Below are positions 1-64,000 of a DNA stretch of 64,000 nt, piece by piece. How positions within the stretch are numbered: position 1 is the first letter of the stretch; every line of letters begins with the position of its first letter. The position numbers and the translations under genes were made by a program. The notes under the pieces are model-generated. The model worked only from the letters and a program-made list of their open reading frames with translations. It searched no databases and was not told the DNA's origin. The stretch comes from a virus (lineage: Duplodnaviria > Caudoviricetes), in IMG/VR virus record IMGVR_UViG_3300005200_000008, positions 1-64,000 of that record, one strand, 5' to 3'.

Positions 1-384
1 CGTATTGGCAGATTCAATCATCTGGAGCGTCGCCTGCGCGTTGACCACTTTCAAAAAATCAACCAGGGAGAAAAACACCTTGCCAATGCCGTAACCTTCG
101 AGAGAAAGCGTTGTTACCGGCCTTCCCTCGGCGGTGCTGCCGTTGGGGAACCGGTCAACGGATACGATTTCCGCTTGGTTCATCTTCTCCAGACGGAAAT
201 TAAGCCGGAAAACCTTGCCCCTGTTGCTGACAATGTTATAGCCGATGAATTTCCCCCATATGTTTTTATATGCGTCGGGTATTGCGATTAAAGTGTATTT
301 TTCCCCTGTTTTCCTTGTCAGGATAAGCAGAAGTTTGCGAAGCATCCGTACAATTTTTTTGGAATCCCATTCAAGCAATCTCAT
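1..384 (-). CDS. Hypothetical protein, partial (runs off window start); probably virion-related
   Basis: Manually translated open frame MRLLEWDSKKIVRMLRK... from ATG 384 to base 1; GGAGG RBS; GCCTATTT motif at 406-413. Confidence 0.7.
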   Translation of the reverse strand, partial: MRLLEWDSKKIVRMLRKLLLILTRKTGEKYTLIAIPDAYKNIWGKFIGYNIVSNRGKVFRLNFRLEKMNQAEIVSVDRFPNGSTAEGRPVTTLSLEGYGIGKVFFSLVDFLKVVNAQATLQMIESANT

Positions 385-405
385 TTACATTTTCCTCCGT
401 CAATA

Positions 406-413
406 AAATAGGC
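406..413 (-). promoter_or_regulatory. Putative late promoter element GCCTATTT
   Basis: Recurrent motif upstream of virion genes. Confidence 0.55.
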
Positions 414-420
414 AGATAAA

Positions 421-1176
421 TTAACGCATTACCACTATTTTCGTCTTGCCTTCCCATTTCTCTTTTATTTTTTCATCAATCGCGTCTGCTCTACTGATAA
501 AAATTTCACCATTCATAGTAACGCCCGTACCGGCGTCCATCTGGCTCCGCAACATGCCGAAATAGCGGAGTGCGTGGGCTTTTGCAATGTCGATCACGTC
601 GCTTTCATGCTCGAACCGAACGTCTGCCCATTTATGGCTGCACCTCGCCCAAGTGACTATCAATTCGCCCCCGATAGTGGAATACCCCCTCAGCATTCTC
701 CCCTCGCGGTCGATTTCCATATTCCCCGCCTTGGAAAGGGTTATATAAGACGCATTCGCCGTTTCCTCGGCAAGCCTCACGCTGCGGGTGTAGTACGGGT
801 TATCGTATATATTGTCCCTGCCCCTGCTAACGCCGCGTATTGAACGGCTGTAAGTGTCCCTAAAAATGTTAAACTTTCCCGACGGAGAATTTACCGAACC
901 GTAAAGCGGTATCCTCGCCTGTAACACGCCGAACGTATCCTCAGTGGGGAACGGCACTTCAATCTTCACGTTCGGCTGGATGTTATGCTTTGTCTTATGC
1001 TGGTTCGGGTTGTAAGCGAAATACTTGGCCATAGCGGGATAAACAAAAAGTTCCAAAGCGTCCTGTTCGGTTATCCCCAGATCCTTAAAGTTGATAATCG
1101 GAAACCCGACCTCGGCGAGAATCCTGTGAATGATTTCTTTCGGTACTTCGGGAATTCCTTTGCTCGGCAAATCCAT
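421..1176 (-). CDS. Putative head-completion/neck protein
   Basis: 251 aa; downstream of major capsid gene; late motif 4 nt before ATG; function inferred from position only. Confidence 0.45.
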   Translation of the reverse strand: MDLPSKGIPEVPKEIIHRILAEVGFPIINFKDLGITEQDALELFVYPAMAKYFAYNPNQHKTKHNIQPNVKIEVPFPTEDTFGVLQARIPLYGSVNSPSGKFNIFRDTYSRSIRGVSRGRDNIYDNPYYTRSVRLAEETANASYITLSKAGNMEIDREGRMLRGYSTIGGELIVTWARCSHKWADVRFEHESDVIDIAKAHALRYFGMLRSQMDAGTGVTMNGEIFISRADAIDEKIKEKWEGKTKIVVMR

Positions 1177-1180
1177 ATAA

Positions 1181-1188
1181 TAATAGGC
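1181..1188 (-). promoter_or_regulatory. Putative late promoter element GCCTATTA
   Basis: GCCTATTA-ttat-ATG(1176), no RBS in between. Confidence 0.55.
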
Positions 1189-1197
1189 TGGAATTCT

Positions 1198-1497
1198 TTA
1201 TTTCTTGGTAAGGGAAGGAATCGCGCTGGTAAGCCGCCTGAGCGCCCTACGCAGGGCTTGAATATCCCCGACATCCAGAGAGGAAGCCTGATCAACCATG
1301 AGTTCGGAACGGTATAATTCGGCATCTTTCCAGAACATTAAAAATGTTCTGTCAGCTTTTTGGTTAGTAACAAGCAGGCGTTTCATGTCATAACAAATGA
1401 CCGTATAGAATTCGCCCATTTTCATATTTTGCAATGAATACCGCAGGCGCATTTTTCTAAGGCGCACGATTACCGGTTTTATTTTACTTTGAATCAT
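1198..1497 (-). CDS. Hypothetical protein
   Basis: ORF track start 1515 overlaps the CGGAAGT motif (1505-1511); next ATG 1497 preferred. Confidence 0.6.
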   Translation of the reverse strand: MIQSKIKPVIVRLRKMRLRYSLQNMKMGEFYTVICYDMKRLLVTNQKADRTFLMFWKDAELYRSELMVDQASSLDVGDIQALRRALRRLTSAIPSLTKK

Positions 1498-1517
1498 AAT
1501 AATAACTTCCGGCAAAT

Positions 1518-1550
1518 AAAAGGGCTTCCCGATTCCGAGAAGCCCTTTTT
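1518..1550 (-). terminator. Intrinsic terminator after major capsid gene
   Basis: AAAAGGGCTTC...GAAGCCCTTTT stem with T-tract. Confidence 0.8.
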
Positions 1551-1561
1551 GTTTTCTGAAA

Positions 1562-3064
1562 CTAGGCGTTCTGAATTTTGATCAGGGTCGCGTAGTCGCG
1601 GTTCATGATCTGCATGTCCCCGTAAGACGCAACGCCGAATTCGGTCACGCGGTTCGCCCTCTGGAGTTTGTCGGTTACGTGCAACGGTACGAGAGTGCCG
1701 ATCATCAGGAACACGTCCTCCGGCAGTTCGGGGTTCTTGTACATACCGACCAGAGTGTCGGCGGGTACAATCATGTCGGGAGTACGGTAGATTTCGATAC
1801 CGTTCACCGTGCCGTAGTGGTAAACACCCTGCTGGCTCTGCGAACCGGGTACAAAGGCTTTGTGGCTCTTGAAAATCGAAGTCGCGTTCGTACCGCCGAA
1901 CAGACGGGTTATGCCGCCGCGAAGCAGTTTGTTGTAAATCGGGCTTCCCGCCTTGTCGATGTACCTGTCAATGACCTGAATGCGGTCAGATTCAGATTCG
2001 CCGACCGCTCCCTGAAGGTCGAACACGGTCGCGCCCGTAACGGTCGCGTTTCTTTTCGCCTGTTTGTAGCCCATGTGGAAGGCTTGGAAGTCAAGAGATT
2101 TCCGCAGTTCGTCGGCCATCGCCCTGAGATACGCTTCCTCGGCATCGATGTTGAGGGTCGTGCCGATAAGCAGTTCCGCTTTCTTGGTGAAAGACGCATA
2201 GATCGGGTATTCCCGAAGGGTGAAAGGCTGAGTGCGGAGGGCAAGGTCTACGTGCTGAGTAATCTCAAGGTCTTCGTCCTTTTCAAGGGCGACGCCCATT
2301 TCGATTTCAATCACGGAGTTGACGGCAGGCGCGGTGGCAAAAGTTACTTCCGCCTCGCCGGTATCCATGTTGACGGTGCCGGTAACGCCGTCGCCCTTCA
2401 GATTGCCGGAACCGTCATCGGTAGCGAAGTATTCGCCGTTCACGATAACGCGCACGGTAAAGCGGGAAACGGGAGCTACCTTCACATCGCTCGCCGAAAC
2501 GGTGAACGTCTTTAACGTGCCGTTGGGAGTCTCGTTGACCTCGTAGACATCAATGTCGGTCGCCGAACGGTAGTCGGAACTCTCGTACATGGTATCGCCC
2601 TTCTTGGCGCCGCGAAGGGTCTTTCCGTATTTGGGTTCGACCCAGTAGAACACGTCCCGGGCGGTGGTAAGACCCATCTCCCAGAAGCAGTCCTGCCGTG
2701 CGGTGTTCAGATAGCCCAGGCGCAATACGCGCAGGACGTTATCGGGCGTGGTATGGAAGGTTGAAGAAATCTGCGCTTCCGTAAGCGACGCAAGGTGCGC
2801 TTCCTGGTGTTTGATTACAAACGCAAGATTGCGTACCCGATCCGGCGCCTTTTTGTAGGCTTCTTCAAGGGACTTGCCCCCGAAGTTCGGCCTCTTTATA
2901 AGCTGTTCGACCAGCCTGTCGCCCTGCTGCCGGCGCTCGTGAATCTGCTGCTCTTTGAGTTCCTTGAATTGGCTTTCAGTTAAATTCCTCATAACGGTTC
3001 TCATAATGGTTACCTCGTTTTGTTCGTTTCTTTTTCGCGTCCCGTCCAACCAGCCGTTCGCCAT
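1562..3064 (-). CDS. Major capsid protein, T4 gp23-like (HK97 fold); start may be ATG 3004
   Basis: 500 aa; follows portal and protease; LxE maturation sites (NLTE, SLTE-AQ); C-terminal YRTPD...VGMYK...LIGTLVPL pattern; GAGGT RBS before 3004; followed by terminator. Confidence 0.85.
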   Translation of the reverse strand: MANGWLDGTRKRNEQNEVTIMRTVMRNLTESQFKELKEQQIHERRQQGDRLVEQLIKRPNFGGKSLEEAYKKAPDRVRNLAFVIKHQEAHLASLTEAQISSTFHTTPDNVLRVLRLGYLNTARQDCFWEMGLTTARDVFYWVEPKYGKTLRGAKKGDTMYESSDYRSATDIDVYEVNETPNGTLKTFTVSASDVKVAPVSRFTVRVIVNGEYFATDDGSGNLKGDGVTGTVNMDTGEAEVTFATAPAVNSVIEIEMGVALEKDEDLEITQHVDLALRTQPFTLREYPIYASFTKKAELLIGTTLNIDAEEAYLRAMADELRKSLDFQAFHMGYKQAKRNATVTGATVFDLQGAVGESESDRIQVIDRYIDKAGSPIYNKLLRGGITRLFGGTNATSIFKSHKAFVPGSQSQQGVYHYGTVNGIEIYRTPDMIVPADTLVGMYKNPELPEDVFLMIGTLVPLHVTDKLQRANRVTEFGVASYGDMQIMNRDYATLIKIQNA

Positions 3065-3104
3065 TCATTAGTTCCACGGCCAATTCCCTACAGGCGCAGG
3101 GATA

Positions 3105-4667
3105 TTACAAATACCCCTTCGGTATTCTCAGGTCAGGCTCCGGTATTTGGTTATCCTGACGCTTCTCTGAAATAGGCGTGCTTAAATCAGAAACTGCCCC
3201 GGTTTCTTCCAAGCGTTTTGCTTCCTCGTGGAATTGCATTTTTTGAAGCACAAGCAGTTGCGCTTCAAAGAGGGTTCTCTTTTTCAGGAATTCGTCTTTG
3301 TATTCCATGAATTCGGGATGCAGGCTGCTGACGGTATCCCTGAAAAACTTGACCACTTCCGGATTCGCGTTTTTGATTTTTTCCTGTTCGGCTTCAAACG
3401 CCCTGCGTTTTTCATCCAAAGTTTTCTGTTCGTTAAGTTTCCGCTGCCTGCGTTCTGACAGTTCCCTCGCGGTGTTTGCCTTTGTTTCCGCGTTTTTATT
3501 CTCTTGAAGTATCTTTTGAAGTTTTTCAGCCAGTTTTTTGTTGTAGCCTACGGCTTTCGCCAGCAATTTCTTCTGCTCCGCGTAACCGGCAAGCACTTTC
3601 TTTGTATATTTCTGCAAGGCAACGTAATCTTTGTAGGGAACGCTGTTCTGCCGATAGGAAGAAGCTTCGGTTAAAATCTTTTCCGTATTTTTTGAAAATT
3701 CGGAAGCCGAATCGAGGGTGTCGAGGGCTTCTTTAAGTTTGGCAGAAAGGTCGGCGTTTTCCTTGGTCAGCCGGGTAATTTCTTCCTGGTTTTCGGTAAG
3801 CGTGGCGGCGGTCACGTTTATTTTTTCATTCAGCGCCTCATACTGGGTGCCTTTCTCCATTTGCTCCTTGATGGCGGTATCGCAGGAAGCGACAATTTCC
3901 TCCAGACGGGGCTTTAACGTACCCAATTCGGATTCGTCGTACATTTCAAGGAGTTCTTTAGCCTTGCCGCGCCGCTCTTCGGGATTAGCAATACGGGAAA
4001 TTGATTCGCATACTTGCTGTAAAGTCGTTTCAACAATTTTTTTGATTTTGCGTTCGCTTAATTCCATCATTTTATTTTCCTTCCCTCCGGATTGTTCTTC
4101 TGTATGCTGAACAGCCTCGGTGACTTTATCATCAAGGCGGCCGAATACTTCGTAACTCGGTTCCATGACCCAATCGGCAACACGCTCAAGCTCGAATGAA
4201 TCAGGATCAACCGTGAAACCGTCGGATAAAAATTCGCCGAAGCCGGAGGAAGACAGCCCAATCTCGCCCCCCGCTTTCAGCACCCCTAAAGCCGTCCTTC
4301 CCCATTCGTTGTCAATGATGTAAAAGTCAGCTTCGACAAATTCTTTGCTTTCGTCGTAATTGACGTTTCTGGAAACCGCCCAAATGTTTTTCGGGTCTCC
4401 CGGGTCGTCTTCGGGCGGGTGGTTCATCAGCGCCAGCGTGGACTTGCCCCGCATACGCTCGATAACCAAATCCCAAAGTTTATAATCGTAAACCCTGCCG
4501 TTAAGGTTTTTTCTTCCCGGTCTGGTAAACTTGAACCTGTAAACGGCTAACGCTTCGTAGAGTTTTCCCTCATGCAAAACAGATTCTTTGAGGGAACCCT
4601 GCGTTTGGGATACTTTTTGATAAAACTGTGGGGATATGAGAACATTCTCAACCAGCCGTCGTTTCAT
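3105..4667 (-). CDS. Prohead protease (T4 gp21-like) fused to coiled-coil scaffold/core domain
   Basis: KNLNGRVY, LMNHPP, IGLSSSGFG, ADWVMEPS motifs in first ~175 aa; long K/E-rich coiled coil after. Confidence 0.85.
   Translation of the reverse strand: MKRRLVENVLISPQFYQKVSQTQGSLKESVLHEGKLYEALAVYRFKFTRPGRKNLNGRVYDYKLWDLVIERMRGKSTLALMNHPPEDDPGDPKNIWAVSRNVNYDESKEFVEADFYIIDNEWGRTALGVLKAGGEIGLSSSGFGEFLSDGFTVDPDSFELERVADWVMEPSYEVFGRLDDKVTEAVQHTEEQSGGKENKMMELSERKIKKIVETTLQQVCESISRIANPEERRGKAKELLEMYDESELGTLKPRLEEIVASCDTAIKEQMEKGTQYEALNEKINVTAATLTENQEEITRLTKENADLSAKLKEALDTLDSASEFSKNTEKILTEASSYRQNSVPYKDYVALQKYTKKVLAGYAEQKKLLAKAVGYNKKLAEKLQKILQENKNAETKANTARELSERRQRKLNEQKTLDEKRRAFEAEQEKIKNANPEVVKFFRDTVSSLHPEFMEYKDEFLKKRTLFEAQLLVLQKMQFHEEAKRLEETGAVSDLSTPISEKRQDNQIPEPDLRIPKGYL
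3170..3177 (-). promoter_or_regulatory. Putative late promoter for major capsid gene (inside protease 3' end)
   Basis: GCCTATTT about 110 nt upstream of 3064. Confidence 0.5.
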
Positions 4668-4671
4668 AACA

Positions 4672-4679
4672 AAATAGGC
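4672..4679 (-). promoter_or_regulatory. Putative late promoter element GCCTATTT
   Basis: GCCTATTT-tgtt-ATG(4667). Confidence 0.6.
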
Positions 4680-4701
4680 AAGAGGATTTAAAAATTACTT
4701 T

Positions 4702-6555
4702 TTATCTATCCCCTTCCTCCCTGAGCCTCTTTTCTTTTTGTTCTTTTTCCATACTCCAGAACATTTCTTTCAACGGCTTTGACTTAATGCCGGTTTCAAG
4801 GGCTAATTCCAATACCTGCTTCTGCATACGCATATCGTTCGTATTAATAAGGGAAGATCGGAAATGCTTGCCGTCTGCAACGCCTTCGGGGAAAAATTTG
4901 GAACTGGTTCTTATAATTTGCTCTCTAAATTGCTCCCTGACTTGGGGGGTATACCTGTTGGAAATCTTCTCGAACAGGCTGCCGTCAGTTTCGTCGTCTT
5001 CGGTTTCCTCCGGTTTTTCAGCTTCTGCGCGTTTCCGTTCCGCTTCAATGCCGTCTATCCACTTCACCAATCTTTCCTGCGGTATTGATGTCATAGTAGA
5101 AAATGCGTCTTTTATAATGTCAGAAGGTATATTTTCAACACCGATTAAGCTTTTCAGAGTATCTAGCGCCGAATTAGCCATATCGATTTCGTCTTTTCGT
5201 CTCTGCTGCCTTTCGGAGGTTTCTTCAATTACGGGGAATTCCATGATGAGTTCAAACGGCGTATCCCACCCTTGAAATTTATTCACGATGGTAAGGTGCA
5301 TTTTTATTTTAAGCGTAAGTTCTTTTATAAAATCAGACTGGTCGGCGTAAACGCCCCTGCCGAACGGTTTGAACTGCTGTAAAAGAGCTTGCCCGCTGTT
5401 GCCCCAACCGCCGGCATCGACAATAAGATACCCCTTCGGCACGCGGGTTGACATGATTTCGTTATCGCGCAGGTACTCTATGTCGGCGATTTTATCAAGG
5501 TCAATATCGCTTGATTTTTGATCAAATTCGGCAAGCTCCTTCGGCATAACCACTCTGGAACCGATAGAGGGCAGTTCTTTGCTGCCCCCAAAGAGGCCGG
5601 CGTTGTCAAGTTGCTCGACAAATTCCTCAACGGCTTCCCACTGCTCGGTCGGCGTCATGCCGGGCGAAGTCGCCACGCCGTAAAAATCGCGGGGAAACGA
5701 AGCAGCGCGGGCAACCTGCATGAGCGTCTGCGCCGCCATAAGTTGCTTGAATGTCGGCAGCGCGTTTATAAACCTGCTTCTCCCCCAGGGAGAGAATTCG
5801 CGCTGCATGGAAAAAGTCCTAAAATGGGTGATACTCCACGGCGGCACTACCACGCCGGAAGATAATTCAAACCCGAAAAGAAAAGTTTTAAAATATGAAA
5901 CGGGGTCTTCGGCGTTTTGGATAAGGTTCTGCATCAGCCGGTCAAGTTTCTGCCCCCGGGTGCCATGCTCATAACCGTTAGTGATATTATATTTTTCAAG
6001 GATTATCGAGGGGTTGAATTCCAGCCGGTCTCGAATATCCCAAACGGTAAGCGGGGTTACGCTTACAATGCCCTCTTTTTCGTCAATCTCGTTGCCGTCA
6101 AAAGCGTCGCCGTATACAACTTTGTTGTAAATGATTTCCCTGACGTTCTGTTGGGTATAACCCCACTGTTCAAGAAGGCTTTCAATGTAATTTTGAATTT
6201 CAGACTTCGCGTTTACCCGTATCGGCTGACCGCTATACTCGCACTGCACCGCCTCGTCAGCGTACAAATCAGCCGCCATTTGGATTACGGTGTCGTTTTT
6301 AATCATTAAATCAAGGTCAAGATAACGAAGCTCCCGATTTTTGAGGGTATCGCTGGTATCGATGGTTTCTCTAAGATACCAACTCCACAACTTTTGCAGG
6401 GTAGTATATTCGCCCTTCGTATCCCTTCCAATTCTGCTTTTACGTTCTTTACCGGCTTCGGGGGGAATGGGCTGCATACGGCCGTAGGAATTAACCCCGA
6501 CGTTATGCAAGTTCAGTAATTTAGATAAGAAGTTCTGATTGCTTTTATCAGCCAT
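4702..6555 (-). CDS. Portal protein, T4 gp20-like
   Basis: 617 aa; RYLDLDLM...IQMAADLYADEA, ITHFR, PWGRSRF, RVPKGYL motifs; portal-protease-MCP order. Confidence 0.85.
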   Translation of the reverse strand: MADKSNQNFLSKLLNLHNVGVNSYGRMQPIPPEAGKERKSRIGRDTKGEYTTLQKLWSWYLRETIDTSDTLKNRELRYLDLDLMIKNDTVIQMAADLYADEAVQCEYSGQPIRVNAKSEIQNYIESLLEQWGYTQQNVREIIYNKVVYGDAFDGNEIDEKEGIVSVTPLTVWDIRDRLEFNPSIILEKYNITNGYEHGTRGQKLDRLMQNLIQNAEDPVSYFKTFLFGFELSSGVVVPPWSITHFRTFSMQREFSPWGRSRFINALPTFKQLMAAQTLMQVARAASFPRDFYGVATSPGMTPTEQWEAVEEFVEQLDNAGLFGGSKELPSIGSRVVMPKELAEFDQKSSDIDLDKIADIEYLRDNEIMSTRVPKGYLIVDAGGWGNSGQALLQQFKPFGRGVYADQSDFIKELTLKIKMHLTIVNKFQGWDTPFELIMEFPVIEETSERQQRRKDEIDMANSALDTLKSLIGVENIPSDIIKDAFSTMTSIPQERLVKWIDGIEAERKRAEAEKPEETEDDETDGSLFEKISNRYTPQVREQFREQIIRTSSKFFPEGVADGKHFRSSLINTNDMRMQKQVLELALETGIKSKPLKEMFWSMEKEQKEKRLREEGDR

Positions 6556-6598
6556 ACCTTAATAGGTACAGACTGAAAAAACCTATAATTTTTATATA

Positions 6599-6832
6599 TT
6601 ATTCTCTTGAAATTGGGCTATCCCAAACAACCTTGACATCTGCTGAGTTAATAAACGGTTCAAAACCGCCCCCAGTCATTTTTCCAAGATTTCCACAGAG
6701 GCATTGAACTTCTTGATGAACGCTATAATCATCTTCAAGTTCTATATCATATTTTTTTCCGCATTTAGGGCATGGGTTTACATATATGGCTTTCATATAA
6801 AACATTATCATTATGTTACCTCTTTTCTTCAA
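6599..6832 (-). CDS. Hypothetical small Zn-finger protein
   Basis: CPKC...CLC; AT-rich. Confidence 0.5.
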   Translation of the reverse strand: MKKRGNIMIMFYMKAIYVNPCPKCGKKYDIELEDDYSVHQEVQCLCGNLGKMTGGGFEPFINSADVKVVWDSPISRE

Positions 6833-7110
6833 ATTATTTGTGTTGGTTTATAATGCGAGCATTTATAATCAAAGCCGTCACAAGGAAATGGTCGGGCAAT
6901 TTCATTACAGTTACTATGTCCTAAATAATTAATACATAAAAATAAATTACCTAAAGACTTAAAACCATCATTTTTTTCGTATGTTTTATTCTGTACATTT
7001 TGTACATATTGTACATATCCTATAAGATTTTTTGCTGTTTTGGGATCACATTCTATTCTAACATCAAGAAAATTGTTATTATATTCCATACGTTTAATTA
7101 CTGGCTTCAT
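6829..7110 (-). CDS. Hypothetical protein
   Basis: 93 aa, Cys-rich C-terminus, 4-nt overlap with neighbour. Confidence 0.55.
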   Translation of the reverse strand: MKPVIKRMEYNNNFLDVRIECDPKTAKNLIGYVQYVQNVQNKTYEKNDGFKSLGNLFLCINYLGHSNCNEIARPFPCDGFDYKCSHYKPTQII

Positions 7111-7265
7111 ATTTATTATTTTGTCACCTTGTTTCTACCACAAAATCAATAACCACAATATCTTTCGTCATTTCCAGGATTTTTCTATCATCGGCGCCCA
7201 TGTGTCGCAGGTATGATAAATAATTTTCATAGTCAGTACGGAGTACCGGTATTCTGGGAGTATAA

Positions 7266-7514
7266 TTATCCGGGGACATTTCGTTGTGCCTTCAAAAACT
7301 CAATAACCGATCCATTTACTATTATCGGCATTCCGAATTTTCCGTCACTGCCATGTTGAAAATTCTCTATCCACGCTCCGTCAGGCATTAGAATAAACTG
7401 GCAATAATCCAGTCTGTTTTTCATTCGTTCTTCTATGCAGTTTTTACCTATACAGCAGGTAGGACAGCCTCCTCCGCTCATTTTTGATTCAAAACAATCA
7501 ATTTTGATTTCCAC
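7266..7514 (-). CDS. Hypothetical protein
   Basis: 82 aa, GGAGG RBS, GTG start. Confidence 0.55.
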   Translation of the reverse strand: MEIKIDCFESKMSGGGCPTCCIGKNCIEERMKNRLDYCQFILMPDGAWIENFQHGSDGKFGMPIIVNGSVIEFLKAQRNVPG

Positions 7515-7575
7515 AATACCTCCAAATGTCCCATATTAGATAAAACAATCTACCCTTTCCATAACCCCTATAGAA

Positions 7576-7860
7576 TCAATCAAACCGACCACGACAATAA
7601 TTCGGGCAATCTGGATAATCTTCGCAATCCTTACATCGCATTTTAGCAGACCGTTGACGAATTTTCAATATATTAAATATATTAGTTCCTACCAAAATAA
7701 GATTTAAACCCATCACAATCCATAAAGAATTGATAATTGACCATAGAACTAACAATAATGCCGATAAACAAACAATCATGCGCGTAATTATATATCTATG
7801 ATACATGAATGATAAAACAATGCCGCAAACGCCAAGTCCGAATAACAACATCGCTTTCAT
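7576..7860 (-). CDS. Hypothetical membrane protein
   Basis: Hydrophobic segments; ATG 7860 with GGAAGG upstream; Cys-rich tail. Confidence 0.55.
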   Translation of the reverse strand: MKAMLLFGLGVCGIVLSFMYHRYIITRMIVCLSALLLVLWSIINSLWIVMGLNLILVGTNIFNILKIRQRSAKMRCKDCEDYPDCPNYCRGRFD

Positions 7861-7861
7861 A

Positions 7862-8038
7862 TTACCTTCCCTTAAACCCCTTACTAATAAGTTCTTTTTC
7901 AATTTTATCAAGGATTTTTCTAACATGCTTAATCAGTGCGTAATCATCCATAGAATAAAACACGCCCCAGATCCAAATGCCGGGGGCGTTATCCCTGCCT
8001 TGACCGTAAGACCAGTTATTTTTAACGTTTTTCGTCAT
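7862..8038 (-). CDS. Hypothetical 58-aa protein (not in ORF track)
   Basis: MTKNVKNNWSYGQGRDNAPGIWIWGVF...; ATGA overlap with recA stop. Confidence 0.5.
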   Translation of the reverse strand: MTKNVKNNWSYGQGRDNAPGIWIWGVFYSMDDYALIKHVRKILDKIEKELISKGFKGR

Positions 8039-9237
8039 CTTGATTTTGCCTTATCGTCAACACTCTCGTCATGTTCGGTATCGGTGTTGCCGGCAACAAA
8101 TTCGGATTCAAGTTTTTCCTGTTCGGCGATTACCTTTTCCATATCCTCCTCGCTGTCAACTTTTTCAGTGATAACGGTTTTCTTCGCCACCATTGCCACT
8201 TGAAGCCGTTTTTTCATATCTTCGTACAGGTCTGGAGTGGCTTTCAGATACTCCATAACTTCGCCGGAACCCTGTACTTTTTTCTGCGTACCGTCAAGAT
8301 TGGTAATGGTATACCATCCCGCCTTTGCTTTTTCGATAAACCCGTATTTCGCCCAGGCAGCGACATACTCATTCTCCAACTGATAGCCTTCGCCGAATAT
8401 AATCGACATATCGGCGGTACGGAACGGCGTTGCCAATTTATTCTTCTGCGTTTTCAAAATACAGTGGATGCCTTTCAGACCCTCGGCATTTTTTGCCTCG
8501 CCGATCCAGTCTCCCGATTTGGTCTGTATGCGGATAGATGCGTAAAACTTTAACGCATTACCGCCGGAAGTCGTAGTCGGCACTACGCCGGTAGGACTGA
8601 AACCGCCGATTTTGGTTCGTATTTGATTGGAGAAAACTATAGTCGCGGAATCGGATTTCATTTGCGAATGAAGTTTCCTGCAAGCCTGCGACATGAGTCT
8701 GGCTTGAAGCGCCACATGAGCGTCGCCTATATCGCCGTCAATTTCCGCTTGGGGGACAAGCGCGGCAACCGAATCAACCAGAATACAGTCAACCTGCCCG
8801 GATTCAAGCAGGTCTTCCAGAATGTTGAGCGCCTGCTCGCCGCTATCGGGTTGGGAAAAAATTATTTTGCTCATATCAAGCCCGAATGATTTTGCATACA
8901 CGGGATCGTATTGGTGTTCGGCATCGATAAACGCGACCACGCCGTAACGGTTCTTGTCTTCAAACCAGTGTTTCTGCACTTGGGCGGCAAGGTACGTCAG
9001 CAGGGAAGTTTTACCGCTGCTCTCAGGGCCGAAAACTTCAATCATCCTGCCCCTGGGGATTCCCTTCCCCAGAAGTTCGGTTATGGAGAACGAGTCTACC
9101 GGTATCCACTCGACAACCACCTGGCTGTCGCCGAACAGCGACAACGCTTCGGCGCCGTATTTTTTCTGCATGGTTTGAATCAGACTGTCTAACGACTTGC
9201 TTGTCTTGTCGGTTGTCTTTGTTTCTTTTTCTTTCAT
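8035..9237 (-). CDS. recA: RecA recombinase
   Basis: GPESSGKT Walker A, FIDAEH, VDSVAALVP, FSNQIR, TTSGGNALKFYASIR. Confidence 0.97.
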   Translation of the reverse strand: MKEKETKTTDKTSKSLDSLIQTMQKKYGAEALSLFGDSQVVVEWIPVDSFSITELLGKGIPRGRMIEVFGPESSGKTSLLTYLAAQVQKHWFEDKNRYGVVAFIDAEHQYDPVYAKSFGLDMSKIIFSQPDSGEQALNILEDLLESGQVDCILVDSVAALVPQAEIDGDIGDAHVALQARLMSQACRKLHSQMKSDSATIVFSNQIRTKIGGFSPTGVVPTTTSGGNALKFYASIRIQTKSGDWIGEAKNAEGLKGIHCILKTQKNKLATPFRTADMSIIFGEGYQLENEYVAAWAKYGFIEKAKAGWYTITNLDGTQKKVQGSGEVMEYLKATPDLYEDMKKRLQVAMVAKKTVITEKVDSEEDMEKVIAEQEKLESEFVAGNTDTEHDESVDDKAKSR

Positions 9238-9464
9238 TATTCGTCCCCTCTATGATATAATTGGCATTTAGCATCCGGAGAATAACCGGGTATGTTGAAC
9301 ACGCAGCCTAAACGTTTACGACCGGTAACGCTTTCCTCCTGGTTATGATGAAGACAGTTAAAGCAACATTTAACAGGTTTGCAATATGCCTCCAATATTT
9401 GATTATCAGTAGGTTTTCTCATTATCTCCCGCCTACATCGTTCCACATAGCGCCGTAACCGCAT
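9237..9464 (-). CDS. Hypothetical Cys-rich protein
   Basis: 75 aa, coupled to recA start. Confidence 0.45.
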   Translation of the reverse strand: MRLRRYVERCRREIMRKPTDNQILEAYCKPVKCCFNCLHHNQEESVTGRKRLGCVFNIPGYSPDAKCQLYHRGDE

Positions 9465-9610
9465 GAAAATCGAAACCCGTGTTTTACGTTCTTTCCAAAA
9501 GTTTTAAGGTTCGGATTATCGCATAATTTAACCCTGCTGCTTTCATTTACATCAACGCCGTACTTGCACTCGGAACAAGTCACTTTATTTGTTTTACATT
9601 TCCCGCTCAT
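9422..9610 (-). CDS. Hypothetical Cys-rich protein
   Basis: 62 aa CxxC. Confidence 0.5.
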   Translation of the reverse strand: MSGKCKTNKVTCSECKYGVDVNESSRVKLCDNPNLKTFGKNVKHGFRFSCGYGAMWNDVGGR

Positions 9611-9613
9611 ACT

Positions 9614-10174
9614 TCACTCACCGCCTTCATTTTTTATCATACTTAGAGCTTCCAGAACATTGTATCTTTCTGTACCGACTGCGCGTTTCCACCACGTAGC
9701 CCTTTCCTCTGCGGTAATAGGTTTTCCGTCAACCGGAGACTTACAGGCATCCAGCCAATTATGGCTTGCTCGGTTTACCATTACGACATTAGCCTCCAAG
9801 TACCGCATACGGGGAAAAGCCTTTTTCCCAAAAATATGCGCCGCGTCAAGTTTTGCCTCCAGACCGTTATTTGCTTCTTTGAACCGCAGAAACTCCGTCC
9901 CGGTAAACAGGGCGGCGATTTGACAGCACCCTCTGTCGCGTTCAAAACATTTATTTCTAACAGCCGCGTCAAGGCTTTCTTCCCTGCCGTTTTCGTTTTT
10001 TTGAGAAGTTCTTTCAAGTTTACGCATATGGTTTTTATAAGCGGTTCGCAGTTGTTTTTCGTTAAGCGGCCGATTGGGTATTTTAAATACTTTCCCCGAA
10101 TACAACCGGCCTGTCGCAAGATATTCCTTTTCATATTCCTCATATGTTTTCAGTTCAAAAGGGGATATCATCAT
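9614..10174 (-). CDS. HNH/NinG(Rap)-like nuclease
   Basis: RDRGCCQ...LDAAHIFG...RMRYLEANVVMVNRASHNWLD resembles NinG/HNH core. Confidence 0.6.
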   Translation of the reverse strand: MMISPFELKTYEEYEKEYLATGRLYSGKVFKIPNRPLNEKQLRTAYKNHMRKLERTSQKNENGREESLDAAVRNKCFERDRGCCQIAALFTGTEFLRFKEANNGLEAKLDAAHIFGKKAFPRMRYLEANVVMVNRASHNWLDACKSPVDGKPITAEERATWWKRAVGTERYNVLEALSMIKNEGGE

Positions 10175-11048
10175 ACTGCTCTGAAACGGTTTCCATTCCC
10201 ATATTCGGATCGCCAGCGTCGTTTTCGGTATCTACCGCCGAATCCGTACCATCATCCTCAATATCGGGGGTTTCGGCATCAACCGCGTCAGTGTCGATAG
10301 GAGCCTCGTCTTCGGACGAATCTTCATCAGCGGAGTACTGTTTGGGCTGATCATCCGTTTCATCTTTATGGTTGGGATACAGGTCGGTAAGGACAGAAAT
10401 ATGGGTCGGCATATTCAATACGGCGACTACCATGCCGTAACAAAAATTACGCCCCCTGTCGTTCCAGAATTCCAGCCTCCACGGATGATAAGGGCTGCCT
10501 TTAGGCGCGTAAATCCTCACTTCGCCCCAATAATTGCAAAAGCTGTCAATAAAATTGCAGATATAATTAAACTGGAAATTAATCCTGTCGCCCGACAATT
10601 TTTTGATTATGGCAAAAAGAAATTCCCTCGGATATGTTCGGATATCGTCGGAATCAATTTTCAATTCAAACAAATTCTCTTTTAAGGGCATTGCTCGCAG
10701 TAAACTTGCTGACTTATCCAAACAATCACGACTACACTTAGCCTCTTTAAGAACTATTTCGTTCTTGGTATTCTTCTCAACTTCAAAGACCGATTTTTCT
10801 TTTGAAGGAATGTAGTGGATTACAGAACCGTTAGTCGCGGCAAGATACTTTTCGCCCTCGAATTTTATCGGGTAAATATAAGGCATCCAAAAGCGGGAAG
10901 ATTCGCTGCCCGTATAAACGCCCTTTGCCAAAAACGACAATTTGCTGAACATACCTCCCTTGAACTTGTCTGCTTTGGTATATACGCATTCAATTTTTTT
11001 TCCTTCTGAGGGTTCCTTACTGCCTTCGTCAAACGAAAAAATATCCAT
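10155..11048 (-). CDS. Hypothetical protein with acidic tail ending DDIPF
   Basis: 297 aa; last ~65 aa D/E-rich; SSB-Ct-like terminus. Confidence 0.75.
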   Translation of the reverse strand: MDIFSFDEGSKEPSEGKKIECVYTKADKFKGGMFSKLSFLAKGVYTGSESSRFWMPYIYPIKFEGEKYLAATNGSVIHYIPSKEKSVFEVEKNTKNEIVLKEAKCSRDCLDKSASLLRAMPLKENLFELKIDSDDIRTYPREFLFAIIKKLSGDRINFQFNYICNFIDSFCNYWGEVRIYAPKGSPYHPWRLEFWNDRGRNFCYGMVVAVLNMPTHISVLTDLYPNHKDETDDQPKQYSADEDSSEDEAPIDTDAVDAETPDIEDDGTDSAVDTENDAGDPNMGMETVSEQYDDIPF

Positions 11049-11059
11049 TTCAATCTCTC

Positions 11060-11272
11060 CTAAATATAATCATAGTCGCCCTCAATCGGGCCGCGCTTGA
11101 ATTTTATCTGCCCGTCGGTATGGAACGAAGGGCCGTATATAACCGATATGCTTTTTCCGAAATAGCGATAGTAAATCTTACCGTTCTCGGTTACCGACTT
11201 GGGCGCTTCGCCCATACGGAAATCGCGCTCGATAATTTCTCCACTTTTCCTGTTTTTAAACATATAGATCAC
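11060..11272 (-). CDS. FmdB-like zinc-ribbon-derived protein
   Basis: MIYMFKNRKSGEIIERDFRMGEAP pattern, Cys lost. Confidence 0.4.
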   Translation of the reverse strand: MIYMFKNRKSGEIIERDFRMGEAPKSVTENGKIYYRYFGKSISVIYGPSFHTDGQIKFKRGPIEGDYDYI

Positions 11273-11481
11273 TTGTGCATTCCCCGCATAAAAAGTACCA
11301 ACGCCGAATTAAACAATAAGGACATTAAAAAACACAAAGATATGACCCCTCCCATAAACATTACCCATCTGCCAGTTTCATAAAACCTTACCATAACGCT
11401 GAGTACTAATATAATGGAGACCGCGATACACAGAAGCATGAAAGCCTCAACAACAGATTCCATCATTTCCTCAATCCTCAT
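11269..11481 (-). CDS. Small membrane protein
   Basis: Two hydrophobic segments; CGGAAGTTATT just upstream of ATG. Confidence 0.6.
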   Translation of the reverse strand: MRIEEMMESVVEAFMLLCIAVSIILVLSVMVRFYETGRWVMFMGGVISLCFLMSLLFNSALVLFMRGMHK

Positions 11482-11902
11482 ATAAATAACTTCCGGTATA
11501 AACTTCGTCTATTCCGAAAAAAATAGGAATTTCACGCGCTTCTCCGTTATGCAGTTCTTTATGACAGTCTTTACAAAGCCATTGGATTTTAAGCGGTTCT
11601 GAATAATCAATGTGGTGCGCTTCAATTAAGTTCAAATCATTTTCACCGCAAGATACGCAAGGCTCTTTTTTCAAAGTACCGTTCAAAAGAGCCTTGCGAA
11701 CCTCATACCGCGCTTTTTCTTTTAACGGATTCGCCTCGCGGTAACCGGCATAATTTTTTCTCGCCTGTTCCCTGGCTTTCCCTTTATTTTCGACTCGCCA
11801 TTGTTTTCGCCACCTGGCTTTGCTTTCCCGAACCTTGTCTTTATTTGCCAGCCGCCAACGACGGGAGGCTTCGGCTTTTTTGACAAGATCGCGGTATGCC
11901 AT
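11471..11902 (-). CDS. HNH homing endonuclease-like protein
   Basis: CVSCG...EAHHIDYSEPLKIQWLCKDCHKELH. Confidence 0.85.
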   Translation of the reverse strand: MAYRDLVKKAEASRRWRLANKDKVRESKARWRKQWRVENKGKAREQARKNYAGYREANPLKEKARYEVRKALLNGTLKKEPCVSCGENDLNLIEAHHIDYSEPLKIQWLCKDCHKELHNGEAREIPIFFGIDEVYTGSYLYED

Positions 11903-12159
11903 TAGGCAAACTTTATATTAAAATCTTCGGGAACAAGCCCGAAACCGCGTTCGGGAAAGAAGTCATCGCCGGTTATCACCAAAATAAAATCCCTGTCGCA
12001 GGTTGTACAAGTGTGCTTGACAATACAACTGCCGACCGAACCGGTGAATTTTCCTTTGCATTCCTTCAACTTCAAAGAAGTTCCCCCGCACCACGGGCAA
12101 TGGATTTCCCGCAAGCGGGAACTGCCCTTTATTCCGTTTTCGATTTCACCTTCTGTCAT
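11902..12159 (-). CDS. Zn-finger hypothetical protein
   Basis: CPWCGG...CTTC; GGAGGGG RBS; CGGAAGT upstream. Confidence 0.65.
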   Translation of the reverse strand: MTEGEIENGIKGSSRLREIHCPWCGGTSLKLKECKGKFTGSVGSCIVKHTCTTCDRDFILVITGDDFFPERGFGLVPEDFNIKFA

Positions 12160-12206
12160 TATTCCCCTCCAATAAGGACTTCCGAGTGAATTATGAAATT
12201 TGCCTG

Positions 12207-12761
12207 TTAAATGTCAGAATTCTTAAAAACAGGAAGTTTCGAGAGATAAATAAGATCATCTCCCTTAAATCCCGCGTCTTCCAACAGCACCGCCGCTTTA
12301 CACACGATATTACAGGCTATCGAAGTCAGCAGTTCCTCAATGCCTTTCAAACTACCGCCGGTAGATACCACGTCGTCAAGAATACAGACGTTACGCCCCC
12401 GAATAGTAACGGCATCCTTGCGGTCTAATACCATTATTTGTTCGCTTGCGGTGGTAATGCTTTTAACTTTTTGCACGATAGGATTGTTCATATACCCTTT
12501 AACGGATTTACGAATAACCACATAATTAATCTGCATTAATTGGGACAGGCTTTGAGCCAGCGGTATGGCTTTGGCTTCGGGACAAACAATAACGTCAATA
12601 ATATGAACGGGCAACTTTTGATACAGCGCCTTCGCGCATTCCTCGACAAGTTTCGTGTCGCCCATCATCACAAAAGACGCTATGGATAAGTCTTCGTTGA
12701 TTTTAACGATTGGCAGGTCTCGCCAAAGACCTGCCACTTCGAGAGGATGTACGCCGCTCAT
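12207..12761 (-). CDS. Purine phosphoribosyltransferase (APRT-like, type I PRTase)
   Basis: PRPP-binding ILDDVVSTGGS; VCPEAKAIPLA; VIRKSVKGYM. Confidence 0.88.
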   Translation of the reverse strand: MSGVHPLEVAGLWRDLPIVKINEDLSIASFVMMGDTKLVEECAKALYQKLPVHIIDVIVCPEAKAIPLAQSLSQLMQINYVVIRKSVKGYMNNPIVQKVKSITTASEQIMVLDRKDAVTIRGRNVCILDDVVSTGGSLKGIEELLTSIACNIVCKAAVLLEDAGFKGDDLIYLSKLPVFKNSDI

Positions 12762-13909
12762 ACCAAGCCGAACAGCCCCTTAGTCAGATTGACCAATACC
12801 CCCGCCACCAAACCCAAAAACGGATTTTTAGTCAGAGCGGTAATGCCGAAAGCGACAACACCGGCCGAAGCGTCGGCGGGGTCTTTGGCAAGAGTGCCGA
12901 TTAAACCGAGATTAAGCACCAGCGTTAATTTAAATCCGATAACGGCAAGAAATCCCGCAATGGATTCGGCGGGAATGTACCTGCCCAAACGCCCAAGAAC
13001 CCCCGTGATAAGCAAAACGCCGCACAAAGCCATCATAACGATACCGGCGACTATCGGCCAGGGACTCGCGGCGGTTCCGGAAATAATCGCTTCAATGGGC
13101 GCTCCCCCAAAAAGAATCGAAGGCACATCCGCTAATGAATTTATAAGCGTAAGGACGTTAAAATTCTGCGTAGTTCCCGCAATGCTTGACGTTATGCCTC
13201 CGAAAGTCAGATTAGATCCGATATTAAGACAGATAATGCCAAGACCGCCAAGTACCGCCGACATTGCGAAAGCGGGTTTTACAAATTTAAAATCAGCCCA
13301 AAACTTTTTCGTCCAGAACCTAAAGTCGTCATTCTCCTGCACCTCTACGGGAAGTTCGGCGAAAGAAATACGCCTTTTTTGAATCAACGCGAAATCGGCA
13401 ATGCTTATAAACATTGAAACCGCAATCGTTAAGACTAAAGCGTTTCCGTTCAAAAAAGCGTTACCGGAATTCAAGCATACGGCATAAGCCGCCAAACCGG
13501 AAAACAAAGAAACCAGACTGGTACGCTTATCAGTTTTAATAAAATTCACAACGACCAGTGTCAGTATCAGCCCGACACCCGCCATCATGCCGCAAAGAAC
13601 CGAATCGCCGGCATAGGAAGCGACCCTTCCTATTAATCCCGTCGCTCCTAAAATAATGCCGACAATAGCCGCCAACAGCAGGGCGAACACGCGCTGGTTC
13701 TGGTTTTTAATCAGCCCCGCCATACTTATTGTTTCAGCTTGCGCCGATATGGGGGTAACGCTCCCCGTAAACAGATTGCCGAACGCCCCGATAAAATACC
13801 CGAAGGCTGTCGGTTTTAATTTCATGCCGAGGTTCTTGGCAAGATACAACTGGGGTATACCGTTAATAATAACGAACACGACCGCCAGACAAAACATTAA
13901 AAAATTCAT
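12758..13909 (-). CDS. NCS2-like nucleobase permease
   Basis: 383 aa, ~10+ TM segments; GSVTPISAQAET and FGGAPIEAIISGTA motifs; 4-nt overlap with PRTase. Confidence 0.7.
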   Translation of the reverse strand: MNFLMFCLAVVFVIINGIPQLYLAKNLGMKLKPTAFGYFIGAFGNLFTGSVTPISAQAETISMAGLIKNQNQRVFALLLAAIVGIILGATGLIGRVASYAGDSVLCGMMAGVGLILTLVVVNFIKTDKRTSLVSLFSGLAAYAVCLNSGNAFLNGNALVLTIAVSMFISIADFALIQKRRISFAELPVEVQENDDFRFWTKKFWADFKFVKPAFAMSAVLGGLGIICLNIGSNLTFGGITSSIAGTTQNFNVLTLINSLADVPSILFGGAPIEAIISGTAASPWPIVAGIVMMALCGVLLITGVLGRLGRYIPAESIAGFLAVIGFKLTLVLNLGLIGTLAKDPADASAGVVAFGITALTKNPFLGLVAGVLVNLTKGLFGLV

Positions 13910-13924
13910 AATATCTCCTTTTTC

Positions 13925-15028
13925 CTATCTGCCGAGGCTGTTATAATTCGGCGTAACGATAAGCGAAGTAAGCCCGACGGGATACGAACCTGCGGGAACG
14001 ACCTTACCGCTCTTGATAGCCTCTGCCGTCGCCTCGGCAATCGTGCGGCTGTTTATAATTTCCTGCTCCCGCGCCCTGACGGATATAATCGACGCCTGTA
14101 TTTCCGCTTCCCTTGCGCGGGTACTCGCTTCAATAATTTTTACCTGCTGTTCTGCCTGGGCGTTGGTTCTGTCCTGAACCAAAGTTTTCTCTTTCATCAC
14201 CCCGGCGGCAAGATTGTCTATCTGCTTCTGGACTTCATCGTTGTCGTACAGCACCCCGTCCCCGGGAGCCATCGCCGTAATGGTTATGCCGTATTTTTCC
14301 AAAGCCCAATCTTTCAGACTGGCAACGTCTTCGGTAAAATTTATGTCAATCCCAAGGGCGCTTTTAATCGCCGCTCTAAGATCGGATGCTTTCTTGCCTT
14401 CAAAAACTGCGGGGATATATATTTTTGACGCTACCTCGGCGTTCAATATCGGCGTTTTCACAAACAGCACCGCCAGTTGCTCCATAATCTTTGTATAGAC
14501 AACCGTATTAAGGGCGGTTTCAAGCGGCTGTGCGCTTTCCTTTACATAACTGCCCCAGTCTTTTTGTTCTACGCGAGACCAGTCGATTGATTCGTCCGAA
14601 ATGGGCTTAAAAGCAGACAAGTATTTGTAGGCACCCGCTTTGTCGGCAATGTAAGCGTTAATCATCATAGGGACTACAAAACCGCTCGATTCGCTTGAAG
14701 TCATTCTGATAGTGCGGGTCGTATCGCTTCTATCCCAATCAAGTCTTACCGGTGCTTGGGAGACGACAATTACTTTGGTCGTCGGCCTCCAATAGCCTTG
14801 GTAATCAAACCTGCCGGTTCTGACAAAATACCCGGGAATAACGATATCCTTTCTTTGAATATCGCTGTCGCCGGCCGAAACGCTGCCGTCTCCGGTCATG
14901 TCAACCATAAAAGCGATTTCGTTTGTCTGGATCTGAACGACACCCGGATAATTAGGCGCACGAATGCACCCCGTCCCTAACAGCGCAAATACCGCCGTCA
15001 GCGCAAACACCAATGCAATTTTTTTCAC
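13925..15028 (-). CDS. Lipoprotein, SPFH/Band-7-like
   Basis: Signal ending LLGTG-C; C-terminal coiled coil (AQAEQQVKIIEA..EAE). Confidence 0.6.
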   Translation of the reverse strand: MKKIALVFALTAVFALLGTGCIRAPNYPGVVQIQTNEIAFMVDMTGDGSVSAGDSDIQRKDIVIPGYFVRTGRFDYQGYWRPTTKVIVVSQAPVRLDWDRSDTTRTIRMTSSESSGFVVPMMINAYIADKAGAYKYLSAFKPISDESIDWSRVEQKDWGSYVKESAQPLETALNTVVYTKIMEQLAVLFVKTPILNAEVASKIYIPAVFEGKKASDLRAAIKSALGIDINFTEDVASLKDWALEKYGITITAMAPGDGVLYDNDEVQKQIDNLAAGVMKEKTLVQDRTNAQAEQQVKIIEASTRAREAEIQASIISVRAREQEIINSRTIAEATAEAIKSGKVVPAGSYPVGLTSLIVTPNYNSLGR

Positions 15029-15363
15029 GCTTTTCCCTCCTGTGAAAAATATTTCTTTAACAGTTCCCTGTTTTTTAACAAATCTTTAACCGTGTCGATT
15101 GCGAAGTAAACCGCCAATAAAACAATCGCCACGTACAAAAAAATTCTGATAATGCTTAACAAACCCGCCGAAGCCCGTATTGCCGCCATCCCGCCGACGG
15201 TTGACGAGTTTCCCGCCATGACATCCATTGCCGCACCCGCTTCAACCCCGGCGTCATAAACCGCCAACGTCTGGCTTATTATGCTGACCCCGATAACGGC
15301 CGTAACAAGCAGGACAATAGCCAGTACCTTCCTGAAAATAAGCCATTTAAGTTTTCCGGTCAT
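15025..15363 (-). CDS. Membrane protein (2 TM)
   Basis: GGAGGG RBS; CGGAAGT at 15391-15397; coupled to SPFH gene. Confidence 0.7.
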   Translation of the reverse strand: MTGKLKWLIFRKVLAIVLLVTAVIGVSIISQTLAVYDAGVEAGAAMDVMAGNSSTVGGMAAIRASAGLLSIIRIFLYVAIVLLAVYFAIDTVKDLLKNRELLKKYFSQEGKA

Positions 15364-15414
15364 AGTTCCCTCCACTGCTCTTTGATAAGGACTTCCGAAC
15401 GACGTTCGGGATTT

Positions 15415-15732
15415 TCAATCAATCAAATCGGAAAAGTCAGTCCATCCCTGGCTGACGCACAACAGGATAAGATAACCCATAACGTCGGCTACGTCATTCC
15501 TGCGGAGTTCTTCGCTGTTAATTATTCTTGAAAGTTTGTCGTCCAACCGAACCTTGATAGACGAACCTGCGTCCAGTTTTGAAAAAACATTTACCGGCGT
15601 AAGCGCCGAATCGCCGTAACGCTTGTTTTTCTCCAGAACCAAATCGCGGATAGATTCGGCTACCTGCCGTATTCTCCCCTGACTGCCTTGGATATTTTCA
15701 GGAATTGTTTCTTTACGCTGGTTTGCCGCCAT
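15415..15732 (-). CDS. DUF1599 / nucleotide-modification-associated domain 1-like protein
   Basis: LVLEKNKRYGDSAL...IKVRLDDKLSRI...DVMGYLIL; GGAGG RBS before ATG 15732. Confidence 0.75.
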   Translation of the reverse strand: MAANQRKETIPENIQGSQGRIRQVAESIRDLVLEKNKRYGDSALTPVNVFSKLDAGSSIKVRLDDKLSRIINSEELRRNDVADVMGYLILLCVSQGWTDFSDLID

Positions 15733-15895
15733 GACGCGCCTCCTTCTTTTTCTCTTTGCTTTTCTTTTCCATTTTTGCAACACAGGCTTTGCATAAATAG
15801 TCTATCCCTCCGAACAGAGTAGGATGGGTAAACGACAATTTATGCGCTTTGTTATCGAACGGCTTCCCGCAGCCCGAACATTTGCCCGGTTTCAT
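15713..15895 (-). CDS. Small Zn-finger protein
   Basis: CSGC...CKAC. Confidence 0.5.
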   Translation of the reverse strand: MKPGKCSGCGKPFDNKAHKLSFTHPTLFGGIDYLCKACVAKMEKKSKEKKKEARHGGKPA

Positions 15896-16022
15896 ATTTA
15901 TTCTGTTTTCTCCACAGCCTCTTTATAATCTTTGTTTATTTTTTTCATATCCTTATACCAGCAGCCGATTGAAAAACCTGTAATCAGCGCCAGTACTAAA
16001 GAATAATAAAAAAGATAACCGC

Positions 16023-16826
16023 TCAAATAAGCCCCCCTTCGCAGTTCTTAAACCATAAGGCTTCCACACGTTTCTTCGGCCGCTCGCAGCCTACCTCTTT
16101 TTCAACTTTGTCCCAACCTTTATAAAGTTTTTCATACAACGGGCAGGGATAGCCTGAGAGAACGACCTTTCCTTTGACCTTGTTAAGTTTCTCGGCCAAC
16201 TTAACGTGTTCTTCATCGGTCATCTCGAATTCATACGCTTTCGTTTCATCCCGGGTAGAATGAACATACGGCGGGTCAACATAGAAAAGCGTATTCTCGC
16301 CGTCCCTCATGTCTATCAATTTCAGCGCATCCATATTTTCTATGTTCACGCCCTGCAATCTTGCGATAATCGTTTTCAATGCCGGAGGGTAACTCGTCCA
16401 CCATTTTGTCTTTGAACTGCTAAAGCCGGTCAGTTTTGTTTCCATGTCGCCGACCGTATTCTTTGCCGCGCCGTATGTGCCGAAACTGAGATTCGCCCTG
16501 ACTATCGTTCTTCTCGCCTGTTCCAGCAGATTATCGGGACAGGGTTCGTAAGCCAGTTTGAATTCATCTCTTGCATACGGCGTATTAGCGACAAGGCGGC
16601 ACAATTCCTCCCCGTTGTCACGGGCCTGCCGGAACACGTTTACCATTTCGCTGTTTAGGTCGTTGTATATTTCAACTTCTGATCTGGACTTTCTCAGTAG
16701 GATCGAACCGCCGCCGCCAAACGGCTCGACATAAACCCTATGACTTGGGAAATACTGAATTATCCATTGAGCTATCATCCATTTACCGCCGTAATAATGC
16801 AGCAGAGGTCTGGTTACGCTGTCCAT
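16023..16826 (-). CDS. DNA adenine methyltransferase (Dam/D12 class)
   Basis: YYGGK, VEPFGGGGS (motif I), YNDLN, FYVDPPY. Confidence 0.92.
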   Translation of the reverse strand: MDSVTRPLLHYYGGKWMIAQWIIQYFPSHRVYVEPFGGGGSILLRKSRSEVEIYNDLNSEMVNVFRQARDNGEELCRLVANTPYARDEFKLAYEPCPDNLLEQARRTIVRANLSFGTYGAAKNTVGDMETKLTGFSSSKTKWWTSYPPALKTIIARLQGVNIENMDALKLIDMRDGENTLFYVDPPYVHSTRDETKAYEFEMTDEEHVKLAEKLNKVKGKVVLSGYPCPLYEKLYKGWDKVEKEVGCERPKKRVEALWFKNCEGGLI

Positions 16827-16832
16827 TTATTT

Positions 16833-17114
16833 CTAAGAACCTCCGAACATTATTTCATCAATAATTTTATTTCTTTTTTGTTGAATTCTTTTATTTTCCT
16901 GTTTGTGTTTTTCATTAATAGTAGTAATTACATCAAACGCCTCTAATATTATTTCTGCGTCCAATGATTTTACACTTTTCGTATCGCTTATTTTTTTAAC
17001 AGAACCAGTCCATTCCAAAACCTCTATAAGGTCTTCTTTTTTTTGGGAAAACTTATTATAAAAATCTAAGGCAAACATGAAAGATTTAAGATTTCCTTGG
17101 TGATCTGTTTTCAT
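16833..17114 (-). CDS. Hypothetical protein
   Basis: 93 aa, AT-rich, coupled to nuclease gene. Confidence 0.55.
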   Translation of the reverse strand: MKTDHQGNLKSFMFALDFYNKFSQKKEDLIEVLEWTGSVKKISDTKSVKSLDAEIILEAFDVITTINEKHKQENKRIQQKRNKIIDEIMFGGS

Positions 17115-18151
17115 AACATCGCCTCTAAACGCCCCCGCACGGAATCACTGACATTTTTTTCTTTGCAGAACAAAATAAATATTTCACGAATGTTAATCGC
17201 TTCCTGCGCTTCCTGTTCGTCAGATACCTTAAAATCGCCGTCGCTTATTTTATCGTCGGGATAGACGCTGCCTAAAAACGCCGGTACGGGAAGTTTATCT
17301 TTTTGATCCTCAAACCACCGTACCGCCGCTTCCTCGTTGTCATGTCCTCTCACGTCAACAACGACCGCGCCATACGGCTTTGCTTCCATATTGTTATAGG
17401 CTTCCAATAAATCATCGTTAAAATCCACTTTCAAATAATTAAAAGCGGGTTTAATTTTAACTTCCCTAACATTGAAATCATTATCAAATATCCTTAAATA
17501 GCACGGCTGGTCGGCTTCGTCCCTTCGCGTGGTCATTGCGGAACCGGGGTAATTTGCGCTCACCCTTTTATGAATATGACCGTGGCATTTTATCCCCGGC
17601 AAAAAGGAAAGGTCTGCCTGGGCAAAAAACTCCCCGCTTGTTTCATCGCCGATATGCGCGAATGTCAATGCAATATCGTCAGGCGTACAGCCGACGCTAA
17701 TAAAAGGGATATGAAATTCAGGATTGCCGTATGATTCCATATTTTTGAAATTCTCAAAAGAATAAGGCACCATATGGGGCAAGAAATACATCCATTTATC
17801 TTTCCAGATAAGTTTTACAAACGGCTCTTTTATGACGCATATCTTCGGCAAACCCAACAGGCAATCAAGAGCAGACCCCGTTTCTTTTTTTACGTCGTGG
17901 TTTCCCTGCAAAATATAAACGTATTCGCAATTTTTAATTTCAGTAAGTTTTGTAAAAAAATTAACTACCAGCCCGTTTACGCGACCCGTCTCTTTTGACC
18001 GGTGGAACACGTCGCCGCCGTGGACAACAATAAAAGGCTCGGTCGCCTGTTCTTTAATAGCTTCCAACAAGGCATCTGCCATTTTTCTTGCGGCTACAAA
18101 AAACGGTTCTTCGTCGCGCCAATGAGTATCGGTAAAATAAATTAATTTCAT
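17111..18151 (-). CDS. SbcD/Mre11 (gp47)-like metallophosphoesterase nuclease
   Basis: TDTH, GGDVFH, GNHD, GHIH motifs. Confidence 0.88.
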   Translation of the reverse strand: MKLIYFTDTHWRDEEPFFVAARKMADALLEAIKEQATEPFIVVHGGDVFHRSKETGRVNGLVVNFFTKLTEIKNCEYVYILQGNHDVKKETGSALDCLLGLPKICVIKEPFVKLIWKDKWMYFLPHMVPYSFENFKNMESYGNPEFHIPFISVGCTPDDIALTFAHIGDETSGEFFAQADLSFLPGIKCHGHIHKRVSANYPGSAMTTRRDEADQPCYLRIFDNDFNVREVKIKPAFNYLKVDFNDDLLEAYNNMEAKPYGAVVVDVRGHDNEEAAVRWFEDQKDKLPVPAFLGSVYPDDKISDGDFKVSDEQEAQEAINIREIFILFCKEKNVSDSVRGRLEAML

Positions 18152-18179
18152 TTTACATCCCCTATAAAAGTAATTCCGA

Positions 18180-19004
18180 CTACTTCATACTAAACGTCGA
18201 TTTCAATAAACCTTCGTCTATATTTTTCATCCATAAAGTTTCTATTCTTGCACCCGCTCTATCGGTATGTTCAATCTTCTGAGCTTTTTCCCAATCCCCG
18301 TATAATTTTTCATATAAAACACATTCATACCCTGATAAAAGAACTTTTCCTTTAACTGAATGGAGTTTCTCAGCCAATAAAATATGCTGTTTATCAGTCA
18401 TTTCGTATTCATAATCACTGGCATCGCCAGTCCGAGTATGGCTCACATACGGCGGGTCAACATAGAAAAGCGTATCAGGGGAATCATATATTTCAATAAT
18501 TTCTAAAGCATCTTTATTCTCAATATTTACGCACCTCAACCGCTCAACTATTTTTTTTAACGCTAAAGGATACGATACCCATTTTTCAGTCGCGCCAGAG
18601 TATCCCGTTAATTTATTCGCATCTTCTTTTTTTGTAATACGAGAAACGCCATATGTACCAAAACCGAACATTGAACGAAGAATTGTTCTTCTAGCCTGTT
18701 CCAATGGATCTGTACAAGGTTCAAAAGCAAGATTAAATTCTTCCCGCGAATACGGAGTAAGATTAACAACTCTACACAATTCTTCACCATTATTCCTTGC
18801 TTGCCGAAAAAGATTTACAATCTCGCCATTCAAATCGTTATATACTTCTTTAAATGAAGGGGTCTTTCTCAATAAAACTGATGCCCCGCCGCCATAAGGT
18901 TCAACATATTTTCTATGTTCAGGAAAATGAGAAATTATCCACGGAGCCGAACGCCATTTCCCCCCATGATATTCAAGTATTGGACGATTAACCTCTTTTA
19001 CCAA
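18180..19004 (-). CDS. Second DNA adenine methyltransferase (Dam/D12 class)
   Basis: YHGGK, VEPYGGGAS, YNDLN, FYVDPPY; paralog of 16023..16826. Confidence 0.92.
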   Translation of the reverse strand: MVKEVNRPILEYHGGKWRSAPWIISHFPEHRKYVEPYGGGASVLLRKTPSFKEVYNDLNGEIVNLFRQARNNGEELCRVVNLTPYSREEFNLAFEPCTDPLEQARRTILRSMFGFGTYGVSRITKKEDANKLTGYSGATEKWVSYPLALKKIVERLRCVNIENKDALEIIEIYDSPDTLFYVDPPYVSHTRTGDASDYEYEMTDKQHILLAEKLHSVKGKVLLSGYECVLYEKLYGDWEKAQKIEHTDRAGARIETLWMKNIDEGLLKSTFSMK

Positions 19005-19027
19005 AATATACCTCTAGCATACAAAGG

Positions 19028-19054
19028 ACTTCCGGTTTACCGTCTATAAAGCTT
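19028..19054 (-). promoter_or_regulatory. Bipartite phage promoter AAGCT-N15-CGGAAGT
   Basis: Exact spacing repeated at six loci. Confidence 0.65.
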
Positions 19055-20067
19055 TATATATTTTTACAACTTGAAATATTGTAATAGTTCGCCAAATGAG
19101 GGTGGTAGAATACCGACTCGCCTTCAATTTCCAACTTCTGCTTTACCGCTTCTGCCGCCCTCAGCGCTTCGGCGCAATCGTAGAATAACCGCAAGTGCCT
19201 GCCTTCGGGGAACGGGTTCGCAACCAGGATATCGCCTTCCTTTACCCTGTTCGCAAAATCCCCCAAATACCGTAAGGCGTTGTCAATGAAGCGCAGGTCG
19301 TATGCCTGGTTCTCAACATACAAATCTTTGTCTACAACAGTCATTCGTTTGAACGACCTTACAAAATCGAGCATTTCGTCAATTTCAATTTCGGAAGTCT
19401 CAAAGTTCAAAAATAAAGATTCAGCCTTCACGGTAAAATTGCCCAACGGAACATTTAGGAGCATGGCGATAATCTGCTGGATAAACGTAAACACCGGCGC
19501 GACGTAGCAAGCGAAACCGCTAATGTCCATGCCGTCGATATACACATCCATCGACAGGCAATCATTCTCTATGAAAAGATTCAGCATAGACGGCATACAC
19601 GGCAATTCCTGTTTGCCGTCGGGTTTCAGCGCGGGGTCGTGCAGAATTATTTTTGCCTGATGTTCCGTTTTTAGGAATTCCACGGCGTTGCTTAATTGAT
19701 CAATCCTGCCGGCCGTTTGGTTAGAGCCGATACTGCCGGCGGCGGTTCTTAATGATACCGATGTTTTTAACCCCGCCTTATACCCCCGCAATAAAGGGCC
19801 TTGCATGGTTTTCACAAACGCCTTGGTGGTTTTTTCAGGCATATAATCGTTTTTAAGCACGTCGTCGTCATTCACCCCCGCCAGGGCGCAGATGCCGTAA
19901 ATAACGCCGACTGCGGGGTTTATAAGGGGCATCAGCGAAAATCTTGCCGCCGGGTTAGTCAGGCAGACGGAAACGTCAAGTATGCAGGGGTCTTTGTTTT
20001 TCTTTATTCTTTCAAGAATTCTGAGAATACACTCGTCAACAGTTTTTCCGATGAGTTGGGCTTGCAT
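19054..20067 (-). CDS. Divergent thymidylate-synthase-fold protein (dNMP hydroxymethylase-like)
   Basis: IDQL..AVEFLK...IILHDP...LPC...FTFIQQIIA.LLNVPLG.F.V.AESL; RSxD replaced by DGMD. Confidence 0.7.
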   Translation of the reverse strand: MQAQLIGKTVDECILRILERIKKNKDPCILDVSVCLTNPAARFSLMPLINPAVGVIYGICALAGVNDDDVLKNDYMPEKTTKAFVKTMQGPLLRGYKAGLKTSVSLRTAAGSIGSNQTAGRIDQLSNAVEFLKTEHQAKIILHDPALKPDGKQELPCMPSMLNLFIENDCLSMDVYIDGMDISGFACYVAPVFTFIQQIIAMLLNVPLGNFTVKAESLFLNFETSEIEIDEMLDFVRSFKRMTVVDKDLYVENQAYDLRFIDNALRYLGDFANRVKEGDILVANPFPEGRHLRLFYDCAEALRAAEAVKQKLEIEGESVFYHPHLANYYNISSCKNI

Positions 20068-20082
20068 GATCTCTCCTTAAAA

Positions 20083-20113
20083 CAAAAAGAGGGCGGTACT
20101 TTTAATACCGCCC
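20083..20113 (-). terminator. Intrinsic terminator
   Basis: GGGCGGTA/TACCGCCC stem followed by T-tract on minus strand. Confidence 0.75.
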
Positions 20114-20120
20114 GTCTTGT

Positions 20121-21173
20121 TTATTTTACTTTTATTTCTTTTTCGGTTACGTGTTTTTTGGACACGATCTGGATGATGTCGCCTTTTTCAAAGATTGTAT
20201 CGGTGCCGGGCAAGCGCCAATCACGGGCAACTTCAACCAAACAGGAACGCCCGATAAGGGCTACCCGCTCGCTTTTCTTTCCCTCAGCCATGAAAGAGCC
20301 TTTGAGTTTCTTGCTCTGCGCGAGCATTTTCGCGCCTTTGGCAAAAGTGCTTTCGGCGAAGGAAGGAAGGTTCTTCTGGGCTTTCCCGCAATAATAGATT
20401 TTGTCGCCTCTTGAAACGACTACTTTCCTGCTTTCGGGAAGAATGAACGGCTGGTCTACTTCGTAGACAGGGGCGGTCACGCCGGCGTCAATATCCACTT
20501 CGGGGATAAATTCGTCATCCCCTTCGAGTTCCAAAATCGGCTCGTCGGGGTATTCGGGCGCCACATCCGGCATTTCACCAAAATCTTCGACAATCGGGTC
20601 TTCGTCAACGTACAAAGTCGGATCCAAAACTTCGGCGGGGTCTTCAAAATCCTCTTTAAGGTCTTTGTCGTCTTTGTCGTCTTCGCCGTCATCGTCCTTG
20701 CCGCCTTTTCCGTCTTTCGGCTCGTCTTTTTTGCCGCCCTTATCTTTGTCATCTTCATCGCCCTGAGCTTCTTTTTTAGCGCGGGCTTCTTTGGCATCGT
20801 CGGCGGTGAACGGCGCGGCCTTTTTGTTGCCAAAATTGTCGATGGGGGAATTTTCCTTCAAATCGGCATCGTCCTTGTCCTTGTCAGGGTCTTCTTCCTT
20901 GTCGTCGTCATCCTCGTCATCGTCGTCCTCGCCTTCGTTGAGAAGCGCGTCAAGATCGCTGTCGTCAACGCTTTCCAGGTCTTCGCCCGTGTCTTCGCCG
21001 CCGGATTCATTGATAACGTCGTCATCGGTAGTAACGATATCGCCCTCGTCGTTAATATCAGCCACTACCTCATCCTCGTCAAGAACGCTGGTCTTTACAT
21101 CGGCTCCGTCACCGTCAAGAACCGAATCATTCTGAATGTCGGTTGATTCTCTTAAAGGGTTTCGCACTACCAT
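20121..21173 (-). CDS. Highly acidic putative internal head/scaffold-type protein
   Basis: 350 aa, D/E-rich; repeated LxE sites; late motif at 21249-21256; AAGGAG RBS. Confidence 0.65.
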   Translation of the reverse strand: MVVRNPLRESTDIQNDSVLDGDGADVKTSVLDEDEVVADINDEGDIVTTDDDVINESGGEDTGEDLESVDDSDLDALLNEGEDDDDEDDDDKEEDPDKDKDDADLKENSPIDNFGNKKAAPFTADDAKEARAKKEAQGDEDDKDKGGKKDEPKDGKGGKDDDGEDDKDDKDLKEDFEDPAEVLDPTLYVDEDPIVEDFGEMPDVAPEYPDEPILELEGDDEFIPEVDIDAGVTAPVYEVDQPFILPESRKVVVSRGDKIYYCGKAQKNLPSFAESTFAKGAKMLAQSKKLKGSFMAEGKKSERVALIGRSCLVEVARDWRLPGTDTIFEKGDIIQIVSKKHVTEKEIKVK

Positions 21174-21248
21174 ACTTATTCTCCTTACAAATTGGTTTTA
21201 ATCAAAATTGCCTTTTTTCCCATGCACTACGCAGGGATATAATTATAT

Positions 21249-21256
21249 AAATAGGC
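21249..21256 (-). promoter_or_regulatory. Putative late promoter element GCCTATTT
   Basis: Just downstream of a terminator, upstream of acidic protein. Confidence 0.55.
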
Positions 21257-21274
21257 GCGGTAAAAATTAATTGA

Positions 21275-21308
21275 AAATAAAAACCCCGGCAAAACCTGTT
21301 TGCCGGGG
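21275..21308 (-). terminator. Intrinsic terminator
   Basis: CCCCGGCAAA/TTTGCCGGGG stem plus TTTTTATTTT. Confidence 0.8.
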
Positions 21309-21321
21309 AAAGGGTATAGGT

Positions 21322-21658
21322 TTAACTCGCAATACGCTCAAAAAACCGTGAATCAAAGGCAAATTCAGCCACCTCACCGTCGTCATCCACCAACAAAGCG
21401 GTAAAATCATGCCTTGTCGTCTGATGACCGGAGTCCAAACCGGCAATTACTACGCTATCCAAAACGCGGTACACGTATACCGTGTCGCCCAATTTCGGAA
21501 ACTTCCACCCTCCTTTCTTTTTAAGAAGAAGAGCTTCTCCTTCCTTCAAATCCTTAATAGGGATAAACGCCGCAGTTACCTCTTTTGAAGCCGGGCGCCT
21601 GTTACCCCCCCCCCGTTACCGCAGCCAAAGCCGCAAGTCCAGCAAGTTCGCTCATCAT
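21322..21658 (-). pseudogene. Hypothetical gene frameshifted at a G10 tract (111 aa if G9)
   Basis: AGGAGG RBS and ATG 21658 read MMSELAGLAALAAVTGGG-stop; removing one G joins it in frame to ORF 21322..21549. Confidence 0.7.
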
Positions 21659-21683
21659 AAACAATCCTCCTAAAATATACTTA

Positions 21684-22079
21684 TCAAGCACAAGCTTGAT
21701 TTTTGCTTAAAAGCTCAGAATTATCATGAATATTGCCGATTTTTTTAATGTAATAAGTATTTTGCCTTCCCAGCGGCATTGACCTTATATCACAAGGATT
21801 CCAATCCTCGCTTTCGGAAAGATAATAGCAAGCATCAACTTCAACATAAACAACTAAATAGTTTTTCTTTTCTTTCTTACCCTCTCCACATTTTATCTGT
21901 ACAATGTCATTCTCAAAAATGTGATTGTCCTTACCGTCTTTCATTCCAGTAAATTGTCCGACGGTATCGGAGATAACAATAAAACCCTGAATACGCATAT
22001 CAATATCGCCGTTATGTTCTAAATCTCCATAGACCCAGACTCCGTCTTCTTTACGTTTTCCCCTGAATATGTACCTCAT
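21684..22079 (-). CDS. YopX-family protein
   Basis: FRGKRK...WVYGDL...VGQFTGMKD...IFENDIV...IGNIHDN. Confidence 0.85.
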   Translation of the reverse strand: MRYIFRGKRKEDGVWVYGDLEHNGDIDMRIQGFIVISDTVGQFTGMKDGKDNHIFENDIVQIKCGEGKKEKKNYLVVYVEVDACYYLSESEDWNPCDIRSMPLGRQNTYYIKKIGNIHDNSELLSKNQACA

Positions 22080-22387
22080 CTTAAATTCCTACTTTGTATT
22101 TTTCTATCCAGATACTCAATAATCTGTATCGCAACGGCAGCGACCTGTACCATTTCTTCACGTTGTTTTTCAGGTTTTTTCTCCGCGAAAGCCTCGTAGA
22201 CTTCCTCAACCAGAATTGAACACCAATCCTGCTTTTCCGGATTTTTATTTTCTTCTTTCATCGTGTCAGCAAGTTCTTTGTACTGGCTGCGGTATTCCGG
22301 CACGCGCACCATAGGGAGATTTTGCTCACCATACAATTCATTTTGCCTTTTGCGTTCCGTTTTTATTTCTTCATAAATGCTTTCCAT
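22076..22387 (-). CDS. MazG-like NTP pyrophosphatase
   Basis: ILVEEVYEA...EEMVQVAAVA. Confidence 0.7.
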   Translation of the reverse strand: MESIYEEIKTERKRQNELYGEQNLPMVRVPEYRSQYKELADTMKEENKNPEKQDWCSILVEEVYEAFAEKKPEKQREEMVQVAAVAIQIIEYLDRKIQSRNLR

Positions 22388-22419
22388 TACCTAAATCCTC
22401 CTTTTGAATAAATACTCCC

Positions 22420-24288
22420 TCATGCCGCCATACCGCCGTTAAATAATTTCTTAAGCTCGACAACCGTCATCTGCTGAGGTCGAGACCATACGCGTTCATT
22501 GAAATCGTTTTTATCCAAAAGGCCGTTATACAAAGTTTCTTCAAGAGTATTGCCGAACAATAAGAATTCGGCGAACACCGGCTCAACCGTGCCGATACGG
22601 TGGCTCCTTTTTACCGTCTGGTACATGACATCCTGCCTCAAAGGAAAGTCCCAATAAATGTTACGGGTTACCGCCGTCAGGTTTACCGAAGTATTAAGCG
22701 CGAAATAATTAATAATGGCTAACGGGCAGCCGCTGTACAAAAACTCCGCGCAGAAACGCCCGTTGCGCTCCGCTACGGATTCGTTTTTCTCCATTTCAGT
22801 ACCGCCGTGCAATTTCATGGGCTTGTACTTCGCAAACTTTTCAGCAAGTGTGTCGATAATATAAGGATGCCCAGACCAGAGGATTACTTTTTTCTTCTGC
22901 TCCAAAATATACTTTTCAAGAAGGGAAACCGCTACTTCGTATTTTCCGTTATCTTCAATGTCCCATTTCGCGGCTTCCTTAACAATCAAATCGTTCAACT
23001 GATCAACCTTGGACAGGGAACCCCTCGACAACAGTCCAGGATCGTGTAAAGCCATACAAAGAAGCATGAACTTTGTTTTCAATTTGCTCGGATATACCGC
23101 GCCGTCAGATTCCTTCAAAGTGTAAAGAACATAGTCGGCGACAGCCCTGTACAATTCGTTCTGCTTTTTAGGGATAAGGCACCGAACCGGCCTCATAATG
23201 AGTTCGGGCAAATCAAGGTTGCCCTCCATTTTCTCCCGGGACACCAAGTAAGCCGTGCTGTCCATGAACTCTTTTACTTTGTCATCAAAGTAGTAATTTA
23301 TCCCATACGCGCTGAATTTATTGCCGACATCGGCTATACGGGTAATGTACTGGTAATAATCGTCGGGAACGGCGCCTGAGTGCAGGAAATACAGTTGCGT
23401 CCACAAATCGGCGGCATACTTCGGCGCCGGAGTGCCGGTCAGAATATAGCGGTAATCAAAATAATCTTTTACACGGTAGAGTATTTTCCATGTCTTTGAC
23501 TGGTGGTTCTTAAACGCCGCGCTTTCGTCGCATATAACGGCAAGTTTCGGCCCCAACTTTTCAAACGGTATATAATTCTTGACAATCCTCTTGCCCGTAA
23601 ACCTATGGCCTGTTTTTTCCTTATAGTAATCGTCATAGAGCATTATCAGGTTTCGGTATGTCATAATAATGACTTTGATATTCGGGTCGTCAAACGGTCT
23701 TCGGTTGAACACGCTGCATATATAAATTTCGTCTTCTTTCAAGCCGAAAGAATTAAACCGCAGGAACTCGCATTTAAGATTCAGCACCCCTTCGGGAGGA
23801 CAGAGAATTACAATCTTATTAACAGATCCTCGATAAATTAAATGATTCATTATTGTAATAACTACATAGGACTTTCCACAGCCCATCTCCCAAAACAAAG
23901 CTAACCGATTTTGTGATATACCCCTCAATATCCCCCGTCGCTGATAATCGCCCTTATACTCGGACTTTACCAAATCAGGATTAATACTGGTTCGGAAGCG
24001 TAAGAACTTGTCATTATGAGGGCCGACAAAATTTTGCTTATTGACAGTTTGTATCCAGTTCGGTACAATGATTTTAGGTTCGATTTCTTTTATCTTATTG
24101 ACGCACTCTTGGGCGTTCCGTTCGTCAACCAGCCAAATCTTGTCTTCTACAAAGCCGTCTACAGTCTGTTCGTTATGCCGGAACCTGCCCCCGCAGATGC
24201 GTATGGCGTTTGCCAGTTCGTTGAATGAATTGCCATTGATGCGTACAAGCAGGCTGTTTCCCTGCCCACGAAAAAATACGGCTCCCAT
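22420..24288 (-). CDS. SNF2-like (SF2) helicase
   Basis: WEMGCGKS, ICDES, LTGTP, RSHRIG. Confidence 0.88.
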   Translation of the reverse strand: MGAVFFRGQGNSLLVRINGNSFNELANAIRICGGRFRHNEQTVDGFVEDKIWLVDERNAQECVNKIKEIEPKIIVPNWIQTVNKQNFVGPHNDKFLRFRTSINPDLVKSEYKGDYQRRGILRGISQNRLALFWEMGCGKSYVVITIMNHLIYRGSVNKIVILCPPEGVLNLKCEFLRFNSFGLKEDEIYICSVFNRRPFDDPNIKVIIMTYRNLIMLYDDYYKEKTGHRFTGKRIVKNYIPFEKLGPKLAVICDESAAFKNHQSKTWKILYRVKDYFDYRYILTGTPAPKYAADLWTQLYFLHSGAVPDDYYQYITRIADVGNKFSAYGINYYFDDKVKEFMDSTAYLVSREKMEGNLDLPELIMRPVRCLIPKKQNELYRAVADYVLYTLKESDGAVYPSKLKTKFMLLCMALHDPGLLSRGSLSKVDQLNDLIVKEAAKWDIEDNGKYEVAVSLLEKYILEQKKKVILWSGHPYIIDTLAEKFAKYKPMKLHGGTEMEKNESVAERNGRFCAEFLYSGCPLAIINYFALNTSVNLTAVTRNIYWDFPLRQDVMYQTVKRSHRIGTVEPVFAEFLLFGNTLEETLYNGLLDKNDFNERVWSRPQQMTVVELKKLFNGGMAA

Positions 24289-24295
24289 ATATAGG

Positions 24296-24322
24296 ACTTC
24301 CGATCTATTATCGTAAGAGCTT
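24296..24322 (-). promoter_or_regulatory. Bipartite phage promoter AAGCT-N15-CGGAAGT (leaderless helicase mRNA)
   Basis: CGGAAGTCCTATAT-ATG(24288). Confidence 0.7.
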
Positions 24323-24335
24323 GTAATTAATTACT

Positions 24336-24626
24336 TTATGTTAAACAACAACCATCTCTCTGCCAACGTCTTAGAGGAAGCAAGCCAAAAATATCTCCTT
24401 TCCCGTTTTCATCACATTCTGATAAAACTACATTATAATGTGGAGAAATAATATAATATTTATAATAAGTTTTACATTCAGGACACTGCATACCCTTAAC
24501 ATTATCGGTTGCTATTTGCGAAGTAAGATAATCACAATCTTCTAACGGTACGCTGTCACATTTTGGGCAGCAAATTTGATTTTTTTCATTAAATAAACGT
24601 GACCCGTTTACTAATTCTTTATTCAT
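24336..24626 (-). CDS. Hypothetical Zn-finger protein
   Basis: CPKC...CPEC; AT-rich. Confidence 0.5.
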   Translation of the reverse strand: MNKELVNGSRLFNEKNQICCPKCDSVPLEDCDYLTSQIATDNVKGMQCPECKTYYKYYIISPHYNVVLSECDENGKGDIFGLLPLRRWQRDGCCLT

Positions 24627-24630
24627 ACTA

Positions 24631-25620
24631 CTATTTCGCCCTTTCATATTCTGTATAATCAAAAAAACTTTCACCACTGGTAACTGGCGGCTCGTTCTGC
24701 CTGATACTTTTAATAACCCTCGCATCAATTTTTTCAATATCGAATTTAAGCAATTTATATAGTTTCTCCAAAATCACCGGCTCGTACTTTGACACCGTTG
24801 TAACAGACCTACATTCATCAACCGATATATCCTGATAGTCAACCAGGGAGTAATTCAGCATTATTCTGCCCTTGTTGTTAAATATCTCATTCCTCCAATG
24901 ATCTGATATGGGGAGACTGGGCAACTGGTAAAACAAATCGTCCACCGATTCAACTAAATCCAAAATGGAAATCACGACTTTTTTGGGAATATACTCAACC
25001 GCAGAATGGATATTGTCGCCCTCGTCGCCGCAAATGCTTTTGTAAAGGCATATATTTTTCAAACTCGGCTTAAACCCGAACTTCATTACAAAACTGTCGG
25101 CATTGATTTCCCTATACCCGCGTATGCCGTTATGCCTTTCGTAAACTATCCAATCAACGCTGTCGCTTATAGCCCGTCCCCAATCCATGTCATTCGATAC
25201 CAAGCCGGTTTTTTTTTGAGGATCTGCCTGTATTATCTGAAGCAGGGGTTTTACCAAATCGTCAGCCTCGTAGTCTGGGTATTGAATAACCTGCCAATTA
25301 TCGGCATAATGGGAAAGCAGCAGTTGGAGAAAATCCAGCCCCCGGTAGAAAGCCGGTTCCTGCTTGTTGCGGTTCATCTTATATTCCGGATCCAAATCTT
25401 TACGCCGAAACTCCCCAGACGAAGTATTGTCAAACAAAAAATGGAACGCCCCGTTTGAATAAAGAAAATCGCGTTCAAGGCGCTGGATCATTTTTATCGA
25501 AGTGTGTATGCCGTGCGTGGGCATCATCCCTTGTTCGGTGTCGATAGTTGTCATGCGGGTAGAAAAAAAAGCTCTATAATACAAATTAGAGCAATCGACA
25601 ACTAAATCGTTATACCTCAT
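24631..25620 (-). CDS. 5'-3' exonuclease / RNase H (T4 Rnh / PolA-exo family)
   Basis: VVDCSNLYYR, FLFD, YKMNR, YEADD, SNDMDW, GDEGDNI. Confidence 0.88.
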   Translation of the reverse strand: MRYNDLVVDCSNLYYRAFFSTRMTTIDTEQGMMPTHGIHTSIKMIQRLERDFLYSNGAFHFLFDNTSSGEFRRKDLDPEYKMNRNKQEPAFYRGLDFLQLLLSHYADNWQVIQYPDYEADDLVKPLLQIIQADPQKKTGLVSNDMDWGRAISDSVDWIVYERHNGIRGYREINADSFVMKFGFKPSLKNICLYKSICGDEGDNIHSAVEYIPKKVVISILDLVESVDDLFYQLPSLPISDHWRNEIFNNKGRIMLNYSLVDYQDISVDECRSVTTVSKYEPVILEKLYKLLKFDIEKIDARVIKSIRQNEPPVTSGESFFDYTEYERAK

Positions 25621-25621
25621 T

Positions 25622-25846
25622 CTAACCTCTCAGAACATGAATTGTACGCAGTACATTTTGTTTTACAACGACTTGAAACCAACATATTATTTTATGCCAC
25701 AGCCTTACCGGTTTCCATAAATCACAACTATGATACATAGAAACTTCTTTCATGCCTTTCCCGTCAGCAGAACAAAAAGGTTCAGGGGGAAAATAAGTTT
25801 CAAGACAGTTGTAACAAAATTTTCCAGGTTTCAACGACGTTTCCAT
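25622..25846 (-). CDS. Hypothetical protein
   Basis: 74 aa Cys-rich. Confidence 0.45.
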   Translation of the reverse strand: METSLKPGKFCYNCLETYFPPEPFCSADGKGMKEVSMYHSCDLWKPVRLWHKIICWFQVVVKQNVLRTIHVLRG

Positions 25847-26254
25847 TTAATTTGCTTCCTCCGTTAATTTATCAAAATAGTCATTACCGACTTCCACAAA
25901 TCGTCCGTTTTCGTCCCTGACTTCCATTTTTATATTTTTCATCTGCCGTTCTACTTCGGCATCAACGTCTTTTAACATACCCATCTTCTTGGCTGTTTCC
26001 AGTTTCAGCCATTTTTGAAACTTATCCGATTCGCACAGCCTCTTAAAAGCCCTCTCGCGGTTCGCCTTCTGACTCCGCTCCTCCTGACAGGTTGCCATAG
26101 CCCCCGACTTCGGATGGTGTATGCGGCAAGCCATCTCACGCTTGTTTCTATTTTGACCACCTTTACCCTCGCCGTTATAGTACTCGACAACAAAATCACC
26201 GGCATCCTTCGACAAAGAGAATATCAATTTGTTTTCTGATTTTTCTTTACTCAT
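25847..26254 (-). CDS. Class I peptide-chain release factor homolog (GGQ domain only)
   Basis: GKGGQNRNK..ACRIHH..SG....CQEERSQKANRERAF. Confidence 0.85.
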   Translation of the reverse strand: MSKEKSENKLIFSLSKDAGDFVVEYYNGEGKGGQNRNKREMACRIHHPKSGAMATCQEERSQKANRERAFKRLCESDKFQKWLKLETAKKMGMLKDVDAEVERQMKNIKMEVRDENGRFVEVGNDYFDKLTEEAN

Positions 26255-26510
26255 TTAGTTTATTTGCCTCGCAATTATGCCTTACCACAGCAGACCCTAA
26301 ATATTTTGTATCTCTATAAAAATAATCTCCGTCGCTAAACATATTAAGATGTGCTACAATTTTATTCACATACTCATCTGTCGGTTCTGCCTCAGTCTCA
26401 TAACTAATAAACAATTTTTCACCAGGAATAGCATTATCTCCAAACGCATTCATAAAGTTACAAACTCTGCGATTACACTGAAATACTAAAAATTTATGCC
26501 TATAAATCAT
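26247..26510 (-). CDS. Hypothetical protein
   Basis: GGAGGAGG RBS before ATG 26510. Confidence 0.5.
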   Translation of the reverse strand: MIYRHKFLVFQCNRRVCNFMNAFGDNAIPGEKLFISYETEAEPTDEYVNKIVAHLNMFSDGDYFYRDTKYLGSAVVRHNCEANKLNE

Positions 26511-26875
26511 TCCTCCTCCGGATTCCAATCATCAGGTGGCGGTACAGGCGGATCGGCAATAACAATTAAATTATTCGGTCTCCAACATTTCGTTTGAAAC
26601 CAACGATATTCAAGCCAAAAATATTTAACAGGCTCTTGCTTATAATTAAAATTATTTCTATCCCGAAACCTAACCCACACCAACCCATTATCAGAATACG
26701 ATTTCCCTGTACGTTTCTCATACTCTGAAGGAGTTTCGTAATCAGGTATTAATTCCATTTCTCCATGACTCAAATTGAACGGGCAACACATACCGTCATC
26801 GAATAATTCTGTAGTGTCAATACCTTCGCCGATTTCAAACTTCATTCCGCATTTTTTGCAGTAATATTTGCCCAT
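26507..26875 (-). CDS. Hypothetical protein
   Basis: 122 aa, N-terminal CxxC, C-terminal PPVPPPDDW. Confidence 0.6.
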   Translation of the reverse strand: MGKYYCKKCGMKFEIGEGIDTTELFDDGMCCPFNLSHGEMELIPDYETPSEYEKRTGKSYSDNGLVWVRFRDRNNFNYKQEPVKYFWLEYRWFQTKCWRPNNLIVIADPPVPPPDDWNPEEE

Positions 26876-26889
26876 AATGCCTCTTTTCT

Positions 26890-27444
26890 TTATTCCGTCT
26901 TGGCTGCCATTATCTGACTGTTTTTCAGCAGATACTCATACGCCGTCGCCTCCGTATATTTCCTGTCTTCAAGCAGTTCAAGAAATTTAAGCACCGGCAT
27001 ATAAAGCAGTTTGTATACTGTTTTAACGCCGGTGCTTACTTCACGCAGAACCAGGGTATTATTATTCAACCCTGTACGGATAATGATATACTTGTTGCTT
27101 ATTTTCTTTTTACCCGACTGCTCCATTACTTCGGTAAGCGTTTTTCCCTTATTCAAAAGGGACATCACTTCATCGGCAGGCAACGGCACGGTTTCCTCAG
27201 TAATCTTTTCCAGTTGCGGGTACAGAATATCTTCGCACTTCCCGATTACAATCCGAACATTCTCCTCCTCGGAAAGGGCGGGATCAAGTTTTATCTCCAT
27301 TACGTCGCCGGGGTCTGTAAACACCCCGACATAATCAAGACCGAGGATATACGAAATATCGCACGGCGCCGAATCTGCGAAATAATGCCGCAGCCGCCGG
27401 TCAAAATCGGTTTGATTAAACAGGATTACCGATGAGACCAGCAT
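26890..27444 (-). CDS. Hypothetical protein
   Basis: 184 aa, adjacent to clamp gene. Confidence 0.7.
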   Translation of the reverse strand: MLVSSVILFNQTDFDRRLRHYFADSAPCDISYILGLDYVGVFTDPGDVMEIKLDPALSEEENVRIVIGKCEDILYPQLEKITEETVPLPADEVMSLLNKGKTLTEVMEQSGKKKISNKYIIIRTGLNNNTLVLREVSTGVKTVYKLLYMPVLKFLELLEDRKYTEATAYEYLLKNSQIMAAKTE

Positions 27445-28551
27445 CTACGCGCTATCCTTAATCCTCGAATAGATGATATGCGTCGAATTATCGCCGACGA
27501 TTGAAAAAACAAGAGGCGGCTTTTTAAAATCAACGGCAATCTCCACAACCGCGTCTTTGGGATTGGGAAGGCACGAAAGGATATTTTTCAGCCACATGGC
27601 CGACACCCAAATCTTATTGCCTTTGAAATAGGAAGTATCGGCCGCCTCGCTATAGGGAATGTGGCGCGAAATGATATTCCCGTCCTCGGTCTTTATTTCC
27701 AAAGACGTTGCGTTGAAAATAAACTGGAGCCTCTGCTGTACGACATTGGATACGAACGGCAAAAAGAACTGTATCATATTGCTCAGAGCGTTTTTGTTCA
27801 GCCTGACGCTGTATTCGGATTGATAGTTCGCCCTAAAAGCGTCGCCGCCGATTTCTTCCGGCAGGAACAATTCGCGGTTGACGGGGAACTGCATGGTAAC
27901 GTCGGTGGCGATAATCCAAATGCAGTTTTCATCAATCTTAATTTTCGGCTCATCCAGATCTTCAATGACAAGGATTTCCCACACGTTGCGAGGCAATATA
28001 AGATTGTCGTTTATATCGACTCCCGACAGGACTTCCTCGTACATCCTCAGTTTCTCGAAACCGATCATGCTGCCATTACGAACGAACACGCCGTCAAGAT
28101 TTTTCGCACCGTCTGGAGAAGTGAATACGCTCGCCCGGCGAATGCAGGGAATATAATCCTTATTCAGGGCGATAGCATCGCTAAAATCAATATCAAACTT
28201 CGGAAGCTCAAAGTCGTCGGGGTCGGTGTAGGCAATCTGAAACGAATCGCCGCTTTCATGCCTAAAGACGTAGCAGTCTTTCTTGTCTTTATCCTTTTTA
28301 ATTTCCACATCGAGAAGCGACACGGCCTCCGCGACCGCGATAAAACTCAAAGCGTTCACGCAGAACGGCTTCACGTTTGAATCGTAGTCGGTAACGGGCA
28401 TGGTAACTTTCCCGAATCCGCGATTGGAACCGAAATAAATGCACTGCCCTTCAAAGTCCAGATACAGACTGCTGAATTGCGGATGGCTCGTATCGACAAA
28501 CTTGGTAATAAGTTTGCTGTAATGCTTTAACTCTCTGACATCAATCCTCAT
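27445..28551 (-). CDS. DNA polymerase III beta-clamp-like protein
   Basis: 368 aa (clamp size), three repeated beta-alpha blocks, next to DnaX-like loader. Confidence 0.65.
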   Translation of the reverse strand: MRIDVRELKHYSKLITKFVDTSHPQFSSLYLDFEGQCIYFGSNRGFGKVTMPVTDYDSNVKPFCVNALSFIAVAEAVSLLDVEIKKDKDKKDCYVFRHESGDSFQIAYTDPDDFELPKFDIDFSDAIALNKDYIPCIRRASVFTSPDGAKNLDGVFVRNGSMIGFEKLRMYEEVLSGVDINDNLILPRNVWEILVIEDLDEPKIKIDENCIWIIATDVTMQFPVNRELFLPEEIGGDAFRANYQSEYSVRLNKNALSNMIQFFLPFVSNVVQQRLQFIFNATSLEIKTEDGNIISRHIPYSEAADTSYFKGNKIWVSAMWLKNILSCLPNPKDAVVEIAVDFKKPPLVFSIVGDNSTHIIYSRIKDSA

Positions 28552-28559
28552 AAATCCTC

Positions 28560-28715
28560 CTAATAACCTTTTTCTTCAAGTATTTTTTCCACGGTTTCCC
28601 GAACCTTCGGCTCGTAAAATTTTCTATATTCAGCTTCCTTAACTCCTTTAATCAGGAAATAAGAAAAGATAAACGCGACGATTATCGACACCACGATAAG
28701 CAAAACCCCTTTCAT
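28560..28715 (-). CDS. Small membrane protein (51 aa, not in ORF track)
   Basis: MKGVLLIVVSIIVAFIFSYFLIKG...; start overlaps loader stop. Confidence 0.5.
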   Translation of the reverse strand: MKGVLLIVVSIIVAFIFSYFLIKGVKEAEYRKFYEPKVRETVEKILEEKGY

Positions 28716-29803
28716 TACCTCATCCTTTTAGACGGCATCTCCGGCGCAACAGCCCCCTGTTTAAAGACTTCCGACAGCCTACAGAAGAAGTACGAAGATT
28801 TGAACGCCATGCCAAGATTTTTTTCAACATCGGCATAAACCGAAAATATCTGTGAAAGCCTGGGTTCCTGCTTTTCAAACTTTGCGTAATGCTCCGATTT
28901 CCAGTCAGCATCGGTAGTTTTTGTTCTGAGATATATCAAGCAGTCCATGAGAAACCGGTAAGACGAGAAAAAGAATTCCCTCGCGTCAAGTTTTTTTATT
29001 TCTTCAAAAACCTTCACGTCGCCCGTAGCCACGGAGAACATAATGTCGGCCAACTTGTTGAGGGAAATCAGCCCGAACTCGCGGCCTATATCCTCGGCGG
29101 TGTAAAACCCTCCGGCAAGGCAGCGCTCGAATATCTGAATCGACATTCGCACCGAACCCTCGGAGTTCTCCGCAATGGTAAAAAGCCCCTGTTCGACAAA
29201 AGCGTCGGGAACTTCGAGTTTCTTACGCTCGATTATATTAAAGAGGTTTGTGGCAATATCAGTAACACTAGGCGACCTGAACGTATAGAGCAGCCCCCTC
29301 GACCTTATCGACTTGTCAAATGCGTCGGGGTTCATGGTGCAAAGAATAATGTAAGTATCCAGGCGCTTCTTTTCCAAAAGTTTTAAGGTAATGCCCTTGC
29401 TTGTTTTTGAAAGTTCCTGAGCTTCGTCAATAATCATTACAGTTTTGCCACCGAACAGAGAAGCAGAACCGGCGGTATCTTCCAGTTCCAGCACCTGCTC
29501 TTTCGACATCCTGCTCGCATCAAAAAACGACGTATTCCTGCCGTACCTTTCAGACAGGATAGCCTTGCTTTCAGGGCTTTCAGGATTGGGATCGCAATGG
29601 GTAGCTTTTTTAATCGGCTGCGGGTCGTTTATTAAGGCGGCCACAATGTTGGCAAGCGTTGTTTTGCCGGTGCCTGATTCCCCGGCGAAAATCATTACCG
29701 AAGGAAAATCGCCGGTAAGCGACCTTTTCTTAAATTCGTTAATTATTCCTTTTTGGCCGCATATTTCGTCCAAAGAGAACGGCCTGTCGTTAATCGCAAT
29801 CAT
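28715..29803 (-). CDS. Clamp loader AAA+ ATPase (DnaX gamma/tau-like)
   Basis: RPFSLDEICGQ, GESGTGKT, IIDEAQEL, IRSR. Confidence 0.88.
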   Translation of the reverse strand: MIAINDRPFSLDEICGQKGIINEFKKRSLTGDFPSVMIFAGESGTGKTTLANIVAALINDPQPIKKATHCDPNPESPESKAILSERYGRNTSFFDASRMSKEQVLELEDTAGSASLFGGKTVMIIDEAQELSKTSKGITLKLLEKKRLDTYIILCTMNPDAFDKSIRSRGLLYTFRSPSVTDIATNLFNIIERKKLEVPDAFVEQGLFTIAENSEGSVRMSIQIFERCLAGGFYTAEDIGREFGLISLNKLADIMFSVATGDVKVFEEIKKLDAREFFFSSYRFLMDCLIYLRTKTTDADWKSEHYAKFEKQEPRLSQIFSVYADVEKNLGMAFKSSYFFCRLSEVFKQGAVAPEMPSKRMR

Positions 29804-29805
29804 TT

Positions 29806-30045
29806 TTATTTTTTCTCCGCTCGATCATTGATTTTTATTTGAATAAAATTAGTTAAATTATCCAAACCTATACTTATCATAACAAACATTAAACCTATCA
29901 AAGCGAGAGGCCACAATACGCACAACGGTTTTAATAATTCAAAATCTGAATTAAAAATATACACATTGCCTATCAAACTGATTCCTATATAGACAATCGA
30001 ACCAATAAACAAATAACCTAAAATAGAAAAAATAATTATCATCAT
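29806..30045 (-). CDS. Small membrane protein
   Basis: Two hydrophobic segments. Confidence 0.55.
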   Translation of the reverse strand: MMIIIFSILGYLFIGSIVYIGISLIGNVYIFNSDFELLKPLCVLWPLALIGLMFVMISIGLDNLTNFIQIKINDRAEKK

Positions 30046-30263
30046 TCCGCTACCTCTTTTAGTAATTCCGCAAGAGCGTTTTCATGGTATTTAACATTTT
30101 TTTCTGCCGATATTTCAGACATAGTTAGTCTCAGACCTTCATTCTTTTTTAAATTCCCCTTAGTCCTGCGTTCCAAATTATCTGCGATAACCTTTTTAAG
30201 ACGGCTTTTTGCGGCACTTAATAATCTACGTTCTCTTTTTATTTGCTCTTTAACATCAATCAT
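30042..30263 (-). CDS. Hypothetical protein
   Basis: 73 aa, overlapping neighbours. Confidence 0.55.
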   Translation of the reverse strand: MIDVKEQIKRERRLLSAAKSRLKKVIADNLERRTKGNLKKNEGLRLTMSEISAEKNVKYHENALAELLKEVAE

Positions 30264-30486
30264 TTTTTACCTCAAAACGATATCGACCTTTAACAAAACA
30301 AACCCTAAACTTTGTTAATTGCTGACCCGCCTTTTTACTATTGTCTGGATAAAAAATACTCCAAATAGTACCGTCATCATTAGGCTTCAAAATATACGGT
30401 TCGGAACTGCACCAGTACTTACCGATACATTCCGTAATCTTTTCAAGACTTGACGCGGAGCCTATTAACCGATATTCTTTGCTCAT
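30256..30486 (-). CDS. Hypothetical protein
   Basis: 76 aa. Confidence 0.55.
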   Translation of the reverse strand: MSKEYRLIGSASSLEKITECIGKYWCSSEPYILKPNDDGTIWSIFYPDNSKKAGQQLTKFRVCFVKGRYRFEVKND

Positions 30487-30896
30487 AATAATTTAAAATC
30501 CTTTGTCATCTCATCAATGACTTCCGCATCCCACGGGCCGATTGCTATACAAGTTATTGTCGGTTCATTAAAAACGGTAGTACCGTTATCTTTAATTAAT
30601 TTATAAGGTATTCCTTGAACTTTAGCCTTTTCTTCTAATACAAACAAATCGTCAACAGTTTGACATTTCAGTACAATCTTGGCAAAATCTCCCGAAAGCC
30701 ATTCATGTACCGGCAACGGAACATCCATTTCATAATGATACACGCCCCCACTATCAGTTCCATAGCCACGAGTGTTACTCATAAAAGTCAAAATCGCTCC
30801 CATAGAAGCGTGGGCGACTTGGGCCGCCGTCTTACCTTTCGGCATATTCAAATCGTTACGAACAATTATTGATTGCTTATATTTATACACGCCCAT
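30483..30896 (-). CDS. Peptidyl-tRNA hydrolase, Pth2 (archaeal/eukaryal type)
   Basis: KQSIIVRNDLNMPKGKTAAQVAHA...KIVLK...IKDNGTT...TCIAIGP. Confidence 0.9.
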   Translation of the reverse strand: MGVYKYKQSIIVRNDLNMPKGKTAAQVAHASMGAILTFMSNTRGYGTDSGGVYHYEMDVPLPVHEWLSGDFAKIVLKCQTVDDLFVLEEKAKVQGIPYKLIKDNGTTVFNEPTITCIAIGPWDAEVIDEMTKDFKLL

Positions 30897-30921
30897 ACCT
30901 ACACCCCTGAATATTTATAAT

Positions 30922-31161
30922 TCAAGCCAATAAATCTTTTATTTTATTAACTGCCGAATTTCCATAATTGTTTCTTAAAACATCAGCCATCGATTCTCCA
31001 TTGTCTTCATAATCCCCAAACTGCTCATGGAGCCAATCGTCAAATTTCCCCATGTCGATAATCGGCTTTTTCATAATCATCATCAGCATACCATCAAGAT
31101 AAGGATTAAGAGATATTCCAAACGTGTCATGGAAAAATTTATGAGCATTAACAAGCGTCAT
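30922..31161 (-). CDS. Hypothetical protein
   Basis: 79 aa. Confidence 0.55.
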   Translation of the reverse strand: MTLVNAHKFFHDTFGISLNPYLDGMLMMIMKKPIIDMGKFDDWLHEQFGDYEDNGESMADVLRNNYGNSAVNKIKDLLA

Positions 31162-31352
31162 TATTCATCCACCTTTACACGGTTATTCCATGCGGCGACT
31201 GCTTCCTCTTTTGTTTTATAATGCCCACTACTGGATTTACATTTCTGACAAAAAACCCAATGAGTATCAAACGATGTATCACGAGTAACTATTACATTAT
31301 CCCCATCCCCACCGCAAAACGGGCAGGACTTTAATTCTTTATTATCCGTCAT
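31161..31352 (-). CDS. Lar-like (restriction alleviation) Zn-finger protein
   Basis: ELKSCPFCGG...CQKC...EEAVAAWNNR. Confidence 0.75.
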   Translation of the reverse strand: MTDNKELKSCPFCGGDGDNVIVTRDTSFDTHWVFCQKCKSSSGHYKTKEEAVAAWNNRVKVDE

Positions 31353-31650
31353 TTTCCAACCTCAAAAGCCTGTCAAGTTCGGCGGCGATTAACGCACCCG
31401 CTTTTTCAAGTTCGCGGATGCGGTTATCTGGCGTAGGTTTCCACCATTGACTTTCCCAGGGCCATAACATTTTAACAAAGTCAATATTTATGGCATTTTT
31501 CCATAAATGGAAATCTCTTTCTGGCAAAGCATAACAAGCGGCGGCATATGCTAATGCTCCGGTGCCAAAATTATCATCATGCTTCGCCGTCCAGCCTTCT
31601 TCCTCAATCTGTCGTTGCCGTTCTGCGGCTATAAGTTCGACCCCTGTCAT
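31342..31650 (-). CDS. Conserved phage hypothetical protein
   Basis: IAAERQRQIEEEGWTAKHDD...WPW..QWWKP...LEKAGALIAAELDRL. Confidence 0.75.
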   Translation of the reverse strand: MTGVELIAAERQRQIEEEGWTAKHDDNFGTGALAYAAACYALPERDFHLWKNAINIDFVKMLWPWESQWWKPTPDNRIRELEKAGALIAAELDRLLRLENDG

Positions 31651-31673
31651 AATTATCCTCGTTTATCCTTCGC

Positions 31674-32045
31674 TTATTCTTTCAAGTGCAAAGATATAAC
31701 AAGCTGATCTTTTATAACTCCGGTAAGCACTGTCCTAAATGCTTCTTCCGCAGTTCGTTGATTTGTCCAAGGGTCTGCAACACACTTTTTCGCACTGTCC
31801 ACCGCCAAGTCATGCAAATCAATGCCGCGCAATTCTTTTTCTACGGTTTCCTTGATTGCCTGCATTGTCCATTCTTTGATATCCTCACGGGTTATACCCA
31901 ATTCATTGACCATGAAATTGCGGAATATTTTATATTTGTTATCACTCATTTTAATCTCCCTCTGCCCGACCGGAGGCGCAGGAGACGGCGCTGCCGGTCT
32001 TTTATCTATAGGTCTCGGCTGCGGCTGTTTCCTGTTATCACCCAT
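31674..32045 (-). CDS. Hypothetical protein (second in-frame RBS/ATG at 31949)
   Basis: AGGAG before 32045; GGGAG before internal MSDNKY. Confidence 0.55.
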   Translation of the reverse strand: MGDNRKQPQPRPIDKRPAAPSPAPPVGQREIKMSDNKYKIFRNFMVNELGITREDIKEWTMQAIKETVEKELRGIDLHDLAVDSAKKCVADPWTNQRTAEEAFRTVLTGVIKDQLVISLHLKE

Positions 32046-32129
32046 AATAAATCTCCTAAAATACGGCATACTTCAAAGTACCCCCGGTATGCCAGCGGAA
32101 GGAGGCGCGTGAACAATCGCGCTGGTACT

Positions 32130-33080
32130 TTAAGCAACCAACTTGGAAAATACTTTATTGATCCTCTGGCTGTCGGTTATGAACTTTGCCGAATGGGGGC
32201 TTTCAAGCGAAGCGGAATTCGTAAACAGGTTGTACACGTCCCACAACTGCGTATCGTCAACGACATTGACGGACGTGCTGATATATTCGGGCTTCAAGTC
32301 GGGTTCTTCAAGAAGCACGGCCTTTAGCGGCGGTTCTTTTTTGCCTTCGATTTCTTTGGTGATTTCGACTTTGCCGTCTTTTTCTAGGGCGGCAAGAACC
32401 CTCTTGCGGAGGGAAAGGGAGAACGCCTTTACGGAGAATATGTCCTTGTACCGTTCGGAAAGCGACACCTTATCCAAGTCGCGGTACATCGCGGAGATAT
32501 TTTCCAAATCGTCCAGCACCTTCGCAATCTGGGCGCTGATGCCGGTCTGCTGCAAACGCGACCAGTTATGGCAGTTCATTCTAAAACCCGAAACGCCCCC
32601 CGCCTGAACAATCGCTCCGTTGGAGCATACAAACCGGTACGTGCCGACATGGAGTTCCAGCGCCGGCCGCCAGCCGTTGTAACTCGCCCTCATAATGAGC
32701 ATGGGCGAAATGCTCTTGCCGTCGGGCGCGTTGACCTCGACACCGAGCATATACTGTTGGAAAAGCGCCTTCGACTTTGTTTCGATTTCCGAGCGGAAAA
32801 GTTTGTAATCAACATCCACCGCGTCAAGTTGGGTATTAACCCAATCCATCGCGTCAGGATAGGGAATGAACGGACGGTTGGCGTTGACCTCGCCCAAGCG
32901 GGTAAAATCCTTATCGCCCGGCATTTTGCAGGAAATCAATTTAAACTTTGAAGACAACCCGTTTTCGTCGGAGTGCAGATCTTCCCGCTTCACCTCGAAA
33001 GCGCACTTAGCCTTTTCCTCGGCGAAATCCAGTTCTTTAACATCAGACCATGACAATATCGACATAGCATACCTCCACAT
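32130..33080 (-). CDS. DUF932-like protein
   Basis: LIMRASYNG...GTYRFVCSNGAI. Confidence 0.65.
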   Translation of the reverse strand: MWRYAMSILSWSDVKELDFAEEKAKCAFEVKREDLHSDENGLSSKFKLISCKMPGDKDFTRLGEVNANRPFIPYPDAMDWVNTQLDAVDVDYKLFRSEIETKSKALFQQYMLGVEVNAPDGKSISPMLIMRASYNGWRPALELHVGTYRFVCSNGAIVQAGGVSGFRMNCHNWSRLQQTGISAQIAKVLDDLENISAMYRDLDKVSLSERYKDIFSVKAFSLSLRKRVLAALEKDGKVEITKEIEGKKEPPLKAVLLEEPDLKPEYISTSVNVVDDTQLWDVYNLFTNSASLESPHSAKFITDSQRINKVFSKLVA

Positions 33081-33126
33081 TTTACAAGCCCTTCTCCAGG
33101 GAAAGGCACAATTCCTTATACTAAAG

Positions 33127-33153
33127 ACTTCCGATTAAGAACCGGATAAGCTC
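33127..33153 (-). promoter_or_regulatory. Bipartite phage promoter GAGCT-N15-CGGAAGT
   Basis: Exact spacing. Confidence 0.65.
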
Positions 33154-34133
33154 AAAGAAGGGTTGGATTTTTTAGAGAACAAACCAACATCGTCTATCAA
33201 AAACTCGTTAAAAGGCCGGGAATTCCCGATAGCCTGAATAAGTTCCTGCCTCGTGCCGTCCCCGGGGTCTTTACCGGGGATAACGGCTACCCTGAAATCG
33301 CCGGGATAGAATTCTTCAAACGCCTTTATCGGCTTCCTGCCAGCTTCGTCATCGTCAATAAACAAAATAATATCGTCGAACTCTTTAAGCATTTCTTTTT
33401 GGCGTTCTCTCATGTTTATGCCGAACGTGCAAGTAACATTCGCGGTCACCCACTGCCATATTTTATGAACATCCATAACGCCCTCAACCACAATAAGGGT
33501 TTCGTTCATATTCAAATTATCACGGTTAAAAATAAAATCTACGGAAGTATCTATCGGGTATAAAACTTTTTTCGACTGTTCCCGCGTATAATCCCTGCCT
33601 TCAACAGCCTTTACAAGCCCTTCGTCTTTATACGGTATTACAAGCCGCTCGCTCCAGGGAACGCCGTTGACCCTGCCGTTTACCAGCGCTTTGAATTCAA
33701 ACACGTCGATAAAACTGTCTTCAATGCTTCTGGAATCGCAGTATTCCTTCGCCTTCGGAACATCGCACACGGGCAAGAGTTCGCCGTCAATGTCAACAAG
33801 CGTGTCCTGGCTTAAACTTTGGGATTTATTCTTCTGCCGGTTTTGCAGAACCTTTATCGCCACGTCATGCTGAGGATTGAACATCGTCAGCGACAGGCTT
33901 AATTTGCCGTCCCATTCGGCATTCGTTAAATCTTTGTAAAAATGCGGGAACGACCGTTCCGTCGCGCAGGAAAAACATTTGAAATATCCGTTATCTTTGT
34001 AAATAACCGCCGAAGGGTTTCGGTCGTCGTGGTACGGGCATTTTAACTGGAGATATTTACCGGCAACCCTGTACTTTACGCCTGAAGCATGGAGAAGCAT
34101 TTTAATTTCTTCAAGTTCAGGGTTGCGGTACAT
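33135..34133 (-). CDS. DNA primase (Zn finger + TOPRIM)
   Basis: CPYHDDRNPS..FKCFSC; VVEGVMD; FIDDDEAG. Confidence 0.9.
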   Translation of the reverse strand: MYRNPELEEIKMLLHASGVKYRVAGKYLQLKCPYHDDRNPSAVIYKDNGYFKCFSCATERSFPHFYKDLTNAEWDGKLSLSLTMFNPQHDVAIKVLQNRQKNKSQSLSQDTLVDIDGELLPVCDVPKAKEYCDSRSIEDSFIDVFEFKALVNGRVNGVPWSERLVIPYKDEGLVKAVEGRDYTREQSKKVLYPIDTSVDFIFNRDNLNMNETLIVVEGVMDVHKIWQWVTANVTCTFGINMRERQKEMLKEFDDIILFIDDDEAGRKPIKAFEEFYPGDFRVAVIPGKDPGDGTRQELIQAIGNSRPFNEFLIDDVGLFSKKSNPSLSLSGS

Positions 34134-34135
34134 TC

Positions 34136-34438
34136 TTAATGTTTATTTTCCGGCATATCCAGTTTGCCGGCGCCCTTGCCGCTCGGCGCTTTCACGTCCT
34201 TGGGCGTAACATGGTCTTCAATAACTTCGAGACGGCCTTCGTCATACCAGCCGGAACCGTTGTCATCTTTCTTGTTTTTGTCGTCTACCTTAGCCATAAG
34301 GCAGACGGTGTTACAGCCGTAAAGATGAACGGCAACGGCAGTCGCAACGCCCACAAACTCCGTAACCTTGTCACGGCACAACTTTCCGAGAAGCGAACAA
34401 TCAACCTCCCGAACGTCCTTTTTCTTACCGACACTCAT
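34136..34438 (-). CDS. Hypothetical protein
   Basis: 100 aa; LGKLCRDKVTEFVGVATA..GC pattern. Confidence 0.65.
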   Translation of the reverse strand: MSVGKKKDVREVDCSLLGKLCRDKVTEFVGVATAVAVHLYGCNTVCLMAKVDDKNKKDDNGSGWYDEGRLEVIEDHVTPKDVKAPSGKGAGKLDMPENKH

Positions 34439-34483
34439 TTTCTTCTCCTTCCAAAAAATATAAGCAACCCGCAGGGTCTTGCT

Positions 34484-34855
34484 TTATAAATCAGTCCTTA
34501 CGGCTTTCAATTTTCTTGAAACCTTGGACAAGCCGGATTCAATATCGCTCAAATCGAATTTTTTAAATAATTTTTCGACATCGCAAACCGCATCTTTAAC
34601 CGTTTTTCTGAAAGTCTCGATTTCTTCTGAAAAATTCTTAATTGTTTGCTCGGCATCATCGATAACATCGTTGAAATCTTCCTTGGCCTCGTCTATGCTT
34701 TCTATAATTTTCATTTCGTCAAGGAAATCGTTATACTCGCGGTTGATGACTTCCAAAATAAAATCTTCAAGTTCGCTTTTATCAATTTTGTGTTTTTTCG
34801 CAAAGCACTCCGTTTCGTACATATTCAAACTGTTAATCCGATTTATCTTATCCAT
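34484..34855 (-). CDS. Hypothetical coiled-coil protein
   Basis: 123 aa, GGAG RBS. Confidence 0.65.
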   Translation of the reverse strand: MDKINRINSLNMYETECFAKKHKIDKSELEDFILEVINREYNDFLDEMKIIESIDEAKEDFNDVIDDAEQTIKNFSEEIETFRKTVKDAVCDVEKLFKKFDLSDIESGLSKVSRKLKAVRTDL

Positions 34856-35069
34856 GCACAGGCTCCTTATACGAACATTCGACAGTCCCAGACCAGCCGC
34901 CGCGTTTTGTATTGGTTGTTTTGCGGTTGAACTGGCATTTTCCGCATACGACCGAACCTACCTTTACGGGCTTGTCAGCTCCGCAACCGTAAGGGCAGGA
35001 AGTACTTAAACCGTATTTATTCCTTCTGTAAGAAATTATCCTGTTGTAGGGAATTACCGTGCTTTTCAT
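34848..35069 (-). CDS. Hypothetical protein; probable true start 35103 separated by a C10 frameshift
   Basis: CPYGC...CGKC; no RBS before 35069. Confidence 0.5.
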   Translation of the reverse strand: MKSTVIPYNRIISYRRNKYGLSTSCPYGCGADKPVKVGSVVCGKCQFNRKTTNTKRGGWSGTVECSYKEPVHG

Positions 35070-35095
35070 AACTTTGCGGGGGGGGGGTAATTGGG

Positions 35096-35545
35096 TTACT
35101 CATCCTTTTTATCACCCTTTTCGCCGGAGATTTTTTCTTCCAAGACTTCCCCATCCGCATAATCGGAGACGTTAATACGTGTTTCTTCAACCGGCTTGAC
35201 AAGTCTTGAATGGCTGTTCAAATCAGGACGGAATTCGACATGCTCCGCGACTATCAGAATTTTTGACTGCGGTTTTCCGTCTTCGCCGTTGAAGCGATCC
35301 TGCCGAAGCCTGCCGACTACGCGAAGCCCTTGACCTTTTTTCCCTCTGCCATGACAGGATTCTCCCATTTTACCCCAGACTTCTACGGTGAAAAAAGAAA
35401 CTTCTCTTTCAATAACGTCTCCGATTCTAAAATAACGGTTCGAGGCTACCCTTAATTCACAGACAGAATTGCCTTTCGGAGTGGTGCGAATTTGCGGGTC
35501 TCTTACTAAATTACCCTCGATTAGGACACTATTCAAATTGTTCAT
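35096..35545 (-). CDS. ssb: Single-stranded DNA-binding protein (OB fold, spirochaete-like)
   Basis: NSVLIEGNLVRDP..RTTPKG...ASNR...FFTVEVWG...VRVVGRLRQDR..IVAEHVEF. Confidence 0.92.
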   Translation of the reverse strand: MNNLNSVLIEGNLVRDPQIRTTPKGNSVCELRVASNRYFRIGDVIEREVSFFTVEVWGKMGESCHGRGKKGQGLRVVGRLRQDRFNGEDGKPQSKILIVAEHVEFRPDLNSHSRLVKPVEETRINVSDYADGEVLEEKISGEKGDKKDE

Positions 35546-36174
35546 TCCACATCTCCCATTTCAAATACCAACGGGCATTCCTTACGGCACTGCTCGTACA
35601 AAGGTATCATCAGCCTCCGCATATCGGGATGGGCCGCCTTGCTGATAGCCCTCAGCCTGAATATGTGCCGCCATTCCCTAAAGTTCGCTTTAACGACAAT
35701 CTCCGTTTTTACGCAGTTTGGAAGTACTGATCTGGCCATTTGTGGCGTCCAGTTATTTGTCTTTAACAAATGGAGATAAAACTCTTCTGCATTACGACAA
35801 CTTTCCTCCCATACCCCGCCGCTCGGAAGATCACCGCCAGGCTGAATAAACGTTAATTCATTGCCGAATTTATCCTGACTGTAATTGCAGTACCTTGTGC
35901 TTTCCTGCACGAAGGAACAAAGCCGGTGCCTTACAATTTCATGGGTAATTCCGCGATCCGTAACAAGCCTCACCGTCATGGAACCGAATTCAATAACTGC
36001 TTCGTGACCGCGCCCGATAATCATTTTTATAAACTTCTCATAACTGTCAAGGGTCATATGATCTTCGCTTTTATACGCGGTACGGCCGGCTTCTTCAATA
36101 AGCCGGCATTCATTACGCCATTCTTCTTCCGTGGCAGGAAACAGTATTTTATGGCTTTGCTTGACAATCTTCAT
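35542..36174 (-). CDS. thyX: Flavin-dependent thymidylate synthase
   Basis: GHEAVIE; HEIVRHRLCSFVQESTRY; ARSVLPN; AAHPDMR. Confidence 0.95.
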   Translation of the reverse strand: MKIVKQSHKILFPATEEEWRNECRLIEEAGRTAYKSEDHMTLDSYEKFIKMIIGRGHEAVIEFGSMTVRLVTDRGITHEIVRHRLCSFVQESTRYCNYSQDKFGNELTFIQPGGDLPSGGVWEESCRNAEEFYLHLLKTNNWTPQMARSVLPNCVKTEIVVKANFREWRHIFRLRAISKAAHPDMRRLMIPLYEQCRKECPLVFEMGDVE

Positions 36175-36241
36175 AATTTAACTCCCTTTGCTATCTAAAT
36201 AATAACTTCCGGCTCTCGCCCTTAATTTTCAATTTATTTGA

Positions 36242-36481
36242 TTAAATCCCAACGTACAGGACGAAGCCGGCAACCGGGTATCCATATTTTTTTCGGTGCA
36301 TCATATACCTGAATTTTTTGTATTCCTCATATGCGGGTTTTGATAATTTATACCATGACGATTTTGAAATACTGTCTTGTTCCAAAACCTCCCTGTATAA
36401 ATTTGGATAGTGTTTTTTCGCCATTCTATGAATATCGTCGTTGAATATTATTTGCACCGAACAAGTTTTTTTCTCTTTCAT
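36242..36481 (-). CDS. Hypothetical protein
   Basis: 79 aa, coupled to SbcC-like gene. Confidence 0.55.
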   Translation of the reverse strand: MKEKKTCSVQIIFNDDIHRMAKKHYPNLYREVLEQDSISKSSWYKLSKPAYEEYKKFRYMMHRKKYGYPVAGFVLYVGI

Positions 36482-38589
36482 GCAGCAACCCCTCCCGTAA
36501 ACGTGAGAACTTGGGCGCCGAATTCGTTTTCAAGAAGTTCCCGCGTCTGCTCCTTATGGCTTACAATCAAAATTTGATCAAACAGTTTCAGACTGTCGCC
36601 GACGGTCTGATAAAACAGCATGGAATTCTTTTGGCTCGCGGCTGAATCCACTTCGTCCATCATTAAAGTTCGATTGTTTTGTACCCTGGACAAAGCCCAT
36701 TTCCACGCCAAAGAAAATATGGATTTCTCGTACCCCGATGCCATGCCAGCGTCCATGCCTTTCGGCCCGTAAACCATGCGCAGGGCGTTTTTCTTGTCTT
36801 CCAGTTTCACGGTATACCGGCCGCTGTAGGTTTTACGCAGGAAGTCGTTCATCGACGTTTCCAAATCCTTGACGATTTTCGATATAACAAAAACAGGGAA
36901 TTCGTTTTTAAGTATTTTAACGCAGGATTCCAATTCAGCGACCTCACGGGACACTTCCTGCAATTCAGTATCGAGACGTTTTATTTCCGTTTCATCGGTC
37001 TTCTTTTGCTTTGCGGTTTGTTCGTTCTGCTTAATAGCGGTTTCGCGCTCAGTCCTTACATCCTGATAATTGTCAATTTTCGATTTATTTTCTTTTGCAA
37101 GGGCTTGAACCTTCTCCAGTTTCCCCGCAGGATTTTCCACGGTAACAGCCTTCGCTTTATTCAACAAATCTTCTGTCTTGGCAAGGGAATTTCTTTTTTC
37201 TTCCAACAGGCTTTCCAGAATGGCAATTTCAGACTTTCCGGCTTCCGTCAGTTTTTTAAGATTTTCCGTTTCGCCGGAAAGCGCCGATTTCAAAGACTCC
37301 ACCGAAGCCCTAGTCTCGCGCAAGTCGGATTCATAATTTTGCGCCATCAATTCCCGCTCATGGATAAGTTTTGTTTTTCGGTCTTTATTTTCCTGATTGG
37401 TTTTGCTCAACTGGTTTATGCGTTCAGCCTCTTTTTCCAATACAAGTATGGACGCATATAACTCATTTTCCCTAACCGCATATTTATCCAGTTCCTTCTT
37501 CCGTTCCGCAACGGCAGCCTCGTCCTGGGGAAGTTTCTGACCGCAGGTCGGGCATACGTCGGAAACGGACAGTTCTTTTATTTTTCCCTTCACCACGCCC
37601 AATTCGGTTTTCGCTTTATTAAACGAATCCTGATCAAATTCAGGAACCCGCACAATTTTAATTTCGGCTATCTGCGCATCTTTGGCGGCAAGGCAGGTTG
37701 TTTTATTTGCCTCAATCAATTTTATTTCTTTTTCACCGGAATCAATCTCGATTTCCAACAGTACCGTTCGCTTTTTGCTTTCCAACGGCAGGGACTCCAG
37801 CGATTTCTTTTTTTCTTCGACCTGTTTACCGCACTGGTCTATTTCTTTTCTTGTTTTGTCTGCCTGAACGGTCAAATCGCCGACGGTCTTTATCGCGGTT
37901 TCATACTGCTCTTGCTCGGCTTTTAATTTTCCGATCTGCTCCATATTGGCAGAATACGCCGCCTGTAGCGCGTCGTATTCTTTTTCAGTCATAGGCAGTT
38001 CGGGAACGGGGGCATCTTCATATTTCTTACTGCGCAAAATATTCAACTGCGTATTCAGCGCTGTTGTTTTTTTGCCGAGGGCGGCAAGGCTGTCGGCGAT
38101 ATTCTGCTGTTGGTTCTTGAATTCCAAATCGTATATCCGTTTCAGGTATTCCCGGCGGTCTGCCGGTTTAACGGTAACGACATCGATCTGCTGTTCAAGC
38201 GAAAGCATCGCCGCTTTAATGAGTTCCTGATCGAATATCTTTTTAAGGTAATCCTTCGCTTCCTGACCGACGCGCACGTTATCGGGTGCCGACTTGTCAA
38301 TAATCTGGCGTTCGGCTGTTTTAGAGCGCACGTTATATTTCACGGTAACGTTGTACTGACGGCCTAAATGCTCGAAGTCAATATTTATTTCAAATTCATC
38401 GGCGTTCCAGTTTACATAATCGACCAGGGAACCTTCATAGGAATCAAACAAGGCAAGGACAATCGCCTTGAATACGGTTGATTTTCCGTTTCCGTTCTCC
38501 CCGGAAAGAATAAAAATGCCCTTCCCGAACCGGCGGTCAAAACTGCTGATACAGCCGAAGTTTTTGAGTTTGATATTATTAATTATCAT
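36478..38589 (-). CDS. SbcC/Rad50 (gp46)-like SMC ATPase
   Basis: GENGNGKS, coiled coils, CPTCGQ zinc hook, ASGYEK, MMDEV. Confidence 0.92.
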   Translation of the reverse strand: MIINNIKLKNFGCISSFDRRFGKGIFILSGENGNGKSTVFKAIVLALFDSYEGSLVDYVNWNADEFEINIDFEHLGRQYNVTVKYNVRSKTAERQIIDKSAPDNVRVGQEAKDYLKKIFDQELIKAAMLSLEQQIDVVTVKPADRREYLKRIYDLEFKNQQQNIADSLAALGKKTTALNTQLNILRSKKYEDAPVPELPMTEKEYDALQAAYSANMEQIGKLKAEQEQYETAIKTVGDLTVQADKTRKEIDQCGKQVEEKKKSLESLPLESKKRTVLLEIEIDSGEKEIKLIEANKTTCLAAKDAQIAEIKIVRVPEFDQDSFNKAKTELGVVKGKIKELSVSDVCPTCGQKLPQDEAAVAERKKELDKYAVRENELYASILVLEKEAERINQLSKTNQENKDRKTKLIHERELMAQNYESDLRETRASVESLKSALSGETENLKKLTEAGKSEIAILESLLEEKRNSLAKTEDLLNKAKAVTVENPAGKLEKVQALAKENKSKIDNYQDVRTERETAIKQNEQTAKQKKTDETEIKRLDTELQEVSREVAELESCVKILKNEFPVFVISKIVKDLETSMNDFLRKTYSGRYTVKLEDKKNALRMVYGPKGMDAGMASGYEKSIFSLAWKWALSRVQNNRTLMMDEVDSAASQKNSMLFYQTVGDSLKLFDQILIVSHKEQTRELLENEFGAQVLTFTGGVAA

Positions 38590-39259
38590 TGAGTTTTACT
38601 CCCTGCCACATTGATTTAATATCATCGGGCTTTACGTTCATTTCAGAAAAAATATTGGAGAGAGCAATCGAAGAAAGGCTGGAACGGGGGCGGCGGCTAG
38701 AAGACTCTAATTGAATTCTGTCAAACGTATATTCGGTCAACAGTTCAAGCGCCCTTTTATGCAAATCGCGGTGCAGCAGGGCAACCTTATAATCTTTGGT
38801 ATAACGTTCAAGAACGTTAAATGATGCTTCGGTTATGAAATCATCCTCCGGCTTTTTAATAATACGAAGAAGCCGTCTTTGCAATTTTGTTTTTAATTCT
38901 TCCAATTCTTTCATTTTCTTTTCATACGGCGGTATCAAGCCCTCAATAACAAATCTTTTTAATTCGCTATCAAGCGGGTGTCCTTCCGGCACTTTGTCGG
39001 CTACTTCGTAAAAAATCGCAAACGCCAGATCTTTCGCCTCTTTATCAAAATCAATAGATGCGATGCCGTACAAATCGTAAGTGTCGCGCTGCTTTTTGTC
39101 AGACAGAATTTCAAACGCTTTCTTAATTTCGACAAAGACCTTGGAATCGCCGCTCTCTTTGTTGTCAGGATGATACTTCTTGGATAATACGCGGAAAGCG
39201 TTTTTTATCTGCTCCTTGGTGGCGGTTTCGTCTATTCCCAAAGTCTTATACGGGTTCAT
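38579..39259 (-). CDS. DnaJ-domain protein
   Basis: NPYKTLG...YHPD...EIKKAFEILSD..RDTYD. Confidence 0.9.
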   Translation of the reverse strand: MNPYKTLGIDETATKEQIKNAFRVLSKKYHPDNKESGDSKVFVEIKKAFEILSDKKQRDTYDLYGIASIDFDKEAKDLAFAIFYEVADKVPEGHPLDSELKRFVIEGLIPPYEKKMKELEELKTKLQRRLLRIIKKPEDDFITEASFNVLERYTKDYKVALLHRDLHKRALELLTEYTFDRIQLESSSRRPRSSLSSIALSNIFSEMNVKPDDIKSMWQGVKLNDN

Positions 39260-39266
39260 ATATAGG

Positions 39267-39293
39267 ACTTCCGGCTTTTACTTGTGAAAGCTC
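39267..39293 (-). promoter_or_regulatory. Bipartite phage promoter GAGCT-N15-CGGAAGT (leaderless J-domain mRNA)
   Basis: CGGAAGTCCTATAT-ATG(39259). Confidence 0.7.
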
Positions 39294-39615
39294 AAGCAGT
39301 TTTTCTTTTTCTTGATTTTTTAGCCAAAGTTTTCACGTATTCTTCCCGCTCGAATTCGGCGCACTCAGCCGCGATTTTAATTATCTCGCTATCCGACAGA
39401 CCGCTGAAATCACAGCACGGAAAACAAGATCTGTACCCTGTACTGGATATCGCTTCCCCGTAAAAATCAAAATGAGGCATGGTAGGCGTAATATAATGAA
39501 AACGCACTTTAACGGCAGCGCCGTCTTTTAATGAAATATCGAAATTCAATTCAGAACTTCCCGCCCTCGGAAGCGGTTCCGGCTGAAACAATTCTGTTTG
39601 AAAATTATCACGCAT
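39292..39615 (-). CDS. Hypothetical protein
   Basis: 107 aa; HFDFYGEAISSTGYRS. Confidence 0.65.
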   Translation of the reverse strand: MRDNFQTELFQPEPLPRAGSSELNFDISLKDGAAVKVRFHYITPTMPHFDFYGEAISSTGYRSCFPCCDFSGLSDSEIIKIAAECAEFEREEYVKTLAKKSRKRKTA

Positions 39616-39624
39616 AGTTTAACC

Positions 39625-39804
39625 TTACAAAGAATCGCTTGAAACAGTATTTATTTCATTAGCAATTATTTCCGCAATCATCATTTCAATTTCATCGTTA
39701 AATCTTACCTGCGCGTTGCGTATCATATTTATCTTCTCCCTGTTGCTATATCCTGTATGATTATAGGCAGTTTCTATTTCTTTCGCTCTTTCGACTATAT
39801 ACAT
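39625..39804 (-). CDS. Hypothetical protein
   Basis: GGAGGGG RBS before ATG 39804 (MYIVERAKE...). Confidence 0.5.
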   Translation of the reverse strand: MYIVERAKEIETAYNHTGYSNREKINMIRNAQVRFNDEIEMMIAEIIANEINTVSSDSL

Positions 39805-39955
39805 TGCCCCTCCAACCCCTTTCGGGGTACTGGTTTCTAAACAGGCGTTCCCTGTATCCACCGCGATCCCACCTTCACGCTGCCGTCTGAGGGAACAGAC
39901 TCCCGGATACCCATCCTGTACCATTGCCGCAGGCCAGCTACGGTTGGTTTTCCCT

Positions 39956-40028
39956 TTACCCCAAGTGGATTTGAACCACTAACCCGCAGATCCAAAATCT
40001 GCTGCTCTACCGATTGAGCTACAGGGTA
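39956..40028 (-). tRNA. trnQ-UUG: tRNA-Gln (UUG), CCA not encoded
   Basis: TACCCTG/TGGGGTA acceptor (U1-A72), GCTC/GAGC D stem, GCAGA-TTTTGGA-TCTGC, AGTGG-TTCAAAT-CCACT. Confidence 0.92.
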
Positions 40029-40050
40029 TTAAACAGCATTAGTAGAGACA

Positions 40051-40154
40051 TGGATAAAAGGCGGGAGTCGAACCCGCTCTGGAGACTCTGGGTTTACACG
40101 CCATTGTGTACTGTCCCGATACGCCTTCCCGTGCTTCCGTTACACTACAATCCT
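40051..40154 (-). ncRNA. tRNA-like RNA with ~40-nt structured insert in place of the anticodon loop
   Basis: D-arm GTGT-AACGGAA-GCAC, T-arm GCGGG-TTCGACT-CCCGC, 3' CCA; weak acceptor stem. Confidence 0.55.
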
Positions 40155-40224
40155 CCAACCCGTCTTTCCGGGTCGCCAATGGATAATTTATACTTACCGC
40201 AACCTCGCGGGCCGTACATTAAGG

Positions 40225-40251
40225 ACTTCCGACTCTTTATAGAAAAAGCTC
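40225..40251 (-). promoter_or_regulatory. Bipartite phage promoter GAGCT-N15-CGGAAGT upstream of the RNA cluster
   Basis: Exact spacing; no substantial CDS directly downstream. Confidence 0.65.
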
Positions 40252-40255
40252 AAAA

Positions 40256-41161
40256 TTATTCGGTTACTATTTGGGCATCGTCGGCTTTTGCCAACTGCTC
40301 CAGACGAACCATAGTACGCTCGATCTTCTGCAAATCTTCGGCGCTGTATTTGCTGTAAGCCTTTTTGATTTCGTCGTCTTTGTCGGGCGGCCTGCTGACA
40401 TCCTGGAATATCGACGGCGCGTTCGGAACCGGCTTGAATATCGACAAAATGCTTTCTGCGGCGATATTGCTTTCGTGGCTCAAAGCGCGGTATAAAGTCA
40501 TAAGGTCTTCAAAATTCATGCCGCCCGCTTCAAGTTGGGTTTGGAACTGCTGGTATACCAACTCTTGAAGGTCGTCTTTTTTCTTGATAATGCCAACCCT
40601 GTCTTTGAAAAATTGCAGAAGATTTTGTTTCAAATCTTCATACGGGTCTAAACCTGCAATCCGTAACGCATCATTTTTCAGATGACGGTCTTCCAGCGCC
40701 CCCGCTAATTTTCTCGCCTCGTCCTGTACTTCAGCCATTGTTTTATCCTCCCTCGAAACAGCCTGTAGTTTCTGAGCAAAATCATTATCCATGTTTTTTA
40801 TTCTTCTGCTTATTGCGATTGAATTAAATTCAAACGGCACCAGTTCGTGTATTTCAGCCCAATCCTTATCCTCGATTTTTTTGTAATAATAGCAAAGCGT
40901 TAAAATAATCGCTTCCTTCAAATCAAGGCTTGACGGAAACCTTATAGTCCTGCCGCTTAACAGATGGGTAAGCCTGATAAAATTTTCCAGACCGAGAAGC
41001 CGGTATATATCGCTCACGTCGGCTATGTTGGCCGACGACTGGAATACAATACTCAGTATTTGAAACAGCGGGTCTTTCTGCGCTTCCGGCTTCGCCTTAA
41101 AAATATCCCTGAGTTGCTGTTCGTACAAAGTATTGGGCGATTCAAAAAAATCTCCAGCCAT
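40256..41161 (-). CDS. Mor-like activator domain fused to a second helical domain
   Basis: LLGLENFIRLTHLLSGRTIRFP resembles Mor family; internal GGGAGG-ATG (MAEVQDE). Confidence 0.5.
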   Translation of the reverse strand: MAGDFFESPNTLYEQQLRDIFKAKPEAQKDPLFQILSIVFQSSANIADVSDIYRLLGLENFIRLTHLLSGRTIRFPSSLDLKEAIILTLCYYYKKIEDKDWAEIHELVPFEFNSIAISRRIKNMDNDFAQKLQAVSREDKTMAEVQDEARKLAGALEDRHLKNDALRIAGLDPYEDLKQNLLQFFKDRVGIIKKKDDLQELVYQQFQTQLEAGGMNFEDLMTLYRALSHESNIAAESILSIFKPVPNAPSIFQDVSRPPDKDDEIKKAYSKYSAEDLQKIERTMVRLEQLAKADDAQIVTE

Positions 41162-42004
41162 TTACGCCGCCTCGGATAAACTTTGCAGACGCTGGTAAAT
41201 AACCAGTTCCCCTTTTTCCACAAAATCCCTGACTTCGTTACCGGCTATTTCATAGAAGCCGTTCATTGCCCTGTCATTGCGGATAACCAGTTTGTTGTGC
41301 AGCCCAATAAGGTAAAGAATTGCCGTCGCTTCGCTTCTGGTATTTTCTTTAATGATGGATGCCGTTTTTTCAACCAGCCCGCACAGTTCGGCGCCAAGGT
41401 CTCTTTCAATTTTATGGTCATGCTCGAACTTATTATTAATAGTAAGCGTTTCCTCTACAAGATCGCCGTCGTCATTCAGTCTCGCTTCTATCTTGCTTAT
41501 CGTTTCACCAAATTCGGTATCGTCGCCGATGATGTACTGCATGGAATACGTCTGGTCGTTCTCCTTGTCGCTGTATGCCTCGTTTTTGCACAAACGCTTT
41601 AAGTAACCGCCGAAACTGATCTTCATGCGGTGGTCGGGCGTTTTCATAATAACCTCGATAAGCCTGGTAGCGGCATCGTTGGCTTTTTCCTGCAAATTGC
41701 CCTGCGACAAGCAGGCTTTCCCTTTGAGCAGCATTTTAATTAGGTTTTCCGCATACTCGACCATGACGGGGAACATCTTGCCACCGAGGATTCGCGTACT
41801 GCCGGTCTTTTCAAAATCGGCGATAAATTCGTCCTGTAATTTGAAAAGTTTATATTCGATTGGCGGTTTTGAATAATATTTATCCCCACAACCAGGACAT
41901 ACTTCCGGAGCGAGACCTCTCTCCCATTCTACTTTTATACCGCAGCATTCGGTTTTCTCAATACGAAAAATTATTTTACCGTTATCAATTATTTTTTCCG
42001 ACAA
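41162..42004 (-). CDS. Putative divergent sigma-like transcription factor with N-terminal Zn finger
   Basis: CC...CPGC; helical region ..EYAENLIK...EKANDAATRLIEVI...SFGGYLKRLCKNE recalls sigma region 2. Confidence 0.4.
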   Translation of the reverse strand: MSEKIIDNGKIIFRIEKTECCGIKVEWERGLAPEVCPGCGDKYYSKPPIEYKLFKLQDEFIADFEKTGSTRILGGKMFPVMVEYAENLIKMLLKGKACLSQGNLQEKANDAATRLIEVIMKTPDHRMKISFGGYLKRLCKNEAYSDKENDQTYSMQYIIGDDTEFGETISKIEARLNDDGDLVEETLTINNKFEHDHKIERDLGAELCGLVEKTASIIKENTRSEATAILYLIGLHNKLVIRNDRAMNGFYEIAGNEVRDFVEKGELVIYQRLQSLSEAA

Positions 42005-42483
42005 TTTTTTGTCCCCACCAAAAAATTAATCCTGCGATTGATCAGAACTTCAGGTCTGAATGATACCAGATCCCGCAGGTTATACGCAAATCCTTGCTTA
42101 ATATATTCTTCAAGTTGAGCTTTCGTTATGCTTTTCTGTTCAAGATTAAAAATGAATTCCGGATCAAAAACAAAAAAATAATAACTTTTTCTCGATACCC
42201 AAATCCCCAGAATAATGCCGGTTTCCTTGTTCAAAGATTTTAATTTAAGCAGATTGGCAAACTGGTGTTCTTCAACCCGCGCTTTTGAAAAACAGGCTAT
42301 TTTATTTTTTATTAATTTGGATTCATAAAAAAAGGCGAACCCCGGGAAGGCGGCAAAACCGTCAAACGGCCGCTTGCCGGCAAACTCGGTGTCCCTGAAT
42401 ACGGGGTCTGGTATTTTATAAGCAAAGCCCCCCGCATTCGTAAACAGGTTTACTAAATCGGTATTGAACTTTCTTTCATCCAT
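41989..42483 (-). CDS. RecU-like Holliday junction resolvase (PD-(D/E)xK)
   Basis: YKIPD...KRPFDGF...FYESK; ATG 42483 follows GCCTATTT. Confidence 0.65.
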   Translation of the reverse strand: MDERKFNTDLVNLFTNAGGFAYKIPDPVFRDTEFAGKRPFDGFAAFPGFAFFYESKLIKNKIACFSKARVEEHQFANLLKLKSLNKETGIILGIWVSRKSYYFFVFDPEFIFNLEQKSITKAQLEEYIKQGFAYNLRDLVSFRPEVLINRRINFLVGTKNCRKK

Positions 42484-42547
42484 ACACCTAAATAGGCGGG
42501 GTTCCAAAACGCCCGTTATGACATTTTTTATATATTTGTAAGCGCAA

Positions 42548-43507
42548 TCAGGAAAATAATTGCGTCTGGCATAAGCCCTGGCGTATTTTCTTTATTCGCA
42601 AGTTGGCAAGTTTGACATATTTGGGATTGATTTCAATGCCCACATAGCCACGCCCTTCTTTTAAGGCGACCGCCGCCGTCGTGCCGCTGCCCAAAAACGG
42701 GTCTAAAACTATACCGCCTTTCCTGCTTCCCGCCATAATGCAGGGGCGAATCAGATCGGGAGGAAACACCGCGAAATGAGCGCCTTTGTAGGGCTTTGTC
42801 GTTACCGTCCATACATCCCTTCGATTGCGCGTTACGACAGGTTCTGTACGACCCCCCCCCGCGTGTTCTTGTTTTCTGCGCCCGCTGTTCACCCTCATCA
42901 CTCCCTTACTTCCCCTCGGCGGGTTCGGGTCTCCATTAACGGCGGGTTCCTTTACGGCATCGTTGTCAAAATAATAACGCGGCGACTTGCTCAGAAGAAA
43001 AATGTATTCATGGGCTTTCGTACACCGATCGGTTACGCTTTCGGGCATGGAATTGGTTTTATGCCATATAATATCCTGCCTCAAATACCATCCGTCGGCA
43101 CGAAGGGCGAAAGCCAGCATCCACGGAACGCCGATAAGGTCTTTCGACTTGCAATTAGGTGTTTTGACTTTAGTGGTTGCGACAGCGCCGAGCATACCCT
43201 TACTCGTTCCCTGTTTGTATTTTTTCGCGTTTTCAGGATACGCCGCGCCGCCTTTGCCGCTTCCGGCATAACTGTCGGCTATGACTATCCACAAAGTGCC
43301 GTCATCCCGAAGAACGCGCTTTACTTCACGGAAAACTTCAACCAATTTGGCAATATACTCGTCGGGCGTTTCTTCAAGCCCTATCTGGCCGTTTATACCG
43401 TAGTCTCGCAGGCCAAAATAAGGCGGCGACGTAACGCACGTATCGATTATGCCGTCAGGCAGCGTCTTTAATCCTTGCAATACGTCCGATGTAATTATTT
43501 CCTGCAT
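42548..43507 (-). CDS. DNA methyltransferase, N4-C/N6-A beta class
   Basis: TSPPY; QDIIWHK; HFAVFP; VLDPFLGSGTT. Confidence 0.92.
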   Translation of the reverse strand: MQEIITSDVLQGLKTLPDGIIDTCVTSPPYFGLRDYGINGQIGLEETPDEYIAKLVEVFREVKRVLRDDGTLWIVIADSYAGSGKGGAAYPENAKKYKQGTSKGMLGAVATTKVKTPNCKSKDLIGVPWMLAFALRADGWYLRQDIIWHKTNSMPESVTDRCTKAHEYIFLLSKSPRYYFDNDAVKEPAVNGDPNPPRGSKGVMRVNSGRRKQEHAGGGRTEPVVTRNRRDVWTVTTKPYKGAHFAVFPPDLIRPCIMAGSRKGGIVLDPFLGSGTTAAVALKEGRGYVGIEINPKYVKLANLRIKKIRQGLCQTQLFS

Positions 43508-43513
43508 AACCCG

Positions 43514-43885
43514 TCACTTTTTTTCTTCTGCCTTTACTTCTGGCCTGTCGTCTTTGGGGCATTTCAATAATATGCTTTGTTCCCAGTCAATGCCGAATTT
43601 CCGGCACATCATAGGACGGTGTTCATACACCTTGCAGAATGTTTTGCCATCTTCGCCGGTTCCCATAAACGGGCATATCATATCCTTCGGGTTCATATTG
43701 TCTACGCCGTGGCTTGCTTTCTTTACGATAGACCTGACAAAATACGCGGTATGCCCCTCAACTTTTTGTTTTACGAAAGTAACATGGAGTTTATGCGCGA
43801 TTCGCATAACGGCCTTATATTCGCTTTTTTCCCAAGGCACAAGACCGCAGCACCGACCGCATCGTTTACAGACAAATTCAGCCAT
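43514..43885 (-). CDS. YkgJ-family Cys-cluster (Zn/Fe-S) protein
   Basis: CKRCGRCC...CPF...CKVYEHRPMMCRKF. Confidence 0.85.
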   Translation of the reverse strand: MAEFVCKRCGRCCGLVPWEKSEYKAVMRIAHKLHVTFVKQKVEGHTAYFVRSIVKKASHGVDNMNPKDMICPFMGTGEDGKTFCKVYEHRPMMCRKFGIDWEQSILLKCPKDDRPEVKAEEKK

Positions 43886-44039
43886 TTTCTATATTCCTTT
43901 TTTCCTTATTCCTTTTTTCCTTGTATTTTCTTATCTTTTCCAGCATCGGTCTCGCTTCGTCTTCGGGTAATTGGGAGATGAGCCATTCATCAAGCGGTTT
44001 GCCCAACAACCATTCCGGCACGAGACCGGCGGGTATCAT
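43878..44039 (-). CDS. Hypothetical protein
   Basis: MIPAGLVPEWLLG..., K-rich tail. Confidence 0.45.
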   Translation of the reverse strand: MIPAGLVPEWLLGKPLDEWLISQLPEDEARPMLEKIRKYKEKRNKEKRNIENG

Positions 44040-44052
44040 ATTACGAGCTTCT

Positions 44053-44220
44053 TTACTTTTTCGTTTCACCCGACCAACATCCCATACCGTTAAATTTTTT
44101 TACTTGCCAACCGCAGGAACATTTATCTTTAGCCGTACCGTTCCCGCCTCGGTCACATTCAGAACAGGCAGTCCATTTCATACCGTTTTTATCCGTGTAA
44201 CTATGTTTTTTTCCGCTCAT
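44053..44220 (-). CDS. Hypothetical 55-aa Cys-rich protein (not in ORF track)
   Basis: MSGKKHSYTDKNGMKWTACSECDRGG...; CCGGAAGTTATT 4 nt upstream. Confidence 0.55.
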   Translation of the reverse strand: MSGKKHSYTDKNGMKWTACSECDRGGNGTAKDKCSCGWQVKKFNGMGCWSGETKK

Positions 44221-44221
44221 A

Positions 44222-44572
44222 CTAAATAACTTCCGGTCTGCGGTTGGCGATATCGAATGTATTCGCGTTTTTTACCAGTTCTTTGAGATATTGCGGATAT
44301 TTTTTCTTTGTCAGTTTGTGATTAACAAGCCATAACTCAAACGCCGCGTAATGGAGGTATCGCCGGGCATCTTTTATCGCTTCAAATGACAGGTTCTCCA
44401 GGGCGAACGCATAGCGTTCTTTGGCGGCGATTACGTCACGGAACCTTCGTTTGCAGTTTCTTTGGTTTGTCTGGTCTTTGGCAAAGGAAGATGAAACCTC
44501 CGTTTTCCCGGAGAGGTCTCTCATTAAAGAATCTATTTCGTCTTGGGATAATTGCTCTGCAAAAGCCGCCAT
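44222..44572 (-). CDS. Hypothetical protein with N-terminal FliM-type LSQDEIDSL motif
   Basis: MAAFAEQLSQDEIDSLMRDL. Confidence 0.65.
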   Translation of the reverse strand: MAAFAEQLSQDEIDSLMRDLSGKTEVSSSFAKDQTNQRNCKRRFRDVIAAKERYAFALENLSFEAIKDARRYLHYAAFELWLVNHKLTKKKYPQYLKELVKNANTFDIANRRPEVI

Positions 44573-44573
44573 A

Positions 44574-44601
44574 ATAAAAAAGGCGGGATTTTACCCGCCT
44601 T
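44574..44601 (-). terminator. Intrinsic terminator
   Basis: AAGGCGGG/CCCGCCTT stem plus T-tract. Confidence 0.7.
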
Positions 44602-44649
44602 CGTTACGGGCCGCCAGACTCCGCTATCCAGCGGCCGCCGGCTAAATCA

Positions 44650-44976
44650 TCACATAATAAATATCGTCATTTTTTGTTCCGACGCTTTAGAGCAGCCCGA
44701 AACGGGCATCACCTCCTGCGTCGAAAAAACGCCAACGGTATTCGGGGTAGCGATAACACAACTGCCGCCTATAATCGCGTCGGGCAGCGTATATTCGCTT
44801 AAAACGGTATAAATTATAATTCCCTCATAATTGACAACCGCTTCACGGCTGGCAATATCCGCAAAAACGGCGCCGGTTTCAAAAAGACCCGGGCCGTTGT
44901 TATGAACCGGCAGCGCGAAAGCGAAAACGGCTCCCATTACCAATCCCATCAAAAGCAGAATCAGCAATTTCTTCAT
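44650..44976 (-). CDS. Exported hypothetical protein
   Basis: Signal peptide MKKLLILLLMGLVMGAVFA; GGAGGT RBS. Confidence 0.6.
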   Translation of the reverse strand: MKKLLILLLMGLVMGAVFAFALPVHNNGPGLFETGAVFADIASREAVVNYEGIIIYTVLSEYTLPDAIIGGSCVIATPNTVGVFSTQEVMPVSGCSKASEQKMTIFIM

Positions 44977-45046
44977 GCAGACCTCCATCTGTTTAAGATA
45001 CATAAATAGGCATATTTGTTTTCGCCCTGTGTATAAGGACTTTCAG

Positions 45047-45403
45047 TTAGGGCGAAGAATTTGCTTCTTTTATTTTCTTAATCCTAGCTTTCGCCCAACG
45101 GATAAAAAGTTCGGCCTGAAATTCGTATTTTTTAAGGATAGGAGGGCTTTTCCCGCCCTTAGAATTGTTTTCGGCGCTTTTTACGGCAAGTTCTACGCCC
45201 GTATTCCAATCCACGCTGTTTTGTTTTTCCGAGGGGCTGACCGCCGACCACCCGAACGATTCGTCATCGACCAGTATAACCATAACGCCCAAACGTTTCC
45301 CGCGATTTTCCTGACGGAAAACCGTGCCGTTAATTACTTTTTTACGCCCGGGGTAGCCTTCCCGTATGTAGCGTATCAAAACTTTATTAGGATCAAAATT
45401 CAT
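45047..45403 (-). CDS. Hypothetical protein
   Basis: GGAGGG RBS; CGGAAGT at 45433-45439. Confidence 0.65.
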   Translation of the reverse strand: MNFDPNKVLIRYIREGYPGRKKVINGTVFRQENRGKRLGVMVILVDDESFGWSAVSPSEKQNSVDWNTGVELAVKSAENNSKGGKSPPILKKYEFQAELFIRWAKARIKKIKEANSSP

Positions 45404-45454
45404 TGCGCCCTCCAATTTGCTTTATACAAAGGACTTCCGCTCGGAGGAACTCGT

Positions 45455-46144
45455 TTATTCTTTTACAGCAATGATATTGTTCAATACGGCGATAATTTTT
45501 GATATTTCCGCAAGTTTGCGTTCTTTCTCAATTTTTTCAAGGACGGCAGAAAGTTTTATGATACGGGATTCCTTGATAAACTCGGAAAACGTCATATCGT
45601 TTTCCAGGGAAGGGTCTGGGTTTGTCTCGTATACAAAAACCGCATCGCCGCCGAAATAAGATTCAAGTTTTTTGAAAGTTGACACCACGGCGGTAAGTTT
45701 TTCAGTTTTTTCGATTGTTTTCCTGCCGACGGCGACCGTATGAGGGGGTAGGAAAACATCGTCTTTCAGTTCCGTGCCGGAACTTATGAAAGAGAACTCG
45801 CCAATCTTACACCGCCTTCCCAGTATAGCCTTTTTTTGAATAACGGAGTGCCTGCCGATGGAGACATCGGGGGCGACAATTACACCGTTTTCAACGACGG
45901 TATGCGTGCCGATAGACGAGCCTTTGCCGAAAAAACAATATTCCCCAATCGTTACGGCATCTTCAATGTAGCAGTCTTTTTCAAAAACCGTATTTTTGCC
46001 GACGTATATTCTATGAATGAGAAGCTTCTGGAAAATATCTTTTTCTTCCGTTCCGGTTGGAACCCATTGCGGCGGGGATTTTTTATTCGGCTTGCTATCC
46101 GCAGTTTCCAAAACGTAAATCATCGGTTTTTTCATTATCGGCAA
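45455..46144 (-). CDS. Hexapeptide-repeat (left-handed beta-helix) protein
   Basis: Repeated [IV]Gxxxx hexads over ~95 aa. Confidence 0.75.
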   Translation of the reverse strand: MPIMKKPMIYVLETADSKPNKKSPPQWVPTGTEEKDIFQKLLIHRIYVGKNTVFEKDCYIEDAVTIGEYCFFGKGSSIGTHTVVENGVIVAPDVSIGRHSVIQKKAILGRRCKIGEFSFISSGTELKDDVFLPPHTVAVGRKTIEKTEKLTAVVSTFKKLESYFGGDAVFVYETNPDPSLENDMTFSEFIKESRIIKLSAVLEKIEKERKLAEISKIIAVLNNIIAVKE

Positions 46145-46739
46145 GAACTGTAAAAAAATCTATGCTTCGCGCCGCCGCCCTTTCCTAAATTTTAATTATT
46201 AAATTTAAAGACAGATCTAAAATAAATTTATTTTAAAACAGAAGCTATAATTTATTTTTTTAATCTATACTATGAGGAAACGGTGAAGTGTACACACCTA
46301 GCCCATAGGATGAACCGTTTTTTCGACGTTCATCGCTCTGAGCAGGCGTGCCAGAGGTTCCATGAGTCTAACGGAGCCGTGCGACACTGGTTACCCGTTG
46401 TGCGGGATTTACTTGCTTTGGCGATTGAGCAGACCCAACGCTTTCATCCCTCGCCCACTTTGGCCGGTAACCATCCAAACCTTTGCCAAGACCATCCCAA
46501 GCAGGGTATCCCGGTGTGGTCTTTTAAGCCGAACTGCACCCACGGGGGCTAGACCTTCGATGCAGAACGCGGGATTTCTCCCGTTATCCCTGAGAAATGG
46601 GATAAACTTATACTAATGATTTCCGGGTGAATCAGACTCGTGATAGATATTTGGGAAAAAATTTTTATTTTTTTTCTGTGTTAGCTGCAATTCTACCAAC
46701 CTTCCTAAAAAGTTTCACGGGAAACCGGAAGTTATTAGT

Positions 46740-48455
46740 ATGGGCGAAACATCAAATAAAATTCAAGTGCTGAAGAACGACGGGCAGGATTTTGAGTGGT
46801 ATCCGACTACCCCCGAAATTATGAAAGCTATGAAAGATGATTTATGGAAGTATCTTCAAAGCCATGAAAGGGATTATGATGCCCGAAGAAAAGAAAACAT
46901 TGAAATACGCACCGATTCCGAATATGTCGGAAAGCGGGAAAAAATAACGCATAGGCTGGAGATTGGCTCATTTTTGGATATCGGCGCCGGCGACGGGCGC
47001 GTCCTCGATTTGTTTGACGCAGACAAAAAATACGGCATTGAAATCGCAAGGGCGCAGGCAGACGACCTTATTCGCAGGGGCATTTTTATAATCGGGCGAA
47101 ATTATTGGGACGTGTCATTATGCGAACAGTATTTTTCCCTTATATACAGCAACCCTCCCTTTTCGCAGTTTGAGCGTTGGGTAAATAAGATTCTTGTCGA
47201 TTGTAATTTTTGCGTTCTTTACCTTGTAATGCCGGTGCGCTGGCAAAACAAAGAAGAAATTATGAGGGAAATGAAACGCTATGAAGCGACCATTGTCGGC
47301 GAATTTGATTTTTCAAATGCCGACAGGGAAGCGCGTGGAAGGGTAAATCTTGTTCGTGTAAACGCGCCGTGGGAAAAAATTGAAGACGGCGAAGGCGGGA
47401 AACGCAGGTATGAGTATTACCAGCAGACAGTCGAAGATGCCTTTGAACGTTTTGTAAAAGAACAAATTGCCGACTTTGAAGAAAAGCCGGATTTAAGTTG
47501 GGAGGAAGAACGAGAACAGGGGCTTGCCCTGAAACAAACGCCTATTGACCAACTTATATCTGATTATGACCGTGAAAGGGAAAATCTTGGCAGCGCGTTT
47601 AAGGCTATTGGAAAACTTGACCCGCAGATTATAAAACTTCTGGGGCAGGATAAGAAATCCATGCTGGAAATAATAAAAAAATCCATTGAAGGATTGAAAT
47701 CAAAATATTGGAGAGCGGCTTTTGGCAAACTTGAACCGGTGCGTAAACGGATGACGCATGAAACCCGCAGAAGAATATTTCAGAACATTGAAGAATTCCG
47801 CACTCTCGATTTTAACGCCGATAACGTTTATTCGATTGTAATTTGGATTATCAATAATTCCAATATCGGCATACTAGATCAGATTGGCGAAGTTTTTGAC
47901 AAGATGACAACGCCCGAATATATAGAGGCTTACGTGTCAAACAAACACTGGGTAAAGAGCGATTGGCGAAATGCTAAGGATGCCAGGGATAATTGGAGAT
48001 ACAGTAAACTGCCGTCGCGTTGGAAATTGGGGCTTGATTACCGCATTGTTGTTCAGGCTCATAACCAACACACATACGATTCAATGGGCAGATATACTGT
48101 TGTTGATGATTTTATTGTTATCTGCGGTAATCTCGGATTTCCTATCGCTGATAGAGAACCGAGATATGACATACATCAATCTGAGCAAAGATTTTTTACC
48201 GAAGACGGTGAATTGGCGTTTACAATGAGATATTATACCGGCAACCATAACGCGCATTTAAAAATAAACAAAAAACTTTTAATGAAATTCAACATTGAAG
48301 TTGCGAAAATACGCAAATGGATGTCTGCTCCTGACGATGTTGTTGAAGAATACTCTGTTCCGAAAGATGAAGCGGTCAGGTTGTGGAACAGCGGTATTGC
48401 CCTTTTGGGAAATAATGATGTAAATATGCTGGAATACAAGGGTGAAACTAAATGA
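46740..48455 (+). CDS. DUF4942-type class I SAM-dependent DNA methyltransferase-like protein
   Basis: QDFEWYPT, FLDIGAGDG, YSNPPF; CCGGAAGTTATT 3 nt before ATG. Confidence 0.75.
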   Translation: MGETSNKIQVLKNDGQDFEWYPTTPEIMKAMKDDLWKYLQSHERDYDARRKENIEIRTDSEYVGKREKITHRLEIGSFLDIGAGDGRVLDLFDADKKYGIEIARAQADDLIRRGIFIIGRNYWDVSLCEQYFSLIYSNPPFSQFERWVNKILVDCNFCVLYLVMPVRWQNKEEIMREMKRYEATIVGEFDFSNADREARGRVNLVRVNAPWEKIEDGEGGKRRYEYYQQTVEDAFERFVKEQIADFEEKPDLSWEEEREQGLALKQTPIDQLISDYDRERENLGSAFKAIGKLDPQIIKLLGQDKKSMLEIIKKSIEGLKSKYWRAAFGKLEPVRKRMTHETRRRIFQNIEEFRTLDFNADNVYSIVIWIINNSNIGILDQIGEVFDKMTTPEYIEAYVSNKHWVKSDWRNAKDARDNWRYSKLPSRWKLGLDYRIVVQAHNQHTYDSMGRYTVVDDFIVICGNLGFPIADREPRYDIHQSEQRFFTEDGELAFTMRYYTGNHNAHLKINKKLLMKFNIEVAKIRKWMSAPDDVVEEYSVPKDEAVRLWNSGIALLGNNDVNMLEYKGETK

Positions 48456-48817
48456 TGACAGAATTTGAATATAGTTCCATGACGCTTGAAGAATTGGAAT
48501 TCTATCTTCCGATAACCGTTCAGCGTAGCGAAAAGAGAGAAAGGCTTTGTTCTGATTGCAAACAAAGTTTTGCGGAAGTAACGGTTAATTACGAACAGCG
48601 TCTTTTTCGGTCGGATGATTACGGCATTCATGGTTTGTCCAACCAGAGAAAAAAACGCTGGTATGAAATATCGTATATTAAAGCGTTTTCTGATATACCG
48701 TTGTTTAGAACGGAGCGGTATTATAATTTTAAGGACGCTTTGATAGAAGCCCATAAAAGGCTTGACGAAATGGGGTTAAAGTCAAGGGAGGATTACAAAA
48801 ATGCTTCTGAGGGGTAA
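48452..48817 (+). CDS. Hypothetical protein
   Basis: 121 aa, 4-nt overlap. Confidence 0.6.
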   Translation: MMTEFEYSSMTLEELEFYLPITVQRSEKRERLCSDCKQSFAEVTVNYEQRLFRSDDYGIHGLSNQRKKRWYEISYIKAFSDIPLFRTERYYNFKDALIEAHKRLDEMGLKSREDYKNASEG

Positions 48818-49964
48818 ATACTGCGAAGCGGTTATTCATACCGATTTTGTGGAAAACGAGGCGATCTCTCAGATTATCAATATATTGAACCAGCCCATGA
48901 TGGAGGGCGTAAAAGTCAGAATTATGCCTGACGTTCATGCCGGAGCTGGCATCTGTATCGGGTATACCGCCACGCTGAATGATTATGTCGTGCCTAACTT
49001 TATCGGCGTTGATATCGGCTGCGGTTTGACGGGTTTACCGTTGGGGAAACTGACTTCCGACCAGATTAATTTTCAGGGGTTGGATGATCATATCCGGAAA
49101 ACTATCCCGTCGGGAACCAGCGTTCATCAAAAAGTATTGACTGACAGGATACACGGAGTATTTGACGGCGCTAAAATTATTAATGACCATTTTCTTGATT
49201 TTTCGGAATTCTGTAATTTTTTAGTCGATACCTGCAAAGAAATAGGGATTGATTACGGCAGGGTGTTAGCGGCTATCGGGTCTTTAGGCGGCGGCAATCA
49301 TTTTATTTCCATTGACCGGGGGGCTGAGGGGGATTGCTATTTGGTGGTTCATTCAGGTTCGAGAAATTTTGGTAAATGCGTTGCCGAGTATTATCAGAAA
49401 AAAGCGGCAAAAGGACAAAAGAGTACCGGCCTTGAATACCTCGAAGGTATCAACAAAGATCGTTATTTGGCATGGATGGAATTCGCTCAGATGTACGCCG
49501 CCTTAAACCAGCGCGTGATTATTGATCTTATCGGTGATTTTTTTTCCGTTTCCCGCGATGATAATATGCTGATTGAGTCTGTTCACAATTATATCAGTTT
49601 CAAGGATAAGATAATACGGAAAGGCGCCATTTCAGCAAACGATGGCGAAATGATAATGATACCGCTTTCTATGGCTGACGGCATTTTGTATTGCCAGGGT
49701 AAAGGAAATTCTGAATGGAATTGTTCTGCCCCGCACGGCGCGGGCCGATTGATGTCAAGATCGAAGGCGAAGCAGTCAATATCTTTGGACGACTACCGCA
49801 GGCGCATGGAGGAAGCCGGCGTATGGAGTTCGTGCGTAGGAACCGAAACGCTTGACGAATCCCCGCAGGCTTATAAAGACCCGGAGATGATTTCAGAAGC
49901 GGTTGGGGACACGGCAGAAATAATCGACCATTGGAAAGAAATTTATAATTTTAAGGCGGCATGA
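48801..49964 (+). CDS. rtcB: RtcB RNA ligase
   Basis: IMPDVHAG, GVDIGCG, GSLGGGNHF, HSGSR, HNYI, SAPHGAGR, DESPQAYK. Confidence 0.95.
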   Translation: MLLRGKYCEAVIHTDFVENEAISQIINILNQPMMEGVKVRIMPDVHAGAGICIGYTATLNDYVVPNFIGVDIGCGLTGLPLGKLTSDQINFQGLDDHIRKTIPSGTSVHQKVLTDRIHGVFDGAKIINDHFLDFSEFCNFLVDTCKEIGIDYGRVLAAIGSLGGGNHFISIDRGAEGDCYLVVHSGSRNFGKCVAEYYQKKAAKGQKSTGLEYLEGINKDRYLAWMEFAQMYAALNQRVIIDLIGDFFSVSRDDNMLIESVHNYISFKDKIIRKGAISANDGEMIMIPLSMADGILYCQGKGNSEWNCSAPHGAGRLMSRSKAKQSISLDDYRRRMEEAGVWSSCVGTETLDESPQAYKDPEMISEAVGDTAEIIDHWKEIYNFKAA

Positions 49965-50464
49965 TTATGACCAAAAATTTGTATCGCGGAAAACCGGTAG
50001 CCGGGACTGTTTCCGAGCCTTGGGTATACGGCGCTTATTACAGACACGAGCCTCCCCTTATTGCTTTCGGAGAACAGAAGGAAAAAATTAAGCCGTTTAT
50101 TGTCAGAACGGCGTTTGCCGACTGGAATATGCCGAGGCAAGCCGAGCATGTTCCAATCGTGGAAGGAAGCCAGGGGCAGTTTACAGGACTTTTTGCGGTT
50201 GAAAGCCATCGCGGAGAAAAAGAGGAAGATTTGATGATCTTCGAGGGCGATATTCTTGATTTTGAAGACAACCATAAAACCCGTTTGGTAATTTTTGATC
50301 AAGGCAGTTTTCAAGTACTTTGGAGCGGTGGTTTTTCGCCGTTAAGGTATACGCTTACACGCGATAACCTCTCTCTGAGGGCAAAAATTATCGGAGATAA
50401 AACTTATAATTTTGATTTAATTAAAGGCATCAAACTGTATGAAAGTTTTCTCGGAACGACTTAA
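49961..50464 (+). CDS. YopX-like protein
   Basis: YRGK...WVYG...GQFTG...IFEGDIL...KIIG. Confidence 0.7.
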   Translation: MIMTKNLYRGKPVAGTVSEPWVYGAYYRHEPPLIAFGEQKEKIKPFIVRTAFADWNMPRQAEHVPIVEGSQGQFTGLFAVESHRGEKEEDLMIFEGDILDFEDNHKTRLVIFDQGSFQVLWSGGFSPLRYTLTRDNLSLRAKIIGDKTYNFDLIKGIKLYESFLGTT

Positions 50465-50768
50465 ATTAGCGCGGCAGTTACGGCATATGACACAATCGGA
50501 GTTGGAGAAAAAGGCGGGGATATTCCGCACTTCGGTTGCCCAGTTTGAATTGGGAAGCCGGGCGCCGTCGTTGAATTCGTTCGCAAAATTGGCTAAGGCT
50601 TTGAATGTAAGCGCAGACTACTTTCTCGGCATTAGCGACGTTCCCGAAGCCGTTACGTCGCATACCGTAATGGCGAAGGCGATCAATACACTGTCTCTTA
50701 ACGATCTTGAAATTATGGAAGGACTGGTAGATATTCTGCTGAAGCGTAACGCGGGGCGTGTTATCTGA
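50439..50768 (+). CDS. XRE-family HTH transcriptional regulator
   Basis: FSERLKLARQLRHMTQSELE...FELGSRAPS....LAKALNVSADYFLG. Confidence 0.9.
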   Translation: MKVFSERLKLARQLRHMTQSELEKKAGIFRTSVAQFELGSRAPSLNSFAKLAKALNVSADYFLGISDVPEAVTSHTVMAKAINTLSLNDLEIMEGLVDILLKRNAGRVI

Positions 50769-50862
50769 TAAAATGTTATGGAAAATGTTTTCTGTAATTC
50801 ATTATGCGGTAAGGAATTACGGCTTATTTGTCATTCAAAATGTTTGGTAAAATGTAAAAAAA

Positions 50863-50947
50863 TGTCCTAGCAACCGGAGGCAATCCCGATGGTTGAGCGT
50901 ATGAGACATACGCCCGGCGGCAGCCAATCCCGCCCCTCTGCTGGACA
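50863..50947 (-). ncRNA. Candidate 85-nt small RNA
   Basis: Own sigma70 promoter, closed TGTCC/GGACA stem, three internal hairpins, T7 tract immediately after. Confidence 0.55.
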
Positions 50948-50952
50948 TTATA

Positions 50953-50981
50953 AATATCTCATAAAAATACGATTGTGTCAA
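50953..50981 (-). promoter_or_regulatory. sigma70-type promoter for candidate sRNA
   Basis: TTGACA-N17-GATATT with TG extension. Confidence 0.55.
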
Positions 50982-50994
50982 GCCCTATTTTTAT

Positions 50995-51165
50995 ATGTTG
51001 GTGTTTCAGGAATCGCAGTCAAATGACTGGCTTGAAAAAGCTATCGCCCAGAGCATTGCAAACGGCTCTATGGAAATTGTATGGAATCCCGATAAAGCGG
51101 CCATAAACCCGAAACTCAGGAAGGAACTCGATAAGTATATGAAAAACGCCAAAAAGAAACCCTAG
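50995..51165 (+). CDS. Hypothetical 56-aa protein (not in ORF track)
   Basis: MLVFQESQSNDWLEKAIAQSI...; CCTATTT-ttat-ATG late signature. Confidence 0.55.
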   Translation: MLVFQESQSNDWLEKAIAQSIANGSMEIVWNPDKAAINPKLRKELDKYMKNAKKKP

Positions 51166-51521
51166 CCAGGGCGCAGATTGATTACCTTCTTTATCCTGTT
51201 GAAATCCTGTTCCGTAAATTCCTTTTTGACGCCCTCTACGATAAAAGTATACGGGAACGCCGGCCGCTTGGTTCTTTTTGAAAAAAGGGCGTGCCTCCCT
51301 GGATTGCCGTCTGCGTCTGGATATTCGGCATAATATGTGCCGTGCTGGTAAACGATTGAAAATCCGTCAAATTCAAAAGATTTCGATAATTCCACTTCTG
51401 GGGCGCTGCCGAATACGGGGTCGTCTGGATTGTACGGTATGCCGTTTTTATCCCCTGTTATGAGTTCGCTCCAATCCTCGTAAAATTTGCGTTTTTCATG
51501 TTCCGAAAAGGTTTTGGGCAT
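51162..51521 (-). CDS. Hypothetical protein
   Basis: 119 aa. Confidence 0.6.
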   Translation of the reverse strand: MPKTFSEHEKRKFYEDWSELITGDKNGIPYNPDDPVFGSAPEVELSKSFEFDGFSIVYQHGTYYAEYPDADGNPGRHALFSKRTKRPAFPYTFIVEGVKKEFTEQDFNRIKKVINLRPG

Positions 51522-51558
51522 TATCTTATATTATCGGCTAAACTGCGGTTTTTTGCTA

Positions 51559-51587
51559 TTGACAATTCAAATACCAGCTTTTAATCT
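51559..51587 (+). promoter_or_regulatory. sigma70 promoter, leaderless LRR mRNA
   Basis: TTGACA-N17-TAATCT, ATG 6 nt downstream. Confidence 0.65.
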
Positions 51588-51593
51588 TGAAAC

Positions 51594-52268
51594 ATGAGAA
51601 AGGTATTGTTTGTTGCGTTTATTTTAACCAGGTTTTGGGCGTTCGGGCAAAGCGAGGACAGTTTCGCTATTTTGCAGGGCAAAGACGGCGGTATAACCGT
51701 TACCGGCTACACCGGCTCCCAAAAGGAAATTGTAATCCCTGAGAAGATAAGCGGTCTGCCGGTAACCATAATCGGGAAGAACGCTTTCAGCAATAAAAGT
51801 TTGACAAAGGTTTCTATTCCCCGCACTGTCACAATGGTTGACGAAAGGGCTTTTGCCGGTAACGCGATTACCGAAGTAACTATTGCTAACGGCGTAAAAG
51901 TAATTTGGAACGAGGCGTTTGCCGACAACCAGATAAAAAGCATAACGCTTCCAAACTCCATAACCGACGTGGGCGGTTCGGCTTTCCGCAATAATAAAAT
52001 TACATCGGTCGTATGGCCGGCTAGTCTGGATTTTGTGCGTATCGGCGTATTCCAGAATAATCCTGTAGAGACCGTTACCTTCGGCGGCGCCAAAACAATA
52101 TCCGACAGGTCGTTTGAGGGTTCCGATATTTCATCTATTACCATAGCCAAGGATGTTTTAATTAATATCGAATCGGGGCTGGACAGGTCGTTTATCAATT
52201 TTTACAATAGCAACGGAAAACGTGCAGGCACCTACATCAAAAACAACCGCATTTGGTCGGCAAAGTAA
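51594..52268 (+). CDS. Exported BspA/TpLRR-type leucine-rich-repeat protein
   Basis: Signal peptide; ITVTGYTG...VIPEKISGLPVTIIGKNAF; IPxTVTxxxxxAF repeats. Confidence 0.9.
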   Translation: MRKVLFVAFILTRFWAFGQSEDSFAILQGKDGGITVTGYTGSQKEIVIPEKISGLPVTIIGKNAFSNKSLTKVSIPRTVTMVDERAFAGNAITEVTIANGVKVIWNEAFADNQIKSITLPNSITDVGGSAFRNNKITSVVWPASLDFVRIGVFQNNPVETVTFGGAKTISDRSFEGSDISSITIAKDVLINIESGLDRSFINFYNSNGKRAGTYIKNNRIWSAK

Positions 52269-52346
52269 TTTTATAATTTTCCCATTTTAATTTATTTTCT
52301 CTTTATAAAAAGCGCTTCCAAGTCGGAAGTACTTAGTATAACCTTT

Positions 52347-52354
52347 GCCTATTT
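52347..52354 (+). promoter_or_regulatory. Putative late promoter GCCTATTT (tandem with CGGAAGT at 52324-52330)
   Basis: Both motifs upstream of the acidic peptide. Confidence 0.55.
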
Positions 52355-52367
52355 CAACGGAGGGCTT

Positions 52368-52583
52368 ATGAGTTACGAAGATGAAGATGATGACGATTTT
52401 GATAATGCCGGCTGTTATTACAAGGACGAGGATCTGGAAGATGAGGACTTTGACGATGAAGATGAGGATGATGACAGCGAGGATGACTTCGATGAAGACG
52501 ACTTTGACGAGGACGATGAGGACGACAGCGACTATGATGAAGACGAATATGACGATGATGATTCCGAGGATTATGACGGGTAG
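52368..52583 (+). CDS. Ultra-acidic 71-aa peptide
   Basis: 49/71 D+E, interspersed F/Y; GGAGGG RBS. Confidence 0.75.
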   Translation: MSYEDEDDDDFDNAGCYYKDEDLEDEDFDDEDEDDDSEDDFDEDDFDEDDEDDSDYDEDEYDDDDSEDYDG

Positions 52584-52631
52584 ATTTAAGGCTTATGCCT
52601 GAAAATAAAATTAATGTTTGGAGGATTTTTT

Positions 52632-52832
52632 ATGGAAGGAACGCTTGAAACCTGCAAAATGAGCAGAACCAGAATGAACGTTTCCACTACGGCCAAAGGT
52701 CTGGTTCAGTGGGAAGTTACCGCCGAGTACGAAAGCCCTGAAGAAGCGGCGAAAGCCCTGTCCGAGGCTATCGACAAAGTTCGGGAAGTAATCAAAGGCA
52801 AAGGGTTGACCGAAGCCAGTGCCGCCGCTTAA
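52632..52832 (+). CDS. Hypothetical protein
   Basis: GGAGG RBS before ATG 52632. Confidence 0.65.
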   Translation: MEGTLETCKMSRTRMNVSTTAKGLVQWEVTAEYESPEEAAKALSEAIDKVREVIKGKGLTEASAAA

Positions 52833-52850
52833 ACCGAATTTCAAAAAAAG

Positions 52851-52879
52851 AAAAGCCCTGCGGCGTGCAGGGCTTTTTT
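52851..52879. terminator. Bidirectional intrinsic terminator
   Basis: AAAAGCCCTGC-GGCGT-GCAGGGCTTTT between convergent genes. Confidence 0.85.
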
Positions 52880-52902
52880 AATGCTCATTTTTTGCTGACG
52901 GC

Positions 52903-53001
52903 TTATTTCTTTTTTGCCGTTGTTTTCTTTGCTGCGGTTTTTTTGGCTGCGGGCTTTTTAGCCGCAGGTTTCTTTTCGGCGGTTTTCTTTGCTGCTGGCA
53001 T
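52903..53001 (-). CDS. 32-aa histone H1/HC2-like basic peptide (not in ORF track)
   Basis: MPAAKKTAEKKPAAKKPAAKKTAAKKTTAKKK; AAGGAG RBS. Confidence 0.8.
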   Translation of the reverse strand: MPAAKKTAEKKPAAKKPAAKKTAAKKTTAKKK

Positions 53002-53068
53002 TTAATCTCTCCTTTTAATAAAAGATGTTATTATTATCGGCTTATTATTTGAATTTATTTAATAGGGA

Positions 53069-53470
53069 CTATGCTGTGGGAAGATTTGATAAGACGGAAC
53101 TGTCTAAAGGGAAGGATTTTGTCAATCCTTCTACGATATTCAATGCCACTTTTTTTCCTTCGTCGTTGAGGTTTTCCGCTGCGTAGGCAATTTGAATCGA
53201 TATACTTGAAATTTTTGACATATTTCGATCTTTCCCGTCTATGAAGTATTCCATAGATATGCCGAGATAGTTGCATATGTCATAAGCCTCTTTAATGTTA
53301 GGAAGTGTATCGTTCTGTACTTGTTTGTTGAGGGTTTGCTGTATTATGCCTACGTTTCTGGCTAATTCTGTTAGAGTTATCTTTCTTTTTTTAATTTCGT
53401 CATCTATTCGTTGCCAACATTCAAGCATATCTTCGTATTTTTTACTCGGTTTTTCAGCTTTTTTGGGCAT
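53069..53470 (-). CDS. XRE/CI-like HTH repressor
   Basis: ITLTELARNVGIIQQTLNKQ...PNIKEAYDICNYLGISMEYFIDG; divergent from sigma gene. Confidence 0.85.
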   Translation of the reverse strand: MPKKAEKPSKKYEDMLECWQRIDDEIKKRKITLTELARNVGIIQQTLNKQVQNDTLPNIKEAYDICNYLGISMEYFIDGKDRNMSKISSISIQIAYAAENLNDEGKKVALNIVEGLTKSFPLDSSVLSNLPTA

Positions 53471-53475
53471 AATTC

Positions 53476-53504
53476 ATTTTCGACTGGTTTCAAAAAAAAT
53501 ACAA
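53476..53504 (-). promoter_or_regulatory. PRM-like promoter for repressor (leaderless)
   Basis: TTGTAT-N17-GAAAAT, ATG 5 nt later; -35 overlaps operator O3. Confidence 0.55.
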
Positions 53505-53516
53505 CTTTTTTCGTAA
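53499..53516. promoter_or_regulatory. Degenerate operator O3
   Basis: ATACAAC-TTTT-TTCGTAA (one perfect half-site). Confidence 0.5.
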
Positions 53517-53522
53517 AAGCTC

Positions 53523-53552
53523 TTGACAGATACAACCGATGTTGTATATAAT
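53523..53552 (+). promoter_or_regulatory. Consensus sigma70 promoter (PR-like) for phage sigma gene
   Basis: TTGACA-N18-TATAAT. Confidence 0.85.
53530..53547. promoter_or_regulatory. Operator O2
   Basis: Perfect ATACAAC-CGAT-GTTGTAT between -35 and -10. Confidence 0.85.
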
Positions 53553-53559
53553 GAGATAT

Positions 53560-53577
53560 ATACAACGAAAGTTGTAT
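53560..53577. promoter_or_regulatory. Operator O1
   Basis: Perfect ATACAAC-GAAA-GTTGTAT at predicted TSS. Confidence 0.85.
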
Positions 53578-53724
53578 GGCATTGAATGGCTTAAAAGGGC
53601 TGGAAGACTTTTAAGCCGGTTAAACGGCGGCTCCGAGGCGTCTTCCAGCGCTAAGGAGCATTTTTTATGGGAATCGCAGGAAGCCGCAGGCTGCCTGAAA
53701 TTATATTCCAATGAGGTGTGTGAA

Positions 53725-54387
53725 ATGGAAAAGGTAGGATCAAACCAAGTAGCCCAAAGTCAGCCAGAGACTGAATTCTCCATTGTGTGCCGCGCCAAAA
53801 ACGGCGACCAGGACGCTGTTGAATGGATATGGCGCAAGTACAGGAAACTCATGGTCGGCATGATCGGCAAGTACTGGTGGTATCACCGACTTTCCGAAGG
53901 GGAAATGGAAAGCGAAGCAACTATGGCTATGCTACACAAACTTGAGATATTTAAGCCTGAGAGGGTTAAGAAATCTCCCGAAGAATGGGAGTTTAAGTAT
54001 ATGCTTATCAACGCGGCGTACCATTGCCGGAGCCGTCTCAAAACGGCGGCAAAAAGGAAACAAGAAGAAGACGGCGAATCTTTTGAGGAAATCGAGGAGT
54101 ATTCGCATGATAGAACAATGTTGAAGGATATGGTTGTAAACAACGAACACCAATATTATGTTTATAACCCCGAAGACATTGCAATCCGCAGCATGGACGA
54201 AACGCCGGAAGAAAAAGCGGAGCGCTTAATGTCAATGTTGACGCCAATTCAAAAAACGTTGCTTGAACTCCGCAGGAAAGAAATGACGGTACAGGAAATA
54301 GCGGATCACATGGGTTGGGGTTTTACCAAAGTACGCAAACAGATTGTACAGGCCCGCGAACTCGCGCATGTCGTTTTCGGGGTGTAG
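53725..54387 (+). CDS. Phage RNA polymerase sigma factor (sigma70 regions 2 and 4)
   Basis: AKNGDQDAVEWIWRKYRKLM..(r2); LTPIQKTLLELRRKEMTVQEIADHMG..TKVRKQIVQAR (r4); GAGGTG RBS before 53725. Confidence 0.85.
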   Translation: MEKVGSNQVAQSQPETEFSIVCRAKNGDQDAVEWIWRKYRKLMVGMIGKYWWYHRLSEGEMESEATMAMLHKLEIFKPERVKKSPEEWEFKYMLINAAYHCRSRLKTAAKRKQEEDGESFEEIEEYSHDRTMLKDMVVNNEHQYYVYNPEDIAIRSMDETPEEKAERLMSMLTPIQKTLLELRRKEMTVQEIADHMGWGFTKVRKQIVQARELAHVVFGV

Positions 54388-54389
54388 TT

Positions 54390-55385
54390 ATGAACGGAAA
54401 AAAAGCCGCAATCTTTCATATAGACCTTGACGGTTTGGGGTGTGCCGTTCTCGAAAAACTTTATCACAAACAACTTGGTTTTGATGAAGTTTATTACCTT
54501 GATTACGGGTGGGAAGAAGATTTGGAAGTGGTCGGCAAACTGTCGCAGTATGCGGAATTGGTGTTTGCCGATATGTCGTGTTCCGAAATGCAATTTGACT
54601 GGTGGAAGACGACGGAAATGGCGGTTACTATTTATGACCACCACGAATCCGCAAAACCGCTTCAAGACAAGCCTGGTTGTACTATCGATGAAACAAGATG
54701 TGGTACTAAAATATTTTGGGACGAGTATGTACTTCCGCGCATTGGGCGCTACCGCCCTATTGTAAAAGATTTTATTGATTTAGTTCAAACGTATGATCTT
54801 TGGCAACTGGATGATCCGTTATGGCCGAAGGCGCTTGATTTGAACAGGGTACTGTACAAATACGCCTGTTGGAATGCGGCTGAATTTGAAAACAAGCACG
54901 AACGCTTTTTCAACTCCATACTGCGAAAACTTATTAATGACAAAGAATTTTTATTCAACTCAACCGAACTGCGGTATATTGCGGAAAGCAAAGAGAAAGA
55001 GGAAGAAGCGTACCAGAGGGCTTTAAGCACTTTGAAGATACGGAAAGACCACTGGGGCAGAACGTTCGGCGTGTTTTTGGCATGGGGGAAAATATCCATA
55101 GTCGCAAGCCGTCTGCTGTATGAAACGCCGGGGATGCCGAAATTTGACTATGTTATTGCCGTGCAAGATTACAACAAAGAATACGGCAAACTTAGTATTC
55201 GCGCAAGGCGGGGCGGTGATTTTTATTGTACGGATTTGGGGCTGTTTAACGGCCACGTCGAAGCCTCCGGCTGCACTTTAACTCCCGATCAGGCTTTGCG
55301 CCTATATAATCAGGATGTTTGTTTTCGATACAAAAGGGAAATCAAAAATGAGGAAGACATTTTTATCGAAAGCGCAGCTGCCTGA
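54390..55385 (+). CDS. DHH-family phosphoesterase
   Basis: FHIDLDG, ADMS, YDHH, FNGH. Confidence 0.85.
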   Translation: MNGKKAAIFHIDLDGLGCAVLEKLYHKQLGFDEVYYLDYGWEEDLEVVGKLSQYAELVFADMSCSEMQFDWWKTTEMAVTIYDHHESAKPLQDKPGCTIDETRCGTKIFWDEYVLPRIGRYRPIVKDFIDLVQTYDLWQLDDPLWPKALDLNRVLYKYACWNAAEFENKHERFFNSILRKLINDKEFLFNSTELRYIAESKEKEEEAYQRALSTLKIRKDHWGRTFGVFLAWGKISIVASRLLYETPGMPKFDYVIAVQDYNKEYGKLSIRARRGGDFYCTDLGLFNGHVEASGCTLTPDQALRLYNQDVCFRYKREIKNEEDIFIESAAA

Positions 55386-55403
55386 ACGTATGGAGGCTAG
55401 TTT

Positions 55404-55985
55404 ATGAAATTTAATACAAGTCCGATACCCAAGAGGGTTTTTAAGGGTATCTTTGAAATTATCGAGTATGTTAGGGAACTGACCGGCGAAAACGATCTTT
55501 CCGGTATACCAGATCGCATAAATCTTAAAGCAATTTCCATCGACCTTAAAGAATCGTGGGTTATTTTCTCGGCCTGTGCTGATGATAAAATGCCGGTTTA
55601 TATTCAAACTCTCGTAAAAAATAATAACGTCGTTCAGGGGTCTGTTCATTGCGGTAACGAAGGCGCGGAGCCGGTAAAAGGCGGGTTTTCGTTTGATATT
55701 TTTATAGATTTGTTCCGCGATGTTCGGCGAATTGAAGAATTCGTTGATACCGTTAAAGGTGCCGACGGCAGTGATATCCGGCAGGTTGTGATTGCGGTAT
55801 ATTTGAATAACGAAGATATGCGGATTACGATATTGAAAGAGGGAGAAGTAAAGGATGCTCCGGTAATCGAAGCGCCTGTTCAACCTGAAAATCCTGTCAT
55901 TGAAGAAACGCCCGACGAATCAGAAACTAATTCTGATAATTCAGATGATGAAAATGAAGATGACGAAAATCCCGCATGGCCGTAA
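55404..55985 (+). CDS. Hypothetical protein with acidic C-terminus
   Basis: 193 aa, GGAGG RBS. Confidence 0.7.
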   Translation: MKFNTSPIPKRVFKGIFEIIEYVRELTGENDLSGIPDRINLKAISIDLKESWVIFSACADDKMPVYIQTLVKNNNVVQGSVHCGNEGAEPVKGGFSFDIFIDLFRDVRRIEEFVDTVKGADGSDIRQVVIAVYLNNEDMRITILKEGEVKDAPVIEAPVQPENPVIEETPDESETNSDNSDDENEDDENPAWP

Positions 55986-56000
55986 AACAAGGATTACAAA

Positions 56001-56573
56001 TTAACTGTATTTTCTTAATATACAGTCTATCCATTCCGGTATTTCCTGCGGTAATTTGAATCTTTGCATTATCTCGGAAAAAGGTACTTGAAATAATTTT
56101 TGTTTTTGATTGCTGGTTAATGCGGTAAGAGTAAATAAAAAAGTAGTCCATTGCTTGTATTGGATGGGATTTTCCTGTTTTGCCAAAGCGTCAGTATATT
56201 CGTCTACAATATTTCTTATATTGATTCCCCACTGTTTTGTTTGAATTTTTTTAATTTTATTTTCAGCGAATAAACCGATAATAATATATTTTCCTTCTTT
56301 GTACTGATAAGGTCTGAGGTCAAAAGAATCTTTTCTGTACCGTTTGTGGTAATTTGGCAGGGTGTGGTCTGATATTCGTATGGTGTATGTTTTGTTTTTA
56401 ATACTGAATAAAATATACTTGGAATCCGATGAAGCGGTTTTGCTTTTCTTTACGGTACATATTACCGCGTATTTGTTTATAATGTCAACAAGGAATTTTG
56501 CCAGTTTGTCAATTTTCGATTTTCCGAGTTGTGCGGAATTGTTTATAGGCTTCATATACCGGCTTAACTCCAA
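56001..56573 (-). CDS. Hypothetical protein
   Basis: 190 aa, AT-rich; SKYILF...TIRISDH. Confidence 0.6.
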   Translation of the reverse strand: MELSRYMKPINNSAQLGKSKIDKLAKFLVDIINKYAVICTVKKSKTASSDSKYILFSIKNKTYTIRISDHTLPNYHKRYRKDSFDLRPYQYKEGKYIIIGLFAENKIKKIQTKQWGINIRNIVDEYTDALAKQENPIQYKQWTTFLFTLTALTSNQKQKLFQVPFSEIMQRFKLPQEIPEWIDCILRKYS

Positions 56574-56976
56574 AATGCAGATTTAGTTTCGGGAACGTCT
56601 CCTCTTTTACCCATCCGGCTTTGCTGAATTCGTGTGAAATTTTCAGCCTTATGTGGGCATCAGTCACGTATATGAAAGTTTTCCATTGGAATAACGGCGC
56701 CTTGATTTCGTACTCGTCAATGTATTGAGCTTTCAAAGTAGCAAGTTTTACGCCTGTTTCTTCGTAGAATTCCCTCCATGCCGTGTGCAGCGCGTTTTCT
56801 TTCGGTTCCGCACTCCCGCCTGGGAAAGTCCATAATCCTTTGCCCGGGTGGTATGCTCGTTTTCCAAGGAAAACGCTGAATGCCCCTTTGGGTTCTTCGC
56901 GGAATAACGCTATTCCCGCACCCTTATAGCCGATGCGTTCATAAAAAGATTGTAGTTCCTCATTAAATAGGATCAT
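56509..56976 (-). CDS. Nudix hydrolase
   Basis: GGSAEPKENALHTAWREFYEETG Nudix box. Confidence 0.9.
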   Translation of the reverse strand: MILFNEELQSFYERIGYKGAGIALFREEPKGAFSVFLGKRAYHPGKGLWTFPGGSAEPKENALHTAWREFYEETGVKLATLKAQYIDEYEIKAPLFQWKTFIYVTDAHIRLKISHEFSKAGWVKEETFPKLNLHFGVKPVYEAYKQFRTTRKIEN

Positions 56977-57045
56977 GCGTATTATTTAGGACTTCCGGTA
57001 TTGTTTTGGGAGTTGCCGTAAGGTGTGTTTTTCGAATTCATTTAC

Positions 57046-57798
57046 TTACCACCATTTAAAAACAAAATGTCCGATAGCCCAAAAACCGCCCGTTACAGCT
57101 ACAGTACCCACGCCAGTCCAGGTCATTGTTGAATTATCCGTCATAATGCCCTGTGTTATTAAAGGAACCCCTACGCCGAAGCCCACGCTGCCGAAAGCAA
57201 AACTGATAGCCGATCCACGCCGGGCTTTTGACACTTCCTGCCGGAGCAGGATAATGTTCGCTTCCGCAAGTTTAGCCTTCTGAAAAATCGAATTGTTCTC
57301 GTCAAGCAATGCCAGCGCCCCTTCTTCGGAGTCTTGGATACGTTCAAGGGCGCAGGCCAAGTTCCATTCTAAGTTGTCGATTATCCTCTTTAATTCCTGC
57401 AACGAGTTCATCAATGCGGTATTGTCTTCTCTCAAGCCTCTCGATAATGTCTGTAGTGTCGTCCACTGTGTTTTCAAACTTTGCAAGTCGGTCATCTGAT
57501 CGTTGAGCAATTTCAGCAATTCGTCCTCGTTCGGTTCGGAGTTCTCTTGCGTCGTCAACGGCTGATTCGACGTTTCTTCGGAGTTCAGCATTATTGTTCT
57601 GTAACTTAACAATGGTATCCCGTTGAGATTCCACAAGTTCAACCAATTCGCTTCCCCCGGCTTCGTCAACAACGGATCGAAGGGCGACGTATTTATTGTA
57701 AAAACAGATTCCGGCAACGGTTCCGCCGACAGCCCATGCAAGCAGAACAGCCAGAACAATAAACTTAAAACGGTTAATTTTGGCTTGGCTGGTTTCAT
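57046..57798 (-). CDS. Spanin-like exported coiled-coil protein with C-terminal TM segments
   Basis: N-terminal signal, central coiled coil, hydrophobic C-terminus; overlaps 57344..57802 in another frame. Confidence 0.55.
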   Translation of the reverse strand: MKPAKPKLTVLSLLFWLFCLHGLSAEPLPESVFTINTSPFDPLLTKPGEANWLNLWNLNGIPLLSYRTIMLNSEETSNQPLTTQENSEPNEDELLKLLNDQMTDLQSLKTQWTTLQTLSRGLREDNTALMNSLQELKRIIDNLEWNLACALERIQDSEEGALALLDENNSIFQKAKLAEANIILLRQEVSKARRGSAISFAFGSVGFGVGVPLITQGIMTDNSTMTWTGVGTVAVTGGFWAIGHFVFKWW

Positions 57799-57802
57799 TC
57801 AT
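57344..57802 (-). CDS. i-spanin (Rz)-like protein
   Basis: N-terminal TM plus long coiled coil; follows holin and endolysin. Confidence 0.65.
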   Translation of the reverse strand: MNETSQAKINRFKFIVLAVLLAWAVGGTVAGICFYNKYVALRSVVDEAGGSELVELVESQRDTIVKLQNNNAELRRNVESAVDDARELRTERGRIAEIAQRSDDRLAKFENTVDDTTDIIERLERRQYRIDELVAGIKEDNRQLRMELGLRP

Positions 57803-57811
57803 AACCCATCC

Positions 57812-58144
57812 TTATTTTTTGAATCCGGCAGCCGCGCTTACGATTCCTTTTATGTCTTCCCAAGTCGTGAAAAATAAAAGGATTATGCACGATACTAAAA
57901 AAGCAATGCACGGTATGAACATTGGAATAAAAACTTTCCAATCGATAGAAGCGGCCGCGTTTACGGCGGCAGCCGCTTCAGTAGCCGGTGTTTCAACCGG
58001 AGTAACGGCTTTCAGAATGATAATCAGCGCGAAAACAGCCGCGCCGATAGCCGACAGCAGGCAAAGCGCCGCCGCTAACCGCCTCATTGACAACGGCCCG
58101 GGAGTTCCGTCTTCTTTATTCGCTTCTCTTAAAAAACTAAACAT
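57812..58144 (-). CDS. Putative holin
   Basis: 110 aa, two TM segments, basic C-terminus, next to endolysin. Confidence 0.6.
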   Translation of the reverse strand: MFSFLREANKEDGTPGPLSMRRLAAALCLLSAIGAAVFALIIILKAVTPVETPATEAAAAVNAAASIDWKVFIPMFIPCIAFLVSCIILLFFTTWEDIKGIVSAAAGFKK

Positions 58145-58736
58145 TTAAAGCCTCCAATAATTTGTTTACCCGTTCTTTAAATTCCGTAAAGAGGGCGGGA
58201 TTATTTGTCCAAAGCCGGGGGCAGTCTTTCCACCCCACAATTTCATGGTGGGTGGTTAAAGCGTCTGCCGGCAGTTTGTTCCGGTGCAGAATGTCGGCGG
58301 CAAGTTCTGCGGCGGCTTGCAAAGTCGCTTCGCTGAAATCGCCGGGGTTGTTGTTGAGATGGCTCATTTCGATTCCGATGGAGAAAAAGTTCGGCGTTAT
58401 CCAGTATCCGTTCGGCGTTTTTCCGGCAAACGCTTCGGGCCCAAGCAGCGCCCTTGCCTTATCGGTGTATATCCGTCCCGATGCGGGATCGGCTTGTGAT
58501 GATCCGACATGGTAGCCGATTTCGTTCTCAGGTAGCGTCTGCATGACGGTTCCGTCGGTGCCGATCACGTAGTGGGCAGATCCTATCGCTTGTTCGCTTT
58601 CCCACCAACTTCTTGTATTAACCGGTTTCTGGTTTGGCGCCGCCAGCCAGTGCATGACAATCATTTTCAATTTGATTATCTTTTCGCCGGGGCGGTTTTT
58701 CTTTCCCAAGGTAAGTAAGTTTTCAGTTATGTTCAT
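58137..58736 (-). CDS. Endolysin, N-acetylmuramoyl-L-alanine amidase (Amidase_2)
   Basis: IVMHW, SAHYVIG, GYHVG, SIGIE, HHEI..KDCP. Confidence 0.92.
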   Translation of the reverse strand: MNITENLLTLGKKNRPGEKIIKLKMIVMHWLAAPNQKPVNTRSWWESEQAIGSAHYVIGTDGTVMQTLPENEIGYHVGSSQADPASGRIYTDKARALLGPEAFAGKTPNGYWITPNFFSIGIEMSHLNNNPGDFSEATLQAAAELAADILHRNKLPADALTTHHEIVGWKDCPRLWTNNPALFTEFKERVNKLLEALNV

Positions 58737-58926
58737 CTTTGCCTTCTCCTTCTCTTTTGTAAAATTTGTCGCCTGTCAGTTCAAAAAGGATGTTGTCTAT
58801 TTTCGCTTTCGCGTTAATGGCGGGTTCTCTGTATTTTTCAATGTTGTAAAACATATTTCTTATAAGATTTATATGTTCATATAATTCTTTGAGGTCAGAA
58901 ATTAGTTTTTCAGTTTCGTAGGTCAT
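58723..58926 (-). CDS. Hypothetical protein
   Basis: 67 aa, upstream of endolysin. Confidence 0.55.
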   Translation of the reverse strand: MTYETEKLISDLKELYEHINLIRNMFYNIEKYREPAINAKAKIDNILFELTGDKFYKREGEGKDEHN

Positions 58927-59063
58927 TGTTATTTTCCTTAAAGAACCGCTATATTACCAACGGGCATTGTTGAAAGATCAGCTTTTATTACGCCCTGCAT
59001 TATTCTTTCTGTCTCTGAAATAAATAGGGAATTTTGAATTAAAAACTTAAATTGCGGGGTCGC

Positions 59064-59071
59064 GCCTATTT
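59064..59071 (+). promoter_or_regulatory. Putative late promoter for tail/DGR-target operon (divergent partner CCCTATTT at 59022-59029 toward lysis genes)
   Basis: GCCTATTT then GGAG RBS and GTG 59086. Confidence 0.6.
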
Positions 59072-59085
59072 ATTCGGAGATATAA

Positions 59086-59868
59086 GTGGCCAAAATACCG
59101 TCAGTCGGAGCCGTTAAAGATTACGTCAAAAATTTCACCGCAAAACTACGGGCATTCCGAAAATGGGATAAAGATTTCCAATATGAGCCTGATGACCCTA
59201 CTTATTACAGGGGGAAATTCTACTACGCGAATCCCGACAACCCGCCTGATAAAGGGCAAGACCCTGAAAGCTTTATAGACCGTTGGAATTTAATGACCGG
59301 CGGGGGTGAAGGCGGCGCGGTTCAGACGATACGCCGCAGGATAAAGGTTGCGCGTCCGGGGGTTAAGGTTCTGAACATTAAAAACGATCTTAACCTTTCC
59401 GAAAGCCTTCAATACCGCATTACTCCCGTGCTTGCTTCAAACTATCAGTATTTCCGGCATATTTTCGTGGAACGGCGCGGGGATGATTTGTGGATTTATC
59501 TGTATTCGGATACCGAGCCGTACACTTATCCCCGCATTGGCTATCTTTACGGTTCCACCGTCGGAACCAATGTAAAAATCGGGAGCAAACTGGTAGGCAC
59601 TTTTTACCTCGGCAGGGTTCGCCCCGTTGAGGAAATCCCGCCTCCGTTGGAAACAGAACTGGTGGTCGGCGCGGAACTTATAGTCGGCCAGTTTATTGTC
59701 GGTTATGTTCCTGAACCTGAAAAAAATATTGTGATGGTCGGCGATCTTATCGTCGGGCTGTTTATTGTCGGTCAGAAAATGCAGGAGGAGGAAGATGTCG
59801 AGGAAGAAACGCCCGACGAGGAACTCCCGGGCATTTTTATAGATTTATTTATCCAGAGGGAGGTTTAA
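59086..59868 (+). CDS. Putative tail/baseplate-associated protein
   Basis: Repeated LxVGxFxxG motifs; upstream of DGR target. Confidence 0.45.
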   Translation: MAKIPSVGAVKDYVKNFTAKLRAFRKWDKDFQYEPDDPTYYRGKFYYANPDNPPDKGQDPESFIDRWNLMTGGGEGGAVQTIRRRIKVARPGVKVLNIKNDLNLSESLQYRITPVLASNYQYFRHIFVERRGDDLWIYLYSDTEPYTYPRIGYLYGSTVGTNVKIGSKLVGTFYLGRVRPVEEIPPPLETELVVGAELIVGQFIVGYVPEPEKNIVMVGDLIVGLFIVGQKMQEEEDVEEETPDEELPGIFIDLFIQREV

Positions 59869-59870
59869 CT

Positions 59871-60158
59871 GTGGTAGGTATTCCGCAAACTATCAACACG
59901 AAGCAGGATTGGCTCAATACGTTTAATTACGTCGCCGCCGATGCTTTGAACGTTGATAAGAAAAAACAATTTGTTTCTTCGCTGAAAGCTCTTAAAAGTA
60001 CCGGTTCCATGCTCGTACTGAAATCAGGCGCGGCGAAAAAAGATCCGGAGGATCAGACCCCAGAAGATTTTGAATCGGTCATAGACCCGAATTCTTCTTT
60101 GGCTAGGTCTGGTCTCACCATTGCCGACATTGACGCGATGATCGCCCAGTTGTCATAA
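59871..60158 (+). CDS. Hypothetical protein (tail-fibre cassette)
   Basis: 95 aa, GGGAGG RBS, GTG start. Confidence 0.6.
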   Translation: MVGIPQTINTKQDWLNTFNYVAADALNVDKKKQFVSSLKALKSTGSMLVLKSGAAKKDPEDQTPEDFESVIDPNSSLARSGLTIADIDAMIAQLS

Positions 60159-60172
60159 AAAGGAGAGTTACA

Positions 60173-61369
60173 ATGCTTCAAAGATTTATTCTGGACAATG
60201 TAAGCCGCGCCGACGATGCTTTGTTCAGTAACATGCTGAATTATTCTGTCAAGGACAGCGTTATCCTTGCCAAGAAAAATCCGTTCAGTTATACGCAAAA
60301 CGTTTTGCTGGTAAAGGCGAGCAATATTTTAACGCTGAAAAACAGCCTTTGGAAAAGTTATATTCTGACCGACGATGTGGAACTGACGGTCGCCAATTTA
60401 GACCAAGGCTCCACTTTCCAAGTCGGGAAGGATTATTACGTTTACCTGGTTGACGACGGCAATACGAACGGTAAATTCCTTATCAGCCTTAACAGCACGT
60501 TCCCGCAGGGTTATACCGCAGAGAACACCCGGAAAATCGGCGGTTTCCATTACGGGCATATTCGTGCGGTTTCTTCTGACTGGGTGCCGGTTGATCCTTC
60601 CGGTGTGAAATACGGCACCGGTAGCAACGGCTGGCAGAAAAACGTTACCGTCGGCATTGTGCCGAACAGCGTGTGGGATCTGAATAACCGTCCCAAATGC
60701 GCCCCCGAAGGCATGGTCAAGGTCGGGAACCTGTGGCTCGATATTTATATAGCGAGCGCCGAGGAAGCCATTGCCGTGGAAGGCGATGCGACCCTTGGGG
60801 CGGTTACGACCGGCAAACTTCAATCCAAATACGGCCAGATCCCCGTCACCGGTACTGAAAAATTGACGTGGTATTCTTTCCAGGAACTCGCCGCAAGAGT
60901 CGGAAAGCGTCTCCCCTCCTATGGAGAGTGGATCGGTGCGGCTTTCGGAAATCCCGGCGGTCAGGATGCCGCCGATGATTACGGCTGGACGAAAACAGCC
61001 AACACAGCCCGCGCCAGAACGGGTTGTCGTGTGGATAATACAACCGGGGAATACAGCGCCGGAGCGGGTATAAAACCCTATGCTATCAGTGCTTATAACC
61101 TTGTGGATTGTGTCGGCAATGTTTGGGAGTGGCTGGACGAATTTTCATATCGTCAAGACGGAAATGCGGCTGGTTGGACATGGCGTAATGTTTTGGGTGC
61201 TGATAAAGGTCAGGCACATTTATACAATGATGTTGGTCTCGTTGCTTTACTTGCCGGTGGCCGCTGGAACGATGGCGTGAGTTGTGGTTCTCGTGCCGTG
61301 GATGCGGCCGATTATCCCTGGTACTCGTACTCGAGCCACGGTGGGCGTCTCGTCTGTGATAGCCTGTAG
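60173..61369 (+). CDS. DGR target protein: Mtd-like receptor-binding protein with C-terminal CLec (FGE-type) domain
   Basis: WLDIY, GKRLP..EW..AA, DCVGNVWEW, GGRWN...GGRLVCD; carries VR. Confidence 0.92.
   Translation: MLQRFILDNVSRADDALFSNMLNYSVKDSVILAKKNPFSYTQNVLLVKASNILTLKNSLWKSYILTDDVELTVANLDQGSTFQVGKDYYVYLVDDGNTNGKFLISLNSTFPQGYTAENTRKIGGFHYGHIRAVSSDWVPVDPSGVKYGTGSNGWQKNVTVGIVPNSVWDLNNRPKCAPEGMVKVGNLWLDIYIASAEEAIAVEGDATLGAVTTGKLQSKYGQIPVTGTEKLTWYSFQELAARVGKRLPSYGEWIGAAFGNPGGQDAADDYGWTKTANTARARTGCRVDNTTGEYSAGAGIKPYAISAYNLVDCVGNVWEWLDEFSYRQDGNAAGWTWRNVLGADKGQAHLYNDVGLVALLAGGRWNDGVSCGSRAVDAADYPWYSYSSHGGRLVCDSL
61255..61360 (+). repeat. DGR variable repeat (VR)
   Basis: 106 nt, 92/106 identical to TR; all 14 differences at TR A positions. 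Confidence 0.97.
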
Positions 61370-61426
61370 TCTGAAATCTGAATTTCTGGTTTCTGCCAAT
61401 CACGGAAACCAGAAATTTAGTTCAGA
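61370..61426 (+). promoter_or_regulatory. DGR target-recognition hairpin downstream of VR/IMH
   Basis: AATTTCTGGTTTC/GAAACCAGAAATT 13-bp stem plus outer TCTGAA/TTCAGA. Confidence 0.8.
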
Positions 61427-61536
61427 AAAAAACGTAGAAATCGATCAATTTAAAAACTAACCGGAAATTCTTTTATAGGTAAGCTTTATTAATTTTTAAG
61501 ATTCCCCCTCGTAAATTCATAAAACGGGGGAAATTT

Positions 61537-61544
61537 GCCTATTT
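61537..61544 (+). promoter_or_regulatory. Putative late promoter for avd-TR-RT
   Basis: GCCTATTT 8 nt before AAGGAGGT RBS. Confidence 0.6.
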
Positions 61545-61564
61545 CTTATAGCAAGGAGGTTTTT

Positions 61565-61918
61565 ACGGCAAATAACAATTTTATCCTATTGCAAAAAGCA
61601 GAGGACTTCGCCGACTATTTTTTTCCGATAGTAGACAGGTTCCCAAAATATGAAAAATTTGCTCTTTGCACGGAAATTAAAAATGATTGTTATTCATTAA
61701 TCCGGCTTATTTATTTAATGAATAAAGTCCGTGATAAAAAAGAACGTTTGATGAAGCTTGAAGAAATAGACTCCTATATCGCATTGATTAGGTTTCTTAT
61801 TCGTCATAGTTACAACAGAAAATACCTCGCCATGAACAGCTACGAGACAGCCGGAAAGATGATTGACGAGGTAGGACGCATTATCGGTGCGTTCATAAAG
61901 GAGTGCAATACAAATTAA
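61565..61918 (+). CDS. avd: DGR accessory variability determinant (four-helix bundle); apparent ACG start
   Basis: FPKYEKFALCTEIK...L.EID.....LRFLIR...YL....YE.....IDEVGRIIGAFIK; between VR and TR. Confidence 0.9.
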   Translation, partial: TANNNFILLQKAEDFADYFFPIVDRFPKYEKFALCTEIKNDCYSLIRLIYLMNKVRDKKERLMKLEEIDSYIALIRFLIRHSYNRKYLAMNSYETAGKMIDEVGRIIGAFIKECNTN

Positions 61919-61920
61919 TA

Positions 61921-62026
61921 CGGTGGCAACTGGAACAATGGCGTGAATTGTGGTTCTCGTGCCGTGAATGCGAACAATTATCCCTGGAACACGAACACGA
62001 ACAACGGTGGGCGTCTCGTCTGTGAT
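61921..62026 (+). repeat. DGR template repeat (TR)
   Basis: AAC/AAT-rich copy of VR between avd and RT; IMH* diverges after TGTGAT. Confidence 0.97.
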
Positions 62027-62173
62027 GGTAATAATTTTGGAGACAATGGTTATTACGGTAATCATTGCAGTGATAGAAAATTACTATCAGATTGCAGTCC
62101 TTGTCTGAGTGGCAAAAATATGAGGGCATCCTTCTTACGAGTCGGATGCCGTTTTTTTCCTATTTAGTGTGGT

Positions 62174-63205
62174 ATGAAAGCGTATAAAGATGTTTATGAA
62201 TTTTCAAATTTATATTCTGCATACCTGCAATCGAGAAAACATAAAAGGTATCACGAAGAAATCCTTGAATTTACATATAATCTTGAACCGAATCTGCTTC
62301 AAATCCAAAGAGAATTAAAAGAGAAAACTTATCGGGTAGGCAGATACCGGCCTTTTACCGTATATGAGCCGAAGCAAAGATTGGTTGTCGCGTTGCCGTT
62401 CCGTGATCGTATTGTGCAGCACGCGGTATGTAATATAATCGGCGACGAACTTGATAGGCGTATGATTTACGATTCTTACGCTTGTCGTACCGGAAAAGGT
62501 ATGCACGGCGCGGCTAAGCGCGTATCTACTTTTATATCAAATCATAATAACAATTATTTTTTGAAACTGGATATTAAATCTTATTTTGCTTCGGTTAATC
62601 AGGATATACTTATTAACATTTTGGAAAGGTATATTTCAGATCCCGATATAATGAATTTGCTTAAAATAATTATTCATAGCCGGTATGAAATCGGCATTCC
62701 TATAGGTAATCTTTGTAGCCAGTTTTTCGCAAACCTTTATTTGAATGATATGGATTATTACGCAAAACAAACTTTGAAATTGCAGTATTACGTCAGGTAT
62801 ATGGATGATATGGTCATCATTCATCCCGATAAAAAGTACCTGCGCCAAGTGTGGCTCGATATGGAGAAATTTGCCAACGAACGCCTTGCTTTGCAACTTA
62901 ATTCAAAATCGCATATCGGCAGGATTGCAGACGGTATCGAATTTGTGGGTTATCGCATTTTTCGCGGTTACCGCCTGGTTAAAAAGCAGTCGCTTATGCG
63001 TATGAAGAAAAAATATATGGCTTGGGTGCATGGCAAAAAAAGCGATGCGAAGTATTTCGCCTCGGTGGGTTCTTGGATGGGTCACTGTCTGGATACCGAT
63101 AGCCACAGGTTTGTCGAGAAAATCATGCTGGACAGCCTATATTATAGTATGGAGAAAACAAAAAATCTTCAACAAAAACTCAAAGAACATAAGCTCATAA
63201 GATGA
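62174..63205 (+). CDS. DGR reverse transcriptase
   Basis: 343 aa; YEPKQR..ALPFRDRIVQHA, SYACRTGKG.H, LKLDIKSYF, GIPIGNLCSQ, YVRYMDD, FVGY. Confidence 0.97.
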   Translation: MKAYKDVYEFSNLYSAYLQSRKHKRYHEEILEFTYNLEPNLLQIQRELKEKTYRVGRYRPFTVYEPKQRLVVALPFRDRIVQHAVCNIIGDELDRRMIYDSYACRTGKGMHGAAKRVSTFISNHNNNYFLKLDIKSYFASVNQDILINILERYISDPDIMNLLKIIIHSRYEIGIPIGNLCSQFFANLYLNDMDYYAKQTLKLQYYVRYMDDMVIIHPDKKYLRQVWLDMEKFANERLALQLNSKSHIGRIADGIEFVGYRIFRGYRLVKKQSLMRMKKKYMAWVHGKKSDAKYFASVGSWMGHCLDTDSHRFVEKIMLDSLYYSMEKTKNLQQKLKEHKLIR

Positions 63206-63217
63206 ACAACCGGAAGT
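63191..63217 (+). promoter_or_regulatory. Bipartite phage promoter AAGCT-N15-CGGAAGT
   Basis: Exact spacing; upstream of CDS 63293. Confidence 0.65.
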
Positions 63218-63292
63218 CTTTATATATCGGTAGTTCGGCCGCCATTCCGCAGGCGGTCGGAAATGCCAAGATAAAATTTATGGAGGTGTCAA

Positions 63293-64000
63293 ATGACACA
63301 ATCGGAAAAGTTCCAAAAAGCGGTTACGAAAAGCCGCGAAGAACAAGCAGCGAGAGATTCTAAGGGTAGCGGAGGCGGTTTTACCAAAATAATTTATGCC
63401 CCGCTTATCACCAATGCGAACCGGGCGTTCCGGTTTACGGGCCTTCCCCATAGCGTAAGGGAAAAACCGACCGATTCAAAGCGCGTTCACATAGCGCAGA
63501 TTATCGGCGACGATGGGAAGAAATTCTTCGTCAACGGCCCCGATCCTGAAACGAACAAAAGCTGGATTTTGTACAGGATCATCAACAAGGTTCTGTCCTA
63601 CACATGGGACGATCAGACGCCGAACCCGAAAACGGGCAAAAAGGGTATGAGGGTTTACAACTACATCACTACCCATCCCGCGATTTTTAACATGGTCAAC
63701 AAAAACGGAAATCCAGGAAACGACTTTGAAAAAGGCTGGAATTTTTCGCCCACGATTTTGACCAATGTAATCGACCGCGCTGACATGGCCTACCACCGGG
63801 AAAACAAAAAACTCAAGGTGTTGTCGAAGAAAGTATCGACCACCGCAAAAGGCGACTCGTGGTATGATCGCGGCTATCCCGAAATGCTGTACAACCTTAT
63901 CATGGACGATATTGTTGCAAACTTTGGTGATTGGGAAGATTACGATCTTGTTATTTTCAAGAAAGAAAAACTTCCGTTCTACAAAGTTTTCCACGGCGTT
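63293..64000 (+). CDS. Partial CDS, possibly a T4 gp32-type ssDNA-binding protein
   Basis: Manually translated open frame MTQSEKFQKAVTKSREEQAARDSKGSGGGF...; GGAGG RBS; family guess weak. Confidence 0.55.
   Translation, partial: MTQSEKFQKAVTKSREEQAARDSKGSGGGFTKIIYAPLITNANRAFRFTGLPHSVREKPTDSKRVHIAQIIGDDGKKFFVNGPDPETNKSWILYRIINKVLSYTWDDQTPNPKTGKKGMRVYNYITTHPAIFNMVNKNGNPGNDFEKGWNFSPTILTNVIDRADMAYHRENKKLKVLSKKVSTTAKGDSWYDRGYPEMLYNLIMDDIVANFGDWEDYDLVIFKKEKLPFYKVFHGV

Follow-up and report, generated by a model that had tools for sequence, protein, structure and literature searches.

The window analysed here comprises the first 64 kb of the 89,930-bp viral record IMGVR_UViG_3300005200_000008 and carries, on its minus strand, an open reading frame at 44222..44572 that appears in the ORF listing as a protein of 116 amino acids. 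The frame opens at the earliest possible start codon after the upstream stop, and its product begins with MAAFAEQLSQDEIDSLM (also given as MAAFAEQLSQDEIDSLMRDL). A FliM-like N-terminus had been reported on this frame by the first-pass annotation, and it is seen there exactly as claimed. The core of the likeness is the FliM-type motif LSQDEIDSLM at residues 8-17 (44522..44551, minus strand), delimited by column conservation and proposed to be a docking helix for phosphorylated CheY (CheY-P). The motif is part of an extended segment, residues 4-27 (44492..44563, minus strand), which hhalign aligned with FliM residues 1-24. Residues 24-40 (44453..44503, minus strand) form a hypervariable segment of variable length that, judging by its entropy, indels and pLDDT, is probably a flexible tether, and residues 41-110 (44243..44452, minus strand) form a conserved helical domain that was delimited from the AF2 model and column conservation.

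The window also contains genes for a UvsX-like recombinase, a helicase, a primase, a clamp loader, SbcCD and a portal-like protein, and the neighbours of the small open reading frame code for an N6/N4 DNA methylase, a CxxCxxCC protein, a hexapeptide transferase and a DUF4942 protein. CheckV puts the record at about 42% completeness, which, for a record of this length, means that the phage is large. A tblastn search against 50,697 isolate phage genomes gave no match to the 116-aa protein, and the phage helicase finds matches among the isolate phages at 25% identity or less only. The phage also encodes a tRNA-Gln (anticodon TTG) at window positions 39956-40028 on the minus strand.

About 20 kb past the window end, at record positions 84151-86700, lies a full-length fliM gene (341 aa) with fliN next to it, as well as a 430-aa open reading frame with a FliG_C domain. 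This means that the phage, by encoding FliM, FliN and FliG, carries other genes for the flagellar switch of its host. The phage FliM starts with MTEVLSQDEIDQLL and scores 363.9 bits against TIGR01397, which is above the cut-off. Because it shares 62-71% identity with the FliM found in many MAGs of termite-gut Treponema as well as in Breznakiella homolactica, the host is very probably a termite-gut treponeme. The spirochaete host suspected in the first-pass annotation is thereby supported from the phage's own genome.

The start of the small gene directly adjoins a terminator-like structure. In the junction region (44566-44612), the terminator scan located a G+C-rich hairpin followed by a U-run (...CCCGCCUUUUUUAUUAUG; 44579..44602, minus strand), with the hairpin ending 9 nt and the U-run 3 nt before the ATG of 44222-44572. 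The hairpin has a folding energy of -23.2 kcal/mol (z -3.4), and together with the U-run it looks like the intrinsic terminator of the upstream gene. The ATG is without a Shine-Dalgarno sequence, while AGGAG-type sites are found at most other phage genes. With such a hairpin directly before its start, expression of the gene must depend either on read-through of upstream transcripts or on some unusual kind of start. The same junction is seen in a syntenic relative (L004, positions 7030-7080), in which a GGCGGG-loop-CCCGCC hairpin and UUUUUUAUU are followed by the motif-proximal ATG, as in the window. The loop differs between the two syntenic phages, and the junction of hairpin, U-run and ATG is conserved.

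A family of small phage proteins with a FliM-type N-terminus

Beyond its N-terminus the protein had been described as unrecognisable, and the database searches agree with this description. Neither Pfam nor PHROG gave a family at E<=10, and a PDB sequence search with the 116-aa protein gave no credible match. The single NCBIfam match at E<=10 was TIGR01397 (FliM), in which profile positions 2-20 cover residues 7-25 with 11.3 bits (cut-off 219.6) and an E-value of 0.1. A score of this size is weak alone and can occasionally arise by chance across many windows, so it was for relatives of the protein to supply the deciding evidence. The protein was rejected as a FliM in its own right. A member of that family would match TIGR01397 or the Pfam families FliM and FliMN_C, score above the family cut-off, have about 330-350 aa and begin with the CheY-P binding peptide LSQxEIDxLL. 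The peptide is there, as LSQDEIDSLM at residues 8-17, but the middle domain and the C-terminal FliN-like (SpoA) domain are absent, the TIGR01397 score falls far below the cut-off, and only 24 columns are aligned by hhalign.

A word-indexed homologue search returned nothing beyond the query protein. An exhaustive HMMER search of 1.84 billion representatives, on the other hand, gave 28 homologues of 80-127 aa (E 2e-16 to 6e-4), and a profile search gave 16 further homologues, bringing the family to about 45 small proteins on phage-like metagenomic contigs. The relatives in other phages that the first-pass annotation had suggested looking for are thus available for comparison, and every flank inspected is phage-like. 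For example, one member (L135) is flanked by a diversity-generating (DGR) reverse transcriptase beside an mtd-type target protein (3428-6448), along with a CHAP domain and NUDIX. Further flanks hold Phage_Gp15 and Gp13-like proteins, a VapE-like primase, or a CI-type repressor, YopX and Thy1, and the order in L004 is hexapeptide transferase, a 124-aa open reading frame, the homologue, then CxxCxxCC and DUF4942. Flagellar genes were found in none of the flanks of other members, which extend up to 10 kb per side. Since synteny varies between the contigs and their G+C ranges from 30% to 46%, the gene acts like a mobile accessory gene present in several lineages of phages.

The motif is kept by these homologues, a point on which the original proposal depended. 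The pattern [LM][ST]Q[DAE][ED]IDx[LI] occurs in 43 of the 45 members, and in 44 if Val is allowed for Ile. Over the 45 members, Q10 and D14 are each 98% conserved, I13 96%, E12 87% and L16 80%. Mean column entropy is 1.11 bits in the motif versus 3.28 bits in the following 17 residues, and indels are seen in columns 25-28 of the family alignment. No other segment of the family is as well conserved; in the fold, only R53, W81 and F78 match the conservation of the motif. In 40 of the 45 members the motif starts at residue 4-9, and three longer N-termini look like mis-called starts. This position, together with the hairpin, U-run and ATG junction shared with the syntenic relative, also settles an earlier reservation, namely that the true start might lie downstream of the motif. 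The features of a CheY-P docking motif on a tether (conservation, a terminal position and an adjacent variable linker) are all found. Because the Q, I and D residues are 96-98% conserved, the position is N-terminal and a hypervariable stretch lies behind it, the peptide is best understood as a functional linear motif on a tether.

The likeness is also specific to the N-termini of FliM and its relative FliY. When the family was compared by hhalign with 16 treponeme and phage FliM sequences, family columns 3-26 fell on FliM residues 1-24 with a probability of 94.85% and an E-value of 4.8e-8. The shared pattern over these 24 residues reads ..E.LTQDEIDxL..xI..GE in the family and MTEVLSQDEIDQLLTAI..G. 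in FliM, and the likeness extends past the motif core into the continuation ..L[LM]xxIxxG[ED]. A six-frame scan of the 89.9-kb record gave just two instances of the motif, one belonging to the phage FliM and the other to the open reading frame 44222-44572, and 30 shuffles of the record produced it 0 times. Taken together, the conservation in 43 of 45 members, the shuffles and the hhalign E-value mean that the motif in this protein is not a chance occurrence.

In the genomes of the treponemes themselves, the family HMM points to the same place. It matched one place in 278 of the 401 Treponematales genomes, through model positions 2-39 only and almost always within an open reading frame of about 345-355 aa. 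At the 10 loci that were read, the match was the FliM N-terminus in all 10 cases, and in 4 of them FliY just downstream starts alike. As a positive control, the phage's own genome returned a full-length match (E 5e-36) as well as the N-terminus of the phage FliM. No full-length family member was found in the 401 Treponematales genomes or in 401 genomes sampled across Spirochaetota (about 800 in all). Family positions 2-20 can also be aligned with the crystallised FliM peptide of Thermotoga maritima (4iga_B), but 12.4 bits and E 1.4 fall short of significance for a 20-mer.

The corresponding cellular peptide is well described, and both PMC6700473 and PMC5677366 give the FliM consensus LSQxEIDxLL as the motif for binding CheY-P. 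The FliM N-terminal sequence LSQXEIDALL is the CheY-P binding sequence and is disordered until bound (PMC6700473). When the conserved Ile-Asp pair was replaced in the FliM of Caulobacter crescentus, reversals were abolished (PMC5677366), and it is this pair that is nearly invariant in the phage family. The N-termini of FliM (peptides in PDB 1F4V for Escherichia coli and 4IGA for T. maritima) and of FliY share with the phage protein the motif itself, its extreme N-terminal position, its continuation and the variable tether. The FliY N-terminus of spirochaetes and Bacillus is the equivalent of that of FliM, and in treponemes both FliM and FliY start with the motif. Unlike FliM, which has about 345 aa, the protein in the window has 116 aa, is borne by a phage and is unrelated in its remainder. 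Judged by its sequence, it could be described as a cellular docking peptide borne on a phage scaffold.

Some other explanations of the likeness and of the names in the databases were considered and set aside. A recent copy of the 5' end of the phage's own fliM was rejected, as the DNA of the motif region is identical at 35 of 66 bases only. The top PDB match to the family profile, the calmodulin-binding helix of the plant Ca-ATPase ACA8 (4aqr_D, E 0.009, 19.5 bits), was judged to be compositional or due to chance, both being basic amphipathic helices. In IMG, one cluster of the family (P0012/P0030/P0031) carries the name "flagellar motor switch protein FliM", wrongly assigned on account of the peptide, and another member (P0041) is named "ADP-heptose:LPS heptosyltransferase", likewise a misannotation; the misnamed proteins have 110-114 aa.

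The helical domain and the receivers of the host

AF2 modelling with the family alignment gave a mean pLDDT of 86, rising to 94-99 over residues 41-100. The motif lies in a helix of residues 10-21 (pLDDT about 80), which is separated by a short break from helices at residues 27-60, 63-84 and 92-110; for residues 21-30 the pLDDT is 63. The residues that stand out in the helical domain over the 45 members are R53 (100%), W81 (96%), F78 (93%) and H74 (89%). The domain is real and conserved, and its fold resembles nothing specific in the structure searches. With Foldseek, no PDB match fell below E 0.18, the ESM Atlas had none at 0.9 or above, and VIA-align gave generic helical hairpins only (F-BAR, Rop and membrane-fusion proteins) at Z<=9.3, compared to a mark of about 13 for helical bundles.

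A candidate target in the host is the orthologue of CheY3. Of the CheY proteins of Borrelia burgdorferi, CheY3 alone takes part in motility; its phosphorylated form interacts with the switch proteins, and cells run when CheY-P is low and flex when it is high (PMC5318424). A stand-alone regulator of 145 aa in B. homolactica is the CheY3 orthologue, with B. burgdorferi CheY3 (3hzh) as its best PDB match at E 2e-48. It is 70-96% identical in 49 of the 61 sampled Treponematales genomes (match at E<=1e-30), and its C-terminal third is almost invariant across the sampled genomes. When the complex of host-type CheY3 (residues 20-145) with family residues 1-40 was predicted, as runs without controls, the ipSAE values were 0.29 and 0.28 against a mark of 0.32, which speaks in neither direction on binding.

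In termite treponemes, among them B. homolactica, the cheA-cheW-cheX operon is without the cheY gene that comes after cheX in Borrelia, and the two B. homolactica loci (4065500-4073500 and 4038500-4043000) place the CheY3 orthologue about 27 kb from cheA-cheW-cheX. Termite treponemes also have several extra CheY-CheX pairs beside membrane and GGDEF-type proteins.

Proposed action on chemotaxis and its rivals

The reading that we favour, with guarded confidence, is that the phage protein docks CheY-P and acts as a decoy or sponge that uncouples the motor from chemotaxis. The layout would be that of an N-terminal FliM/FliY-type docking peptide, a variable tether and a small conserved helical domain. 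During infection of a treponeme, the phage protein would capture CheY-P of the CheY3 type by the surface with which CheY meets the motor switch, and it would thus be in competition with the FliM and FliY of the C-ring. The helical domain could add avidity by oligomerising, by making a second contact or by anchoring the complex elsewhere. The outcome would resemble that of low CheY-P, with continuous runs and few flexes or reversals. We infer the binding of CheY-P, the competition at the switch and the effect on behaviour alike from sequence comparison.

Of course, a pure decoy would not need a highly conserved folded domain, and the conserved helical domain suggests that the protein is more than a passive peptide. 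A single FliM N-terminal peptide binds CheY-P weakly, at tens of micromolar in E. coli, so an effective sponge would need either high expression or avidity. The lack of a Shine-Dalgarno sequence and the terminator-like hairpin just before the start codon may affect both how and how strongly the gene is expressed. Those two features would also fit an open reading frame that is unexpressed or is an annotation artefact. We regard this as highly improbable, since the roughly 45 homologues at 24-45% identity indicate conservation at the protein level, the frame is tightly packed with its downstream neighbour on the same strand, and the syntenic relative has the same hairpin-ATG junction.

The conserved domain could instead have a task of its own. 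In such an adaptor or enzyme, the peptide would dock CheY-P, and the helical domain would deliver it to a partner (the phage FliM, FliN or FliG, CheX, or the cell pole) or would speed its dephosphorylation. The domain is confidently folded and as conserved as the motif in R53, W81, F78 and H74, the phage encodes switch proteins of its own, and the layout of peptide, tether and domain matches that of CheZ and FliY, in which a short CheY-P docking peptide is joined by a flexible tether to a folded domain, helical in the case of CheZ. Against this, no CheC/CheX/FliY or CheZ match was found in Pfam or NCBIfam, the family consensus has no conserved D-x3-Q or E-x2-N pair, the structure searches gave only generic helical hairpins, and no flagellar gene accompanies the other members in their flanks (up to 10 kb per side). 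Such a role is rather unlikely. In CheZ, moreover, which is a long four-helix-bundle dimer with a catalytic D-x3-Q, the peptide is C-terminal and of the CheZ type, while that of the phage protein is N-terminal and of the FliM type; with no Pfam match, no conserved D-x3-Q and generic hairpins only, the comparison gives no positive sign of a CheZ, a distant likeness to which could escape structure searches. A phosphatase of the FliY/CheC/CheX kind was rejected, as no Pfam or NCBIfam match to CheC or CheX appeared at E<=10, the D/S-x3-E-x2-N-x22-P signature is absent from the consensus and the model is all-helical.

It is also conceivable, though less probable than an adaptor, that the receiver domain to which the peptide docks is not the motor CheY but, for example, one of those in the extra CheY-CheX pairs or in other response regulators, in which case the pathway affected would not be flagellar switching. 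One termite treponeme genome has 66 receiver-domain matches as well as several stand-alone CheY-like genes beside CheX paralogues, and receiver domains commonly interact through their alpha4-beta5-alpha5 face. On the other side stand the likeness over 24 residues that is specific to the N-termini of FliM and FliY and, in B. burgdorferi, the position of CheY3 as the sole CheY with a motility role, whose phosphorylated form meets the switch proteins (PMC5318424). About equally improbable is that the N-terminal helix is part of a four-helix bundle, in a structural or self-associating role, or binds a partner that is not a receiver, with its likeness to FliM being convergent or an ancient relic that has no present link to CheY. 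The motif helix is modelled at a pLDDT of about 80 with only a short break before the next helix, and the hydrophobic residues L8, I13, L16, M17 and L20 can be read directly from the sequence as lining a single side of an amphipathic helix. A packing helix, however, need not keep the polar residues Q10, E12 and D14, which are among the best conserved; the segment behind the motif is hypervariable in both sequence and length; and FliM N-termini are the sole match of the family HMM in 278 genomes. The motif helix might also fold back onto the helical domain of the same protein, either for structural reasons or as an autoinhibited form.

A CheY-P sponge would have few parallels among known phage proteins. 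PIT4 of Pseudomonas phage LSL4 (PMC10714779) is likewise a small early phage protein that disturbs host two-component signalling and motility, but it binds histidine kinases, is no docking-peptide mimic, is not aimed at CheY or the flagellar switch, and has no visible sequence relation to the protein described here. The phage-encoded TldR (PMC13418256) likewise remodels the flagellar system of the host, but as an RNA-guided transcriptional repressor of flagellin, so that it acts on gene expression and not on the chemotaxis signal at the protein level. The first-pass annotation had known of no described phage example, and a full-text literature search found no report of a virus that targets the CheY-motor interface and no phage mimic of a CheY-docking peptide.

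Going one step further, we consider it possible, though doubtful, that phages of motile spirochaetes, and perhaps of other flagellated bacteria, carry dedicated CheY-P sponges that mimic the FliM peptide, and that the one here acts with the phage FliM, FliN and FliG to take over both signal and switch and so reprogram swimming. If this is true, the infected cell might be kept running, might be moved away from or towards other hosts, or might be closed to flagellum-dependent superinfection. Binding of CheY-P by this family would also give a functional reason for the presence of fliM, fliN and fliG on the same phage, and it would mean that phages can steer the swimming of their hosts at the level of the signal, beyond flagellar gene expression or receptors. 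Chemotaxis signalling is among the best-understood bacterial pathways, and short-linear-motif mimicry is well known in eukaryotic viruses; if CheY-P is bound, the protein would be a clear case of such mimicry by a bacterial virus. One could then also consider it as a small, portable and genetically encoded CheY-P trap for work on spirochaete motility, where tools are scarce.

Recurrent sequence elements

Two short elements recur upstream of genes of this phage. The heptamer CGGAAGT is present in 40 copies in the record (16 + 24), compared to about 8.7 expected. Examples in the window lie at 24296-24302, 39267-39273, 45433-45439 and 46726-46732, and a further copy at 44229..44235 (minus strand) falls in the last codons of the small open reading frame, directly upstream of the next gene (44053-44220). 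The element often stands 5-20 nt upstream of starts, as CGGAAGTCCTWT or CCGGAAGTTATTnAGT-ATG, and frequently the gene is without a Shine-Dalgarno sequence. We take it to be a probable phage promoter or, alternatively, a start signal of leaderless mRNAs. The second element, GCCTATT(T/A), lies 3-8 nt before the ATG of genes of the portal region and of a few others, and it is found upstream of 421-1176, 3105-4667, 4702-6555 and 44650-45003, all on the minus strand; possibly it marks late genes.

The C-terminus of the family also has a recurrent feature. In the columns after residue 96, the majority of members have a conserved basic tail, MNRE(A/L)KKRG..PPF, as their C-terminus, and this tail may be a second short motif of the family. 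The 116-aa protein of the window is without it and ends instead in ...NANTFDIANRRPEVI, where its coding sequence overlaps the CGGAAGT element.

Follow-up and report, generated by a model that had tools for sequence, protein, structure and literature searches.

At the locus analysed here, the gene for a predicted XRE/CI-type repressor is divergent from an operon that begins with the gene for a predicted sigma factor, and the region between the two contains two strong and one weak candidate operator that lie over a consensus host-type promoter (Table 1). Both parts of this arrangement had been proposed in the earlier note, and both are borne out, the pairing of the genes by matches of their products to HTH, sigma and PHROG models and the operators by pattern and promoter scans. 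The window, that is, the whole stretch of DNA that was analysed, comprises the first 64 kb of a linear IMG/VR viral record of 89,930 bp, for which CheckV estimates a completeness of 42%. The record encodes a tail sheath of the myovirus type and a terminase (PHROG and Pfam matches), a T4-type portal, and a T4-like replication set that consists of UvsX, helicase, clamp loader, primase and SbcCD (PHROG/Pfam); a DNA methyltransferase and RtcB are likewise encoded.

Table 1. Features of the repressor-sigma locus, in order of position in the window
Feature	Position	Strand	Description
Terminator hairpin	52877..52851	-	downstream of the repressor gene
Lys/Ala-rich peptide gene	53001..52903	-	32 aa; downstream of the repressor gene
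Repressor gene (predicted)	53069..53470	-	133 aa; N-terminal XRE/Cro-C1 HTH (~20-80) and C-terminal two-helix domain (~86-120)
Candidate repressor promoter	53476..53504	-	-35 TTGTAT (53504..53499) inside O3, N17, -10 GAAAAT (53481..53476)
O3	53499-53516		weak candidate operator; left half ATACAAC perfect, 3 mismatches in the right half
P-sigma	53523..53552	+	TTGACA (53523-28), N18, TATAAT (53547-52); 12/12 (promoter scan)
O2	53530-53547		candidate operator; perfect ATACAAC-N4-GTTGTAT palindrome, ATACAACCGATGTTGTAT; read from the sequence and found by pattern scan
O1	53560-53577		candidate operator; perfect ATACAAC-N4-GTTGTAT palindrome, ATACAACGAAAGTTGTAT; read from the sequence and found by pattern scan
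Sigma mRNA leader (predicted)	53559..53724	+	~165 nt, strongly folded, fold z-score -3.79
Sigma gene (predicted)	53725..54387	+	220 aa; divergent ECF-like, sigma2 + sigma4
DHH-phosphoesterase-like gene	54390..55385	+	331 aa; second in the sigma operon, 2-nt gap after the sigma stop; phrog_4771, E 1.6e-11
Third operon gene	55404..55985	+	193 aa, acidic tail, no family found; 18-nt gap before it

Candidate operators and the divergent promoters

The two perfect palindromes and the degenerate third one, which had been described as lying at intervals of about 30 bp, were found again with the same coordinates and matches. O1 and O2 are the sole copies of the palindrome at up to one mismatch in the 89,930-bp record, and sites with one or two mismatches are absent from the same 89,930 bp; the genome-wide operator search that had been suggested in the earlier note likewise returned no perfect copy beyond these two. 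From the base composition, the number of perfect copies expected per record can be estimated at ~6e-4. Sites with up to three mismatches are not rare in general (5 observed vs 2.67 expected). Half-sites number 18 in the whole record, and five of these fall inside 53499-53577; a third half-site would fall in helical phase by chance with a probability of ~6e-4, and any half-site would fall within 60 bp to either side with one of ~0.017. The inner 14 bp of both O1 and O2 correspond exactly to ACAA-N6-TTGT, and the 14-bp core of O3, ACAACTTTTTTCGT, departs from this pattern by a single mismatch. Measured from centre to centre, the operators are spaced by 31 bp (O3-O2) and 30 bp (O2-O1), which is near three helical turns.

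The consensus promoter that had been reported to face the sigma gene, overlapped by O2 and O1, is fully confirmed by the promoter scan, and it is the only 12/12 sigma70-type match in the 90-kb record. Relative to a transcription start near 53559, O2 would extend from about -29 to -12, covering the entire spacer and the first base of the -10 element, and O1 from about +2 to +19. O1 would also double as the 5'-terminal hairpin of the predicted sigma mRNA, in which it forms a stable fold.

The divergent TTGTAT-N17-GAAAAT promoter is present as described, with the -35 element within O3; as a promoter it turns out to be weak, matching the consensus at 7/12 positions only, which is under the threshold of the scanner, so that it was not called. 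Sigma70-like promoters are generally few in the intergenic DNA of the record. The -10 element is separated by 5 nt from the ATG at 53470, and this start has no Shine-Dalgarno sequence. Neither of the two phage-specific promoter words described below, CGGAAGT and the CCTATTT type, is present ahead of the repressor gene; its transcription would hence fall to the host polymerase, as a maintenance repressor needs. A reading of the same promoter as a degenerate phage-type one was considered and judged unlikely; its CGAAAAT agrees with CGGAAGT at 5/7 positions, the AGCT partner is missing and the spacing falls short by 2 nt.

It is plausible that the repressor mRNA is leaderless. In this phage, no fewer than 15 long ORFs have their first codon 4-8 nt past a promoter motif and lack a Shine-Dalgarno sequence. 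The distances are 7-8 nt after CGGAAGT and 4-8 nt after CCTATT(T/A), and among the genes concerned are those at 24288 (helicase), 6555 (portal) and 76863 (a 1076-aa protein). The promoter-to-ATG geometry of the repressor gene equals that of these leaderless-type genes.

The predicted repressor and the predicted sigma factor

The 133-aa protein belongs to the XRE/Cro-C1 HTH group, with two Pfam models above their curated cut-offs, namely HTH_26 (1.3e-7, 32.2 bits vs a cut-off of 22) and HTH_3 (2.6e-7, 31 bits vs a cut-off of 23), and it is also matched by PHROG families of transcriptional repressors and regulators. An exhaustive search yields 259 relatives at E <=0.001; a subset of these, 115-135 aa in length, can be aligned over the full length and shares a C-terminal motif, L-x-D-E-G-K-x-x-A-L. 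Among the full-length relatives, 15 of 24 match Phage_CI_repr (PF07022; best E 7.9e-10), although the window protein itself misses the E 0.01 level. The Peptidase_S24 self-cleavage domain has no Pfam match in the 133-aa protein. The only close homologue, P0008, shows 61% local identity (BLASTP). This homologue supports the start at 53470, given that it retains residues K10, Y12 and D14, all of which precede the next ATG. Two glutamines at residues 44-45, also kept in P0008, align with Q28-Q29 of the 434 repressor (1per_L, HMMER) at E 0.14, a value that is not significant alone; the alignment accordingly indicates a resemblance to the 434 repressor rather than proof of kinship. Two further features can be recorded for this part of the record, namely a CCTATTA late-type motif that abuts the stop codon of the repressor gene and a second HTH_3 protein encoded at 50439-50768.

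The AlphaFold model of the repressor has a mean pLDDT of 46.2. Modelled as a homodimer, the protein scores 0.55, compared with 0.08 for the best control, and the interface is formed by residues 87-123; the calibration mark is reached by 20 of 30 solved homodimers and by one of 23 solved monomers. Contacts agree to at least 93% among three runs, with pLDDT of at least 78. This prediction supports, without showing it, the pairing of the repressor as a homodimer, in keeping with a palindromic site.

It appears very improbable that the palindromes are instead the target of a different factor, e.g., the HTH protein encoded at 50439-50768 or a host protein, or that they act mainly as an RNA 5' hairpin or a DNA structure, the adjacent HTH gene being unrelated to them. 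Such a reading could draw on the existence of that second HTH_3 protein, on the stable 5'-terminal hairpin that O1 forms in the predicted mRNA, and on identical tandem palindromes that are found next to unrelated small XRE genes in Clostridia genomes. However, O3 contains the -35 element of the adjacent HTH gene's promoter, the QQ recognition helix suits an ACAA-type half-site as in 434 (PMC1636474), and the predicted symmetric dimer suits a palindrome; a role as an RNA hairpin would, moreover, leave O2 and O3 unexplained, both being upstream of the start site.

The product of the gene at 53725 is predicted to be a divergent two-domain ECF-like (group IV) sigma factor, and no other sigma-like gene is present in the 90-kb record. 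A sigma region 4 (sigma4) HTH is identified by Sigma70_r4_2 (28.1 bits vs a cut-off of 25.7), which matches 6/6 members of the family. The sigma70-ECF model TIGR02937 covers residues 33-212 with E 1.3e-6, under its curated cut-off, and likewise matches 6/6 family members, and phrog_351, 'RNA polymerase sigma factor', covers residues 13-81 (E 8e-7). In the PDB, the profile of the sigma family finds 6in7_B, 'RNA polymerase sigma-H factor', as well as sigma-E (1or7_A and 6jbq_F), at E 9e-6 and over both domains, region 2 of 6in7_B being part of the alignment. Region 2 is evidently divergent, given that Pfam Sigma70_r2 has no match in the protein and that the AlphaFold model (mean pLDDT 56.1) is confident only at ~160-218, that is, in region 4.

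These last two features, together with a TIGR02937 match that stays under the cut-off, would also be compatible with a sigma4-like HTH transcription factor that is not a functional sigma, in which case the switch would control an ordinary activator or an accessory operon. This interpretation seems unlikely in view of the ECF sigma models and structures that match the protein in full length and over both domains, with phrog_351 on the N-terminal part and TIGR02937 in all six family members; it also faces the abundance of non-sigma70 motifs in a record that encodes no second sigma-like protein.

The sigma gene is the first long ORF in the rightward direction, and no cro gene is found there; the only reading frame ahead of it is a 15-codon uORF (53668-53715) in the leader, which has an AAGGAG Shine-Dalgarno sequence of its own and a TGA stop codon that overlaps the Shine-Dalgarno sequence of the sigma gene, GAGGTG. 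The leader has no match among Rfam families. Directly ahead of the sigma start codon, CCAATGAGG and GAAATG are common to this locus and to that of the closest sigma relative (L003, described below).

Promoter classes and the proposed regulatory circuit

De novo k-mer enrichment in upstream regions reveals two phage-specific motifs, both of which are always co-oriented with the downstream gene, and most genes of the record sit behind them. The first, CGGAAGT followed by (C/T)(C/A)TTA..TAT, is present in ~22 copies before replication and other genes; only 6-10 of these copies carry (A/G)AGCT 14-15 nt upstream. The second, (G)CCTATT(T/A), is present in ~20 copies before virion, lysis and DGR genes. 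Neither of the two motifs precedes the sigma gene. This promoter layout fits a succession from host sigma70 to the phage sigma factor and from there to the phage promoters. A gating of the cascade is supported indirectly, P-sigma being the only perfect sigma70 promoter of the record and most genes lying behind phage motifs. Of the two classes, CGGAAGT might be the more likely target of this sigma factor, considering the two-block promoter and the sigma4 domain, and this assignment is a guess because the AGCT element accompanies just the 6-10 copies mentioned above.

As read from the sequence, the switch is real and well formed. We infer binding, repression, the motif read by the sigma factor and the biological use from this arrangement, and we assign a probability of roughly 65% to the following overall explanation, in which a 434/CI-like repressor clamps the sole consensus promoter and thereby the sigma operon. 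The XRE/CI-type protein would act as a symmetric dimer held together by its C-terminal helices and would occupy O2, in the promoter spacer, and O1, just past the start site, excluding the host RNA polymerase from P-sigma; this occupancy would shut off the three-gene operon led by the divergent ECF-like sigma factor. The weaker O3, 31 bp upstream, overlaps the -35 element of the repressor's own weak host-type promoter, which would provide negative autoregulation, and the mRNA produced from that promoter would probably be leaderless. Once made, the sigma factor would likely read the (R)AGCT-N15-CGGAAGT promoters of the phage, and the CCTATTT-type promoters would drive the virion, lysis and DGR genes. 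Shutting P-sigma alone would in consequence keep the entire phage programme off.

Provided that the switch works as read, it would represent a compact portable module that consists of a repressor, a consensus promoter and an orthogonal sigma factor with promoter words of its own, and it would open a way into the life cycle of a group of uncultured phages. Immunity of the CI type and sigma cascades are as a rule reported from separate kinds of phage; the present switch would join a CI/434-style immunity logic directly to a sigma cascade, in a phage whose replication genes are T4-like.

Known switches, lifestyle and relatives

In phage lambda, the operators are spaced by ~23-24 bp and the cI mRNA is leaderless. 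The lambda geometry that had been claimed for this locus is not borne out as stated. What the locus shares with OR1-OR3/PR/PRM is a pair of divergent promoters separated by ~90 bp and a set of three operators that differ in strength, the weakest of which covers the promoter of the repressor gene; a leaderless repressor mRNA is a further common possibility. What does not conform is the placement of the sites, with O1 past the start, O2 in the spacer and a spacing of 30-31 bp. Furthermore, the operator sequence is different from that of lambda, and the site over the -35 element of the repressor promoter is O3 and not O2; O2 is centred near -68 of that promoter and is therefore not placed for PRM-type activation. 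In contrast to lambda, there is no Cro, N or Q logic here and no RecA-cleavable domain.

The resemblance to phage 434 is closer in two respects, the operator word and the recognition helix, on account of which the switch is nearer to 434 than to lambda. Phage 434 has two operator regions with three 14-bp sites each, in which the outer 4+4 bases are invariant but for one exception (reference ACAATNNNNATTGT; PMC1636474). As in 434 OR, which is bound by cI and Cro (PDB 2OR1, 1PER, 1RPE), three adjacent sites lie between divergent promoters; the operators share the core ACAA-N6-TTGT, with one site showing a single-base exception (PMC1636474), so that the outer ACAA...TTGT is found here as well; the protein is an XRE HTH with a recognition helix that opens with QQ; and a dimer acts on palindromes, the dimer in the present case coming from a predicted model. 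The differences are as follows. The similarity of the protein to the 434 repressor is not significant at the E 0.14 given above, and the palindrome forms an 18-bp symmetric word in which core positions 5 and 10 are C/G. The operators are 30-31 bp apart, with O1 downstream of the start and O2 in the spacer. From both 434 and lambda, the locus differs in that the repressor has no S24 (LexA-like) C-terminal domain, being a 133-aa protein with a two-helix C-terminus, and in that there is no cro, the sigma gene taking the first place in the rightward operon.

Sigma cascades are known from virulent phages such as SPO1 (gp28, then gp33/34) and T4 (gp55), in which an early phage sigma, transcribed by the host, redirects the polymerase to promoters specific to the phage. 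The T4-like replication genes, the T4-type portal and the phage-specific promoters of the present record resemble those phages, in whose cascades no dedicated repressor-operator clamp is known to act on the sigma gene. Such gating is found in PBSX of Bacillus subtilis, where the Xre repressor keeps the lysogenic state and the late genes are activated by Xpf, a sigma-like positive control factor of group IV with sigma2 and sigma4 (PMC8347963, PMC10141391). This locus reproduces the PBSX-type layout, in which the gene for an XRE repressor is divergent from the operon that includes a group IV sigma gene (PMC8347963, PMC10141391). The proteins, however, are not close relatives of those of PBSX, and the T4-like replisome and the two phage-specific promoter classes set this phage apart; in addition, several genes precede the sigma gene in PBSX-type elements, as they do in the operon of L003, which follows the PBSX layout, whereas here it comes first, directly behind the operators. 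A repressor-gated phage sigma is thus already known from PBSX Xre/Xpf, and what is found here is a combination of 434/lambda operators with PBSX-type control.

As for the use of the switch, immunity or a lysogeny/carrier state is estimated to be an even bet, a Cro-like turn-down of an early sigma in a virulent cycle receives a smaller but still sizeable share, and other uses account for the remainder. The earlier note had argued for a temperate or carrier lifestyle; the search for integrase and partition genes that it had proposed did not bear this out, in that the models Phage_integrase, Resolvase, ParB_N, AAA_31 (ParA) and rve (transposase) find nothing in the 90 kb, and since the record is only ~42% complete, these missing lysogeny genes constitute weak evidence. 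It is only tentatively that we consider the phage to be a large myovirus with a T4-type replisome that is temperate or persists as a carrier or plasmid prophage, its lytic programme held by a 434-like repressor at one host-type promoter. If true, the phage would possess a minimal 'one promoter, one sigma' lysogeny switch that dispenses with Cro and with a RecA-cleavable repressor domain.

A strictly virulent phage without any lysogeny or carrier state is a possibility of a similarly low order. The HTH protein, made early by the host polymerase, would then turn the strong early sigma promoter down after a pulse, in the manner of Cro, and so limit the sigma dosage. XRE factors are indeed also found among the early genes of virulent phages, e.g., TgrL of phiCbK (PMC10688885), and the T4-like replication set, the T4-type portal, the absence of integrase, resolvase, ParA/B and rve from the 90 kb and a repressor that lacks the S24 self-cleavage domain would all be in line with such a cycle. 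On the other hand, absent lysogeny genes weigh little in a record of 42% completeness, the repressor family is mostly of the CI type by Pfam (15/24 relatives), the nearest relative of the sigma factor is encoded in an integrase-bearing element, and a consensus promoter that bears two perfect operators gives the impression of being made for a tight, long-lasting shut-off. Even if it serves only as a timer of the lytic cycle, the locus would still be a clear case of pulse control over an early phage sigma.

Protein and alignment queries for the sigma factor and the repressor, and the double-operator pattern, reveal no related locus in viral contigs; tblastn with both proteins finds no match in GenBank phages, and a search of genome contigs for a sigma relative finds none. 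Homologues of the sigma factor number five only, with 56-61% identity. The closest of them (61%) is encoded at L003, the sole locus to come out of the metagenome scan. There, about nine co-directional genes form an operon, with the sigma gene in last place; the operon starts at a strong TTGACA...TATAAT promoter adjoining a divergent gene for an 81-aa HTH protein, and the same stretch also bears a tyrosine integrase and an Abi-like gene.

Leader of the sigma gene and the related metagenome locus

The leader of the ECF-like sigma factor gene is predicted to fold strongly (z -3.79) and contains two hairpins that exclude each other (GGCTTAAAAG/CTTTTAAGCC versus CTGGAAGAC/GTCTTCCAG; see the table for coordinates). 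The same region encompasses a 15-codon uORF which is preceded by a strong Shine-Dalgarno sequence and whose TGA stop codon overlaps the Shine-Dalgarno sequence of the sigma gene. The leader may mediate translational coupling or attenuation. Ahead of the sigma start codon, the window shares CCAATGAGG with L003, the metagenome locus that encodes the closest relative of the sigma factor; in L003, this segment is the end of a real gene located upstream of the sigma homologue, which itself is the last gene of a nine-gene operon. This locus (L003:1-8681, part of a 34.5-kb metagenome contig) also contains an Abi-like gene, a tyrosine integrase and two HTH genes, one of them divergent and adjoining a strong sigma70-type promoter, and is probably a prophage or an integrative element with PBSX-like control.

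Occurrence of the putative operator palindrome

Tandem copies of the ATACAAC-N4-GTTGTAT palindrome are found immediately 5' of small XRE genes (76-79 aa) in three Clostridia MAGs, with a centre-to-centre distance of 30-31 bp; the palindrome is also present in Kribbella, where this distance is 28 bp. The XRE proteins encoded beside the palindromes of loci L004-L007 show only generic HTH similarity to the repressor from the window (24% identity). Within the DHH gene, 1.1 kb downstream, is a third exact copy of the ACAA-N6-TTGT core, ACAAGCCTGGTTGT; as chance alone would place about 1.4 copies in 90 kb, this one may be either a chance occurrence or a distal operator.

Start-codon spacing and flanking genes

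Across the whole record, many long ORFs lack a Shine-Dalgarno sequence and start at a constant distance from a phage promoter motif, namely 7-8 nt past CGGAAGT or 4 nt past CCTATT(T/A); other ORFs have a Shine-Dalgarno sequence, with a motif-to-start distance of 18-56 nt. The phage seems to make wide use of leaderless mRNAs.

A late-type CCTATTA motif adjoins the stop codon of the repressor gene, which is followed by a Lys/Ala-rich 32-aa peptide gene with its own Shine-Dalgarno sequence and, beyond it, a hairpin terminator. At the end of the sigma operon, the 15 bp that separate it from the convergent genes contain no terminator-like site, and antisense read-through from these genes into the operon is possible.

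Coordinates of the features (window positions unless a locus is named)
Feature	Position	Strand
Sigma leader	53578-53724	
ACAA-N6-TTGT core	54667-54680	
Peptide gene region	52903-53066	
Hairpin terminator	52877..52851	
Junction of sigma operon and convergent genes	55985-56001	
Convergent gene	56573..56001	-
Convergent NUDIX gene	56976..56509	-
Motif-to-start stretches (examples)	24288-24302, 39259-39273, 46726-46742, 4667-4678, 6555-6566	
Tandem palindromes outside the record	L004:2212-2259, L005:2014-2062, L007:4386-4434, L006:865-910
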